DNA from: Octopus sinensis
Taxonomy: Eukaryota
Assembly: GCF_006345805.1 (NCBI RefSeq)
Contig: NC_043001.1
Span: forward strand, 11,470,001 to 11,534,000
DNA length: 64,000 bases
Direction: 5' to 3'
In this document: positions 1 through 64,000 of the stretch, piece by piece
Layout: every line of letters begins with the position of its first letter
How positions within the stretch are numbered: position 1 is the first letter of the stretch
Notes under the pieces: generated by a model
What the model was told of the DNA's origin: nothing
Seen by the model: only the letters and a program-made list of their open reading frames with translations
Database searches by the model: none
Translations under genes and position numbers: made by a program

Positions 1-2
1 TT

Positions 3-76
3 TACATTATTTACATTTGACGGATATTTGTCCTCATCTTGTTTGTTCTTAACACAACGTTTCGTCTGATATACCC
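3..76 (-). repeat. Inverted partial copy of the hammerhead-containing tail at 505-578
   Basis: Reverse complement of 3-76 matches 505-578 (gggtatatcag.cgaaacgttgtgttaa.aacaaacaa.atgag.acaaatatccgtcaaatgtaaataatgta) with few mismatches. Confidence 0.9.
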
Positions 77-79
77 ACA

Positions 80-153
80 GGCATATGGCGTAGTGTTTAA
101 GAGCGCAGGCTATCAACCCCAAGAATACGAGTTTTATTCCAGGCAGTGACCTG

Positions 154-203
<50 letters not shown>

Positions 204-278
204 TAATAATAATAATGACAATAATAATAATAATAACAACAACAACAATAATTATAATAATAATAATGATGATGATAT

Positions 279-337
<59 letters not shown>

Positions 338-380
338 AATAACAACAACAACAATAATTATAATAGTAATAGTAATAATA

Positions 381-418
<38 letters not shown>

Positions 419-578
419 AATAATAACAATAACAACATCGAAATATATTTTAGGAATGAGAAGCCAGGTGAGAAATTTCTCGTAGGCACCTGATAAAGGT
501 TTGAGGGTATATCAGCCGAAACGTTGTGTTAACAACAAACAAAATGAGAACAAATATCCGTCAAATGTAAATAATGTA
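80..578 (+). mobile_element. SINE-like element: tRNA-like head + (AAT/GAT)n + hammerhead-bearing Penelope-type tail
   Basis: A-box-like tggcgtagtgtt (~86-97) and degenerate B-box gagttttattcc (~129-140). Microsatellite at 157-436, then a ~140-bp tail that recurs near 63623-63745 and 63968-64000. Confidence 0.65.
485..530 (+). ncRNA. Minimal type-I hammerhead ribozyme motif (this copy has G8A)
   Basis: GGCAC-CUGAUAA-A-GGUUU-loop-CAGCC-GAAA-CGUU-GUGUU. The paralog at 63665-63694 (-) supplies GACAC-CUGAUGA-A-GGCUG, which restores the core and stem II. Confidence 0.7.
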
Positions 579-780
579 TTATATAAATATTATTGCTTAA
601 TCTCTCGAAGAGACGCATTCAGTAACAGTTCTTTAAAGTAAAAGCTATTTGCCAACATAATGTGACTGTCCTGGAAGGAACGAATGTTACTGTTGTTTTA
701 GTCACAGGAAACATCGTTTCTAGCTGGCTATACGCCACAATATCTGTATCCTTATATTTTCAAATACACGAAATACCTTA

Positions 781-1075
781 TCATCATCATCATCATTATT
801 ATAATTATCATCGTTTAACGTCCGCTTTCCATGCTGGCATGGGTTGGGCGATTTTGACTGAGGGCTGGCGAACCAGATGGCTGCACCAGGCTCCAATCTT
901 GATCTGGCAGAGTTTCTACAGCTGGACTCCCTTCTTAACGCCAACCACTCCGAGAGTTTTGTGGGTGCGTTTTACGTGCCACCGGCGGGGGGGGGGGCTC
1001 AGGCGGTACTGGCAACGACTTCGCTTGAATCTTTTTACACATGCCACCGGCACAGGTGACAGTGAGGCGACATTG
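781..1075 (-). mobile_element. Non-autonomous retroelement with RTE-like 3' end and (GAT)n tail
   Basis: Minus strand ends ...cccatgccagcatggaaagcggacgttaaacgatgat(gat)n and has an internal gcgttaagaagggagtcc motif. RTE affinity is from recollection. Confidence 0.5.
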
Positions 1076-1411
1076 GTGATAGATTAAATGCTTTGGTTGA
1101 ACAAAATCCCAGAACAATCGTTCGAAAACTTTCATCAGAACGCCAAACAAGTCAAGAAAACGGACAGGTTTGTTGCACATCAAAGGATACAGATATTGTG
1201 GCATATAGTCAGCTACAAACGATGTTTCCTGGCGCTAAAACAACAGTAACATTCGTCTCTTCCAGGACAACCACATAATGTTGGCATATAGGCTTTGCTA
1301 TAAAATTATTTCATATTCAGTAAATATTAGGCTATTTACTTATTTCAATATAACTTAGTGGTTTACGCCTCGTTCCGTTTAATAGTACAGGCGTACTTTT
1401 AAGAATAAGGA

Positions 1412-1511
1412 NNNNNNNNNNNNNNNNNNNNNNNNNNNNNNNNNNNNNNNNNNNNNNNNNNNNNNNNNNNNNNNNNNNNNNNNNNNNNNNNNNNNNNNNN
1501 NNNNNNNNNNN
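1412..1511. other. Assembly gap (100 N)
   Basis: Run of exactly 100 n. Confidence 1.
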
Positions 1512-1843
1512 CCACTCACACACATGCCGTCACAAACACAGACACTCACACACCCGCGCACATGCATCCACATACTACTGTAGTACAGTGCATATCAGGA
1601 ACAAATGAAATTATACTCAACACTGCAAAACGCTTGAAGGTAAAAAAAAAAATGATCAACGTGTCTGTTTGGAAATTGTATTACACTTATCCATCACTTT
1701 GAATTGCATCAATTAATAAAAGATGTTATACTACTAAACTCTGCTCTTTACAAAATCCGAAAGCGCCTCCAGCGGTTCATTCCCATTGTTTATATTTTCG
1801 ATTACTTTTAGTTTGGTTTCCTGTTCTTTCACAAAAATCAATA

Positions 1844-2263
1844 GGCGCAGGAGTGGCTGTGTGGTAAGTAGCTTGCTAACCAACCACATGGTTCCGGGTT
1901 CAGTCCCACTGCGTGGTACCTTGGGCAAGTGTCTTCTGCTATAGCCTCGGGCCGACCAAAGCCTTGTGAGTGGATTTGGTAGACGGAAACTGAAAGAAGC
2001 CTGTCGTATATATTTATATATATATGTATGTGTGTGTATATGTTTGTGTGTCTGTGTTTGTCCCCCTAGCATTGCTTGACAGCCGATGCTGGTATGTTTA
2101 CGTCCCCGTCACTTAGCGGTTCGGCAAAAGAGAGCAATAGAATAAGTACTGGGCTTACAAAAAACGAATAAGTCCCGGGGTCGATTTGCTCGACTAAAGG
2201 CGGTGCTCCAGCATGGCCGCAGTCAAATGACTGAAACAAGTAAAAGAGTAAAAGAGTAAAGAG
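1844..2263 (+). mobile_element. tRNA-headed SINE, family A (full length)
   Basis: Head ggcgcaggagtggctgtgtggtaag...gggttcagtccc, internal (TA)/(TG)n, tail ggcggtgctccagcatggccgcagtcaaatgactgaaac(aagtaaaagag)n. More than 10 copies in the window. Confidence 0.9.
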
Positions 2264-2659
2264 ACTATTTCAGTAGTACGTCTCTGGCTTCCAGCGTAAT
2301 GTTAGATATAGTGTTGCCATGTACTTCATTAAATTAATATTTGCCTTCTAAATCGACAAAATAGTTTAACTATGAAGTTACGTATTAAAACACAAGGCGA
2401 TAACGAGTATTCTGAAAAGAAAACCACGATAAAAATGGCTTTATCTCGGTGTTGAAATATTCCCCAACATTCGTTGAGCTTCTTTCGTATTTAATATGAT
2501 TTGAAATATATTTTATCTGTAGCAGCATCGGCACAATATTTCATATAGATTACGGTCTGGTGAAATGCAGACGTCGTGAGGCTGAGGACTTTGCAGACAG
2601 AAAAGGCGTTACTCTATCAAATGACTGGAAAAGTAAAAGAGTAACATATAATACTGTGA

Positions 2660-2975
2660 AGGCGCGTGGCTTAGTGGTTAGGGCATTCGGCTCACGATTG
2701 TAAGGTCGTGAGTTCGATTCCCGGCGACACGTTGTGTCCTTGAGCAAGACACTTTATTTCACGATGCTCCACTCCACTCAGCTGGCAAAAATGAGTTGTA
2801 CCTGTATTTAAAAGGGCCGGCATTGTCACACTCTGTGTCACGCTGAATCTCTCTGAGAACTACGTTACGGGTGCACGTGTCTGTGGATTTCTCAGTCACT
2901 TGCACGTTAATTTCACGAGCAGGCTATTCCATGATCGTGTCAGCTGGAACCTCGTCGTCGTAACCGACGGAGTAT
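2660..2975 (+). mobile_element. tRNA-headed SINE with alternative head and family-B 3' half
   Basis: A box tggcttagtgg, B box gagttcgattcc, central tgtgtccttgagcaagacac. From ~2797 it matches family B to ...gtcgtaaccgacggagt. Confidence 0.85.
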
Positions 2976-2982
2976 CCTATAG

Positions 2983-3043
<61 letters not shown>

Positions 3044-3064
3044 ATTGCGTGTGTGTGTGGTGGA

Positions 3065-3145
3065 GAGAGCAGACAAAGAAGCCTGGGTTATAAAAAACAT
3101 TAAGACACACCAAAGGCCGTCTTCCATTATACCAAAAACAGCTGG
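3065..3145 (+). mobile_element. Short fragment of the CR1-group LINE ORF2
   Basis: agagcagacaaagaagcctggg... matches 19936-20015 (ERADKEAW.I.NIK). Confidence 0.7.
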
Positions 3146-3190
3146 TTACCTCCTCTTTTCTCAATATTCAATATCTATACACACACAAAC

Positions 3191-3234
<44 letters not shown>

Positions 3235-3256
3235 CACATCCACGCATATATATATA

Positions 3257-3299
<43 letters not shown>

Positions 3300-4062
3300 C
3301 CATGTGTATATATACATAGCAATGCATATATACAAACACACATATGTATGTGCATACACACACAACTACGCAAATATATATATATATATATATATATAAC
3401 TTTGTTTCGTTTTGATCTTTTTATTTTAATAATGTTTAGCTTGTTAAATTGTTACCTGAATGAAATATTACGTAGAGTATTAATCCGAATTTTGCTGTTA
3501 AAATGAGCTTAAATTTTCCACCCTAATCGCTTGGAACTTGCACGAGGTCTTTGGTTATGTTGACTAATATTTGTCAATTAGAACACAAACCGAATCCCTC
3601 AGGTTTTATATTTCTAGTTAACCGCCTAAAATACTGAATAAAAATTACAAAGTTTGTTCAGAGCTCGTGTGCAATAAGTGACTATCGAAAAGTGTCTCAC
3701 GTTGAAACAAAACTTGGTTTGTCTTTAGGTGTCTTGTTATGCAACTATGTTCATTTATTAAGGAAACCTGTTTAAGTCATAATTTAAAATGATTCCAAAA
3801 GACCTATACGTCTAAATCAATTGCTGTCTATTATGGATGCTACTTTCATGCTTAACATTATTTGTACCCGTAAGCGTGTACATTGATAATGATATGCATA
3901 CGTGTACAATGTAAACTTATATGATGAAGTCCGATGCGTGTCTGAGCATGTGAAAACTCCAGGTTGCTGACCTGGGTGATGAAATAAATACTGTGGTCAG
4001 TTGGACGGTTTTTACTTAAGGAAACTGATAGTGTGTTTAGTAGAGCTTTTGAATGGTATATA

Positions 4063-4202
4063 GGCGTGGGTATGTGGTAAGAAGCTTGCTCCGGGCTCAG
4101 TCCCACTGTGTGACACCTTGGACAAGTTTCTTCTACTATAGCTTCGCGCCGACCAAATCTTCGTGAGTTGATTTCGTTGACGGAAACCAAAAGATGCCCG
4201 TC

Positions 4203-4265
<63 letters not shown>
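4063..4265 (+). mobile_element. SINE A, 5' half, ending in the (TA)n that hosts the palindrome
   Basis: Diverged match to the family A head through gcccgtcgtatata. Confidence 0.8.
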
Positions 4266-4267
4266 TA

Positions 4268-4613
4268 TATAATATTAATTAGAGACAAAACCACTATTTT
4301 GTAAATCAAACAAGGAAAGACTAATCAATACATAAAAAAATTTTAATATAAGTAAATAAATCGCCACTACAATTGTTTCCTGTCTTCAAATGACATTCAT
4401 CGGGTGGATTTCATATCTTCCATTCAATTTAAAGTTATGAAGTTATGACTTCATAACTTTAAATTGAATGGAAGATATGAAATCCACCCGATGAATGTCA
4501 TTTGAAGACAGGAAACAATTGTAGTGGCGATTTATTTACTTATATTAAAATTTTTTTATGTATTGATTAAGTCTTTCCTTGTTTGATTTACAAAATAGTG
4601 GTTTTGTCTCTAA

Positions 4614-4623
<10 letters not shown>
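4268..4623. mobile_element. ~355-bp near-perfect palindrome with a hammerhead motif in each arm, inserted in (TA)n
   Basis: Arms 4268-4443 and 4448-4623 are reverse complements (one indel) around a 4-nt loop. Confidence 0.9.
4484..4527 (+). ncRNA. Minimal type-I hammerhead motif (U4C variant); mirror copy at 4364-4407 (-)
   Basis: CCAC-CCGAUGA-A-UGUC-auuugaa-GACA-G-GAAAC-AAUU-GUA-GUGG: stem I CCAC/GUGG, stem II UGUC/GACA, palindromic stem III ACAAUUGU, GUA triplet. Confidence 0.7.
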
Positions 4624-4681
<58 letters not shown>

Positions 4682-4956
4682 CAGTTTACATTTAATCACA
4701 TAAGGAATCCACTCGTGGGATTCAACTCGCTAGAAAGAACAGCTAGGTTCTATAACCACAAAATTAGGGATAAAATTCGACAGGAACGAAATGAAAAAAT
4801 AAAATCATTTTACCATCTAGTTTCCTGGACTAATTGGTTTCCGATTTTAGTTTAGCAAATAAATAATATTTACTCGCTAGGTGAAATCTTTCTCACCAGG
4901 TACACCTTAGATTAAATATAATCATACCATTTCCCTTCGATATGATTAAGTATATA

Positions 4957-5362
4957 TGGCTGTGTGGTAAGTAGCTTGTTTACCAACCACATAGTTCCGG
5001 GTTCAGTCCCACTGCATGGCACCTTGGGTAAGTGTCTTCTACTATAGCCTCGGGCCGACCAAAGCCTTGTGAGTGGATTTGGTAGACGGAAACTGAAAGA
5101 AGCCTGTCGTATATATGTATATATATATATATATGCGTGTGTGTGTTTGTGTGGGTGTGTTTGTCCCCCTAGCATTGCTTGACAACCGATGCTGGTGTGT
5201 TTATGTCCCCGTTACTTAGCGGTTTGGCAAAAGAGACCGATAGAATAAGTACTGGGATTTCAAAAGAATAAGTCCCAGGGTCGAGTTACTTGATTAAAGG
5301 CGGTGCTCCAGCATGGCCGCAGTCAAATGACTGAAACAAGTAAAAGAGTAAAAGAGTAAAAA
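4957..5362 (+). mobile_element. SINE A
   Basis: Near-full match to 1844-2263. Confidence 0.9.
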
Positions 5363-5372
5363 GCGAGATATA

Positions 5373-6242
5373 GGATCTTTCCTGTTTGGCTATCAGCGGC
5401 TCCAAAAATTAGAGTTTACCGAAAACTCTAAGATTTGGCACAAGAATGCATTTTCCCAAACTGAATTACAGGGGTTAATTCATTTTCTCCAGAAAAAAGT
5501 TTTTGAACATTTATAGAGGTTTAAAGTTTAATCATTTTCACTCAGTCAGAAATCAGGATTTGGAAGCTGCCATTTTGTGCGTGATTGTACATTTTGTCGC
5601 CAAGAACCTGAAAATATCACGTGACGTCAATATTTGTAAACGGCACGTTTTATGTCTCCGGTAATTTTTCTTTTCATGTAAATAAATGTTATTTAGCTGT
5701 TATTTTTAGTACACCTCACAAACCACCGCAATACTCAATGTCAAAAAGAATTTAAATATGTTTAATTACAATTTAAATATGCTTAAAAAACCAACATTAG
5801 CTTTTGGTTTTAATTTTTAAAATATCCTCCTCTGATTTCAATGTTTCCATAGTAGAAACGAACTTAATGCAGCTTGCAGCCACGATTACAAAGAACAAAG
5901 AACACATAGTCAAATGTGTCAACACGTGCTTCTCGCAGATAAAAGACTTTTCAAAGACTGCTTGGAGTCGCTTGTTACTATGGCAACAGTCACGTTAAGA
6001 GACAAAAGAGTTCTCATGTTCTGCTTCTTACTATCGAAACAGCCATGAATGTGTTTGTGGCTTACGAGTGGCTAAAACTACCAAAATGTTCAAACTTTAA
6101 TTACTAATAACTCTGTATTTATTGATTTATAGCGAAAATTACTTTCACGTCAATAATTAGCCTATAAAAGTGTATCATTACTCTCAATATGAACTCAATT
6201 CGAAGAGAAAATTGACTCTGGCAGCCAAACAGAAAAATATCC
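5373..6242. mobile_element. Non-autonomous TIR DNA transposon (~870 bp)
   Basis: Imperfect ~20-bp terminal inverted repeats ggatctttcctgtttggct / agccaaacagaaaaatatcc, with no coding capacity. Confidence 0.55.
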
Positions 6243-6384
6243 AATCTATATATCGTTGGAATTTAGAAAAAAAAGACAAACAAAAAACAAAAGATGAAAA
6301 CAGGTGTGTAAACAAATACAGGTGTAGTAGATTAACGCTCGGGGAGATCAGAAAGTCTTTTACGTTTCGATCCTACGTTCTTCA

Positions 6385-6415
<31 letters not shown>

Positions 6416-6425
6416 TAGATAGATA

Positions 6426-6480
<55 letters not shown>

Positions 6481-6636
6481 TATAGATAAATAGATAGATT
6501 GATAGATAGATAGATAGATAGAAAGATAGATAGATAGATAATCTAAACATGAAAACACAAAGAGAAAACAACAACGCGAGGACGTAGAACAAACGTAGTG
6601 TTATTGGACACTCAGGAAAGGAAAGAAAGACGGAGG

Positions 6637-6673
6637 ATGTAACGTTTCGAGCGGAGCTCTTCGTCAGAAACAT
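6637..6673 (-). ncRNA. Minimal type-I hammerhead motif with intact core, in a Penelope pLTR-like fragment (~6545-6740)
   Basis: Minus strand: AUGUUU-CUGACGA-A-GAGC-UCC-GCUC-GAAA-CGUU-ACAU. A second, 5'-truncated motif (gaagaacgtaggatcgaaacgtaaaagac) lies at ~6355-6385 (-). Confidence 0.75.
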
Positions 6674-6951
6674 AGGAAAAGGAAAGATCCAAGGAAGGGA
6701 AGACGGAGGAAACAATCGACAACGATACACACGCGGTCACACACACACACATATATATATGTACTTTATCTAATGGGAATAATAAAATACACTTAATGTT
6801 AATAATAATTGATACATTTGTATGTATATAGATGTACATATAAATGTATAGATATGTATTTATGTATATTAATGTATATGTATGTATATGTAAAAGTGTG
6901 TATATATGTATGTAATTATATTTATAACTTAACCTTATGAACTTTCTAAAC

Positions 6952-7073
6952 TCTCAGACGAAGCCTAGAGGCACCCCCAAGTACCTTAATCTTATCTACA
7001 AAATACTTCAGTTCACTGAAGGGAGGGAAGTAAAGTGGGGTACTATGACCCCTTGGCGGAAAGAGCTGTAAGA
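6952..7073 (+). ncRNA. Degenerate hammerhead with long stem II
   Basis: ucu-CaGACGA-AGCC...(aguacc/gguacu inner pairing)...GGC-G-GAAAgAGCUGUA-aga; two core deviations. Confidence 0.45.
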
Positions 7074-7387
7074 TACGATTCTACCTCCTATGCTCTACGT
7101 TATATATTTTAATAATTACTGGTATTTTTATATTTTTATATATTATATAATACATAATGATATAAATGTATGTATACTGCTATAATTGTTGCTTTAGAAA
7201 AATAGATATAATATAATGTCAAAAAGTTGATGAATACCACCTCTTGATCCCCTCCATTTTCTTATTGCTGTACATATACACACATATATATATGTATGTA
7301 TATATATGTATAAGTATATATGTATGTATATATATATATGTCTACATATATATGTATATATATATATATACATATGTGTATATATAT

Positions 7388-7430
<43 letters not shown>

Positions 7431-7805
7431 ATATGTCTATACATATACATATATACATTTATATATATATACATATAAATATATATGTGTATATATATAT
7501 ATATACATCATGGGCGGAATTTGAACTCAGAACATAAAGTCTGTCACTTTGCTCGGCGTCCTAACGATTCTGCCAGCTCTCTGATTCGTCAACTGTTTAA
7601 TATTATTGTTATTCATATTTAATTTTTCGATTTTCAGATGACGAACAGTGAGGCAAGATTTAAACTGAATCTAGCGTATATATATATATATATACACTCT
7701 ACGGTCATCTGTTTCTTGCTCAACCGATCTCTCAATCTATATGTTTGTTAAATAATGAAATAATATTGCAAATAAGAATAATTGCTTCCTGTTTTTATTT
7801 GTAAA

Positions 7806-8203
7806 CTAGCAGTATCGCCCGGCGTTGCTCGGATTTGTAAGGGAAATAACTATAAAGCATTTTAAGAGAGTTATAGCCAAAAAATAGCAAAAAAATGCAT
7901 TAAAAATGGAAAAAAAAAATGATGGTAAAATTTTTTTTAAATCGTTGACTCATCGTAGACATTTTTAGAGAGTTACTTCCCTTATATAATAGCGAAAAAA
8001 TGCATTACAATGGAAAAAAATGATGGTAAACTTTTTTGAAATCGTAGACTCATCATAGACGCGCGCTAATACCCAGACGGGCTCGATATGAATCACGACT
8101 ATAAGATACCTGGTTTTGGTTACACTGCACTGAAAAATGTGGGAGTAGTTAGGAATCTAAATCGTAGGAGACAGGCACACAACTTCACTTTTATATTAAA
8201 AGA
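7806..8203 (-). mobile_element. Non-autonomous Helitron (398 bp)
   Basis: Minus strand starts A|TCTTTTAATATAAAAG and ends CCGAGCAACGCCGGGCGATACTGCTAG|T, close to the 3' end of the large Helitron. Contains an internal ~100-bp tandem duplication. Confidence 0.85.
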
Positions 8204-8266
8204 TGTTCTCATTCTTCTTTAGATGTTAGTGTTCTTTTAGTTGTTATTGGAAATGGTGTGGAGGAA

Positions 8267-8640
8267 GGCGGCGAGATGGGAGAAACGTTAGCACGCCGGG
8301 CGAAATGCGTAGCCGTATTACGTCTGCCGTTATGTTCTGAGTTCAAATTCCGCCGAGGTCGATTTTGCCTTTCATCCTTTCGGGGTCGATAAAGTAAGTA
8401 CCAGTTTCGCACTGGGGTCGATATACTCGACTTAATCCCTTTGTCTATCCTTGTTTGTCCTCTCTGTAGGTATTTCGTCTGTCTTAACGTTCTGAGTTCA
8501 AATTTCGTCGTGGTCGTCTTTGCCTTTCATCCTTTTGGGGTCGATAAATTATGTACCAGTTGAATACTGGTGTCGATCTAATCGACAGGTCCCCCCCACC
8601 TCAAAATTTCTGTCCTTGTGCCTAGAGTAGAAGAGAAATA
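8267..8640 (+). mobile_element. tRNA-headed SINE, family C (head + two partial units)
   Basis: ggcggcgag.tgg.agaaacgttagc head, B box gagttcaaattcc, central gcctttcatcctttcggggtcgataaa. Confidence 0.85.
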
Positions 8641-9309
8641 TACGTTTCAACTTGGTTAGCGTGCCTAACTTGTTATTTCTTTTAACCTCATTATTTAGTA
8701 TATTTAACAGTTCAGTGTGGCAAACTTTTCAGATTTAAACAAAATGAGAAAGTGAGTCAAACATGAATTTCCAAAAACGATAGAGAATTTATCTGAAAGG
8801 GGAATGAAAAGAAACTATACTCTCATTAATGATGTTTTGCAGATATAAAAAAAAAAAAAACATTAAGCATTTGAAACTAATTCGGAATTAAATACGAAAA
8901 GAGCAATGAAACGAAAGTTTTCTAATTAGGATAAAATAATGAATTTGAATTTGAGAAAGTAGGATATTTGAACGTCTGATTATAAGTGTAGATTTGGTGT
9001 ATTCAAAGTAAGTATATTGGAAATATGATAGCGAATATGTTCAAATTATATATACATATTTTTAATATGTACAGCATGCATTTCAAGATAAAATGCTTCC
9101 GTCCTTGGAGGTTTCCAGCAGGTTTCTCACTGTGTATCCATGCATTCCCAATAGCATAAATCCTAAGCGGGGAGCAAATGAATCTAAAGAAACAACATGG
9201 AGTATTTTTGTTCATAAACACACGTGATAATTTTGTTCAGTTTTCTAGTCGTTGGGCCCATCCTGCGTAAACATTATATATATGCAAGCATACATACATA
9301 ATACTTACA

Positions 9310-9343
<34 letters not shown>

Positions 9344-9424
9344 TAATAAAATATTAGGGAATAAATCAGAACTTAAGGGAAAAATCAGATTTAGGATTGA
9401 ATCAAATTTTATAGTAAAATATTA

Positions 9425-9642
9425 TATTATATTAAATTAGAGACAAAACCACTATTAGGCAAATCATACAATGAAAAACTTAAGCTAATACATAAGATTA
9501 TTTAATTTATATTATTTAAATATATCTTTTTTAATAATTTTGATATATATTTAAATAATATACATTAATTAATCTTATGTATTGGCTTAAGTTTTTCATT
9601 GTATGATTTGCCTAATACTGGTTTTATCTCTAATTTAATATA

Positions 9643-9648
<6 letters not shown>
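9425..9648. repeat. ~220-bp imperfect palindrome in (TA)n sharing termini with 4268-4623
   Basis: Begins aattagagacaaaaccacta, ends ggttttatctctaatt; arms of ~100 bp. Confidence 0.8.
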
Positions 9649-9680
<32 letters not shown>

Positions 9681-10037
9681 ATATAGATATATATGTTTAC
9701 ATACATACAGGTAACAGTAGAATTTGTATTCACATATGTTGAATGAAATTCAATATTTATTAAGATACACTTCATTTTCAAAAGTTAATAAAATCTAGAG
9801 AAACGCTTTAAATTTTTTTAGAACAACACCTGTTCTTATTCACGCTTCGCTGATAACGCCAAAGTAATGGAATGATATTTATAAGCATTTTTTTTTTGAA
9901 TACTATTCCTCAAATCATCTAATGTTGTCGGTTTTGCACTGTGAAATTCGTCTTTGAAATATCCGTATAGCAAATGTTTGTGGTTGGGATGTTCGGTTTA
10001 CGCAGACGGTTTTCTATTGAACTTCATGTAATCAATC

Positions 10038-10123
10038 TGCCCAAGATGCCACGCAGTAGGACTGAACCCAGAACCATGTGGCTGGAAAGCAAACTTCTTA
10101 CCACAAAGCCACCCATATGCCTA
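10038..10123 (-). mobile_element. SINE A head fragment
   Basis: tgcccaagatgccacgcagt.ggactgaaccc... Confidence 0.75.
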
Positions 10124-11164
10124 CCCCCGCTTGCGCCTATCCACACTTGCACCTATAAATAAAGTGGGGTGCCACTGTTTGGTGCATATGTGTATGTGTG
10201 TGTGAGGGTGTGTATGTGAATATGTGAGTGTATATATATATATATGTAAATTAGAAAAAAGCACCTTTTATCAATTCAATAATGAAAAATTAAATTACAC
10301 CATCTAGAAAATTACATATTATAGAAAGATTAAATATAGGATAAAAATATAATGATGTGAAATTTCGAAATTTGATTTAGTATTTCTAAATTGAATTTTC
10401 CCAGTAAGTTTGGAACAATATTCCTTCATATCATATATATACCTCTTGTCTCTTCTTCAGACGTCCATACTTCGATATATGAAGATGCGTGGACTTATGT
10501 TCATGCTGATGCTCTCACGTGCGTAAGGTCGTGGTTTCGATTCGCGCACCGGACGTTATTTCAGTCCATTCGGCTATAAATGCGTAACCCTGCGATGGCC
10601 AGACGTCCTCTTGTTGTTCCGGTCACTTGTATCCAATGGAAAGCCGATAACTAGATCACTGAGTCCTAGGGCATGAGGCGCGATTTACTATACATCAATA
10701 TAAAGAAATAACTGTGAAAGCCACAGAACTTTAAATTGTTATGGTAACAAACGAAGTTTTGCAACAGTTTCAATATAACTAGTTTCGTTTAGTATTCTCT
10801 AGCGGTAAGAATATTACATTTTTATAGATATGACAAAGAGCTACCGTCCATCAATATAAGAGCTGAAACTTTAGTACTAAATACCAAATGTTGCTGAGAC
10901 ATTATGTATCTTATTATATATGCACTGAATTACTTTGAAGAGGTGCCTGAGAAAATATTTCCAGTAGTGCACTTAATGAATAAATTAGTCTGCCAGGATT
11001 CATTAGCGAGAGTTTTTAAGAAAAGACAGAAAGGTATAAACAGTAAACTGATTGCAGTTCAATGTCTTTCTGTGATTGCATTTTCTGAGATAAAACAGCC
11101 GCAAAATCACAAAGCCTGCAAGCATTTGTACAGCTTTCTCCACCGTCAAACGGAAGATCTCAAT

Positions 11165-12105
11165 CATAATTCTGTCATCTGGTTCTTTTCTTTCGAAACA
11201 TTCAAAGAGAAAAGATGTTTCTTTTGCTCGCTTGCTGCTTTCGTAATCGACGTTCTTTCTGTAAAAATGCTATTGTTATTATCGTTGTTGTTGCCGCTGT
11301 TATTATTGTCACTGTTGTTTTTGCTGTCGTTGTTGTTGGTGGTGGTGGTGGCGCTGATGGTGGTGGCGCTGATGGTGGTGTTGCTGTTCTTAGAGTTTTA
11401 TGGACGCTGAAGATGCTTGTTTTTTTTATTTTTCTTCGCCCGTTTTGCAGTTAGAAATATTATCGTCGCTTATTCCCAGGTCAAATCTGATTAAATCATG
11501 TCAACAACCGTTTTATTCTCTGTAAATGTCGCTGCAAATCTTATTGTTTTCTTTTTGTCTTTCTGTTGGTTTTTCTTTTCTCTTTTTTTTCTCCATATGT
11601 AGCTGTCCCTTTAGTTATAGTTTCTGCAATCACGACTGCAGATTTATATATGTTCGAACAAAATTGACTGGCATTAGTATGAACAAGAATAACAAAATCA
11701 ACGGACGAATTCTTTTGTGTCAATAATCATTACGTCATCGAATTCTGGAGCCGTGTTTCTACAAACAGAGTTAACTGGCCTTATTTCAACAATATCCATA
11801 ACAAGAAGTAAAGCGACAGCTACGTCTAAAAACCGAACAAGATTTACATGTAAAAAAGAACCAAGGAATCGACTTGTGTATTGTAGCTGTCTTGTCTATA
11901 AGATTTCTTGGGTTATCTGCGATTTCAAGTTTATTTCAATCAAACCTGACCTGTATCAGAACAACGGTAACAGCAACAATGTTCCATGAAACGCTTACGT
12001 GATCGTCAATAACTACAACACCAACAATAAAGATAAAAGCAGAGGAACAATAGAAAAAAATTGTCTCTGAATGTTTCGAGAAAAGAACCAGATGACAGAA
12101 TTTTT
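11165..12105. repeat. Degenerate ~940-bp inverted repeat (foldback)
   Basis: Nested inverted matches: 11168-11213 with 12058-12102, ~11478-11498 with ~11935-11953, and 11600-11613 with 11810-11822. Confidence 0.55.
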
Positions 12106-12153
12106 TAAAACGGAAACAAATTTTCTTCTTATTGTGCGTGTGTGTGTTTTTGT

Positions 12154-12324
12154 GCGCATGGAGTGGCTGTGTGGTAAGTAGCTTGCTAACCAACCACATG
12201 GTTCCGTGTTCAGTCCCACTGCGTGGCATCTTGGGCAAATGTCTTCTGCTATAGCTCCAGGCCGACCAATGCCTTGTGAGTGGATTTGGTAGACGGAAAC
12301 TGAAAGAAGCCTGTCGTATATATG

Positions 12325-12357
<33 letters not shown>

Positions 12358-12564
12358 TTGTGTGTTTGTGATTGTCTCCCTAGCATTGCTTGACAACCGA
12401 TGCTGGTGTGTTTACGTCCCCGTCACTTAGCGGTTCGGCAAAAGAGACCGATAGAATAAGTACTGGGCTTACAAAGAATAAGTCTCGGGGTCGATTTGCT
12501 CGACTAAAAGCGGTGCTCCAGCATGGCCGCAGTCAAATGACTGAAACAAGTAAAAGAGTAAGAG
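12154..12564 (+). mobile_element. SINE A
   Basis: Full-length match to family A. Confidence 0.9.
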
Positions 12565-12794
12565 TATATATATGTGTGTGTGTGTGTTTGTGTGTATGCA
12601 CGTGCGTTTTTGTGTGTGTTTGTGTGCGTGTGTGAGTGTATGTGTGTGCGTGTGTATGTGAGTGTTTGCGTGTGTGTGCATACGTGACTACGTGCATGTT
12701 TGTGTGTGTTGCGCGCGTGTGAGTGCGCATGTGTGTGTGAGACAGTGCACATTTAGTCACCAAACTCACGTTTCCTCCATAACATTTCTAATAG

Positions 12795-13026
12795 ATTTCT
12801 TTACTACCCACAAGGGGCTAAACGCAGAGGGGACAAACAAGGACAGACAAACGGATTAAGTCGATTAAATCGACTCCAGTGCGTAACTGGTATTTATTTA
12901 ATCGACCCCGAAAGGATGAAAGGCAAAGTCGACCTCGGCGGAATTTAAACTCTGAACGTAACGGCAAACGAAATATGGCTAAGCATTTCGCCCGGCGTGC
13001 TAACGATTCTGCCAGCTCGCCGCCTT
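12795..13026 (-). mobile_element. SINE C monomer
   Basis: Head + one 184-bp unit. Confidence 0.9.
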
Positions 13027-13184
13027 GTGGATTATATTTCTAACACTCTAATTGCATCAGATATCATAGCAATGTACTTTATTCTACGAAAACTCAATGG
13101 CATTTGCTTATTGTTAATTTTCTAAACTATGTTTTCTTTGTAATTTAATGCTGACGTTATTTATACGTAGAAAAGATTTTATGA

Positions 13185-14435
13185 GTACTTAGATAAACAT
13201 GGCCTTATTTGTTTATGCCCCACTAGATCCATAAAAGGTAGATCTCACCGCTATAGAAGAACCCCCAAAGAGAGATGGAACGGTTGGATCAGAGCTATAA
13301 GGACCCCCGAATATAATGAACAGGTTAAAACAATCGTCACCCATGCGGTGGGTGAGAGTATTAAGACCACACTCAAGTGCCATATATTTGAGTTTAACAA
13401 CAAAACATACGTCCAAGAGGAAGGTGCAGCCATCGGTGTCAATATTGCTGGCGATGTGGCTAACCTATTTATGGTATGATTGGATAAAAGACTTGAAGAG
13501 AAATTAGTAGAGAACTCCATAAACCTAATCATGTACTCACGTTTCGTGGATGATATCAACATAATAGCCAGGACATCTCGAAAACACGATGTTGAAGATC
13601 AAGAAGCTAACATTATGGAGAGCATCCAGCAAATAGCTAACTTCATCCACCAGAGTACAGAAATAGCGATAGACGTCCTTAGTAAGCACCCTAAATAAAC
13701 ATTACCCGCTTTAGACACTGAACTCTGGCTAGAAACGAAGAACGGTAAGTTTCAGATCCTTCATTCTCATTATGCCAAACCCATGGCATCTAAGTACCTT
13801 GTTCACAATACGCAGCGATTGCAGACAATGCCAAGTTCAACATTCTGAAAGCTGACTTGGTTAGAGTGATGAGGAATGTGTCTCGCATCTGCAACCCAAT
13901 GGAATTGGAAAGATATGCACCACACTTCATCCACCGCATGTAGTTCTCTGGCTAGAACCAAAGGGACGGGATTAGACTGTACAAAGGAGTCAGGATTAAG
14001 TACAAATCCACCATAAAGAGTGATGCTAAGGGTATTTGCCCGCTGTACAGGTGTAAATCCTGGAACAGCGCGGAAAGGAGCAGTAATTAGATAAATAAGG
14101 CCAACACTTGGTATGGCAACAAAAAACACCAGTGTCATGTTGGTTGATGCTACCCTTGGCGGCGAACTAGCACATCTCTTCAGAAAGAAACATAAAGTAA
14201 GACTGATCTACGAATTAAAGTAGTGGAGAGGCCTGGTGCCCCTTTAAAATCCCCGATGTGCAATCCCTATCCCTTTCATAAGTTCCCCTGCAGGGAGTAC
14301 AATTGTGTTGTATGTAGGATGCACCCTCGGGTTAATTGTAAGATAAGATATGTAGTGTATAGTTTAAGATGTAGTGAGGGATGGTGCAGAAACATGATAG
14401 CTGCCTACATAGGAGAAATTGAACGCAGCAGTGAA
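13185..14435 (+). pseudogene. Decayed Penelope-like element RT + GIY-YIG endonuclease (probably Naiad-type)
   Basis: HIFEFNNKTYVQEEGAAIGVNIAGDVANLFMV*LD, YSRFVDDINII, LPALDTELWL, HYAKPMASKYLVH, Cys-rich linker CREYNCVVC...C, VVYSLRC...YIGEIERS. Contains stops and frameshifts. Confidence 0.85.
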
Positions 14436-14511
14436 AAAGATTATTCTCCAGCGAAATAAGCACCGTAACGATAGAATTATAAATTATATTATTGTATTGT
14501 ATTTTCATAAT

Positions 14512-14731
14512 ACTCTTTACTCTTTTACTTGTTTCAGTAATTTGACTGTGGCCATGCTGGAGCACTGCCTTTTAGTCGAGCAAATCGATCCCAGGACTTA
14601 TTCTTTCTAAGCCTAGTTCTTATTCTACAGGTCTCTTTTACCGAATCGCTAAGTTACGTGGATATAAACACACCAGCATCGGTTGTTAAGCGATGTTGTG
14701 GGGACAAACGCACACACACACACACACACAC

Positions 14732-14791
<60 letters not shown>

Positions 14792-14963
14792 CACATATAT
14801 ACGACGTGCTTCTTTCAGTTTACGTCTACCAAATTCACTTACAAGGCTTTGATCGGCCTGAGGCTGTAGTAGAAGGCACTTGCCCAAGGTGATACACAGT
14901 GTGAATGAACCCGTAACCCTGTGGTTCGTAAGCAAGCTACTTACTACACAGCCACTCCTGCGC
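14512..14963 (-). mobile_element. SINE A
   Basis: Full-length reverse match. Confidence 0.9.
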
Positions 14964-15300
14964 TTATTTTTTTAATATAAAACTTGTTCACTGATCTCAG
15001 TTCTATTTATGGCCGAGTATACAGGCATTGATGTAGCAGATATTTTAAATTTGATCTTTTCTGTAGACCTAGCTGGAGAGGACCAATCTGTTTTACGATA
15101 ACAAACGTTTTCTGAAAGTTCGAAACGCGAGTACTAGGTCGTCCATTGCTATGGAGAAATAAGACGAAAATCTTTTTTATTCGCCGCCCGTACACATTAC
15201 CTATATTCATTCAGTGAAGCTTTACCTAGGGAGGAACGGTTATCGACTTCTGTTCGCTGATCCGTGCTAACATTTGCGAACCGATAATAAATTGATCTAT

Positions 15301-15684
15301 GGAAGCACTCCGTCGGTTACGACGATGAGGGTTCCGGTTGATCCGATGAACGGAACAGCCTGCTCGTGAAATTAACGTGTAAGTGGTTGAGCACTCCACA
15401 GACACGTGTACCCATAACGTAGTTCTCGGGGATATTCAGCGTGACACAGAGAGCGACAAGGCCGGCCCTTTGAAATACAGGTACAACAGAAACAGGAAGT
15501 AAGAGTGAGAGAAAGTTGTGGTGAAAGAGTACAGCAGGGATCACCACCATCCCTGCCGGAGCCTCGTGGAGCTTTAGGTGTTTTTGTTCAATAAACACTC
15601 ACAACGCCCGGTCTGGGAATAGAGAAACCGCGATCCTACGACCGCGAGTCCGCTGCCCTAACCACTGGGCCATTGCGCCTCCCC
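15301..15684 (-). mobile_element. tRNA-headed SINE, family B, with 12-bp TSD
   Basis: Head ggcgcaatggcccagtggttagggcagcggactc, tail gtcgtaaccgacggagtgcttcc. TSD aaattgatctat at 15289-15300 and 15685-15696. Confidence 0.9.
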
Positions 15685-16529
15685 AAATTGATCTATACTA
15701 CGTGAACAGCCATATTCGTTTCAAATCTCGCTGTTCACCCTATATTGAACAATTTATTAAGTAAATAACTTCGAACATTGTTGACACAGGTGTACATGGA
15801 CTGGATAATAGATCTAGTGTGTTTCAAATATTAGCCCTCTAGCGATGCCAGAAAATTCACAATATTCAATATTTCAAATAGTTTTTTCTCCTTTTCTGTA
15901 ATTTCTATCAAAATTATTTCATGTCAATATGTCTTGCTTCTACAATTATGCTTTTGCGATTTTTTTGTTTTTAGAGGAAAATTATCGCTGAAAAACAAAA
16001 CAAAAAATAATTATTATTAGCATTTCCAGTATTAATCACGTCAAGTTTCGAAAAATAATGGACAATTTGCTTTGCTGTTCAAAATGATCAGCAATTTTTT
16101 TGTAATAATTATTTTTCGTTAAAAGACATTTTCCTGCCATATATTATAACACGATATTACAGATCATTAACAATATTACAATATTGCACAATACATTAGC
16201 GAAGTATAATTTGATATGCCTGTTATAGTTATGTAAGATGGGGAAATTAAAACTACGTTTTAACAGCTATATTGTGATGACTTTTATACATACATTTACA
16301 TACACACGCAGACACACACACAGATTAGTTATTGGATACAGTAGAATCTGAGCACGTAAACACGTAGGACGCCAGAAATGGCTAGGTACATTAACATAGG
16401 GCTCACAGTGAGGTAACACAACAATTAAGGTATGAGGTGCTGGTAGGATATTGTTGCTATGGATGTACTGAACCTTTACATCCGATATAGGGTTGGTTCT
16501 AGTTGCGGCGTAGGTATGTATAAGATGAA

Positions 16530-16941
16530 GGCGGCGAGCTGGCAGAAACGTTAGCACGCCGGGCGAAATGCTTAGCAGTATTTCTTCTGCCGCTACGTTC
16601 TGAGTTCAAATTCCGCCAAGGTCAACTTTGTCTTTCATCCTTTCGGAGTCGATTAAATAAGTACGAGTTACGCACTGGGGTCGATATAATCGACTTAATC
16701 CGCTTGTCTGTCCTTGTTCGTCCTCTCTGTGTTTAGCCTTTTGTGGGTAGTAAAGAAATAGATATTTCGTCTGCCGCTACGTTCTGAGTTCAAATTCCGC
16801 CGAGGTCGACTTTGCCTTTCATCGTTTCGGGCTCGATAAGCTGAGTACCAGTTACGCACTGGGGACGATATAATGACTTAATTTGTGTGTCTGTTCTTGT
16901 TTGTCTCCTCTCTGTTTAGCCCCTTGTGGGTAGTAAAGAAA
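16530..16941 (+). mobile_element. SINE C dimer with 15-bp TSD
   Basis: Head + two 184-bp units. taggtatgtataaga at 16511-16525 and 16942-16956. Confidence 0.9.
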
Positions 16942-17056
16942 TAGGTATGTATAAGAATATAAATGAGATAATGATTTAATCGAAAACAAGCAACAATGAT
17001 GGCTGGATTCGTTACGATCAAGGAATTATCTCCCCTGCTCGATACACGTTTAAAAT

Positions 17057-17137
17057 TTGGCCTGAAGATGGTGGAATCTATGCTACGATGTAATCTATGA
17101 ATAATTCAATAAAATTTAACCGAAACAACTATCGCAA
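17057..17137 (+). ncRNA. Degenerate hammerhead-like motif
   Basis: ggc-CUGAAGA-UGGU...AACC-GAAAC-AACU-AUC-gc; stems weak. Confidence 0.35.
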
Positions 17138-17168
17138 GCTTAAAACACCATTTGTGTACTGATATATA

Positions 17169-18502
<1,334 letters not shown>

Positions 18503-18524
18503 ACAAGTGTAAAAGGTATATATA

Positions 18525-18905
18525 TTCCAAATCCACTCACAAGGCACTGGTCGGCCCAATACTACAGTAGAAGACACTTGCCCAAGGTACCACACAATGG
18601 AACTGAACACGGAACCATGTTGTTGGGAAGCAAGCTTCTTTCCCACACAACCACGCTTACTCCTATGTAACAATTGTGTCGATGTCGGGAGACCAGAAGA
18701 TCAAAGAGGATTTATTTCATTCATTGGACTGCGGCCATGCTGGGGCACTGCCTTGAAGGATTTTATCCGGAAAAATTGCCCCTGTACTTAGTTATCTCAA
18801 GTCTGGCACTCATTCTACCATCTCTTATGCCGAATCACTAAGCTACAAGGCCGTAAACAAACCATCATCGATCTTCAAACGGTGAGCGTGGGACAAACCC
18901 AAAGA
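18525..18905 (-). mobile_element. Two diverged SINE A fragments
   Basis: Head part at 18525-18665 and tail part at 18714-18905. Confidence 0.65.
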
Positions 18906-18957
18906 CACACAAACATACATAGACACACACACATTCATACGTACATGCATACATACA

Positions 18958-18993
<36 letters not shown>

Positions 18994-18995
18994 TA

Positions 18996-19033
<38 letters not shown>

Positions 19034-19124
19034 ACAGTTATTATTATACTATATGTTTTCCATAGTAGTTTCCTCTCCATAATTTACAAAGCCTTTCTGG
19101 TTATGTTTACAAAATTATATATAT

Positions 19125-19478
19125 TACATACTCCTTTACTCGCTTCAACCATGCTGTTGCAGTCATACTGGAGCACCACCGTGGTTCTTTTGATTTCCTC
19201 AGTCTGGGGTGTTTCACATCGCCACTCCTGAATGCGCCTCTGTACCAACTGTTGCCCCATTGCGTGAATAAGTGAGTTTGATTACGTTGCACTCATCTGC
19301 ACCTCATGTAGCGCTGTGGGTTAATCCAATATTGTGGAGAGGAGGATGTCTAGCTCCTTTTTGGAGACTTCTATTTCCACCTTGTGCAGATTTCTTACAT
19401 TTTCTGACAGGGCATTGAAGAGCTGTGGGCCTTTGAACGCTAGATTATTGCATTATCTGGACCTGAAATTTTGACGAA
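19125..19478 (-). mobile_element. 3' end of a second CR1-group LINE subfamily
   Basis: Minus translation CNNLAFKGPQLFNALSENVRNLHKVEI...LDILLS...EVQMSAT*SNSLIH aligns with the LINE C-terminus at ~21600-21800. Tail ggtggtgctccagtatgactgca...agtaaaggag. Confidence 0.75.
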
Positions 19479-19522
19479 GTAGATACGTAATTTCATTTAT
19501 TATATATATATTATATATTATA

Positions 19523-19556
<34 letters not shown>

Positions 19557-19590
19557 TATATAAAGGGCATATTATACATAAATGTCACAC

Positions 19591-19717
19591 GCAAGGAGGG
19601 AATCTTCAAGTCAAAACTACCAAAATAAATAAACATAAATGACTTGCTTCGAGAGTTGCATTCGGTATGACGTATTTATTTATTTTGGTAGTTTTGACTT
19701 TAAGAGTCCCTCCTAGC
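19591..19717. repeat. Inverted repeat (43-bp arms) inside a (TA)n-flanked element (~19555-19855)
   Basis: gcaaggagggaatcttcaagtcaaaactaccaaaataaataaa versus tttatttattttggtagttttgactttaagagtccctcctagc. Confidence 0.75.
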
Positions 19718-19866
19718 GACTCTTAAAGTAATGCCCTCTATGTAATATAAATAAATATATTTCAGTGAAAAAATTGGTGGATTTTTCTCTTATGAGGTTT
19801 TTCACGCTACCTACTTGATAAATTCTTATAAAGATTTTATCTTATTTTTAAATTATATATATATAT

Positions 19867-21918
19867 GAAAAGTCCCGCCTGAAAATAAAACTGTTGGAAA
19901 TTGAAAATTGTCTGCAACTCTCCCATGAGAAGGAAAGAGCAGACAAAGAAGCCTGGGCTATAGACAACATAAAATAACCCCAGAGCTTTCTACAGGTATG
20001 CCAAAGAAACAGCTACGGTGCACTGTAGGATAGGGCCACTCCTTGAAAAGGATGGCACATCACAGGAAAACCAATGAGGGTAAGTGAAATACTGAATGAA
20101 CAATTCAAGAGTGTTTTCACTCCACCCCTTGGGCATTTCCAAATCAGCAATCCAACTGACTTCTTTACCACTGCAGATATAGAATCAGAGGCGGCGACGA
20201 TAAATTACATCGATATAAAGGAAGACGATGTAATAAAGGCTATAGATGAAATGAAAACAGACTCAGCTATGGCCCCGATGGATTCCCGGCAATCCTCCTA
20301 AAAGTATGTAAGAGAGTCCTAGCAAGACCACTGCAGTTCCTCTTTCAGAGCTTCCTTGCAGCTGGCAAACTTCCAAGAAAACTGAAGGAAGGTAAAATAT
20401 GCCCTATTCATAAGGAGGTAGCAGAGCGGAGGCCAAGAACTACAGACCTATCTCTCTGACCTCACACATCAGCAAGGTCATGGAACGAATAGTCAGAAGG
20501 AAACTAATCACCTTCCTTGAAGAAAATGACTTGCTGCCTGACACCCAACATGGTTTCCGACCAGGAAGAAGCTGCTTAACTCAGCTCCTGCAGCACTATG
20601 ACTGGGTGCTGAAACAACTGCTCAACCACTCAAATGTGGAAGTCATATATCTCGACTTCGCAAAGGCCTTCGATAAAGTCGATCATGGAATGATATGTCA
20701 CAAACTGCGTGATCTTGGCATAGTTGGAAAACTAGGAGAATGGCTTCATGACTTTCTGAAGAATAGAAGTCAGGTGGTAGCAGCCAATGGGGCCACTTCC
20801 ATTAGCACGCAAATAGTGAGCGGTGTTCCACAGGGCACTGTTTTGGGACCACTACTGTTCACAATGGCCCTCTCAGACATGCCCTCAGCACGCGGAGAGA
20901 GCCACGATCACAAGTTATGCAGATGATACAAAAGTTTCACAGGCAATACAGAACCCTGAAGACACTAAGCACCTGCAATGTGAGCTGGACGAAATATACA
21001 AGTGGGCTGAAAAGAATAGCATGCAGTTCAATGCTTGGAAAATTTCAAGCTTTATACTATCAGCATGCAAAACTGAATGCAATACCCAATGAATACACTG
21101 GACCCGGAGGGATTGCAATCCCAGAGGCACAATCAGTGCGTGACCTGGGTATTCACATGAGTGATGACGCGACCTTTCATGTACATGTTGCTAAACTGAC
21201 AATGAAATGTAGACGGCTGGCTGGATGGATTCTTAGAACCTTTAGAACAAGAGAACAAGAAACCATGATGGTCCTCTGGAAGACACTTGTCCTAAGCCAC
21301 TTTGACTATTGCTCTCAGCTATGGTCACCATCCAGTGTCAAGTTGATCACAGAACTTGAGGCGATCCAACGAAGCTACACTAAGAAGATAGCCTCTGTGC
21401 AGCATACGAGCTACTGGGAGAGACTCAAGAGATTAAAGCTCTATTCCCTGGAGCGTAGGCGAGAAAGATATGCCATAATATATATCTGGAAGATCCTGGA
21501 AGGTCTTGTCCCAGACTTTGGCATCGAGAGTCACACAAATGCCAGAACCGGACGCCACTGTGTAGTACCAAGGACTCCAAATTTGCCATCAAGATGTAGG
21601 ACAAGATATTGTGATAGCCTGGGCTTCAGAGGCCCACGGCTCTTCAATATCCTCCCGAAGAACCTGAGGGACCTACATGGTGTAGATGCGGATGTCTTTA
21701 AAGTAGGACTGGATCTCTTCCTGTCAGGTGTCCCGGATGAACCAACTTCACGGCAGGAGGTGCAGATGAGGGCAGCTGCATCGAACTCTCTCATGCATCA
21801 GATGGCGTTTGCTAAAAAGCATCCGTGAGGTAAAACCGTGTAGCAAACCAAATGGCGGTGCCCCAACATGGCCACAGCTCATTAGCTGAAACTGGAAAAA
21901 TCAAAATCAAAATCAATC
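19867..21918 (+). mobile_element. 5'-truncated CR1/L2-group LINE; frameshifted ORF2 reverse transcriptase (stop at 21828) and 3' UTR
   Basis: NYRPISLTS, QHGFRPGRSCLTQLL, YLDFAKAFDKVDH, GVPQGTVLGPLLF, YADDTKV, DLGI, LYSLERRRER. Short 3' UTR with two stem-loops and (aaatca)n tail. Confidence 0.92.
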
Positions 21919-22744
21919 ATATATATATATATATACAGCATTAAATAGACCTACACATGTCTATACCGCATCGATTAGTAGCCGTTGCAATTGCAACCCT
22001 GCTATAATATCGCTGCCCTTTTTTTCGGGGCTTCTCTTTGATATCCTTTGAGATAACTGCTTAAAGTTTTTCGTTTACCCCCTCTGCGTAGTGGAGGTGT
22101 TCGTTAATTTAGACACGAAAAATCTTCAATTCACGTTTTGAATGCATAATCACTTATAGTCATTTATTGAAAAACATTTTGTTGATTAAATGTTTATTAC
22201 TCATTTATATTGAGCAAAGGTAAATTTCCTCATATGCAAGCATCTCAGAGCTTGTTTCTGTGTAGAATTTATTATCTTTTCCTTAGATGTAAAAATCTGG
22301 TAAAATTCTTTTATGTACAAGTCACATTTATTAGTTCCCGGTGCGTATGGTTTTGCACTACTAATTAATTCCTAGTCGATAGTATAATCTTTGTTTCTGT
22401 TTTTAATATATCAAATTAATTTACTTAGACTTCTTTGGAATCTTTAATTTTTATCTCTAAATTAACTTAAATGATTAGCTAAACTCATTTTGAAAATTAG
22501 CACAGTTGCACCGATGTAAAGCTATTTCTTTCCAACAGCAGTAATTTTACATCTATATATCACATTTTTAGTTTTACAGTTATTATTCACATAAGAGAAG
22601 TCCTATCTAGAACAACTGCAGAGATAATTTTTTTATATTTCTCTCAGAAATAGCATTAATTTGATCCTTCATCGTAAAATCAAATTCATTTCTACCAAGT
22701 TCTTTGTTACTCTTTACTCTTTCATATTACGTTATATTATTTCT

Positions 22745-23140
22745 ATTTCCAGCTGAATTTTGGAATAAGGAAGCCTTCGCCATTAATAACTGGAAATAAT
22801 TACAACTACCTTCAAGACATCAGCCTACAATATTGATTGTAATTTTGGAACAAGGCCAGCAATATTGGGGGAAGGGACGAATCGATTACATTGTTCCCAA
22901 TACACAACTGGTATTAAATTAACTGACCCCGAAAGAAGAAAAGGCAAAATTAACCTCGCCGGAATATGAACTCATGATCTGCCACCTCACTGCTTCATCA
23001 GCCTACAAATATTGGCTTCAAATTTGGGCACAAGGCCAGCAATTTCGGGAGAGGGTGTAAGTCGAATACATCGACCCCAGTGTTTAATTGGTACTTAATT
23101 TATCGACCTCGAACGGATGAAAAGCAAAGTCGACTCTGTG
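22745..23140 (+). repeat. Local duplication, copy 1 (paralog at 29945-30340)
   Basis: Shared ttccag...ggaa.aaggaagccttcgcc..taataactggaaa segment followed by the same two old SINE C-related fragments. Confidence 0.85.
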
Positions 23141-23565
23141 CAGTCAGAACTCGCCAGAGAACATCGCCTGCAAATATCAATATTTAAATATCCAATGTTG
23201 GGAATGAATTTTAAGTATGATAAATGAAGTTGTTTCCCTTTCGGCGACTTTTAAATTCTTAGCGTTTCTTTTTTTCTGTTTGAGTTTTTTAAAATTCCAT
23301 TTGACATTATTATACTAAAAAATTACTATGCTACTCTGATTAGAAAACCTTTTTTGAAATTTCGATACTACAATGTTTAGACTAAGATAATGCACTTGGA
23401 GAAGTTCATAGTGAGAGAGAAATTCATTAATTATGAAATGAAATGCAAGTAGCTAGAAATAATTGGTGAAATTTTGTAAAAGGCATTTGATGAAAATATC
23501 AATTAATATTAGACTGACAGACACACGCACACGCACACACACACACACACACATGTATACAAATT

Positions 23566-23674
23566 GGCGTAGGTATGGCTGTGTGATAAGAAGCTTGCTT
23601 CCCATGTGCATGGTTCCGGGTTCAGTTTTGAGAGCGGAAACTAAAAGAAGCCGGTCATATATGTATATATATAT

Positions 23675-23707
<33 letters not shown>

Positions 23708-23895
23708 GCATGTATATATATATATATATATATATTACATATATATATGTATGTATATATATATATATATATACATATATGTATGTATATATATATATAT
23801 ATGTATGTATATATATATATATATATACATATATGTATGTATATATATTATGTATATATATATATATACATACATATATATATACATACATATAC

Positions 23896-23964
<69 letters not shown>

Positions 23965-24150
23965 ATATGTTTGTGCGTCTTCATGACTATGTTTGTCCCC
24001 CATCATCACTTGACAACCGATGTTGATGTGTTCGCGTCCCCGTAACTAGCGGTTCGGCGTAAGAATAAGTTCTGGGGGTCGATTTGTTCGACTAAAGGCG
24101 GAGCTCCAGCATAGCCGCAGTCAAATGACTGAAACATATAAAATAGTAAA
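23566..24150 (+). mobile_element. Diverged SINE A with internal deletions
   Basis: Head, (TA)n and tail all recognisable. Confidence 0.75.
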
Positions 24151-24184
24151 ATTATATATATATATATATAAACACAGACATACG

Positions 24185-24223
<39 letters not shown>

Positions 24224-24466
24224 GCTACTGACGTCCACTCAGTTTCTGTTTACCAAATTAATTCATTAGGCATTTGTAGGTCCCACGTAGTGGAACTGAA
24301 CCCATATTTAGTGGGTTGCCAAATGGGTTTCATCTATGATTATGCCAGACGTTTAGCTGAGGTTATTGACATGCTTCTGTATATTATATTCGTTTTATCA
24401 CACTAAATGGATAGTTATTTTAGCTGTTGATCTGCAATTCGAATAAATAATTTACCTGTGTAATCG

Positions 24467-25250
24467 TGGCACTCCGTCGGTTAGAACAACAAGGGTTTCA
24501 GCTGATCCGATGAAGGGAAGAGCCTGGTCGTGAAATTAACGTGCAAGTTAAGGGTACACCTGTCTGTGGGTACACAAGGGAAAGGTACACATGAACGTAG
24601 TTCTCGGGGTGATTCAGCGTGCCACAGAGTGTGACAAGGCTGGCCCTTTGAAATACAGGTACAACAGAATCAGGAAAAAAGAGTGAGAGGAAGTTGTGAT
24701 GAAAGAGTACAGCAGGGCTCCCCCCTGCTGCCTGGGTTCGTGGAGCTTTAGGTGTTTTCGCTCAATAAACACTCACAATGCCCGGTCTGGGAATCGAAAC
24801 CGCGATCCCACGACCGCGAGTCCGCTGTCCTAACCACTGGCCCATTGCACATACACAAGTTAGAAATAAGGAAAGAAAAAAAAAATGAAAGAACTCATAG
24901 AATACAATACGTGGCACTCCGTCGGTTACGACGAGTGTTCCAGTTGATCCGATCAACGGAACAGTCTGCACGTGAAATTAACGTGCAAGTGTACCCTTAA
25001 CATAGTTCTCGGAGTGATTCAGCGTGACACAGAGTGTGAGAAGTCTGGCCCTTTGAAATACAGGTACAGCAGAAATAGGAAGAAAGAGTGAGGGAAAGTT
25101 GTGATGAAAGAGTTCCAGAAGGGTTCGCTACCACCCCGCAGCCGAAGCCTCGTGGAGCTTTAGTGCTTTCGTTCAATAAACAGTCACAACGCCCGGTTTG
25201 GGAATCGAAACCACCATCCCACGACCGTGAGTTGAGTTCGTTGCGCCTAC
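24467..25250 (-). mobile_element. Two tandem SINE B copies (24467-24850; 24911-25250)
   Basis: Each matches 15301-15684. Confidence 0.85.
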
Positions 25251-26379
25251 ACAACCCGTGTAGTAAAATACTGGAGTACTTATAGAATCTTCAACGACAA
25301 TAGTAATGTGAAATGAGATTATTTCTATTTATTCAGGAATATACAATGTATAAAGTTAATTAATTTCAAACGTGACTGAAATAAAATAATATAAATAATG
25401 TAAATAATATAAATAAATATCGTTTTGGATGGAAAATATTTACCTGAATTGTAACTGTTTACTCCGGATTGTTGTTTACAGTAAAATAATGCACCTTGCA
25501 AAAGTTCATTCACCATGAAATAATTTGTTAATTATAGAACAAAATGCAAATAACTGGAAATAATTGGTGAAATTTTGTAAAAGGCATATGTTAATTGAGG
25601 AAAATATCAATTAATTTTAGACAGACATTAAAGGAACTGTTGGTGGTAAGTAATTATAAGAGTTTAGTTTTCTTCTTTCTTTGTCTTTTGCAGGATTTTC
25701 ATTACAGCAAATTATTGCAAATCTCAGAAGCGCCCGGGGAGAAAATTTTGCTTGCACTACATAACAATACGACTATAGTTATTGATTAACTCTGTGGTCA
25801 TGCTGAAGAGACTCAAATTATGAACTCTTATATACAATATTTCAGTTAAAATGTTCCACATTTTGTTTCTTTTGAACGTATTTATAATTAAAATATCACT
25901 TTTGGTTTTAGCTTAGTTGCATTTAAACTAAATACTGAATAAATAAATAAATAAATAATATAACGTTTGTTTCTACTAGACTATGAAGACATTGAAAAAC
26001 AGTGAGGGAATTAGAGAGGGGGGAGGGAGAGAAAGTGAGAGAGAGAGAAAGATAAAACGGGGGTGAGGGCTCTTTATCTTGATCAACCACTGATTGTAGT
26101 AGTAAGTTTTCATCGCATTATCATGATGTCTGATGTCTGGTATCTTAAAACCATTATTAATTTCGGTTATTTTGCGAACCAGTCTTTTTAATCTTTACTT
26201 TAAAAGCAACACATATATCAGTACAAACATCGGCTAAATTTTGCTTCATTTTTCTAACGTAATGTAAATTTTTATAACATTTAACAGCAATAATAGTGAT
26301 TTAAAAAAAAAATATGTCTTTTATACTCAAAATAGTATTCCTTTAAACTGTTATCGCACAGTTCCATATATGGCTGAAA

Positions 26380-26602
26380 TCTAATATATAAATCCCGTTC
26401 TATCTGTCTGTTTGTGCGCTTATAACTCGAGTATTGTTCATCCGATCGCGCTGAAATTTTAAACAATGATACATGAAAGAGTGAGAATCGCTATTTTCAT
26501 AATCCTTATGGCCCGCCCATCGAATGATTAAAACTTCCATAACACCGTCCAAGTTAGCCCTCTTCACTTATACAAACCGTCCAATGACGGGGCATTTACT
26601 AG
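26380..26602 (+). mobile_element. Small non-autonomous Helitron (223 bp)
   Basis: Starts A|TCTAATATATAAA; 3' hairpin ccgtc-caat-gacgg then CTAG, followed by G rather than the canonical T. Confidence 0.6.
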
Positions 26603-28056
26603 GATGTGTATATAAATCGAGAGGTAATCTTGGTTGCAATATTCATGCTAAATAAATACTATTAAACCATATTTCCCTGAGGTGCCTATTTACACTTAGT
26701 AACAGAATTGATTGGTTGAAATTACAAACTGAATCATTAATATTTTTCGAGTATCAAAATTGTTCCAAAGTGAAGCCCTATACTTTTTAGGCTATTTCTT
26801 ATACATAATACAAAAAATGCTGCTTTTGTAATTCTTTAGACTCAGAAAATAGAATTGCGGATTCACTATGAATCTCGATTCGTACTAAAAATATTAAACT
26901 GATCCCTGTTTGCTAAACGCGTGAATAAAATAGGCAGCATCGAAAACAAGGCTCTCGAACTCACTGGAATAATTCCAAGCATCAGTATCTTCAACTAGAC
27001 TTGCTGTTTCTTTACTTTATTTCGAGAATGGGACGGCCTCTGCACTTTGGAAATGACTATTTGAATTCTTTCTTCTCCAAAGGGCAGCTAACTCTTACTT
27101 ATCCCTTATTACTTTATATATTCTCCTTGTCATTCGTCTGGACATTGCTGTCTTGAATCCACCAACTCCTACGACGTTACTTGGTTTGCATGGCGAGATC
27201 ATAGCCCCCCTGGACCCGTTACTCGATATCGGAACGAGATCATAAAAATCACCCCTGGACCAGATGCCAGTTTGTTGTAGGGTTGCTCACTTACAGCTGA
27301 ATAAAGCAACGGTAAATGAAGTCTACGGTCTGGGAATCAAAACAGCTATCTTGTGAACCTTATTCTGATTATCTAATCACTAGGAGATGCGTCTTCATAT
27401 CTCGCTCGACTGTCTCCATAATGATCACTAACGCCATTCGTCACGCGGATGAAAAACCTTTTGGAGGACATTCTCTGCTCATGTTTTCTTTCATGATATT
27501 CAAACAGAACCGACATTATCAATCTACCAAGAGGTGAGGTATCTGACGAAAGTCAGGGAAAAACACTATTACCACTAACTAACATATAAAAATATCGATT
27601 AGTATCAAGTGGTCTTGAGACACTCGGGCGTCAATTTGGGAAACATCAAATGAGATAACAGGAAAATATGTTATATTCATGTATTTGCAAAGAATGCATT
27701 TGGAAATGGAAGCGAAATAATCAATTGTTGTTGAGAGTTGCTAGAGCAAGGAAATTCAAGCAAGTTTTTGGTTTTCAACATATTTGATATTAGAACAACA
27801 TCAAACTAGCAACACGTTTAAAAGCAACAACAACAAAAAAAAAAGACGGAAATAAGGACAAACCAACAACAGCAAAAGACTGCTGCAGAAACATCGACAC
27901 ACAACAATAACAACAACGGAAATCTAGTGAAAAAAATATAAAGTTTATTCTCTTTCAGTAAAATTTCGGAAAATAGGAAACTCATAAAGATAACTCCCGA
28001 AATAGCTGCGATGTAAATGTAAATAAATGCCTCACCTCTGTTGGTCTTCCATAGTA

Positions 28057-28783
28057 CACCGGGCGAAATGCTAAGCGGTATTTCGTCTGCCGTTACGTTC
28101 TGAGTTCAAATTCAGCTGAGTTCGACTTTGCGTTTTCATCCTTTCGGGGTCGATTAAATAAGTACCATTTAGGCACTGGGGTCGATATAATCGACTTAAT
28201 CTGTTTGTCTGTCCTTGTTTGTCCTCTCTGTGTTTAGCCCCTTGTGGGTAGTAAAGAAATGGGTATTTCATCTGCCGTTACGTTCTGAGTTCAAATTCCG
28301 CCGAGGTCGACTTTGCCTTTCATCCTTTCGGTGTCGATTAAATAAGTACCAGTTACATGCTGGGGTCGATATAATCAACTTAATCCGTTTGTCTGTCCTT
28401 GTTTGTCCTCTCTGTGTTTAGCCCCTTGTGGGTAGTAAAGAAATAGGTATTTTGTCTGTTGTTACGTTCTGAGTTCAGATTCTGCCGAGGTCGACTTTGC
28501 CTTTCATCCTTTCGGGGTCGATTAAATAAGTACCAGTTACACGCTGGGGTCAATATAATCAACTTAATCCATTTGTCTGTCCTTGTTTGTCCTCTCTGTG
28601 TTTAGCCCCTTGCGGGTAGTAAAGAAATAGGTATTTCGTCTGCCGTTACGTTCTGAGCTCAAATTCCGCCGAGGTCGACTTTGCTGTTCATCCTTTCGGG
28701 GTCGATAAATGAAGTACCAGTTACACGCTGGGGTCGATATAATCAACTTAATCCCTTTGTCTGTCCTTGTTTGTCTCCTCTAT
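28057..28783 (+). mobile_element. SINE C tetramer (184-bp units)
   Basis: Unit starts at 28077, 28262, 28446 and 28630. Confidence 0.9.
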
Positions 28784-29052
28784 GAAATTAAAAAAATCTT
28801 CATGTAAAATTTACTTAACTAAAACAAATATAGATATATATGTTTGTGTCTTATAAAAACAGATTCGAAGTAAATATTTGTCATCTCTATATAAGACATC
28901 GTAATAATTGTTGAAGTGAAAACAGCACAGCTGACTTCTTGAATGAGGCACACAAACAATTGTGATGTCAGCTGTACTAAAATATTAGATTACACTTTTC
29001 TTTATTGACCTTTCCAAGGTAAACTAGAAAAGGAAAGATAAAATTTGGATGT

Positions 29053-29222
29053 AGGCGCAGGAGTGGCTGTGTGGTAAGTAGCTTGTTTACCAACCACATG
29101 GTTCCGTGTTCAGTCCCACTGCGTGGCACCTTGGGCAAGTGTCTTTTACTATAGCCTCGGGCCGACCAAAGCCTTGTGTGTGGATTTGGTAGACGGAAAC
29201 TGAAAGAAGCCCGTCGTATATA

Positions 29223-29255
<33 letters not shown>

Positions 29256-29493
29256 GTATATATGCGTGTGTGTGTTTGTGTGTCTGTGTTAGTGCCCCTA
29301 GCATTGCTTGACAACCGATGCTGGTGTGTTTATGTCCCCGTTACTTAGCGGTTCGGCAAAAGAGACCGATAGAATAAGTACTGGGCTTACAAAAGAGTAA
29401 GTCCCGGGGTCGATTTGCTCGACTAAAGGTGGTGCTCCAACATGGCCGCAGTCAAATGACTGAAACAAGTAAAAGAGTAAAAGAGTAAAGAGT
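29053..29493 (+). mobile_element. SINE A
   Basis: Full-length match. Confidence 0.9.
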
Positions 29494-29944
29494 AATGTGT
29501 TTAGGCCAAAATTAGTCCAGACTATTTCTAACTTAAAAACACCAACTGACAAAATTTGCGAAGTCATTTTTAAGTCAGGTTTTGTTGTATTATGACCGAT
29601 TCAAGTAGGAAGTTATTGATTAAGATGTATTTAGGTACAGGTGGTTTATCTGGCACCCGTTGAAGATGTCCAGATATCGTTTGAAGGAAATGGAAACTTT
29701 TTCTTTTATTCGTTTTGGGGTGAAGTTAAAATAGTTCAGGGTCTGTTGAGGAAAAGTAATTGTGTTGTAATATGGTTATGTGTTGTGAGACTGAATCATA
29801 TCGGCTGCAGTATACAATAGATACACAAAACTCTATATATAGCAATTCTTTATATTCAATGATCAACCAATGTCTTTATCAGCAATTTTTAATCACCAAA
29901 ATTGTGCAATCACTGCCACATTGATGTATTCTGTTTTCTTATGT

Positions 29945-30340
29945 CTCTTCCAGCGTTACAACAATTTTGGAACAAGGAAGCCTTCGCCCCTAATAACTGG
30001 AAACACTTACAACTACCCTTAAAGACATCAGCCTACAAATGTTTCTCACTAATCTCTCAGCATGGAAATCGGTTGAGTTCGATGTATCGAACCCAACACA
30101 CAACTGGTATTTAATCAACCGACTAAGAAATAGCAAACGGCAAAGTTTACCTCACCGGAATTTGAACTCATGACTTGACAGCTCACTGCTTCATCAGCAT
30201 ACAAATATTGATTTCAAATTTGGGCACAAGTTCAGCAATTTCGGGAGAGGGTGTAAGTCGAATACATCGACACGAGTGTTTAACTTAATTGGTACTTAAT
30301 TTATCGACCCTGAACGGAGGAAAAGCAAAGTCGACCGCAT
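29945..30340 (+). repeat. Local duplication, copy 2 (paralog at 22745-23140)
   Basis: Same shared segment and SINE remnants as copy 1. Confidence 0.85.
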
Positions 30341-31328
30341 GGAATAAAGTATAATTGAATCAGACAGTCGCTTGACAAGCGACAAGTGTGTAGATTCGGG
30401 TTCGAATGTCAGTTTGGCAGGGGTAAGCGAGCTCCTACATACTTGTGGCAAAAATCTCTCTAGTTGAGTTCATCCATTATTTTTATACCCGAGTCTACAT
30501 TGTATAATATTTAACCGTTTTCAAGATATAAGAGAGACTTTACTGCTCTTTCTCTCTCATCTGCGTCCCTGAGTAAGTGTCCAGATTCTCTCTCGTTGGA
30601 TTATCCTCTTCAATGATTGGCCAATAGCACAGCCTATTAGTTTTCACGAAGTAGAATTGCAGCATGCGGTGTTCAATATCTCATGCAACACCTCATTGAT
30701 CTGAATTTCTCAATTAATCGCCCAAATAGTGCTTCCAATTACGAAATTAATTACCCTTTTGACAACTTGCCTACCAGAGAATAAAGAAAAGTCGATTAGA
30801 TAGTTTCCATTTAGACATAAGATAAAAGCAACAATCTTCCGTATTTCTCAGAAACAATAGAGATAGAATAATTAGCAACGCAATAAATATTAAACGGCTT
30901 CTTCAAGATAACCATGTAATCCATCTTTATCAGGATGTTACGATTTAATGGAATAATGTTATAGTCTCTCATATCAAACATACCACTTTGAACCGCATAT
31001 AGATAACCGAAACTAATATGGCTAGCGGTAACTTAATTTACTTGTATGCAAATTTAACTAATTCATATAGATAGCTATCCGGTTTGATAATCTAGCTCAA
31101 AGGTTATATAGCTTTATATGCTGAAAGGAAGCTTCTAAATACATTCCATTTTATGGTACTTGTGAAGTTATACACACACACTAACACACGCATACATTCA
31201 ACGTTAAGTTTTGCTTGAACAGAAAGGCTAAATAGCATTCAACACGGGTGTATGTATATTGTGTCATGAACGAAATTCTGTGTTCTTGAGCCACAGTCTA
31301 ACAACCACCGTATACATGATACGCTTAC

Positions 31329-31545
31329 ACTTTTATTTCTTTCAGTCATTTGACTGCGGCCATGCTGGGGCACCGCCTTTAGTCGAGCAAATCGACCCCA
31401 GGACTTATTCTTTGTAAGCGTAGTAATTACTCTATCGGTCTCTTTTGCCGAACCGCTAAGTCACGGGGATGTAAACACACCAGCATCGGTTGTCAAGCGA
31501 TGTTGGGGGACAAACACAGATACACAAACATGTACACACATATAC

Positions 31546-31588
<43 letters not shown>

Positions 31589-31704
31589 TACATACGACGG
31601 GATTCTTTCAGTTTCCGTATACCAAATCCACACAGCCACTCCTACGCCTATATGTGTGTATGTATATATATTTATACACACACGCATAGAACAAACAAAC
31701 ACAG

Positions 31705-31747
<43 letters not shown>

Positions 31748-31923
31748 CATATATATATACGACGGGCTTCTTTCAGTTTCCGTCTACCAAATCCACTCAC
31801 AAGGCTTTGGTTACATTGAAGCTATAGTAAAACATGCTTACCCAAGCTGCCACGCAGTGAGACTGAACCAGGAACCATGTGGTTTGTTAGCAAGCTACTT
31901 ACCACACAGCCACTCATACGCCT
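31329..31923 (-). mobile_element. SINE A with partial internal duplication
   Basis: cgacggg..tctttcagtttccgt.taccaaatccac occurs at ~31595 and ~31760. Confidence 0.85.
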
Positions 31924-31943
31924 ATAATGAAATAATAATAATA

Positions 31944-31989
<46 letters not shown>

Positions 31990-32553
31990 GCCATACCAGC
32001 AATAAATTATAGCTTCCACATAATAAACTGGAAGATTAGTGAATCGAGAAATTTAAGAAAATCAAGGTAACTATTACCCCATACAGAGGTCACCTTCCCA
32101 AATTAGACAGAGTCGGAATATATTTACCACGCTCAGGACGTCGGTATTTGATGTACATAGAGAATTACCATAAAATATGAACAGTTGGACTAGAAAAATG
32201 CTTCGAAACAAAAAGTGGAAGAATGCTACATGAAATAAAGCAACACGAAAAGCAAGAAAGCACTTTTCCTTGTACAAAAGGAGGCGATAAAATAGAAATC
32301 AGAACCAGTCAAATGACAATACGATAGAAATTATCGAAAAGACAAAAATGATAATGAAAATAAAACTAATAAGAATAAATGGAAAGAAAGATCACTCCAT
32401 GGCTAAATACTCTGCAAGGTTTGACAGAGAAGTAGAAGACACCTCTCCAATATGTCACGCAGTGGGACTGAACCCGGAAACATGTGGTTGGAAAGCAATT
32501 TCTTACCACACAGCTCTGTCTGCCCCTATGTCGCCTATATTTGATATCGGTAA

Positions 32554-33152
32554 GGCGGCGAGTTGGCAGAAACGTTAGCGCGCCGGGCGAAATCCTAAGC
32601 AGTATTTCGTCTGCGGTTACGTTCTGAGCTCAAATTCCGCCGAGGTCGATATTGCCTATCATCCTTTCGGGATCGATAAATAAAGTACCAGTTTCGCTCT
32701 GAGGTCGATGTTATCGAATTAATCCCTTTGTTTGTCCTTGTTTGTCCCCTTTATGTTTAGCCCCTTGTGGGCAATAAAGAAATAGGTATTTCGTCTGCCG
32801 TTACGTTCTGAGCTCAAATTCCGCCGAGATCGACTTTGCCTTTCATCCTTTCGGGGTCGATAAATAAAGTACAAGTTTCGCTCTGAGGTCGATGTAATCG
32901 ACTTAATCCCTTTGTCTGTCTTCGTTTGTCCCCTGTATGTTTAGCCCCTTGTGAGCAATAAAGAAATAGGTATTCCGTCTGCCGTTACGTTCTGAGCTCA
33001 AATTCTGCCGAAGTCGACTTTGCCCTTCATTCGTTCGGGGTCGATAAATAAAGTACCAGTTTCGCACTTGGGTCGATGTAATCAACTTAATCTCTTTGTT
33101 TGTCCTTGTTTCTCCCCTCTATATTTAGCCCCTTATGGGTAATAAAGAAATA
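32554..33152 (+). mobile_element. SINE C trimer with 13-bp TSD
   Basis: Units at 32601, 32785 and 32969. tatatttgatatc at 32536-32548 and 33153-33165. Confidence 0.9.
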
Positions 33153-33475
33153 TATATTTGATATCAGCTTTGAAAAGATAAAATTTGGCCGCGATTGGGT
33201 TTGAACTCACGGTACGGACTAACATCTTTTCCACTGCACCGCGCTTGATAGTTGATAGATGAGATGCTGAAATACAGAGGTAAGCGATAATGCGCGGTAC
33301 AGCCATTCCATATCATGCCGTATCTGTCATCTTCCCCTATGATGGATTCTTAGGTTTCTCTCCATTCTTTGCTACATTAAAAAAGAAAAAACAAAAGTAA
33401 AAGAAATGAAAATAAATTCAGTTTAAGCAAAGGCAAGAGAAAGCAAGGAGGAATACAATGCAGAGAGTAGGGGAC

Positions 33476-34062
33476 CATGGTGGCGGTGAGGAAGATGATG
33501 ATGGTGATGATGGTGATGATGACGATTATAATGATCATAATGGTGATGATGATGACGACAACTTTGACGATAATGATGATGATGATGATGACGATGATGA
33601 TGACGATGATGATGACGATGATGATGACGATAATGATGATGACGATGATGATGATGACGATGATGATGACGACGATGATGATGATGATTATGAGGATGAT
33701 GATGAGTATGGTTACGATGACGACGACGACGATGATGATGATTATGACGATGATGGTGATGATTATGGTTACGATGATGACAACGAGGATGATGATGAAG
33801 ATGATGATAATGATGATGATGATGATACTAAGATGATGATGATAATAATGAAGATGATGGTGGTTACGATGATGACGATGATCATGATGATGACGATGAC
33901 GATGATGATGATGATGATGATGGTGATGGTGATGGTGATGGTGACGATGCTCCTGATGTTGACATCTTCATGAAGATGATAAGGACCAAAACGATGACAA
34001 CAACAACGACGACAGCTAAGACGACGACGATGACGTCTATGATGATGATGATGGTGATGATG
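33476..34062. repeat. (GAT/GAC)n compound microsatellite
   Basis: Visible directly in the sequence. Confidence 0.95.
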
Positions 34063-35056
34063 GCAATGCATCAAGAGCTCTTACCTGATAATCACCTGAA
34101 CTTTGACGAGAAGAGCTACCATTCTCTTTTTTCCATTTCTTGAAGAACATGCCAAAATCTTGATAAATGCTGCTAACACAAATGTAATGTCTGAAGATTT
34201 CAAGCATGCGATGTGGAAGTATTTTAAATGTGTTTTTAAAGAAATGACATCTTTGAAATTCAAAATCACCTTTAAAAAAGTGGACCATTGTCAATTAATA
34301 CCGACCTCCCCGCACGCCCACCAACATTCACTCTTATAAAACTGACTACCCCAACCCCTTAATCTCATTAATGCAATTTTTTGGAGCCTGCTGTTTCTCA
34401 TGTGTTCTAAATGTCAGGACCCCATACTAAATACCCCATCTAATTTGTCATCCTTAAAAACACATTCCTAGCAAATTCTCTATTTTCCATATATTTTTTT
34501 TATCTCTCTCTCTCTTTGGTCATTGAAAATACGATGGTTTTAAATTAGATATTAATCACATTAACCTATTCTGGTTAAAATATGGGCACTGACAGCTCAT
34601 TTCAGAATATCTAATCAAGGAAAAATGTATTAAATTTCATGAAGCGATTTATGAGCTCTACAAATCATATGGTTCCAATAACAATGTCATATAAAGAACC
34701 ACCAAGATATATGAGCTATTTAAGTAATCCATGTGTTGTAAACGATAACTGAAGCTATTTCGAAATTTTTCGAATATATAACAAATTTTACGGTTATCAA
34801 TTTGTGTTGCAAGATTCCTGATGTGAAAGCGTGTTTTGAAACCGATATTGTTGTTTTTCGGGACGGTCATTTTTATTTATTTATTTTTTTTTTTGCCAAA
34901 TAAACACACGTCACACATCTGTGACCTCTTCAGCGTCGCTTTACATTTTCGTGTGTGTTCTTGCTCCACTTACTCAATTCTGTTCTTCTAAGGTGTGTAT
35001 TCTTATGTGCGCATTCGTTTGTGTCCGTGTTTAATAACAACAACAACAACAACAGC

Positions 35057-35121
<65 letters not shown>

Positions 35122-35197
35122 TAATAATATTAATTACAACAACAATAATAATAATGATGATGATGATGATAACAACAACAGCAACAAACACAATAAT

Positions 35198-35385
35198 GAT
35201 ATTTGTCTCTTAGGGACAGCAAGGACTATCAGGATGGTTCTAAGCATTTGAAAGTCTGTTGAAAAACTTTTGGACATCTGAGGCTACAGGTAGTAACCCC
35301 ATACCCAGGTAAATCCTACCAGGAATAAGACCGATCCTGAGCCAAGCCAAAATAACAAAACTCAAATGAAGATGAAATAAATAGA
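35198..35385 (+). mobile_element. Probable 3' end of an R4/Dong-type RLE LINE next to (AAT)n
   Basis: CLLGTARTIRMVLSI* resembles the LLGTARILRKVL C-terminus of R4/Dong ORFs, and Dong elements target TAA repeats. Confidence 0.55.
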
Positions 35386-35643
35386 GCGCGTGTTTATTGG
35401 CTTAAAAAAATGTCTATGGCAAAATATAACAATATATGTGTTTGTGTGTGTATCTGTATATATCCTAGTAGTTGCTTTGTCGTAGAGCTTACTTGATCAA
35501 ACCTATGTTCCAAACGAGTCTATCACGTATTTTGTTCAGATATAGTGAATCTATAGCTACAATGTTCACCGTTTTGGGTTTTTAAGCGAAAAGGATATGA
35601 TCTGAAACTGGTTTAGCAGCGATTTTTAGCAGAGCGAGAAACT

Positions 35644-36027
35644 TGGAAGCGCTCCGTCGGTTACGACGACGAGGGTTCCGGTTGATCCGAATCAACGGAA
35701 CAGCCTGCTCGTGAAATTAACGTGTAAGTGGCTGAGCACTCCACAGACACGTGAACCCTTAACGTAGTTCTCGGGGATATTCAGCGTGACACAGAGAGTG
35801 ACAAGGCCGGCCCTTTGAAATACAGGTACACCAGAAACAGGAAGTAAGAGTGAGAGAAAGTTGTGCTGAAAGAGTACAGCAGGGATCACCACCATCCCCT
35901 GCCGGAGACTCGTGGAGCTTTAGGTGTTTTCGCTCAATAAACACTCACAACGCCCGGTCTGGGAATCGAAACCGCGATCCTATGACTGCGAGTCTGCTGC
36001 CCTAACCACTGGGTCATTGCGCTTCCA
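35644..36027 (-). mobile_element. SINE B with 14-bp TSD
   Basis: cagagcgagaaact at 35630-35643 and 36028-36041. Confidence 0.92.
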
Positions 36028-36762
36028 CAGAGCGAGAAACTACGTAGCGCTGTGTTACATTTCACCAAGGGCAATGTTTAACGGACACGTTTCTTTATAT
36101 GTTTCTTACTGACTTGCTCGAACGTCAGATAAACTCGGTCGTTATTTTTCATTTATATTACACCTTTAACCCTTTTTAATGTTACCTGAATTAACACGAA
36201 TAAATTTTACGTTTTTTTTTTCAAACTATAATCTTCTGCTATCACTCTGATTTATTGTTTTTGAAATTTGAAGAAATTTTATTTCTTTTCCGATAATGGA
36301 GAGCCAGGGAAGAAAAAGAAAATAAAGACCCACCATCACCACCACCACCACCATCACCATCACCAGCACCACCAGCATCTCCAGCACCAGCACCATCAGC
36401 ACCACCACCACCACCACCACCACCACCACCACCAGAAAATAGAAATAATTAGCGAATTTTTCTGTAAAGCCAATATATTTGTAGGAATAGCCGATGTGTG
36501 ATTTATTTCAACCCACGGTCAGAATAAAACCTTCTTAAACGTTATGCTTTGCACTCCACTCCTGCCATGCCTCCACCCACATCCCAGAAAACATGGAGGC
36601 CAATACTCAAATGAGCAATGTTTTATAAGAAGTGACTACTGTCAAGACTCGAAGGAATCACATCGAAAATAGTTTTATACCATAACAAGAAATCGAATTA
36701 GGGAGAGAATTAACGCCATCTGGAAAGAGAACAGAAAATCAATGTAAACTGACAAAGATTCA

Positions 36763-37152
36763 GCTTGCTAACCAACCACATGGTTCCGGGTTCAGTCCCA
36801 CTGCATGGCAACTTGGGCAAGTGTCTTCTGCTATAGCCCCGGGCCGAACAATGCCTTGTGAGTGGATTTGATAGACGGAAACTGAAAGAAGCCTGTCGTA
36901 TATATGTATATATATATAAGTGTGTGTGTGTATATGTTTGTGTGTCTGTGTTTGTCCCCCTAGCATTGCTTGACAACCGATGCTGGTGTGTTTACGTCCC
37001 CGTCACTTAGCGGTTCGGCAAAAGAGACCGATAGAATAAGTACTGGGCTTACAAAAGAATAAGTCCTGGGGTCGATTTGCTCGACTAAAGGCGGTGCTCC
37101 AGCATGGCCGCAGTCAAATGACTGAAACAAGTAAAAGAGTAAAAGAGAGAGA
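36763..37152 (+). mobile_element. SINE A, slightly 5'-truncated
   Basis: Match to family A. Confidence 0.9.
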
Positions 37153-37368
37153 GTCTTGCCGGAAGAACGTGTGCCTGTTATTCAAATTTTGAAATTAGGA
37201 ACTGAAAAATAAGCATCCGCCTCTTATGAGCCTCGGGACTCATAAGACCGAGACCCAATCTGGTTTCTATGGTGCATAAGTGATTGAGCGTACAACACTG
37301 CTCTTGAACGGGACGTCAGTCCGTCGAAGGGCTAACTTCACTGCAATTGTTTGAACTCATTCACTGCT

Positions 37369-38244
37369 GTTTTGGGTTTTTAAGAGAAAAGGATATGATC
37401 TGAAACTGGTTTGGCAGCGATTTTTAGCAGAGCGAGAAACTACGTAGCGCTGGGTTACGTTTCACCAAGGGCAATGTTTTGGGTTTTTAAGAGAAAAGGA
37501 TATGATCTGAAACTGGTTTGGCAGCGATTTTTAGCAGAGCAGGAAACTACGTAGCGCTGGGTTACGTTTCACCAAGGGCAATATTTTGAGTTTTTAAGAG
37601 AAAAGGATATGATCTGAAACTGGTTTGGCAGCGATTTTTAGCAGAGCGAGAAACTACGTAGCGCTGTGTTACATTTCACCAAGGGCAATGTTTTGGGTTT
37701 TTAAGAGAAAAGGATATGATCTGAAACTGGTTTGGCAGCGATTTTTAGCCGAGCAGGAAACTACGTAGCGCTGGGTTAGAAACTTAGATAAAACTTAGAT
37801 ATGTTTCGACCAGAGATTGGTCCAGGCCATGTCTAACTTAATAGCACATCAAGGGCAATGTTTTGGGTTTTTAAGAGAAAAGGATATGATCTGAAACTGG
37901 TTTGGCAGCGATTTTTAGCAGAGCGAGAAACTACGTAGCGCTGTGTTACATTTCACCAAGGGCAATGTTTTGGGTTTTTAAGAGAAAAGGATATGATCTG
38001 AAACTGGTTTGGCAGCGATTTTTAGCCGAGCAGGAAACTACGTAGCGCTGGGTTAGAAACTTAGATAAAACTTAGATATGTTTCGACCAGAGATTGGTCC
38101 AGGCCATGTCTAACTTAATAGCACACCAAGGGCAATGTTTTGGGTTTTTAAGAGAAAAGGATATGATCTGAAACTGGTTTGGCAGCGATTTTTAGCAGAG
38201 CGAGAAACTACGTAGCGCTGTGTTACATTTCACCAAGGGCAATG
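37369..38244 (+). repeat. Tandem array of seven 107/170-bp units
   Basis: Starts at 37369, 37476, 37583, 37690, 37860, 37967 and 38137. Units 4 and 6 carry the same extra ~63 bp. Confidence 0.92.
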
Positions 38245-38858
38245 TTTAACGGACACGTTTCTTTATATGTTTCTTACTGACTTGCTCGAACGTCAGATAA
38301 ACTCGGTCGTTATTTTTCATTTATATTACACCTTTAACCCTTTTTAATGTTACCCGAATTAACACGAATAAATTTTACGTTTTTTTTTTTAACTATAATC
38401 TTCCGCTGTGAAACGAAGTGTTTTATTGAAAAGCACATAGCACATCTTAGTATTTGAATCGAAACCACTATCGTAAGATCGTAGATGCAGAAAGCTAACT
38501 ACGGAGCAACGAGTCTCCGCTGCATGTTATTTCCATTTTAAATACTCTGTTTTATCGTCACTTCAAACTAGCAGTAACTTCGATCATTTCCTTTTTTTCT
38601 CTCACAAATTAGTAATTATAATGTATAATGCCAAATACGTCAGATTCTTTGCAGTTATTTCATACAAGAACATACGTACAAATAAACAATTATGAAAATG
38701 TAAACAACTCGTTTGAACAATAAAATGACGAGGAGATGGTTACTGATGAGAGGAAAAGGAAAAAGCTTCAGGACGAAACAAAAAATAAGCTTGATGTAGA
38801 TGCTTTATACGTGGGATTACCTGTCACAAGTATGTATATATATATATATGCTAATATG

Positions 38859-38907
<49 letters not shown>

Positions 38908-38947
38908 GCATATATATATATATATATATAGATATACACATATATAC

Positions 38948-38978
<31 letters not shown>

Positions 38979-39114
38979 GACATGCATATATATATACATA
39001 TATACACATATACATACATATACATGCATATATATATATATATATACATATATGCATATATATACATATATATATATGTATATATATATATATATGTATA
39101 TGTACATATGTATA

Positions 39115-42100
39115 TCTCTCTATATATAAACGGCAGTTTGTCTGTGCGTGCTTCTGTGTGTCTGTTTTCTCGTACCCTCACCCTGACCACGGCTTTCAAC
39201 CGATTCTGATGAAACTTGACACACACATAGCCCAATGTCATAATTCAAAACTAACGCAGCGAAAATTTTGAAAAGTTCCCCCAGTTCTGAAAAAAATGAT
39301 AAATTCGACATGGGTCGAGAATCATAAACATGAACCACAGACTGTCTCGAGAATCTAAGCTTTTTTTGCAACGCATTATCTATGGTAGTTTTCACAACTT
39401 GCAATCGATTTTCACCAAACTCATGGTGAAGCTTAATGTTACCCTAAGAAACTCAATTCTGACGTTAGTTTTCCATGCAATACCTTACCATCAGAAACAA
39501 TCGATAAAATCATGCCATTTTGGGAAATCGCGTTCAAATTCAAGATGACATATTTTCGACAATATCTTTCACAAATTGGCAGGAATCTTTTTTTTTTCAC
39601 AACGAGCATCATGTCTGCTCCAAGGAGCTATATAGCTCTTTTTATTCCAATAGGATACATTATTGGAAAAAATCGGTTAATTTAATCATATGTGGCACAC
39701 ATAGCAAACAAATTTGTGTATTAAACACAAACCAGACTGTCTAGGGGACGCAACTTGACCTTTTTAGCTATCGATAATTCGATCCAACCAATTCCTACCA
39801 GGAAGAAATTACATTCGAGACTTTACCCCCAACACCGCCACTTCTGCTAATAGCTGCTGCAGCCGCAAGTTATTCGAATACTTTTTTGGTTTAAACTTTC
39901 TTATAACTACCACCCCAAACGTTTTACCTTCAATTTTTGACGTACCCTAACGGTCCTCGGACGCTACTTGCAAACTCTTGGTTTATTATAAACCACTTTT
40001 GTCGTGTGCATCAAAAACTTTTCCTTTCGTTTGTTCAGTTTGATCACTTTTGACTTTTTCGTTGTTGTCACTCACATTGCTGCCAGCTTTTTGGCCGTTT
40101 TTGTACATTTTATACGTTTTCGGATACTTACCCCACGAGCTCCCTTTTATTACACCTTTACCAAACACATTGCTATCCACCAAAATACTTACCCCACGTG
40201 TTCCTTTTTATTACACCTTTGCCAAACACATTGCTATCCACCAAAATGCCACCCAAGAAGAGAAGGACCCTCCTCAGCCCTCGGACGGCCAAGGCATCGG
40301 CTGCCAGGGCTAGAAGGGCACGCGAGACCCACGAGGAACCGCCTTGCGCCTCTCGCAAACAGCTTCCCGTTATGCCGCTGCTCAGGCATCTGAAACTACT
40401 AGCGACCGTTCTACCCGACTTGCAAGGGTCGCAGCGTACAGATCTTCCCTCCGCTCGAGGTTGACGAAAGAGCAACAGTCCAGCCAAAACATGCGGGCTT
40501 CTTACTGTGCTTCCATCCGCAGAGCTCGCGAGAACCCCGAACAAAGGCCCATTCGGAATGCGGCTAACGCCACTAGCACTGCCAGGACACGATCTGTCGA
40601 AACCTCACAGCAGAGGAGAACTCGCCAAGATGCTGACGCCGCAAACAAAGCCATGGCCAAAGCTGCCGAAACACCTCAACAGAGGAGAGCTCGCCAAGCT
40701 GCTAACGCCGCAAACACAGCCAGGGCTCGATCTGCCGAAACTCCACACCAACGGACTATTCGGACATCCAGACATGCCATTAACACTGCTTCTGCTAGGG
40801 CTTCAGAGGGTGCTGAGGCGAGAGCTGAAAGGCTTTCAAGGGATGCCACTGCTACCGCTGTCGCACGTGCATCTGAATCTGCTGAGGCACGGTGCACTCG
40901 ACTTGAGAGTATCAACAAACGTCGGGATATCATTCGTGGTGTACGTACCCCTGCCCCCGCTTTCTGGTTGTCACTAGCATTCAACTACGACGCCACAATT
41001 AACTTCTCCTTGCGTGACGACATCAAGATAGGGTCAATGACAATTGTATGCCAGTTTTGCAAAGCCAAGAAATGGCCCGGAGAGCCACCTGGTTTGTGCT
41101 GCTCTGGTGGCAAAGTGGACCTGCCACCCCTACGGGAACCACCTCAACCACTGAAGGATCTCGCGGCGGGTTAACCCCCGATCGTCACACAATTCCTTGA
41201 AATAATTCGAAAGTACAACTGCTCATTCCAAATGACCTCTTTTGGGGCCAAAATTCCTCCCAGAGAAGGCTGGATGCCTACTTTCAAAGTGCAGGGACAG
41301 GTCTACTACCATCTTATTGGGTCACTTCTGCCAGACGAGATTCAGCAGTCTTCTTTCCTCCAAATATACTTCATTGCCGACTACAACCACCAGGTTGATG
41401 CACGCCTTGGAATAATACCGGGTACAAGCTATGTTCCCCGCAAAGACATTCTTCTCCGTCTCCAAACCATGCTTCATGATATCAACAGCTACGTCTGCAG
41501 CTTCAGATATGCCTTGGACAGTGCTCCATCTCCAAACTTCACCGTTGTCATTGATGCTGATAAACGACCCCACGGGGAGCACGAACGCCGTTTCAACGCA
41601 CCTGCGTGCAACGAAATTGCCGCAGTTATACACGGAGAGCAACACAACAGCCGTGACATAATCATCTCCTCCCGTGGTAACAACCTACACAGGATCAGCG
41701 AGACTCACAGATCTTATGACGCGCTTCACTATCCATTGCTTTTCCCTTATGGGGAACGGCTACCACTTCGGAATTCCTTTACGGCAGCCCCCTCAATCAA
41801 ACTACTGCGGCATCAAAGACGGTTTCCTGCAGGGCGTTCTACTCATACCGGTTCATGGTCAGGGAGGGTGAGTTCAACTTATTGCCCCGTTGTCGTCAGC
41901 TATTCAACCAGTTCGCCGTCGATATGGCCGCAAAAATGGAATCGGAAAGGCTGCTATACATTAAACTTAATCAGACCAAACTTCGCTCCGACTCCTACAT
42001 TCATCTCCGTGACGGTTTGCAACAAGAAAATGACCCTCGCAACATCGGCAAGCCATGCATTCTACCCTCCACCTTCACGGGAGGACCGCGATATATGCGT

Positions 42101-45100
42101 GAAAGGACCCAAGACGCCTTGACCTACGTGCGCATTTACGGCCGGCCGGACCTCTTTATCACCTACACGTGCAATCCCAGCTGCGACGAAATCACTCGCG
42201 AACTCCTCCCGGGTCAATCTCACACCCATCGACACGACATCGTTGCTAGGGTTTTCCGTCTGAATTTGGGCAAAATGAAGGATTTGATAGTTAAGAGTCA
42301 GATTTTCGGGCATGTCAGGTGCCACATGTTTTCGGTCGAGTGGCAAAAGAGGGGCTTGCCACATGCTCACATCTTAATTTGGCTCACTCATAAAATCGAG
42401 ACTAATGACATTGACAAATTCATTTCCGCCGAGATTCCTGACCCCGATGAGGACCCCCGACTCTACGAAATTGTCCGCACTACCATGGTACACGGGCCCT
42501 GTGGACCAAATTACGCCAACACACCATGCTACAAAAACGGATTAGCCTGCTCAAAGGGATTCCCTAAACGGTTCACTTTGGAGACTCAAACAGGCGGCGA
42601 TGGGTATCCGCTGTACAAACGAAGGAGTCCAGCCAATGGAGGCCGCACGATTACGGTTGGGCGACATCAAGTGGACAACAGCTACATTGTCCCCTACTGT
42701 CCTCTCCTGTCGAAGATATTCAAAGCCCACGTCAACGTTGAGTTCTGCAGCTCCATCAGGTCAATACAATATGTCTGCAAATATATCAACAAAGGCAGCG
42801 ATGCTGCCATGTTCAGCATCCAGAGGACCACCAGTCGCGACGAAGTGTCCAACTACTTGGCTGGCCGGTACCTCAGCAGCAACGAAGCGTTTTGGCGCAT
42901 TTACGGCTTCCCGCTCCATCAGAGACACCCGGCTGTGGTGCAGCTTGCTGTACACTTGGAAAATGGACAGCAGATTTACTTCACAGAGCAAAGTGCTGTG
43001 CAGATAGCCACCAGCCCTAAAGACACAACGTTGACTGGTTTCTTCAAATTATGCCAACGTGATGACTTCGCTCGAACGCTTTTGTACCCACAGGTCCCAT
43101 CGTACTTCGTGTGGTCTAAAAACACCTGGGTTCGACGGAAATCCGGCAAAAACGTCGAAAGCTTCCCAGGCGTCAAGTTTGACTCCTGCCTGGGTCGAGT
43201 TTACAACATCCCGCCAAACCAGCAAGAATGCTTCTACCTCCGTCTCCTTCTACATGAGGTCACTGGTCCAACAGGTTTCGCCAATATACGTACCGTCAAT
43301 GGGGTTCTGTGCGACACCTTCAGGGAAGCATGTATGAGACTTGGCCTTCTAGAGGATGACTCCCAGTGGGACGCCACGATGGCAGAGGGTGCTTTACTGC
43401 AAACGCATTCGGCCCTACGACATCTTTTCGCAATCCTTCTTCAAAAATGTCAGCTTAGTGATCCACTAAGTCTCTGGATGAAATACAGGGATGACATGTC
43501 GCACGACTTCTTTACGTACGGCTCAGCAACACTGCCCTTCCGCCGAGATCACGTTCACCAACTTCATTTACAATTTTGCGCTCATTCAACTCGAAGACGC
43601 TGTCATCGATATGGGTGGGTCTGCTTTAACAGAGTACGGCCTTCCACCACCCACACGTGAACACGCCAATGTTATGTCTGCTGAATTGTTACGCGAAACT
43701 TCCTACTGCATTGAGGAACTGCACCAGTACGTCCAAGATAATGAACCACGGCTGCTTCCAGACCAGCGCATAGCCTACAACACCATCGTAGACTCTGTCA
43801 GACAGCAACGTGGGGGGATTTTCTTCCTTGATGCACCCGGCGGCACTGGCAAAACCTTCGTCACTAACTAATTCTGGCAGAGGTCAGACGCAACACGGAC
43901 ATTGCCCTGGCTGTAGCTTCCTCTGTATCGCGGCCACGTTGCTTCCGGTGGCAGAACCGCCCACTCTGCCTTCAGACTCCCGCTCGATCTGGCAAAGTCC
44001 GAGTCACCTATCTGCAACATCGCCAAGAACTCAGAACAGGCCGACATTCTGCGCAGATGCAAACTCATCGTATGGGACGAGTGCACTATGGCACACAAGG
44101 CGCCCTTGAGGCACTGGACAGGTCCCTGCAAGACTCTACGGCCCCCATGGGAGGATTAACTTTACTTCTTTCAGGAGACTTCAGGCAGACTCTACCTGTT
44201 ATTCCAAAAGGAACCCGTGCCGATGCCGTGCGCGCGTGCCTTAAGTCGTCAGCTCTTTGGGCACATGTGCGGCCCTTGCACCTCCAAACTAACATGCGCG
44301 CGCAGTTAATTGGTGACAGCGGATCCGCTGCATTCTCCAGGGACCTCTTATCGCTCGGTGAAAATAGGATGCTGTCTGATGCGGATGGCTACGTTCAATT
44401 GGACTCACTTTGCACCATTGTCGACACCCCTGCTAGCCTCCGGGCGCTGTCTTCCACGACCTACAAAACAATTTACGCGACCTAAAATGGCTGGCAGGCA
44501 GAGCTATTCTCGCACCCAAAATACAACCGTCAACTCCATCAATATCCAGCTACTTGAAGCTATTCCTGGTGATGTCCACGTCTACAAATCTATAGATAGG
44601 ACAGCAGACCCCGCCCAGCTTGCCGATTATCCTGTTGAATTCCTGAATTCACTTGAACCGCCAGGCCTGCCACCACACATCCTGAAGTTAAAAGTCGGTG
44701 CGCCCATTATGCCATCAGGAATTTGGTTCCACCTAAACAGTGCAACGGCACACGTTTGGTTGTGAAACATTTGGCACCACATTTAATAACGGCCACAATA
44801 CTTACCGGTTGTGGGAAGGGAGAGGACGTCTTCATTCCACGGATGCACCTTCAACCGTCGGGCGCTGACCTACCAATCCACTTCAGGCGTTCTCTTTCAG
44901 TTTCTTGTTAAGCTCTCTGCTTCGCAATGTCCATCAATAAATCCCAAGGCCAAACGCTACAAGTCGCTGGGTTACATTGGGCGAACAGTGCTTCGCCCAC
45001 GGTCAACTCTACGTGGGCTGTTCACGCGTTGGGAGGCGCAATGATGTTTTCATGTTTTCGCCCAAACGGACAGCTAGGAACATCGTATATACAGAAGTAT

Positions 45101-45230
45101 TCCAGTGAAGACAAGACATTGCAACGTCCACATGCACCTTCGTTCCCTGGAGGGAAAGGACTACATTGGGATTAGTCGTTGCCTACTAGGGGCTCTTACA
45201 TACCCGGGCAACGCCGGGCTATGCTGCTAG
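39115..45230 (+). mobile_element. Full-length autonomous-type Helitron inserted in (TA)n
   Basis: 5' end A|TCTCTCTATATATAAA; 3' hairpin cccgggcaacgccggg followed by CTAG|T; internal RepHel gene. Confidence 0.95.
40246..45108 (+). pseudogene. Helitron RepHel transposase (HUH Rep + Pif1-like SF1 helicase), multiply frameshifted
   Basis: MPPKKRR start, Zn motif CQFCKAKKWPGEPPGLCCSGGK. Rep motifs PDLFITYTCNP, VEWQKRGLPHAHILIW, YVCKYINKG. Helicase motifs DAPGGTGKT, IVWDECTM, SGDFRQTLPV, SINKSQGQTL, HGQLYVGCSRV. Ends NIVYTEVFQ*. Confidence 0.93.
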
Positions 45231-46331
45231 TATATATATATATATATATGCATGTATACGTATACATATATATGTATATATATTTACATCTTATATGTTT
45301 GTGACTATAATTATATATGTATTTTTATGTTTGTATGTATGTATATACATATATATACGCTTACATATATTTGGTTTATATACACATATGTAGGCATACA
45401 TATACGTATGAGAGCGCACACACACACGCGTATATATACATATATATATATATATATACCCACATCCACCCACCTAAACACCCACCAACCCACACACACA
45501 TATATATATGTACATATATGTGCGTGCGTGTATAATTACCATTCCAACTGTGAGCAATCCGTTGTATCTCTAACAAGAAACTCCTTCCTACTTAAAGTTT
45601 AACAAAGCTGTCTTTTTATTAACGGACATTCTCATTAATTGCCTTCAAAATATTCTCCTTTCTCGGCTTCGACTCTGTTCTTATTCAAATCTTACAAAAT
45701 GTCATTTGAAGTAGATGGCCGTTTGTGTTCTGTTTCCCCCTTTGTCATCGTCTATTCACAATAACTTTTATTTCTCTTTGAAAACCAGCCACTTATATAT
45801 ATTTGTAAGTTATAAATTGATGTTAAATATAATTAAAGAATGTTCTCGATCAGAGTTTTACACATATGGGCGTTCATGCGTACACAGACGCAGACATACA
45901 AGTACACATACATACTTACACTCACATGAATATAATAAATATTCAATAAATAAACAAGAGAATTCAGCACAAGTTTTCATAAATAAACATTGATGCTAAA
46001 CAATGCATATACTTAGACGTGTATCACAATGCATTATACCAGATCTGTTGACCAGATTGTTAGATTTTCTTTTACAAACAAGAATGTAATTGAAAAATAA
46101 AATAAGTAAACATAAAAATGAAAGCAAAAACAGCCAAAGGAAAGAAATGAGAAAATATCTATTAGGAATTAATGATTTGGAATCTTCGAATATGATCTAG
46201 GACTTGATAAAAGATCTGCCACATCATATGATAATTGTTTAAATTTGCATGCATTTTTTAGTGTGTGCCTACATGTATGTATATGTGTATGTATGTTTGA
46301 ATGTGTGTATATATATTATATATACGTGTAT

Positions 46332-46363
<32 letters not shown>

Positions 46364-46437
46364 CAAATTAAGATAGGGGTTGTAAATGCAACCCTCCATG
46401 GGATAACATATATCCAATATACTGCTAGTGAAGTACC

Positions 46438-46476
<39 letters not shown>

Positions 46477-46509
46477 GGTTTGGGATTAGGTTTTTTTGTA
46501 TATATATAT

Positions 46510-46723
46510 ATTTCGGTTTGGGATTTCCTTTGCAAGATTTTTAATGTGGGTTCGTGTGTTGAAGTATATTCTGTTGTGTCTGGGGAGAGTCATTCTCTTT
46601 TCGTGCCTTATAATTTAACACACACACCGGTAAAATTTCCACTTATTTCTTTTTTTATTTTTCTAAAATTTTCGTTGCGTCTCGCAACCATTTCAATAGT
46701 TTTGACTCTCAAAACTATTGAAA
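46510..46723 (-). mobile_element. (TA)n-adjacent pLTR-like fragment with variant hammerhead motif (46663-46699) and terminal 14-bp hairpin
   Basis: Minus strand: CUA-UUGAAAU-G-GUUGC-gagac-GCAAC-GAAA-AUUU-UAG. Hairpin 46691-46704/46710-46723. Confidence 0.4.
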
Positions 46724-46761
46724 ACGTTTTGAAACATGAAATTCATTAACAATGCGGAAAT

Positions 46762-47341
46762 TTTATTCATCAAAGAAAGTACCATTACAATCAATACAAT
46801 TTTGCCAACGAATTACATGTTTGTTTATTCCGGTAAATTGAAATTCCGGAGTTCTGGAGTTGATGAACTCTTTGAACGCACTTTCAGCATCGATTTAATT
46901 TTTGAACCTCTCTCTCAGGAAACCATCAAGATGCTTGAAAAAGTGGTAGTCGATAGGAAAAGGTCTGGGTAATACGCTGGGTGGGGAAAAGCTTCATAAC
47001 GAAGTTCCCTCAGTTCTGGAGCATCATTAGTGAAACGTGTGTTCGAGTTTTGTCATGAGGAATGATTGGCCCTCTTCTGTTGACCAGTCTGGGACAAAGG
47101 AATAGCAGATTTTCGTTCATGTTGGCACATTCATGGCAATGTTTCTGTAGTAATGGTTTTTCCGGGATTTAAGAAGTTATAGTACATGAGTCAAACCTTA
47201 CACCACCAAGCAGCCACCATAACCTTCGTTTTGAAGAGCTCATGTTTATGGAAGGATTTCGGTGCTTCATTTTGCTCCAACCACTGTAAAGAACGTTTCT
47301 TATTATTGTACAGAATCCACTTTTCATCGAAAGTTACAATA
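46762..47341 (-). pseudogene. mariner (DD34D-type) transposase C-terminal remnant
   Basis: IVTFDEKWILYNNKKRSLQWL, KVMVAAWW, GPIIPHDK, HPAYYPDL..DYHFFKHLDGFL, RWQNCIDCNGTFFDE*. Cut at ~47342 by a SINE A tail (47343-47413). Confidence 0.88.
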
Positions 47342-47570
47342 AGGTCGATTTGCTCGACTAAAGGCGGTGCTCCAGCATGGCCACAATCAAATGACTGAAA
47401 TAAGTAAAAGAGTATATATTATATATGCGTGTGTGTTTGTGTGTGTATGTGGCCCTTTTCCATGTGCGTAAGCAATCTTTTATTGTCGGTAAAATTTATA
47501 CAGAAATAGTAATTAGTAGAATTAGTAGAATTAGTAGAATTACTTAGACTATATATACGTGTATATATAT

Positions 47571-48101
47571 ATGATCTGACACATTTGTAGGTTAAATAAA
47601 AGGCAAATGAAGTAAAGAAACAAAAAAGTGTTTTTATTTTGAAAAGTACATATAATGCCATTTTGTTTCATTATGTTTTAAAAAGTAAATCAGTCAAATC
47701 GGATCCATTATTGTCCACAGACTGTCGAAGGCGTTCACGAAAGTTGTCAATAACTCGGCGGGTCATTTCATGAGGAATGGCAGTAATTTCTTGACGAACT
47801 GCATCTTTAAGTTTTGGCGGTGCGAGGTCGGCCGGTTGATTTTCGTTTCAATGCAGATCCAATAGCTCTGAAGTTGGTAACCCATAACAAGATCGTGTTT
47901 CGAGCTGGTACGGGATCATGTCTACCAAGATTGAAGTGCAAACGGAACGCTGTTTGTGTTGCAGTTACAGAATCGTTTGTTTTGATAAACGTTTCCACAA
48001 TGAAAGCGCGATGCTCACCAGTCCAATTCATGGCAGCAACTGAAAAAGAAACGAAAAACAATTTAACCTACAAATGTGTCAGATCATTTTACCTGACCCT
48101 G
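47571..48101 (-). mobile_element. Internally deleted Tc1/mariner-superfamily element (rosa-like N-terminal HTH)
   Basis: TIR atgatctgacacatttgtaggttaaat at both ends (right end ...cctg). N-terminus MNWTGEHRAFIVETF...STGRPRT joins directly to C-terminal LKDAVRQEITAIPHEMTRRVIDNFRERL. Confidence 0.85.
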
Positions 48102-48784
48102 CACAAGTTTAAGCAAGATGATGAATAAATTGTTCTGGAGGTTACATATAGACACTAAACAAACAGTTTGGGTCGGCTCATTCCTGTCTTATTTAAAGGG
48201 AACCTTCTCGTAGACATTTTCGACAAGCTAACAGTAACTGCCAAATTCATAAAATTATATATTCTTCTATCGTTGAAAAGAAACTTTTTGCATGCCGTGG
48301 TAGTAAACATAGAATTAGAAAATGAGATGAGATGATCGTGACTATAATGCATTTGTTCATAGATTTCATTCCAACTAGATCTGAGGCTAAATTTTTGGAT
48401 TGCATGAAAATTTCATTCTTTCATTTTTCTACATTGCACTCTATTCGAAAAGAGATAAAAACCATTCAATCTTCAAAAACAATAAACAAAAGTTATACAG
48501 GAAGGATAGAGTTAAGACAACACCTAAAATGCTAGAATAACAATGATAAAAATATTTTTTGGTGTAAATCCAAATATTGGTAATGTTTAAAAATATAGGG
48601 AAAAACAAAAACCAGGAAATTTATCTGACCGCCAATTACGTCGTCTGCAACGGTAAACAACCAATGTTTTGTAGAATATTTTCACCAAACTTTTAAGTTT
48701 AAAAGGTTAACATTTAACTGGAATTTAACTTCAATTCCCTGGTCCTATGTTCAAAATAATTTCCACGATACTAGATAAGTAATA

Positions 48785-49712
48785 TTGGTTTTAAATGTCG
48801 CCACAAGACCAGTAATTTCGAGGTGGGGGTGGTTAAGTCGACTACATAGTGTGCGACTGGAGGGAAGGCAAAGTCAACGTCAACGGGTTTCGAACTCGGA
48901 ATGTAAAGCCGCACTATATTTTTCTCAGCATGCTAACGATTCTTATTTCTTTATTGCCCACAAGGGGCTAAACATAGAGGGGACAAACAAAGACAGACAA
49001 ATGGATTAAGTCGATTACATCGACCCCAGTGTGCAACTGGTATATAATTTATCGACCCCGAAAGGATGAAAGGCAAAGTCGACCTCGGTGGAATTTGAAC
49101 TCAGAACGTAGCGGCAGACGAAATACCCATTTCTTTACTACCCACGAGGGGCTAAACACAGAGAGGACAAACAAGGACAGAAAAAAGGATTAAATTGATT
49201 ATATCGACCCCAGTGCGTAACTATTACTTATTTAATCGATCCTGAAAGGATGAAAGGCAAAGTCGACCTCGGTGGAATTTGAACTCAGAACGTAGCGACA
49301 GACGAAATATCCATTTCTTTACTACTCACAAGGGGATAAACACAGAGAGGACAAACAAGGACAGACAAACGGATTAAATCGATTATATCGATCCAAGTGC
49401 AAAACTGGTCCTTAATTTATCGATCCCGAAAGGATGAAAAACAAAGTCGACTTCGGCGGAATTTGAACTCAGAACGTAAAGACAGGCTAAGCATTTCGCC
49501 CGGCGTGCTAACGATTCTGCTAGCTCGCCGCCCTCTAGATCAGTAATATTGGTTTCGAATTTTAGCACAAGGCCAGCAATTACGTCCACTGGTACTTATT
49601 TTCATCGACCCCGAAGGGATGAAAAGCAAAGTCGACCTCGGACTCAGAATATAAAGACTCGAAATGGCGCTAAGCATTTTTCGCCGTCGTGCTACCGATT
49701 CTGCCAGCTCGC
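48785..49712 (-). mobile_element. SINE C trimer (48944-49532) flanked by older C-related fragments
   Basis: Three ~184-bp units on the minus strand plus diverged copies with an alternative tail. Confidence 0.85.
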
Positions 49713-50512
49713 GCTGTATCACTTAACTGTATCAGTGTTTAGACAAATTTTGAATCGCAAATAATTCTCTTTAATAATTTTCTATTTTCAAAATGTCAAA
49801 AACATAGTCTGAACTTTTCTGTGAATCTTTCTTTCAATCATTAATCGTACAATATATACATAAAACTATCTTTCAAACTAATTCAGCAAAACAGCCAAAA
49901 CATGGTTATTTGTGTAAATTATTGTCCATTTAGATTTCGTATTATTAGTAGTAAAACCATTTTTCGTTTTCTTTTTCTCTTTAGATAATTTCAAGAGAAA
50001 TATAGTTTTCCAAAGATGGTACTCAAAAGTATAAACATTTACTCTCTATTTTTTCTTCAATCAATATTTCTTAAAAAAGATTCCAGAAATACTTGAAAAC
50101 AAACGAGGAAATAATTTTAATATTTCTAAACAATTGATTATTTCTCCAGACATCCTGTTTCCTTTTGCGAATTTCGAATTAGTAAAAGTATTTCATGAAT
50201 GCTTTCTATAAACCACGTTTATATACGTACATTTTGCATTTCTGTGTTATATATAAGAAAAATTACTGGGATAAAAAACATTAAACATCATTGTACTCAA
50301 TAACTTTCTCATCATGATTATTCCATTTAAATTTGTTGCCGTACGGTACAGGGACATTGCTCGCTCTAACCTTCGGGTTAAATATCGCAAATATGGCGGA
50401 ATTGTTTACACGTCTTAGTTTTATAGTGTGAGAACTTGAAACCTGACGTTTGACCTGCTGGATAAAGTAGATCGAACGTTCAATCAAAGTCGAACTTTTG
50501 GAGAAATACAAA

Positions 50513-50790
50513 TTTTATTTCATCTAGTTTCAGCTCACGAGCTGTGGCCATGCTGGGGCATCGCAATTTGGTGTTGCTACATGATTTTACTTCACGAATG
50601 CTTTTTAGCAATTGACATTTGGTGCATGAGAGAGTTTGATGCAGCTGCCCTCATCTGCACCTCCTGCCGCGAGGTTGGTTCATCTGGGACACCTGACAGG
50701 AAAAGGTCCAGCTTCAGTTTGAAGACACCTACATCCACCCCATTCAGATCTCTCAGGTCCTTTGGGAGGATATTGAAGAGCTGTGGACCT
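50513..50790 (-). mobile_element. 3' end of the CR1-group LINE
   Basis: GPQLFNILPKDLRDL...PDEPTSRQEVQMRAAASNSLMHQM plus 3' UTR, matching ~21630-21900. Confidence 0.92.
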
Positions 50791-51070
50791 ATAGTATTAG
50801 ATGCATTCTTCCTAAGACCAAACGTTGTTTTAGATAACATATAAAATCTCACTTCGAGTCAAACAACTACTACAACAACCATTTTCTTAGCCATATTCAT
50901 GGAATAGGTGTCTTCTAATTTCTCTTACTTAGCTAATGCCTTCATAAACATTATGTATGCAAATCAAGATGACTGTTTCTCATGTATACAATGCCAGACA
51001 TATTTATTGCTCAGATAACTTTCATCACAACATTCGTTAAGATAGTTATTCATCCTAGATAGTTATTTAT

Positions 51071-51227
51071 AGTGGCTGTGTGGTAAGTTGCTTGCTTACG
51101 AACCACATGGTTCCGGGTTCAGTCCCACTGCGTGGCACCTTGGGCAAGTGTCTTCTACTATAGCCTCGGGCCGACCAAAGCCTTGTGAGTGGATTTGGTA
51201 GACGGAAACTGAAAGAAGCCCGTCGTA

Positions 51228-51265
<38 letters not shown>

Positions 51266-51804
51266 TTGTTATTTTTTTGTTATTTTTGTTATTTTTTATT
51301 TGCCCTGTTCGTTTACGCTAATAGTTGCGCTAACTTTCATCGGAAACAATTCTTCGTGGCTGAAACCGTAGCGGATCTATTCTTAGTACTAGAGTCGACC
51401 ACATAGTGGTCACTCTCTTATATTTACGTATAAACTTTATTGTATTCCTGGTTTTTATGCACTAATTTATGGTACTAATTGATGGTACTATTAAGTTAGT
51501 ATCCAATTTTCTCACCCTTATTAGTTGATTATATATATATATATATATATATACACCTATATGTGTGTGTGTGTGTATGTGTGCGTATATGGTTGTGTAA
51601 CTGTATTAGTCCCCTCAACATCGCTTGACAACCGATGCTGGTGTGTTTAGGTCCCCGTAACTTAGCGGTTCGGCAAAAAAGACCGATAGAATAAGTACTA
51701 GGCTTACAAAGAAAAAGTCCTGGGGTCGATTTGCTCGACTAAAGGCGGTGCTCCAGCATGGCCACAGTCAAATGTCTGAAAAAAGTAAAAGAGTAAAAAA
51801 GAGT
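51071..51804 (+). mobile_element. SINE A interrupted in its (TA)n by a ~270-bp insertion (51262-51530)
   Basis: 5' and 3' halves of family A flank unrelated sequence bounded by TA repeats. Confidence 0.85.
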
Positions 51805-52129
51805 ATCCAAAGAACGAACTCGAATATCCTCTCGCCATTCCATATATACATTTCTGTAATAACGACACCCATAAAGCCTAGATATTCATTTCAAATTTTT
51901 TCACAACGCGAACAATTTCGAGGGAGGGATAAATCGATTACATTGGCCCCAGTTCTCAGCTGGTACTTATTTTTATCGACGCTGGAAGGATGAATGGCAA
52001 AGTCAATATCAGAACCTAAAACGAACAAAGTTCCACTAAGCATCTTTCCTGGCGTGCTAACGATTCTGTCAGCTCACTAGCTTCCCAAATCGAAGAAAAG
52101 TATCACAACTTTGAGGCCTTGCACACAAT

Positions 52130-52600
52130 GAAAATACAATATGTTTAGCGCCAAGTGAAATACACTTGACCTCAGACGTATTCAATGCGGAAGTACATAT
52201 GCCAGGGTACATACTACACAGAACTGACCGTAGAATAAGGAAACAAGGGGGAGCAGTGCTTTTAATCTCTGAAGAACTGACAACAAATGTCTTCCTCTCC
52301 CACTCCAACATCCTAACAATATATTTGATAAAACTCTATATGATCATAGGTATTACCTACCGTTCTCTTGGCGGGATTAACCGTGGGGATAATTTCAAAG
52401 AGGCTTTGCTGCTCATTAGTCAAACCTAAGAAAGACCAGATCACAGGCTAATGTACATTTAATAGGGGACTTTAATTTTTATAATCTCAGCTGGATCCAG
52501 GGCTACATCCAATCTGGAACTAAACAATTATAAAAGAGGGATATGAATACTCTCCTTGGTACCACTAATGGCTTCCTTATGCAACAAACCATTGCCTGTC
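52130..52600 (+). pseudogene. LINE APE-endonuclease domain remnant
   Basis: SEIHLTSDVFNAEVHMPGYILHRTDRRIRKQGGAVLLI...TYRS...IGDFNF. Confidence 0.8.
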
Positions 52601-53351
52601 CAGTGGGGCCGAGTAGCATCATTCTATTTTTTACATTTTCCCTTGTCATCTATTGTTCATACGTTTATTGTATTTTTTCCTTCTTGTGTGTCCCCACATG
52701 TTATGCATTGTCCTCTCTGTGTTCGCCCTTGGTGGGTAGTAAAAAATTAGGACGTGAATGCAACGTAAAAAGAACCAGTACTTTCACTCAAGTTCATTAC
52801 GTTTTGTTCAAAGATGACCAGGCAGCAAATTATTGTATATGCTGAGCTGTTAGTTTGACCATTTTAAGAATTCTCAAGCTATGCTGTTGACAGGCCAAAT
52901 ATCATATATTCTTAGGAAACCATAACTTCAATACAAATTAAAGAAATCGTTTATATCAGTTAGGTTTCATGGAATTAAATTCATTTCTTTTGGCACTACA
53001 CTTACATTATTTGGACGCACGAGATCTCTCTCTGAATTACGGTTTTGTTTTCACGTATTTTCAAAATACGTGAATTTCGCAAAATGACCAGGCAGTTAAT
53101 TTACAAACAAACAGATCCCAACATGCATTTATAGGCATTTGACGGTTCGTTTTTAAACTTTGGCTCAAAGCGACCATTTAGAGGAACAAAACCCGAATTG
53201 GTCAGGTGTTGTTTCTTTTACAATCCTTGGCAGCCTTTCACAGAGGTCAGCTGACAACACCTTTGTTACTCCTCCTGTTTGAACATTATTTTCACTCAGT
53301 TTCATCACGTTCTGTTCAAAGAATCCTTTACTGTTGCATGAACCATTTTTT

Positions 53352-53763
53352 TACTCTCTCTCTTTTACTCTTTTACTTGTTTCAGTCATTTGACTGCGGC
53401 CATGCTGGAGCACCGCCTTTAGTCGAGCAAATCGACCCCGGGACTTATTCTTTGTAAGCCCAGTACTTATTCTATCGGTCTCTTTTGCCGAACCGCTAGG
53501 TAACGGGGACGTAAACACACCAGCATCGGTTGTCAAGCAATGCTAGGGGGACAAACACAGACACACACGCGCATACATATATATACATATTACATATATA
53601 CGACAGGCTTCTTTCAGTTTCCGTCAACCAAATCCACTCACAAGGCATTGGTCGGCCCGGGGCTATAGCAGAAGACACTTGCCCAAGATGCCACGCAGTG
53701 GGACTGAACCCGCAACCATGTGGTTGGTTAGCAAGTACTTACCACACAGCCACTCCTGTGCCT
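53352..53763 (-). mobile_element. SINE A
   Basis: Full-length reverse match. Confidence 0.9.
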
Positions 53764-55569
53764 TATCCATTATGGATAAATTCCATACAATCATTCGACG
53801 TCTTAAAATCTTGCCCACATCTCGAATTCTTGGTAAAGTCGCAAAGAAGTGAATTGTTTAATACCCAATTAAATAATGAATTTGAAATCAGAATGCATTG
53901 CAGTATCCCCTTAATGAGTGTGACAGAATGCTCAAAGAAAGGGGCTACATGGTCAACGCATTTAAGCTAACGAACTTTGGAAATTCTATTTTCAATACCA
54001 AGAAAGCAATTTCCAACCGTTGATTGCTGAACCTTGTCAAATGTAGCAGAAAAGATAACCATCTGGTCTGAGACAAGTTTATCTCATGAGCATATTCGTA
54101 TTATTGTGCCACTATAGTATGGCGTGTTTTACAAAATCTCTGTAGATACTTCAATGATTTTAGTAATGTTGGTTTGAGGAAGACTACTCGTTTAAAGTTC
54201 TTGGAAATTTAGAATCTTGACTTTGTTCTGAATGTCGACGATGGCTACATCGTTGATTTTAGTCATGTATTTTTATTATCGGTATATATCTGTAGATGGC
54301 GCTACTTTAAAATGTTGGTTCCCAGTACTGGAACCGAAATAAAATTAATTGGCTGGTTAATAGAGCTTCAATAACATGGCAAGCACAACTCCTCTAAAAT
54401 AATTGGCTGATTGCGATACAGAAGCTTTTGAAAAGGTTACAAGCCTGTTGGGACCTTTCGTCAAGGATTCAGGTTTAACGATTTGCTGCAGAATACACTC
54501 TGCAATCACAAAATTTGTTATGGAGTGCTCGAAAATCGTAAAATGAATTCCCGCTTCAACTTGCATGGGGATGCAAGGAATATTGATATTGACTGGGATA
54601 TACCGTACGCACGTTTCTAAAGGCATTGCGAAAACGTATATCAGATTTGCTTTTCAACTTGCTGCCTTTGTTTTCATGGGTAAAAGTAAGATAGAAGTGA
54701 ATAGCCCAGAGAAATCTTAAAGTAAGCTGCAAGCGTCATCTTTCTTGGATGAGGCACATACCAGTTTTTGAATGAAATATAGTAGTTGGCCATTTTCCAA
54801 GCGGACAGCAAGCTGTTGAAGTCTGTGAAATGAATGAAATATCTTAACAGAAAAGCGGGAAAAAACAGTTTAAAGAATATTAATGTAAAGAAATAGCTGC
54901 AATTAGATAAACAGCTCTTTCAAGTCCAGGTACGTGATCATTAGTATATGCTTCAAGTGAGATCTAAAATATCAACAAATATATTTCATCAGTCAGTGTG
55001 TTGTATGAAAGAATGATATCAAAAATTAAAACATAAAAACATCTGCTTTTAGATTCTGTGTCAGTAGTCGTGTCCGCGCAACAAAATGGAGAGTTCTCGC
55101 TTCCGAACACGTGTATATGACGTTTTATGTCAGCATTAAATTGAAAGCTGCGCTTTCAGGGCCTCATAACTTCAAAAGATAAAAACATTAGATGTGAATG
55201 TCAAATGTGTAATTGTCAGGCAAGTGATTTGATTTGAGATCGTACATTAAAACGTGCAGTTTACAATGCTAAAAAAAGAGAAGTGGAAACAAAGAAGAGG
55301 AGGTCAAGGGAAAGACAACCAAATACCAAGCTAAGTGGCCAAATTTAAACACTCGGTCAGAATGACCTTAACCATATAGATGGGAGAAATTATAACCTTG
55401 AAGCCTTTATATGTTGATTAACAACTTCGCCTTTAACCAACGTGCAGTGGAGTTGCGTCAGTGACCAGGTGGCAGATGTCGCGACAAAATGTTTGAGGCT
55501 AAATAATTGAATGTTTAGGTGAAATTAAGAGTCTTTGTGTTTATGAATGGCTAATATGTGCTCTGTGAA

Positions 55570-55830
55570 GTCGCGTGGCATAGTGGTTAAGGTGTTGCAC
55601 TTACGATCGCTAGGTCACGGGTTCGATTCTCTGACCGGGTGGCACGTTGTGTTCTTGGGCAACGCACAACGCTTCATTTCACGCTGTTCCACTTTGCTGA
55701 GATGTAAATGGGTATAAATCCTTCCGATCAAAGGGAATGTTGACCTACTCGCATACCCCGCAGGGTGGCGCCGTTCAAAAGCTACAAAAATGGAAAGCGC
55801 ATTGTGATAAGCGATGTATAACAACAGCCG
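55570..55830 (+). mobile_element. Diverged tRNA-headed SINE
   Basis: A box tggcatagtgg, B box gggttcgattct, then gttgtgttcttgggcaa similar to the 2660 copy. Confidence 0.65.
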
Positions 55831-56031
55831 CGAGCCTGGTTCATACCGTGATACCTTGAAATTGTGCTCTACGCTAGAATTGTATTTAATACGAATATCT
55901 CCTACACAGCATTAACAATTGCGTATGCAGAATATGCGAGCCAACTGGCAGCTTGCGTGTAAGGGAAGACAGACTCACAACGATTGAGGATTATGTTGAT
56001 ATTTCTGTTTGGTAGAGGGATTAACTAAATT

Positions 56032-56260
56032 TTGGCACACTCAAACAGTTCCAAAAGATTGCTATCCATGATACACTCAAACAGTTCCATAAGAGTGCTA
56101 TCCATGTCATAGTCAAAGAGTGCCAAAAGAAGGCCATCCATGGCACACTCAAACAGTTCCAAAAGATTGTCATCCATGGCGCACTCAAAGAGTGCCGTCC
56201 ATGTCATACTCAAAGACTTCCAAAAGACTGCCATCCATGGTAATATCAAAGAGTGCCATC
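56032..56260. repeat. 36-bp minisatellite (~6.5 diverged units)
   Basis: Consensus tggcacactcaaacagttccaaaagattgccatcca. Confidence 0.85.
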
Positions 56261-56700
56261 TGTGGCAGATGGATATGTAATATTGTTAACATGGTGGCAG
56301 CTTATAGGACTATAGCAGAGTAATAACAAATAAAATGTATATAACAAGAAATAATTAGAGACGGTTGAGACATGAGGATGGGATAGGGTAAACAAAGCAG
56401 AAGGCAGATGTATGAAGGACATTTAATAGTCTCAGATAGAGAAGCATTGTGAAACAGAAGAGAGAAGAAGAAGAAGAAATGAGAGAGTGCGAGAGAGAGA
56501 AGAACAAAGAATGAGAGAGTGAGAGACAGAGAAGAAGAAGAAATAATGAGAGAGTGTGAGAGAGAGAAGGAATGGAATGAAAGTGATGTTGATTTTATAT
56601 CAGATAAAAAGGTAATAACACAGGGTTAAAGACAGAGGTAAAGATAAGAGAATGTAGGAAGGTGATAAAAAGCAAAGCGAGTGTAAAAGGGTGTAATATC

Positions 56701-57077
56701 TATTTCTTTACTACCTACAAGGGGCTAAACACAGAGGGGACAAAGAAGGACAGACAAACGGATTAAGTCGATTATATCGACCCCAATACGTAACTGGTAC
56801 TTATTTAATCGAGTCTGAAATGATGAAAGGCAAAGTCGACCTCGGCGGAATTTGAACTCAGAACGTAACGGCTGACGAAATACCGCAAAGCATTTCGCCC
56901 GGCGTGCTAACAATTCTGCCAGATCGCCGCCTTCAATAAAAGGGTGTAATGGAGCGTCGTGGAGCTTTTAGTTGTTTTCGCTCAATAAACACTCACAACG
57001 CCCGGTCTGGGAATCGAAACCGCGATCCTATGACCGCGAGTCCGCTGCCTTAACCACTGGGCCATTGCGCCTCCACC
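56701..57077 (-). mobile_element. SINE C monomer (56701-56933) plus short SINE B (56951-57077) with nested TSDs
   Basis: aaagggtgtaat occurs three times: 56686, 56939 and 57078. Confidence 0.88.
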
Positions 57078-57747
57078 AAAGGGTGTAATATCGAGACAAA
57101 GAGAGGAAAGTTGAAAATAAACGAGTGAAAAGAGGAACAAATAGAACAGAGATTGGTAACGACGAGATGAAGGAATGTTAAACTAAAGAGGAAGAAGCGG
57201 GGGTGGGAGGGAAGCATGAGGCAATAATGGAGTTCTGATATGAAGAGCGAGGAGAGATGGAATTATAAAGATTGAGATAGAATAGGAATGAGAGAGAGAA
57301 AGAGAGGGGGAGTGGAGAGGGAATAAATGCAAGAAGAAAGTGAGGAAATAAAAGGGAAGAAGTGATAATTATAGAAGGAGGGAAAGAGAGACAGAGAAAG
57401 AGAGAGTATAAGTACAAAGAAAGGAAGAAACAGATTGCAAGATGGCGGAAGATAATGTGAGAGAGTGCGACAGAATTATATATTAAAATGGCTAAAATAG
57501 CAACGATGCTATAGAAATAGGTAACAATGGCTAAGGTGGCAAAAGTAGAAAGGGAAAAGCGGAAGCAGAATAGAAGTAAAAGGCAAGGAGTGTGGTATGT
57601 GTCGGTAGCGGAGAAGTAGAAAAAGCTGAAGAGGAAGAAGTGGTGGTGGTGGGGGGGAATTTCGGAGTGTGAGTTCGGTGCGCGGAGGAATATTCAAAGC
57701 ATTATGAGACCAGAAAGTGAATGCAGAATTGATACACAAAGTATAGG

Positions 57748-58550
57748 GGAAGCACTCCGTCGGTTACGACGACGAGGGTTCCGGTTGATGCGAATCAACG
57801 GAACAGCCTGCTCGTGAAATTAACGTGTAAGTGGCTGAGCACTCCACAGACACATGCACCCTTAACGTAGTTCTCGGGGATATTCAGCGTGACACAGAGA
57901 GTGACAAAGCCGGCCCCTTGAAAGTACCAGTTATGCACTGGGATCAATGTAATCGACTTAATCCGTTTGCCTGTACTTGTGTGTTCCCTCTGTGTTTAGT
58001 CCCTTGTGGGTAGTAAAGAAATAGGTATTTCCTCTGCTGCTACGTTCTGAGTTCAAATTCCGCGGAGGTCGATTTTGCCTTTCATCCATTCGGGGTCGAT
58101 TAAATAAGTACCAGTTACGCACTGGGGTCGATGTAATCGACTTAATCCGTTTGTCTGTCCTTCTTTGTTCCCTCTGTGTTTAGCCCCTAGTGGGTAGTAA
58201 AGGAATAGGTATTTCGTCTGCCGTTACCTTGTGAGTTCAAATTCCGCGGAGGTCGACTTTGCCTTTCATCCTTTCTGGGTCGATAAATTAAGTACCAGTT
58301 ACGCACTGGGATCAAAGTAATCGAATTAATTCCTTTGTCTGTCATTGTTTGTCCCCGCTATGTTTAGCCCCTTGTGGGTAGTAAAGAAATAAGAAACGTT
58401 AGCAAGCTAGACGAAATGCTTTGCGTTATTTTGTCTGTCTTTGCGTTCTGAGTTCAAATTCAACCGAGGTCGACTTTGCCTTTCATCATTTCGGGGTCGA
58501 TAAATTAAGTATCAGTTGCGTAATGGGGACGATATAATCGACTGAACCAA
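57748..58550. mobile_element. SINE B 3' half (-) joined to a headless SINE C array (+)
   Basis: B tail at 57748-57922; C units at 57923-58550. Confidence 0.85.
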
Positions 58551-58614
58551 AATTTCCTAAAGTAAAAAAGAAAAAAATAAATAAAATAAAAGTAATGTTC
58601 TTTTCGAAATATGA

Positions 58615-58745
58615 TCCAAATGGCATACGTAGCGCAAAATTGTGAATTACTGGAACACATTCCTCTTTAGAGATTTCTCCGATTTCTGCTGTGATTGCTG
58701 CCTTTAGTTCAACAAACGTTTGAGGGTTGTTCTGTTAAACATCAT
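58615..58745 (-). pseudogene. Tc1/mariner-type transposase C-terminal fragment
   Basis: QNNPQTFVELKAAITAEIGEISKEECVPVIHNFALR resembles the C-terminus encoded in 47571-48101. Confidence 0.5.
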
Positions 58746-61700
58746 CGCCTTTGCATAGATGACGGATAATTATCGGTGGAATTTGAACGGTATGAAACCT
58801 AAATGTATACGAAACACATTTTATTTTACACGCTAACAAATCTGCCAGTCTTTTCTTAATGTAGTAATGTATTAGCAAATTGTCGTCAAATTATGGTGGG
58901 GCATAATTAGCTAGGACTGGTTTATATCTTTACCAACTGCAAAATAAATAAATGAAGTCAACTCCGTCGGGATTTGAACTGTAAATCCATATTATTAAAT
59001 ACAGAAAACAGTATTTTTCGATGCTCTTCCGATTCTGCAAAACAACCAGCATATATCATTGCTACATTTAACATTGAAGAAATATCTGACAAGAGACATA
59101 CAACCACGTAAAACTCGCTGAATCTAATATTTTCTAGTTTTCTCATTGAAAATACATCATGTTCTTCATTCGCAATGTTTTCCACTAAATTGATATTCTC
59201 CAGCTGCGAAAACCTGTTCGATGTAAAAGGAAATGAAAAAAGAACTATTTCTTGTAAAAGTAAGAATTATCGTAATATTGGACATCAGCGTTTAGTTTAG
59301 AGTTTATTATGAGTTGTCGGTTATGACTACAAAGTCTTGCAAAGTTCCAGTAATCTTCAGATTTATTGGTGCCTTTGGGGAATCATAACAAATGAAGGAA
59401 TTGTTTTAATATCTTGAAAACTCCTCCAGATACATACTTAGTGTATGTCAGTTATGCGTAAATTCGATATTATAGACATTTGCAAAACCTTTCTCGCTGT
59501 CATCGCTTACGAAACTTGTATTAATCAATTTCCAAGATATTTCTTGAAAGTGTATTGTGTTAATAGAAACTTTACTAGATAGATTACAGACAAGGCATTG
59601 CTGTCTTTTTACGATTTGCCCTTGGAATTCGTTTTCCAGAAAAATAACCAATGAATAACAAATTGCAAAAGAGCAGACTTCCTCAACCGATTTGATTTTA
59701 TGTTCAAAAACAAAATTTTTTAATCGAATATGCTTTGGGAATTTCGCTTTTTAACACTGTGCATTATTTCGAGTTACAGAAACAATCTACAGTTTTATTG
59801 CTTCAGATAAGACACTCCTAGAAGCTGATGAGAACTTAACAACTGAGATCTTAGATTCGGTGAACCTGCAGGGCTTTTCTTAGAGAAAGATCAATGGCAG
59901 AAGGAATTGACCTGGCTTGAAGAGTGCAAAACATTTTCTGCATTGTGGATTACTTGGAATTAAAATAATCATGATGTGCTTATTTTAGATTACTTAAAAG
60001 CAAGAATAAAGCTACTACTAAACGGTGAACTAAGAATAATTTCAAGATGCTGACGAAAACATGCAATCCACAACGGGATTTGCAAAGGCGCGCACAATCT
60101 TAGAGAGAGAAACAATAAATAGTTAAACAGAACGCTGCATATATTATGCACCTAACACCTGCCCAATATGGAAACCAACTAACAAAAATAACACCAAAAA
60201 CAACTTAATAATGTATATTCTACGCAATGGTCAATCGGTAGTATAAAAGAAATATAAAAAAATATTACCCAAGAAAATACCATAACTCGTGCTGTTTATA
60301 TTCTGAACAACCAACACAACAGACAGATCGGTTCTATTCGAATTCGTCTCCCACAATTCATCTATCTGTGGTTGTATGTGAGTCTCTGTGTGTATGTGTG
60401 TGCGTGGTTGTATGTGTGTGTGTGTCGTTGTATGTGTGTGTGTGTGCGCGCGTCCGCTGCCCTAACCATGGGCCTTTGGCGTCCACAAGTTAGAAATAAG
60501 TAAAGGAAAAAAGTGAATGAAAGAACTCATAGAATACAAAACAAACTGCAACAGAAGGACATGACTGACAACGTTTCAAAATTGCTCACTTAAACGCATC
60601 GGCTTCCCCAATGAGATATAAAATAAACACATACGGCATAAAAGGATAAGAATGCCTGCCAAGAGTGCGTTTATATTTATAATAAAAGATGGAATAATAA
60701 GGTTCTGTATTAAGAAAATAATGTGGGAAATTGCTTTGAATTAAGACAGAATTGTTTTTATTATTGTACCGTAGTGTCTCATAAAACTGGTGTTTATCTC
60801 CAAATTTTTCTAGTTTTCAGACAACGAAGGCAAATTAACTTGTGTAAATCTACTTTTCATTGGACTAAATCGACAAAAGCAGTTTGAAGTGTGTGGATAA
60901 CAAAAGCATATTTGACAAGGTATGGAGCAAAATTTAATAGTGGACACACAAAACAGTTTGAACGTATCCCAAATCAAATAAAGAAATTTGTTTTGTTTGC
61001 AGAAGTGTTTCTATGTGAAATAGCAAATTCGACTTAATATCTAATGTCTTGCATGCAACAAGTGACGTTTAGCATTTTGAGAAGCAGAATAAAATGGTTA
61101 TCCAAAACAATTTCAGAAACAATTGACTTCCCTTTTGACATTCAATTACTTAGCTCAAGCAATTTCGAATACACACAATGCCTTGTGAATTGAAAGGAAT
61201 TCGAAATAAAATGATGACAATATTATTATTTTAGTATATTCTAAATATCTCTTAAAAGTTTCTAAAATAACTGATCATTTAGCTGACAAATTTATTTAAT
61301 TATTTACATCGAAATTACTAGAATCTTACATATTTGTATGAATAGAAAATCCATAAGATTTTATTGAAGATCTCCAATTTATATTTATTATACAATTTAC
61401 CTTGTCAACGCGTGTACGTATCGGCTTCGATGGCTGCATAATCTTGTGCTTTGCTTTCTTTTTATGCGATATCGATTGAATTCCACTATACGGTTCTTTT
61501 GGTAAATGAGTTCCGCGAGATCTGCTTGGCTTGTCGAGTAAATTTAGTAAACTGACACTAAGTATACATCAGCTGGAAATTCTGTTCTTGGTTTTGATTT
61601 GTAGTCTAAATTACTTATATCACTCGACATTATCTTAAGAGTTGGTTAGTTTAGAGGAGTCTGGACTTGGGGAAATAATTCTGAGAAGCATTTCAGTCAG

Positions 61701-62947
61701 CGGATAACCAGTTTCGGTGATCGCCAGTGCAGTTCTACCTCTAAGTCAAGTAAGAAAGAAATAAAGTAAAACAGACATTAGGAAACGCGAAAATATTTTT
61801 GTTAATTAACGCTAGAAACTTTTGCGTGAAGGTGTGTGGTAACGGACAAAAATAAAACAAAATGTATTTTTCTTAAGGACAATTTTTATATTTATTCTCA
61901 CTTTAGATAAGTAGAAAGACTGTAATAATTTTAGTCTCATTATCGACATATATCAATAAATGATTTTTTTCAGATGTGATGTGGTAGCGTTCATTATGTT
62001 TTGAATCCCTAGACAAATTATGTGGCCATCCTCGTCTAGCATTCAGGGGTCCTCGTTCAGGAAAGGTGTTTTACGAGATGATCAACCTGTTTTCTCTAAA
62101 ACAAGGAATCTGTTGTGTAATGATCTCTTTTTGTAAGACAACGTTTGTTGTTATTTGCCTGCTATTTATTGTAAACCGAGTAACCGTGCAAAAATCCCTT
62201 GTTATCTCATGTCGCCACTGTAATTAACGTTGAGGAAAAACGTAGAGAGATAAGAAATTACCGAGATTGCAATTCGTGCGAATAAAGATTTAGCAAAGTG
62301 CTTGGTAGAAAGTTTAGTGGGATAAATAGAGAAGGGATGGTGGAGATAGAGTAAAGAATGGGACAAGTAGCTTGAATCTGTTGGCTTTCTCAGAATTGCA
62401 GATACTATTGCGTATTGAAGGAACAGAAACAAAACGCACCTCTAAGCTAATAATTGTTGTGTGAGATAAGACAATGTTATATCAATGAGCCAAGTGATGT
62501 GTTTCACATGCGATCTCTAAGTTTTAATTGTGTTGTAGTGATACGACCCAAATACGTGAGAACTACCTTTATGTGAATCGCAGCTGAATTCTTTCAGAGG
62601 AGCAGTAAGTGACAAGGGTGAATGGTTTCTTATTGAAATATAAGCTTATGGAACTGGATGAAGCTTTGTGAAGTGGTCCTTGGAGGACTACAGAAATTAA
62701 GATACTTTAAATTTCATCGCAAGTTCCGTGGTTTTAGCTGTAACTTTTCAATTTGTAAGCAGGCGTAGTTCAGGACTCTTTTTTACATATATAGAATTTG
62801 TGATGGTCAACTCGCTACCCATCTACATTCGCTAATGTATACTCTCTACTCATTCACAACCCGCCAATATACAATTCCTACCGCCTCGCTAATATACACT
62901 CGCTACTGTACACTCGTCTATGCACACTCGCTATCCATTTGCTGTTT

Positions 62948-63120
62948 CCTTCTTCTTCTTCTTCTTCTTCTTCTTCTTCTTCTTCTTCTTCTTCTTCTTC
63001 TTCTTCTTCTTCTCCTTCTTCTTCTTCTTCTTCTTCTTCTTCTTCATCTTCTTTTTCCTCTTCTTCATCTTCTTCTTCTTCTTCTTCTTCTTCTTCTTCT
63101 TCTTCTTCTTCTTCTTCTTC
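62948..63120. repeat. (TTC)n microsatellite
   Basis: Visible directly in the sequence. Confidence 0.95.
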
Positions 63121-63189
63121 CAATCATGACTTATGCCATTATCCACAAAGTATAAATCTCTAATCCGAGCCTAATCTAAGCTACTAAGA

Positions 63190-63540
63190 ATGCGTGTGGC
63201 AACTTGAAGATCCACCCACCACACGCGATAGACGGGCGGTTGCACGGACGCGAAAGCTACGTTGTTATCCTCATTCCGTAAACGGTGGCTTTTAACGGGT
63301 GGAGAGCTGAGCCATCCTGGGGTACAGAGTATTCGCAATCTAGAAAGAAGTAGGCAGAAAGAGTGAGAGAAAGTTGTGGCGAAAGAGTACAGCAGGGTTC
63401 ACCAACATCCCCCGCCGGAGCTTCGTGGGGCTTAGATGTTTTTGCTCAATAAACATTCACAATGCCCGGTTTGGGAATCGAAACCGCATTCTTACGACTG
63501 CGAGTCCGCTGACCTAACCATTGGGCCATTGCGCCTCCAC
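63190..63540 (-). mobile_element. SINE with family-B head and a different 3' region
   Basis: 63350-63540 matches family B. 63190-63350 is GC-rich and unrelated to the B tail; its boundary is uncertain. Confidence 0.6.
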
Positions 63541-63622
63541 AATTGCTGTTGTTGCATATTCGACAATGTCCAATCACTACTCACTCTATTCATCGATATT
63601 GATCTTCAAGGACTAAACGCCT

Positions 63623-64000
63623 TATACATTATTTACATTTGACGGATATTGTCCTCATTATGTTTGATATACCCTCCAGCCTTCATCAGGTGTCTTGGAG
63701 AATTTCGAACTCGGGTTCTCATTCCTAAGGTATTTTTCGATGTTATTATTATTATTATTATTATATTATTATTATTATTATTATTATTTTTTTTTTTTTT
63801 TTTCTTCTTTCAAATTTGGTTCCATTTCTTGCCGAGTGTCTTCCCGACTCCTAGGGCAAGGAAACTCATAGTATACATTGGTAGACCATTAAACTAAACT
63901 CAATAGTTCGTTCATTTTTTTTTTAAGTTAAATTAAAATACATTATTATTGAAGAAGAAGAAAAAGATCGAAAAATACCTCAGGAATGAGAACCCAAGTT
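63623..64000. mobile_element. Second locus of the hammerhead-tail element, again as an inverted pair
   Basis: Minus copy at 63623-63790 includes gacacctgatgaaggctggagggtatatca and (AAT)n. A plus copy starts at ~63968 (atcgaaaaatacctcaggaatgagaaccca) and runs off the window. Confidence 0.8.

What the first reader, a model, noticed from the sequence alone, without database searches (positions are those of the whole stretch)
3..578. Candidate 'hammerhead SINE': tRNA-like Pol III head joined to a Penelope-type hammerhead tail, with an inverted 5' copy of its own end
Seen: A/B-box head (80-145), AAT/GAT tract, a ~140-bp tail holding a minimal type-I hammerhead (485-530), and directly upstream an inverted, 5'-truncated copy of that tail (3-76). 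The tail recurs at 63623-64000, also as an inverted pair. Combining copies gives an intact core: GACAC-CUGAUGA-A-GGCUG/CAGCC-GAAA-CGUU-GUGUU. Known: Penelope-like elements carry minimal hammerheads in their pLTRs and often integrate with an inverted truncated pLTR, whereas SINEs normally borrow LINE tails. Inference: a Pol III-transcribed non-autonomous retroelement mobilised by a Penelope RT. Caveats: only one headed copy is in this window, and no single copy has a perfect core.
Basis: partly seen in the sequence, partly recalled or inferred. Interest (0 to 1): 0.8.

Follow-up and report, generated by a model that had tools for sequence, protein, structure and literature searches.

The report
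Penelope retrotransposon end carrying tRNA promoter
The supposed 'hammerhead SINE' is the end repeat of a protein-coding Penelope-type jumping gene, copied on its own thousands of times, and its tRNA-derived front likely let RNA polymerase III read the element, which would be unusual for a protein-coding retrotransposon.

Summary
Together they are the pseudo-LTR (pLTR) of an autonomous Penelope/Poseidon-type element in this genome. Its RT plus GIY-YIG-type ORF is followed about 30 nt later by the tRNA-like head, (AAT)n and the tail. The tail is the in-frame start of the same ORF, hammerhead included. No majority base differs between solo and ORF-linked copies. Head-to-head doubling, one long plus one short 3' end (41 of 45 pairs) and 8-13 bp target duplications (27 of 45) are known Penelope signatures. 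The unusual part is the tRNA head. 36 of 40 arms that reach it stop there, A/B boxes sit in tRNA register, and the ~2.7 kb sense strand has no TTTT terminator (P 0.007-0.19 by null model). This suggests, but does not show, Pol III transcription of an autonomous retrotransposon that sheds SINE-like copies of itself. A hairpin at the same site is a live alternative. The window copy is dead: B box and ribozyme core are mutated.

The parts
3..76 (-). Inverted, 5'-truncated arm of the pLTR; continues 38 nt beyond the window start and carries the long 3' end there
   Evidence: L001 1031-1144
74..153 (+). tRNA-derived head of the pLTR (tRNA position 1 = window 79); the 5' junction lies at the site where most copies start
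86..96 (+). A box (tRNA position 8 onward; last G mutated in this copy)
   Evidence: sequence
131..140 (+). B box at tRNA positions 53-62; C56 and G57 mutated to T here, so likely inactive
   Evidence: sequence
156..432 (+). (AAT/GAT/AAC)n tract, expanded here; 1-196 nt in most other copies
433..578 (+). 'Tail' = 5' coding end of the Penelope ORF (ATG at 456-458; one stop by decay in this copy)
485..530 (+). Minimal type-I hammerhead inside the coding frame: stem I 485-489/526-530, core 490-496 (G8 to A here), extra A 497, stem II 498-502/513-517, GAAA 518-521, predicted cut after 525
   Evidence: Rfam gives no hit
569..578 (+). Short 3' end (one of the two inferred RT start sites)
63614..63625 (+). 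Left copy of a 12-bp target-site duplication of the second insertion (right copy at L420 850-861, outside the window)
63625..63744 (-). Second insertion, left arm: headless, short 3' end, 23-nt deletion through the 3' half of the hammerhead
63964..64000 (+). Second insertion, right arm (start); continues beyond the window to the long 3' end and the TSD

Best explanation
The element is a solo, head-to-head doubled copy of the pseudo-LTR of an autonomous Penelope/Poseidon-type retrotransposon, whose tRNA-derived head likely served as an internal Pol III promoter and whose enzyme likely began reverse transcription at two fixed sites inside the tail. Shown: the unit order ORF - ~30-nt UTR - tRNA head - (AAT)n - ATG - hammerhead - two 3' end sites - rest of ORF; one long and one short end per doubled insertion; 8-13 bp duplications; 5' ends piled up at the head start; no TTTT on the sense strand. 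Inferred: RNA starts a few nt before the head. The first RT start site, with its natural ORF continuation, lies only ~280 nt downstream, so priming there would give a SINE-sized cDNA that ends at the RNA 5' end. Short copies would thus be by-products in cis of the autonomous transcript, and priming at a later tandem pLTR would give ORF-bearing copies. A staggered double-strand cut would prime one cDNA from each site, and the two would be joined head to head. The template is uncleaved RNA, so the ribozyme is likely not needed for insertion. I put the pLTR identity at about 0.97; the confidence given covers the whole chain including Pol III.
For: pLTR identity: copies run upstream of the head into a GIY-YIG-type C-terminus; 26 of 29 ORF-3'-selected loci continue into head and tail; pLTR-ORF-pLTR and tandem copies exist. 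Tail-encoded residues align with the N-terminus of an unrelated database protein (47% over 350 aa), and a 551-aa stop-free frame is 36% identical to an Anolis 836-aa protein through RT and endonuclease. The tail's length variants differ by 9 nt and keep the frame (29 and 16 of 50 arms). Insertion mechanism: 41 of 45 pairs are long+short and none is long+long; duplications of 8 nt or more in 27 of 45 versus 0.8% of 1,007 mismatched flank pairs. This matches the two internal RT start sites and two-strand nicking shown in vitro for Anolis Poseidon (PMC11167929). RNA start at the head: 36 of 40 arms reaching it end at -17..+11, against 0.26-0.54% per nt truncation in the ORF; 4 of 6 ORF-bearing loci that reach the head also stop there; estimated ~14,000 head starts versus ~2,000 copies of the UTR just upstream. 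Pol III: boxes at tRNA positions 8 and 53 while the cloverleaf has decayed; 0 runs of 4 or more T in 2,391 majority columns and 0.26 per kb in 108 natural segments, versus 1.3-4.6 per kb in other Penelope-type ORFs of this genome; P(0) = 0.018 by synonymous shuffle and 0.007 with relatives' codon usage; 13 of 14 relative loci have T4 in the UTR.
Against: No RNA evidence: only assembled contigs were available. The T4 gap is weak under Markov nulls (P 0.10 and 0.19), G4 runs are also absent, and single natural segments are not significant; 5 of 52 relatives have a T4-free ORF stretch, including a family with a T-rich UTR and no tRNA head. A hairpin of about -14 kcal/mol spans the head start and ranks among the stronger ones in 2 of 3 copies tested, so an RT stop or snap-back could also pile up ends there. 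The head scores only 13.3 bits against Rfam tRNA (E 6.3, cut-off 29). How an uncapped Pol III RNA would be translated is unexplained. One pair (L177) looks truly short+short. The two characterised Penelope-type promoters named in PMC8557442 overlap a spliceosomal intron, which points to Pol II (my inference).
Confidence: 0.55

Rival explanations
1. Same Penelope pLTR, but the tRNA piece is a passenger (an old captured SINE or tRNA fragment). RNA comes from Pol II or read-through, and 5' ends pile up because RT stops or snaps back at the hairpin across the head start, or because the tRNA-like fold is cut by RNase P.
For: Hairpin from -18 to +21; fold-back junctions in 13 of 84 head junctions; T4 absence not significant under order-1 and order-2 Markov nulls; palindromes at pLTR 5' ends are described for rotifer Penelopes without tRNA (PMC3846280 passages); known Penelope-type promoters overlap introns (PMC8557442 passages).
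Against: Equal or stronger hairpins in the ORF do not stop 90% of cDNAs; many ends lie upstream of the hairpin apex and of tRNA position 1 (-7 to -1), where a Pol III start is expected and an RNase P cut is not; boxes are kept in register; most relatives' UTRs carry T4 runs.
Confidence: 0.3
2. One reading: an independent non-autonomous SINE lineage, transcribed by Pol III from solo copies and mobilised in trans by the Penelope enzyme.
For: Solo headed copies outnumber ORF-linked ones about sevenfold; some allele frequencies differ between solo and ORF-linked sets (9 tail and 5 head columns at p<0.01); partner arms share more variants than chance (17 versus mean 7.0, maximum 19 in 2,000 permutations), so there were several source sequences; pLTRs can act in trans (PMC3846280 passages).
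Against: No diagnostic majority difference, and the frequency differences are partly produced by how loci were picked; the head is part of the autonomous unit; solo copies lack the ORF sequence beyond the long end, which Anolis Poseidon needs on its template in vitro (PMC11167929).
Confidence: 0.13
3. Chance nesting of a tRNA SINE and a Penelope fragment in an AAT microsatellite.
For: Other repeats do insert into the AAT tract, and 3 of 30 head-selected loci lack a colinear tail.
Against: 27 of 30 are colinear, with fixed order and fixed spacing to the ORF stop.
Confidence: 0.01

Closest known systems
Poseidon of Anolis carolinensis, PAc (PMC11167929)
   Same: RT plus C-terminal GIY-YIG ORF; pLTR made of 3' UTR and 5' coding sequence; hammerhead overlapping the ORF start; two internal RT start sites giving an optional 3' 'tail'; uncleaved RNA as template. 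The family's protein is 36% identical to an Anolis 836-aa protein that I take to be PAc-like from its length and start; that identity was not verified.
   Different: A tRNA-derived A/B-box head and an (AAT)n tract inside the pLTR, a T4-free sense strand, and a 5'-end pile-up at the head; none of these is mentioned in the parts of the paper I read.
Adineta vaga Penelopes, e.g. Pen2a_Av (PMC3846280)
   Same: ~200-300 bp pLTRs including the first codons, inverted 5' pLTR, 31-bp tail on one end, 8-10 bp TSD, palindromes at junctions, solo pLTRs.
   Different: TATA/Inr-like promoter proposed there; tRNA boxes here.
Schistosoma SINE-like hammerhead elements Sm-alpha / Sj-alpha (as described in review PMC6765202; original papers not held)
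   Same: Pol III promoter followed by a type-I hammerhead: a 'hammerhead SINE' is therefore not new as such.
   Different: Those are described as non-coding tandem repeats freed by cleavage. This one is dispersed, inserts as inverted pairs, is copied uncleaved, and is the coding end of an autonomous element.
Animal non-LTR retrozymes (bioRxiv 10.64898/2026.07.22.740005)
   Same: Short hammerhead-bearing repeats derived from Penelope pLTRs.
   Different: Defined by head-to-tail tandems of two or more hammerhead units; here the copies are head-to-head, carry a tRNA head and show no divergence from the parent pLTR.
tRNA-derived SINEs (SINE2); Cassandra TRIMs with 5S in their LTRs (both recalled, not tested)
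   Same: Pol III-type internal promoter on a retroposed unit; Cassandra is the nearest recalled case of a Pol III cassette inside a terminal repeat.
   Different: SINEs are separate non-coding families that share only a 3' end with a LINE; Cassandra is non-coding and LTR-type.

Membership tests
Endonuclease-bearing Penelope-like elements (Penelope/Poseidon type) | Single ORF with Penelope-type RT | tested here: met
   RVT_1 E 3e-6; 29 homologues at E<=1e-20; 786 of 787 majority codons open in one frame; no intact natural copy found, longest stop-free frame 551 aa
Endonuclease-bearing Penelope-like elements (Penelope/Poseidon type) | C-terminal GIY-YIG endonuclease | tested here: met
   Aligns through the endonuclease region of the Anolis protein. 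Pfam GIY-YIG gives no hit on the decayed copy or on the Anolis protein, and only E 0.23 on P0005, so this rests on homology
Endonuclease-bearing Penelope-like elements (Penelope/Poseidon type) | pLTRs from partial tandems; inverted 5'-truncated copy; 30-40 bp tail on one end; short TSD | tested here: met
   against PMC8557442 and PMC3846280 passages
Endonuclease-bearing Penelope-like elements (Penelope/Poseidon type) | Placement in the Poseidon clade by phylogeny | tested here: inconclusive
   A quick tree groups it with P0001-P0009 (support 100) in a radiation that includes the Anolis protein, apart from two other Penelope-type families of this genome; no clade-labelled references; the careful search did not finish
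Minimal type-I hammerhead of PLEs (PMC4209133) | Core CUGANGA/GAAA/NUH, short helix I, extra nucleotide between 9 and 10.1, G10.1-C11.1, palindromic 15.2-16.2 | tested here: met
   Majority and natural copies; the frequent non-CpG variant in the core falls on the free position 7; window copy not met (G8 to A)
Minimal type-I hammerhead of PLEs (PMC4209133) | Self-cleavage (dimeric or protein-assisted) | not testable with these tools
   The monomer MFE fold is not the active fold (-13.6 versus -12.2 kcal/mol) and is not unusual against shuffles (z -1.1)
tRNA-derived SINE (SINE2) | tRNA-related head with A and B boxes | tested here: met
   Boxes in register; best of 29 genomic tRNA sequences is Ile(AAT), score 42 versus 38 next and 35 for the best shuffle (the Ile genes came from a targeted search, so the isotype is tentative); Rfam 13.3 bits only
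tRNA-derived SINE (SINE2) | Separate non-autonomous family sharing only its 3' end with the partner | tested here: not met
   The whole unit, head included, is part of the autonomous element, and no majority differences exist
tRNA-derived SINE (SINE2) | Transcription by Pol III | tested here: inconclusive
   Indirect only: 5' pile-up and T4 absence; no raw RNA reads
Non-LTR retrozymes | Head-to-tail tandem of hammerhead units | tested here: not met
   Neighbouring arms in the sampled loci are head-to-head; tandem arrays were not searched genome-wide

The most novel reading that the evidence does not exclude
[quoted passage not shown] Because reverse transcription starts internally, it sheds its own SINE-sized copies in cis: a built-in SINE and a possible route from Penelope elements to hammerhead SINEs. 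L314 may be a second, independent case.
Probability: 0.35. Interest if true: 0.8.

Novelty: new variant of a known kind. Interest (0 to 1): 0.6.

Why it matters
The element corrects an annotation trap: a repeat of order 10^4 copies that looks like a tRNA SINE is the end of a Penelope element. The near-obligate long+short pairing with duplications gives genomic support for two-site, two-strand priming, so far shown in vitro for one element. If the Pol III reading holds, it is a protein-coding retroelement on a polymerase normally confined to short non-coding RNA, it raises the question of how its uncapped RNA is translated, and it offers an origin for Pol III hammerhead SINEs such as the schistosome ones. 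That reading is cheap to test.

Tried and rejected
Rfam (gathering on the window; E<=2 on 13 loci; E<=10 on two short stretches) found no hammerhead family and only a sub-threshold tRNA match. A Pfam GIY-YIG genome search returned other Penelope-type families, and none of the 50 loci examined shares the head or tail; the parent was found instead by reading upstream of position-ordered copies. Templates produced by ribozyme cleavage were rejected: 0 of 128 arms start between tail positions 73 and 110, with the cut at 93. A start codon at the core's own AUG was rejected (closed frame); the open frame starts 34 nt earlier. Contigs from 4 of 24 listed runs cover head and tail, but two are only guessed to be RNA and contigs show no starts or ends, so they are no evidence of expression. 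A random 400 kb sample held too few copies (3 tail loci) for more than an order of magnitude. Metagenome relatives were too distant (29-55%) to test tRNA head against T4 absence; the closest relatives are proteins without DNA. Covariation within the family was not attempted because copies decay neutrally. Searches of earlier scan notes by sequence, words and place found nothing on this family.

Full report
OBSERVATION. The window lies in a 2.72-Gb genome. From recalled look-alike repeats I read it as an octopus; no call names it. The family is abundant. A 33-nt string covering the ribozyme core and stem II occurs exactly 1,997 times. 13 of 125 arms not selected on that string keep it exactly, which gives roughly 19,000 arms (about 12,000-35,000). 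A random 400 kb held 3 tail loci, the same order. Head and tail travel together: 27 of 30 head-selected and 20 of 30 tail-selected loci. The stretch is held by public runs under three organism labels.

WHAT IT IS. In the first 30 position-ordered core matches, several copies continued upstream of the head into shared sequence that translates to a Penelope-type endonuclease C-terminus. Walking upstream gave RT motifs and then copies of the form pLTR-ORF-pLTR or partial tandem. Of 29 loci picked on the ORF's 3' part, 26 continue into head and tail (L212 and L213 are duplicates, and L201 was read after correcting my strand label). Of 30 loci picked on the tail/ORF junction, 28 show the tail directly before the ORF (the query held 48 nt of tail, so this shows continuity, not frequency). 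The ORF starts at an ATG 24 nt into the tail and runs through the hammerhead in frame. L264 is stop-free for 401 aa, and window 456-578 gives the same N-terminus with one stop. An unrelated database protein, P0005, aligns from this tail-encoded stretch onward (47% over 350 aa). The family is the top genomic match to an Anolis 836-aa protein. Copies are decayed: mean column identity is 92.6% in the ORF, and no sampled copy is intact. Solo and ORF-linked pLTRs do not differ in any majority base. So the 'SINE' is this element's pLTR.

INSERTION ANATOMY. Doubled insertions are head to head. One arm ends at the short site and the other about 30 nt further on: 31 of 37 pairs by one method, with 6 unclassified, and 41 of 45 by a second. 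No pair is long+long. Of the 4 scored short+short, 3 show a decayed long end on inspection and L177 looks genuine. Flanks share an exact repeat of 8-13 nt in 27 of 45 pairs versus 0.8% of mismatched pairs. The window's second insertion has a 12-bp duplication; the first has none recognisable. Partner arms share more variants than shuffled partners (17 versus 7.0), a modest sign of a common source. All of this fits published Penelope anatomy (PMC8557442, PMC3846280) and the in vitro result that Anolis Poseidon nicks both strands and starts RT at two internal sites that define the tail (PMC11167929). That each insertion uses both sites once is my inference from the pairing.

RIBOZYME. The majority motif has the features listed for minimal PLE hammerheads (PMC4209133), with a GUU cut site. 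32 of 79 arms not selected on the core keep it. The frequent non-CpG variant within the core is at the free position 7. No arm begins at the cut site (0 of 128), so uncleaved RNA was copied, as reported for Poseidon. Activity is untested, and minimal motifs were inactive as monomers in PMC4209133. The window copy has G8 changed to A.

THE tRNA HEAD. It aligns to Rfam tRNA positions 8-63 in register but weakly, and is closest to tRNA-Ile(AAT) among 29 genomic tRNA sequences (tentative). A and B boxes match the recalled consensus while the stems have decayed. 5' ends: of 99 arms from loci not selected on the head, 15 end in the tail, 31 in the AAT tract, 13 inside the head, 36 at -17..+11 and 4 upstream. 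Many junctions lie at -7..-1. Exact 18-mers give 1,976 head starts and 1,172 UTR sites; corrected for retention (15 of 107 and 39 of 66) these are about 14,000 and 2,000. ORF-bearing copies that reach the head stop there in 4 of 6 loci. The sense strand has no run of four T in 2,391 ORF columns, nor in UTR, head or tail. Other Penelope-type ORFs in this genome have 1.3-4.6 per kb, and 52 metagenome relatives average 2.8 per kb, 5 of them zero. Significance depends on the null: P 0.009, 0.10 and 0.19 for Markov orders 0-2; 0.018 and 0.007 for codon-aware nulls. 13 of 14 relative loci, about six families by eye, have T4 between ORF and ribozyme; two of the 14 matched a doubtful motif. The exception, L314, has an A/B-box-like stretch followed by AAT in its UTR and two T4 but no T5 per 2.8-kb unit; Rfam sees no tRNA there, so it is a lead only. 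Against Pol III: a hairpin spans the head start, and no RNA ends could be read.

MECHANISM AND ODDS. Best reading (0.55): Pol III-type start at the head, internal RT initiation, solo pLTRs shed in cis. Passenger head with a hairpin stop: 0.30. Independent trans-mobilised SINE: 0.13; this does not exclude some solo copies having acted as sources.

LITERATURE SEEN. PMC11167929: parts 1-2 of 4 (abstract, main text, start of methods). bioRxiv 10.64898/2026.07.22.740005: parts 1-3 of 5 (main text; supplements not seen). PMC4209133: passages and section 8. PMC8557442, PMC3846280, PMC6765202 and PMC8967140: passages. PMC13282606: passages and a term search of its supplement, with no 'hammerhead' or 'Pol III'. 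PMC108972 and PMC5785218 were not held, so nothing was seen of them. Ten searches listed no paper describing a Penelope element with a tRNA-derived pLTR or Pol III transcription, judged from listings and the passages above. Most subscription papers and Repbase, Dfam and SINEBase were out of reach, so the family may already carry a name as a Penelope or as a SINE.

VERDICT. Real, and largely a known kind (a Penelope pLTR). The tRNA-promoter architecture is a new variant with a testable and surprising possible meaning. Interest 0.6.

Noticed in passing
L314 (metagenome contig), 2760-3050 and whole unit: Tandem Poseidon-like element (41% identity in RT) with an A/B-box-like stretch followed by AAT in its 3' UTR, a similar hammerhead overlapping its start codon, and no T5 run; a possible second Pol III-type case, not supported by Rfam.
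   Followed up: partly
ORF-linked copies, head positions -18 to -3 (e.g. L208): The UTR just upstream of the head resembles a decayed inverted copy of the head's first ~20 nt, as if a fold-back junction became fixed in the element.
   Followed up: partly
L257, L268, L277, about 450 nt into the ORF: Three independent copies break at the same AT-rich site and resume at different downstream points; a self-insertion hot spot or, less likely, a splice donor, which would favour Pol II.
   Followed up: partly
window 63789-63950: About 160 nt of unrelated, T-run-led sequence between the two arms of the second insertion; perhaps a later insertion into the TTA tract.
   Followed up: no
L006, L176, L185: The 3' end of another coding repeat abuts the AAT tract in place of the head; recalled as a Dong/R4-type LINE that targets such tracts, not tested.
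   Followed up: no
L149 and related loci L105-L130: A different, apparently young Penelope-type family with an intact 781-aa ORF (many equal-scoring copies) and a hammerhead-like motif with an altered core about 600-1,200 nt downstream.
   Followed up: partly
L119 and L149 (about 468 and 1039, minus strand); L131 about 6020: Further hammerhead-like motifs in other repeats of this genome.
   Followed up: no
window 28077-28775, 32602-33159, 48945-49485, 57922-58391: Four tandem arrays of a related 184-bp unit (2.6-3.8 copies).
   Followed up: no
window 37368-38247: Near-identical 107/277-bp tandem repeat (95-99% match).
   Followed up: no
window 1412-1511: A 100-N stretch.
   Followed up: no
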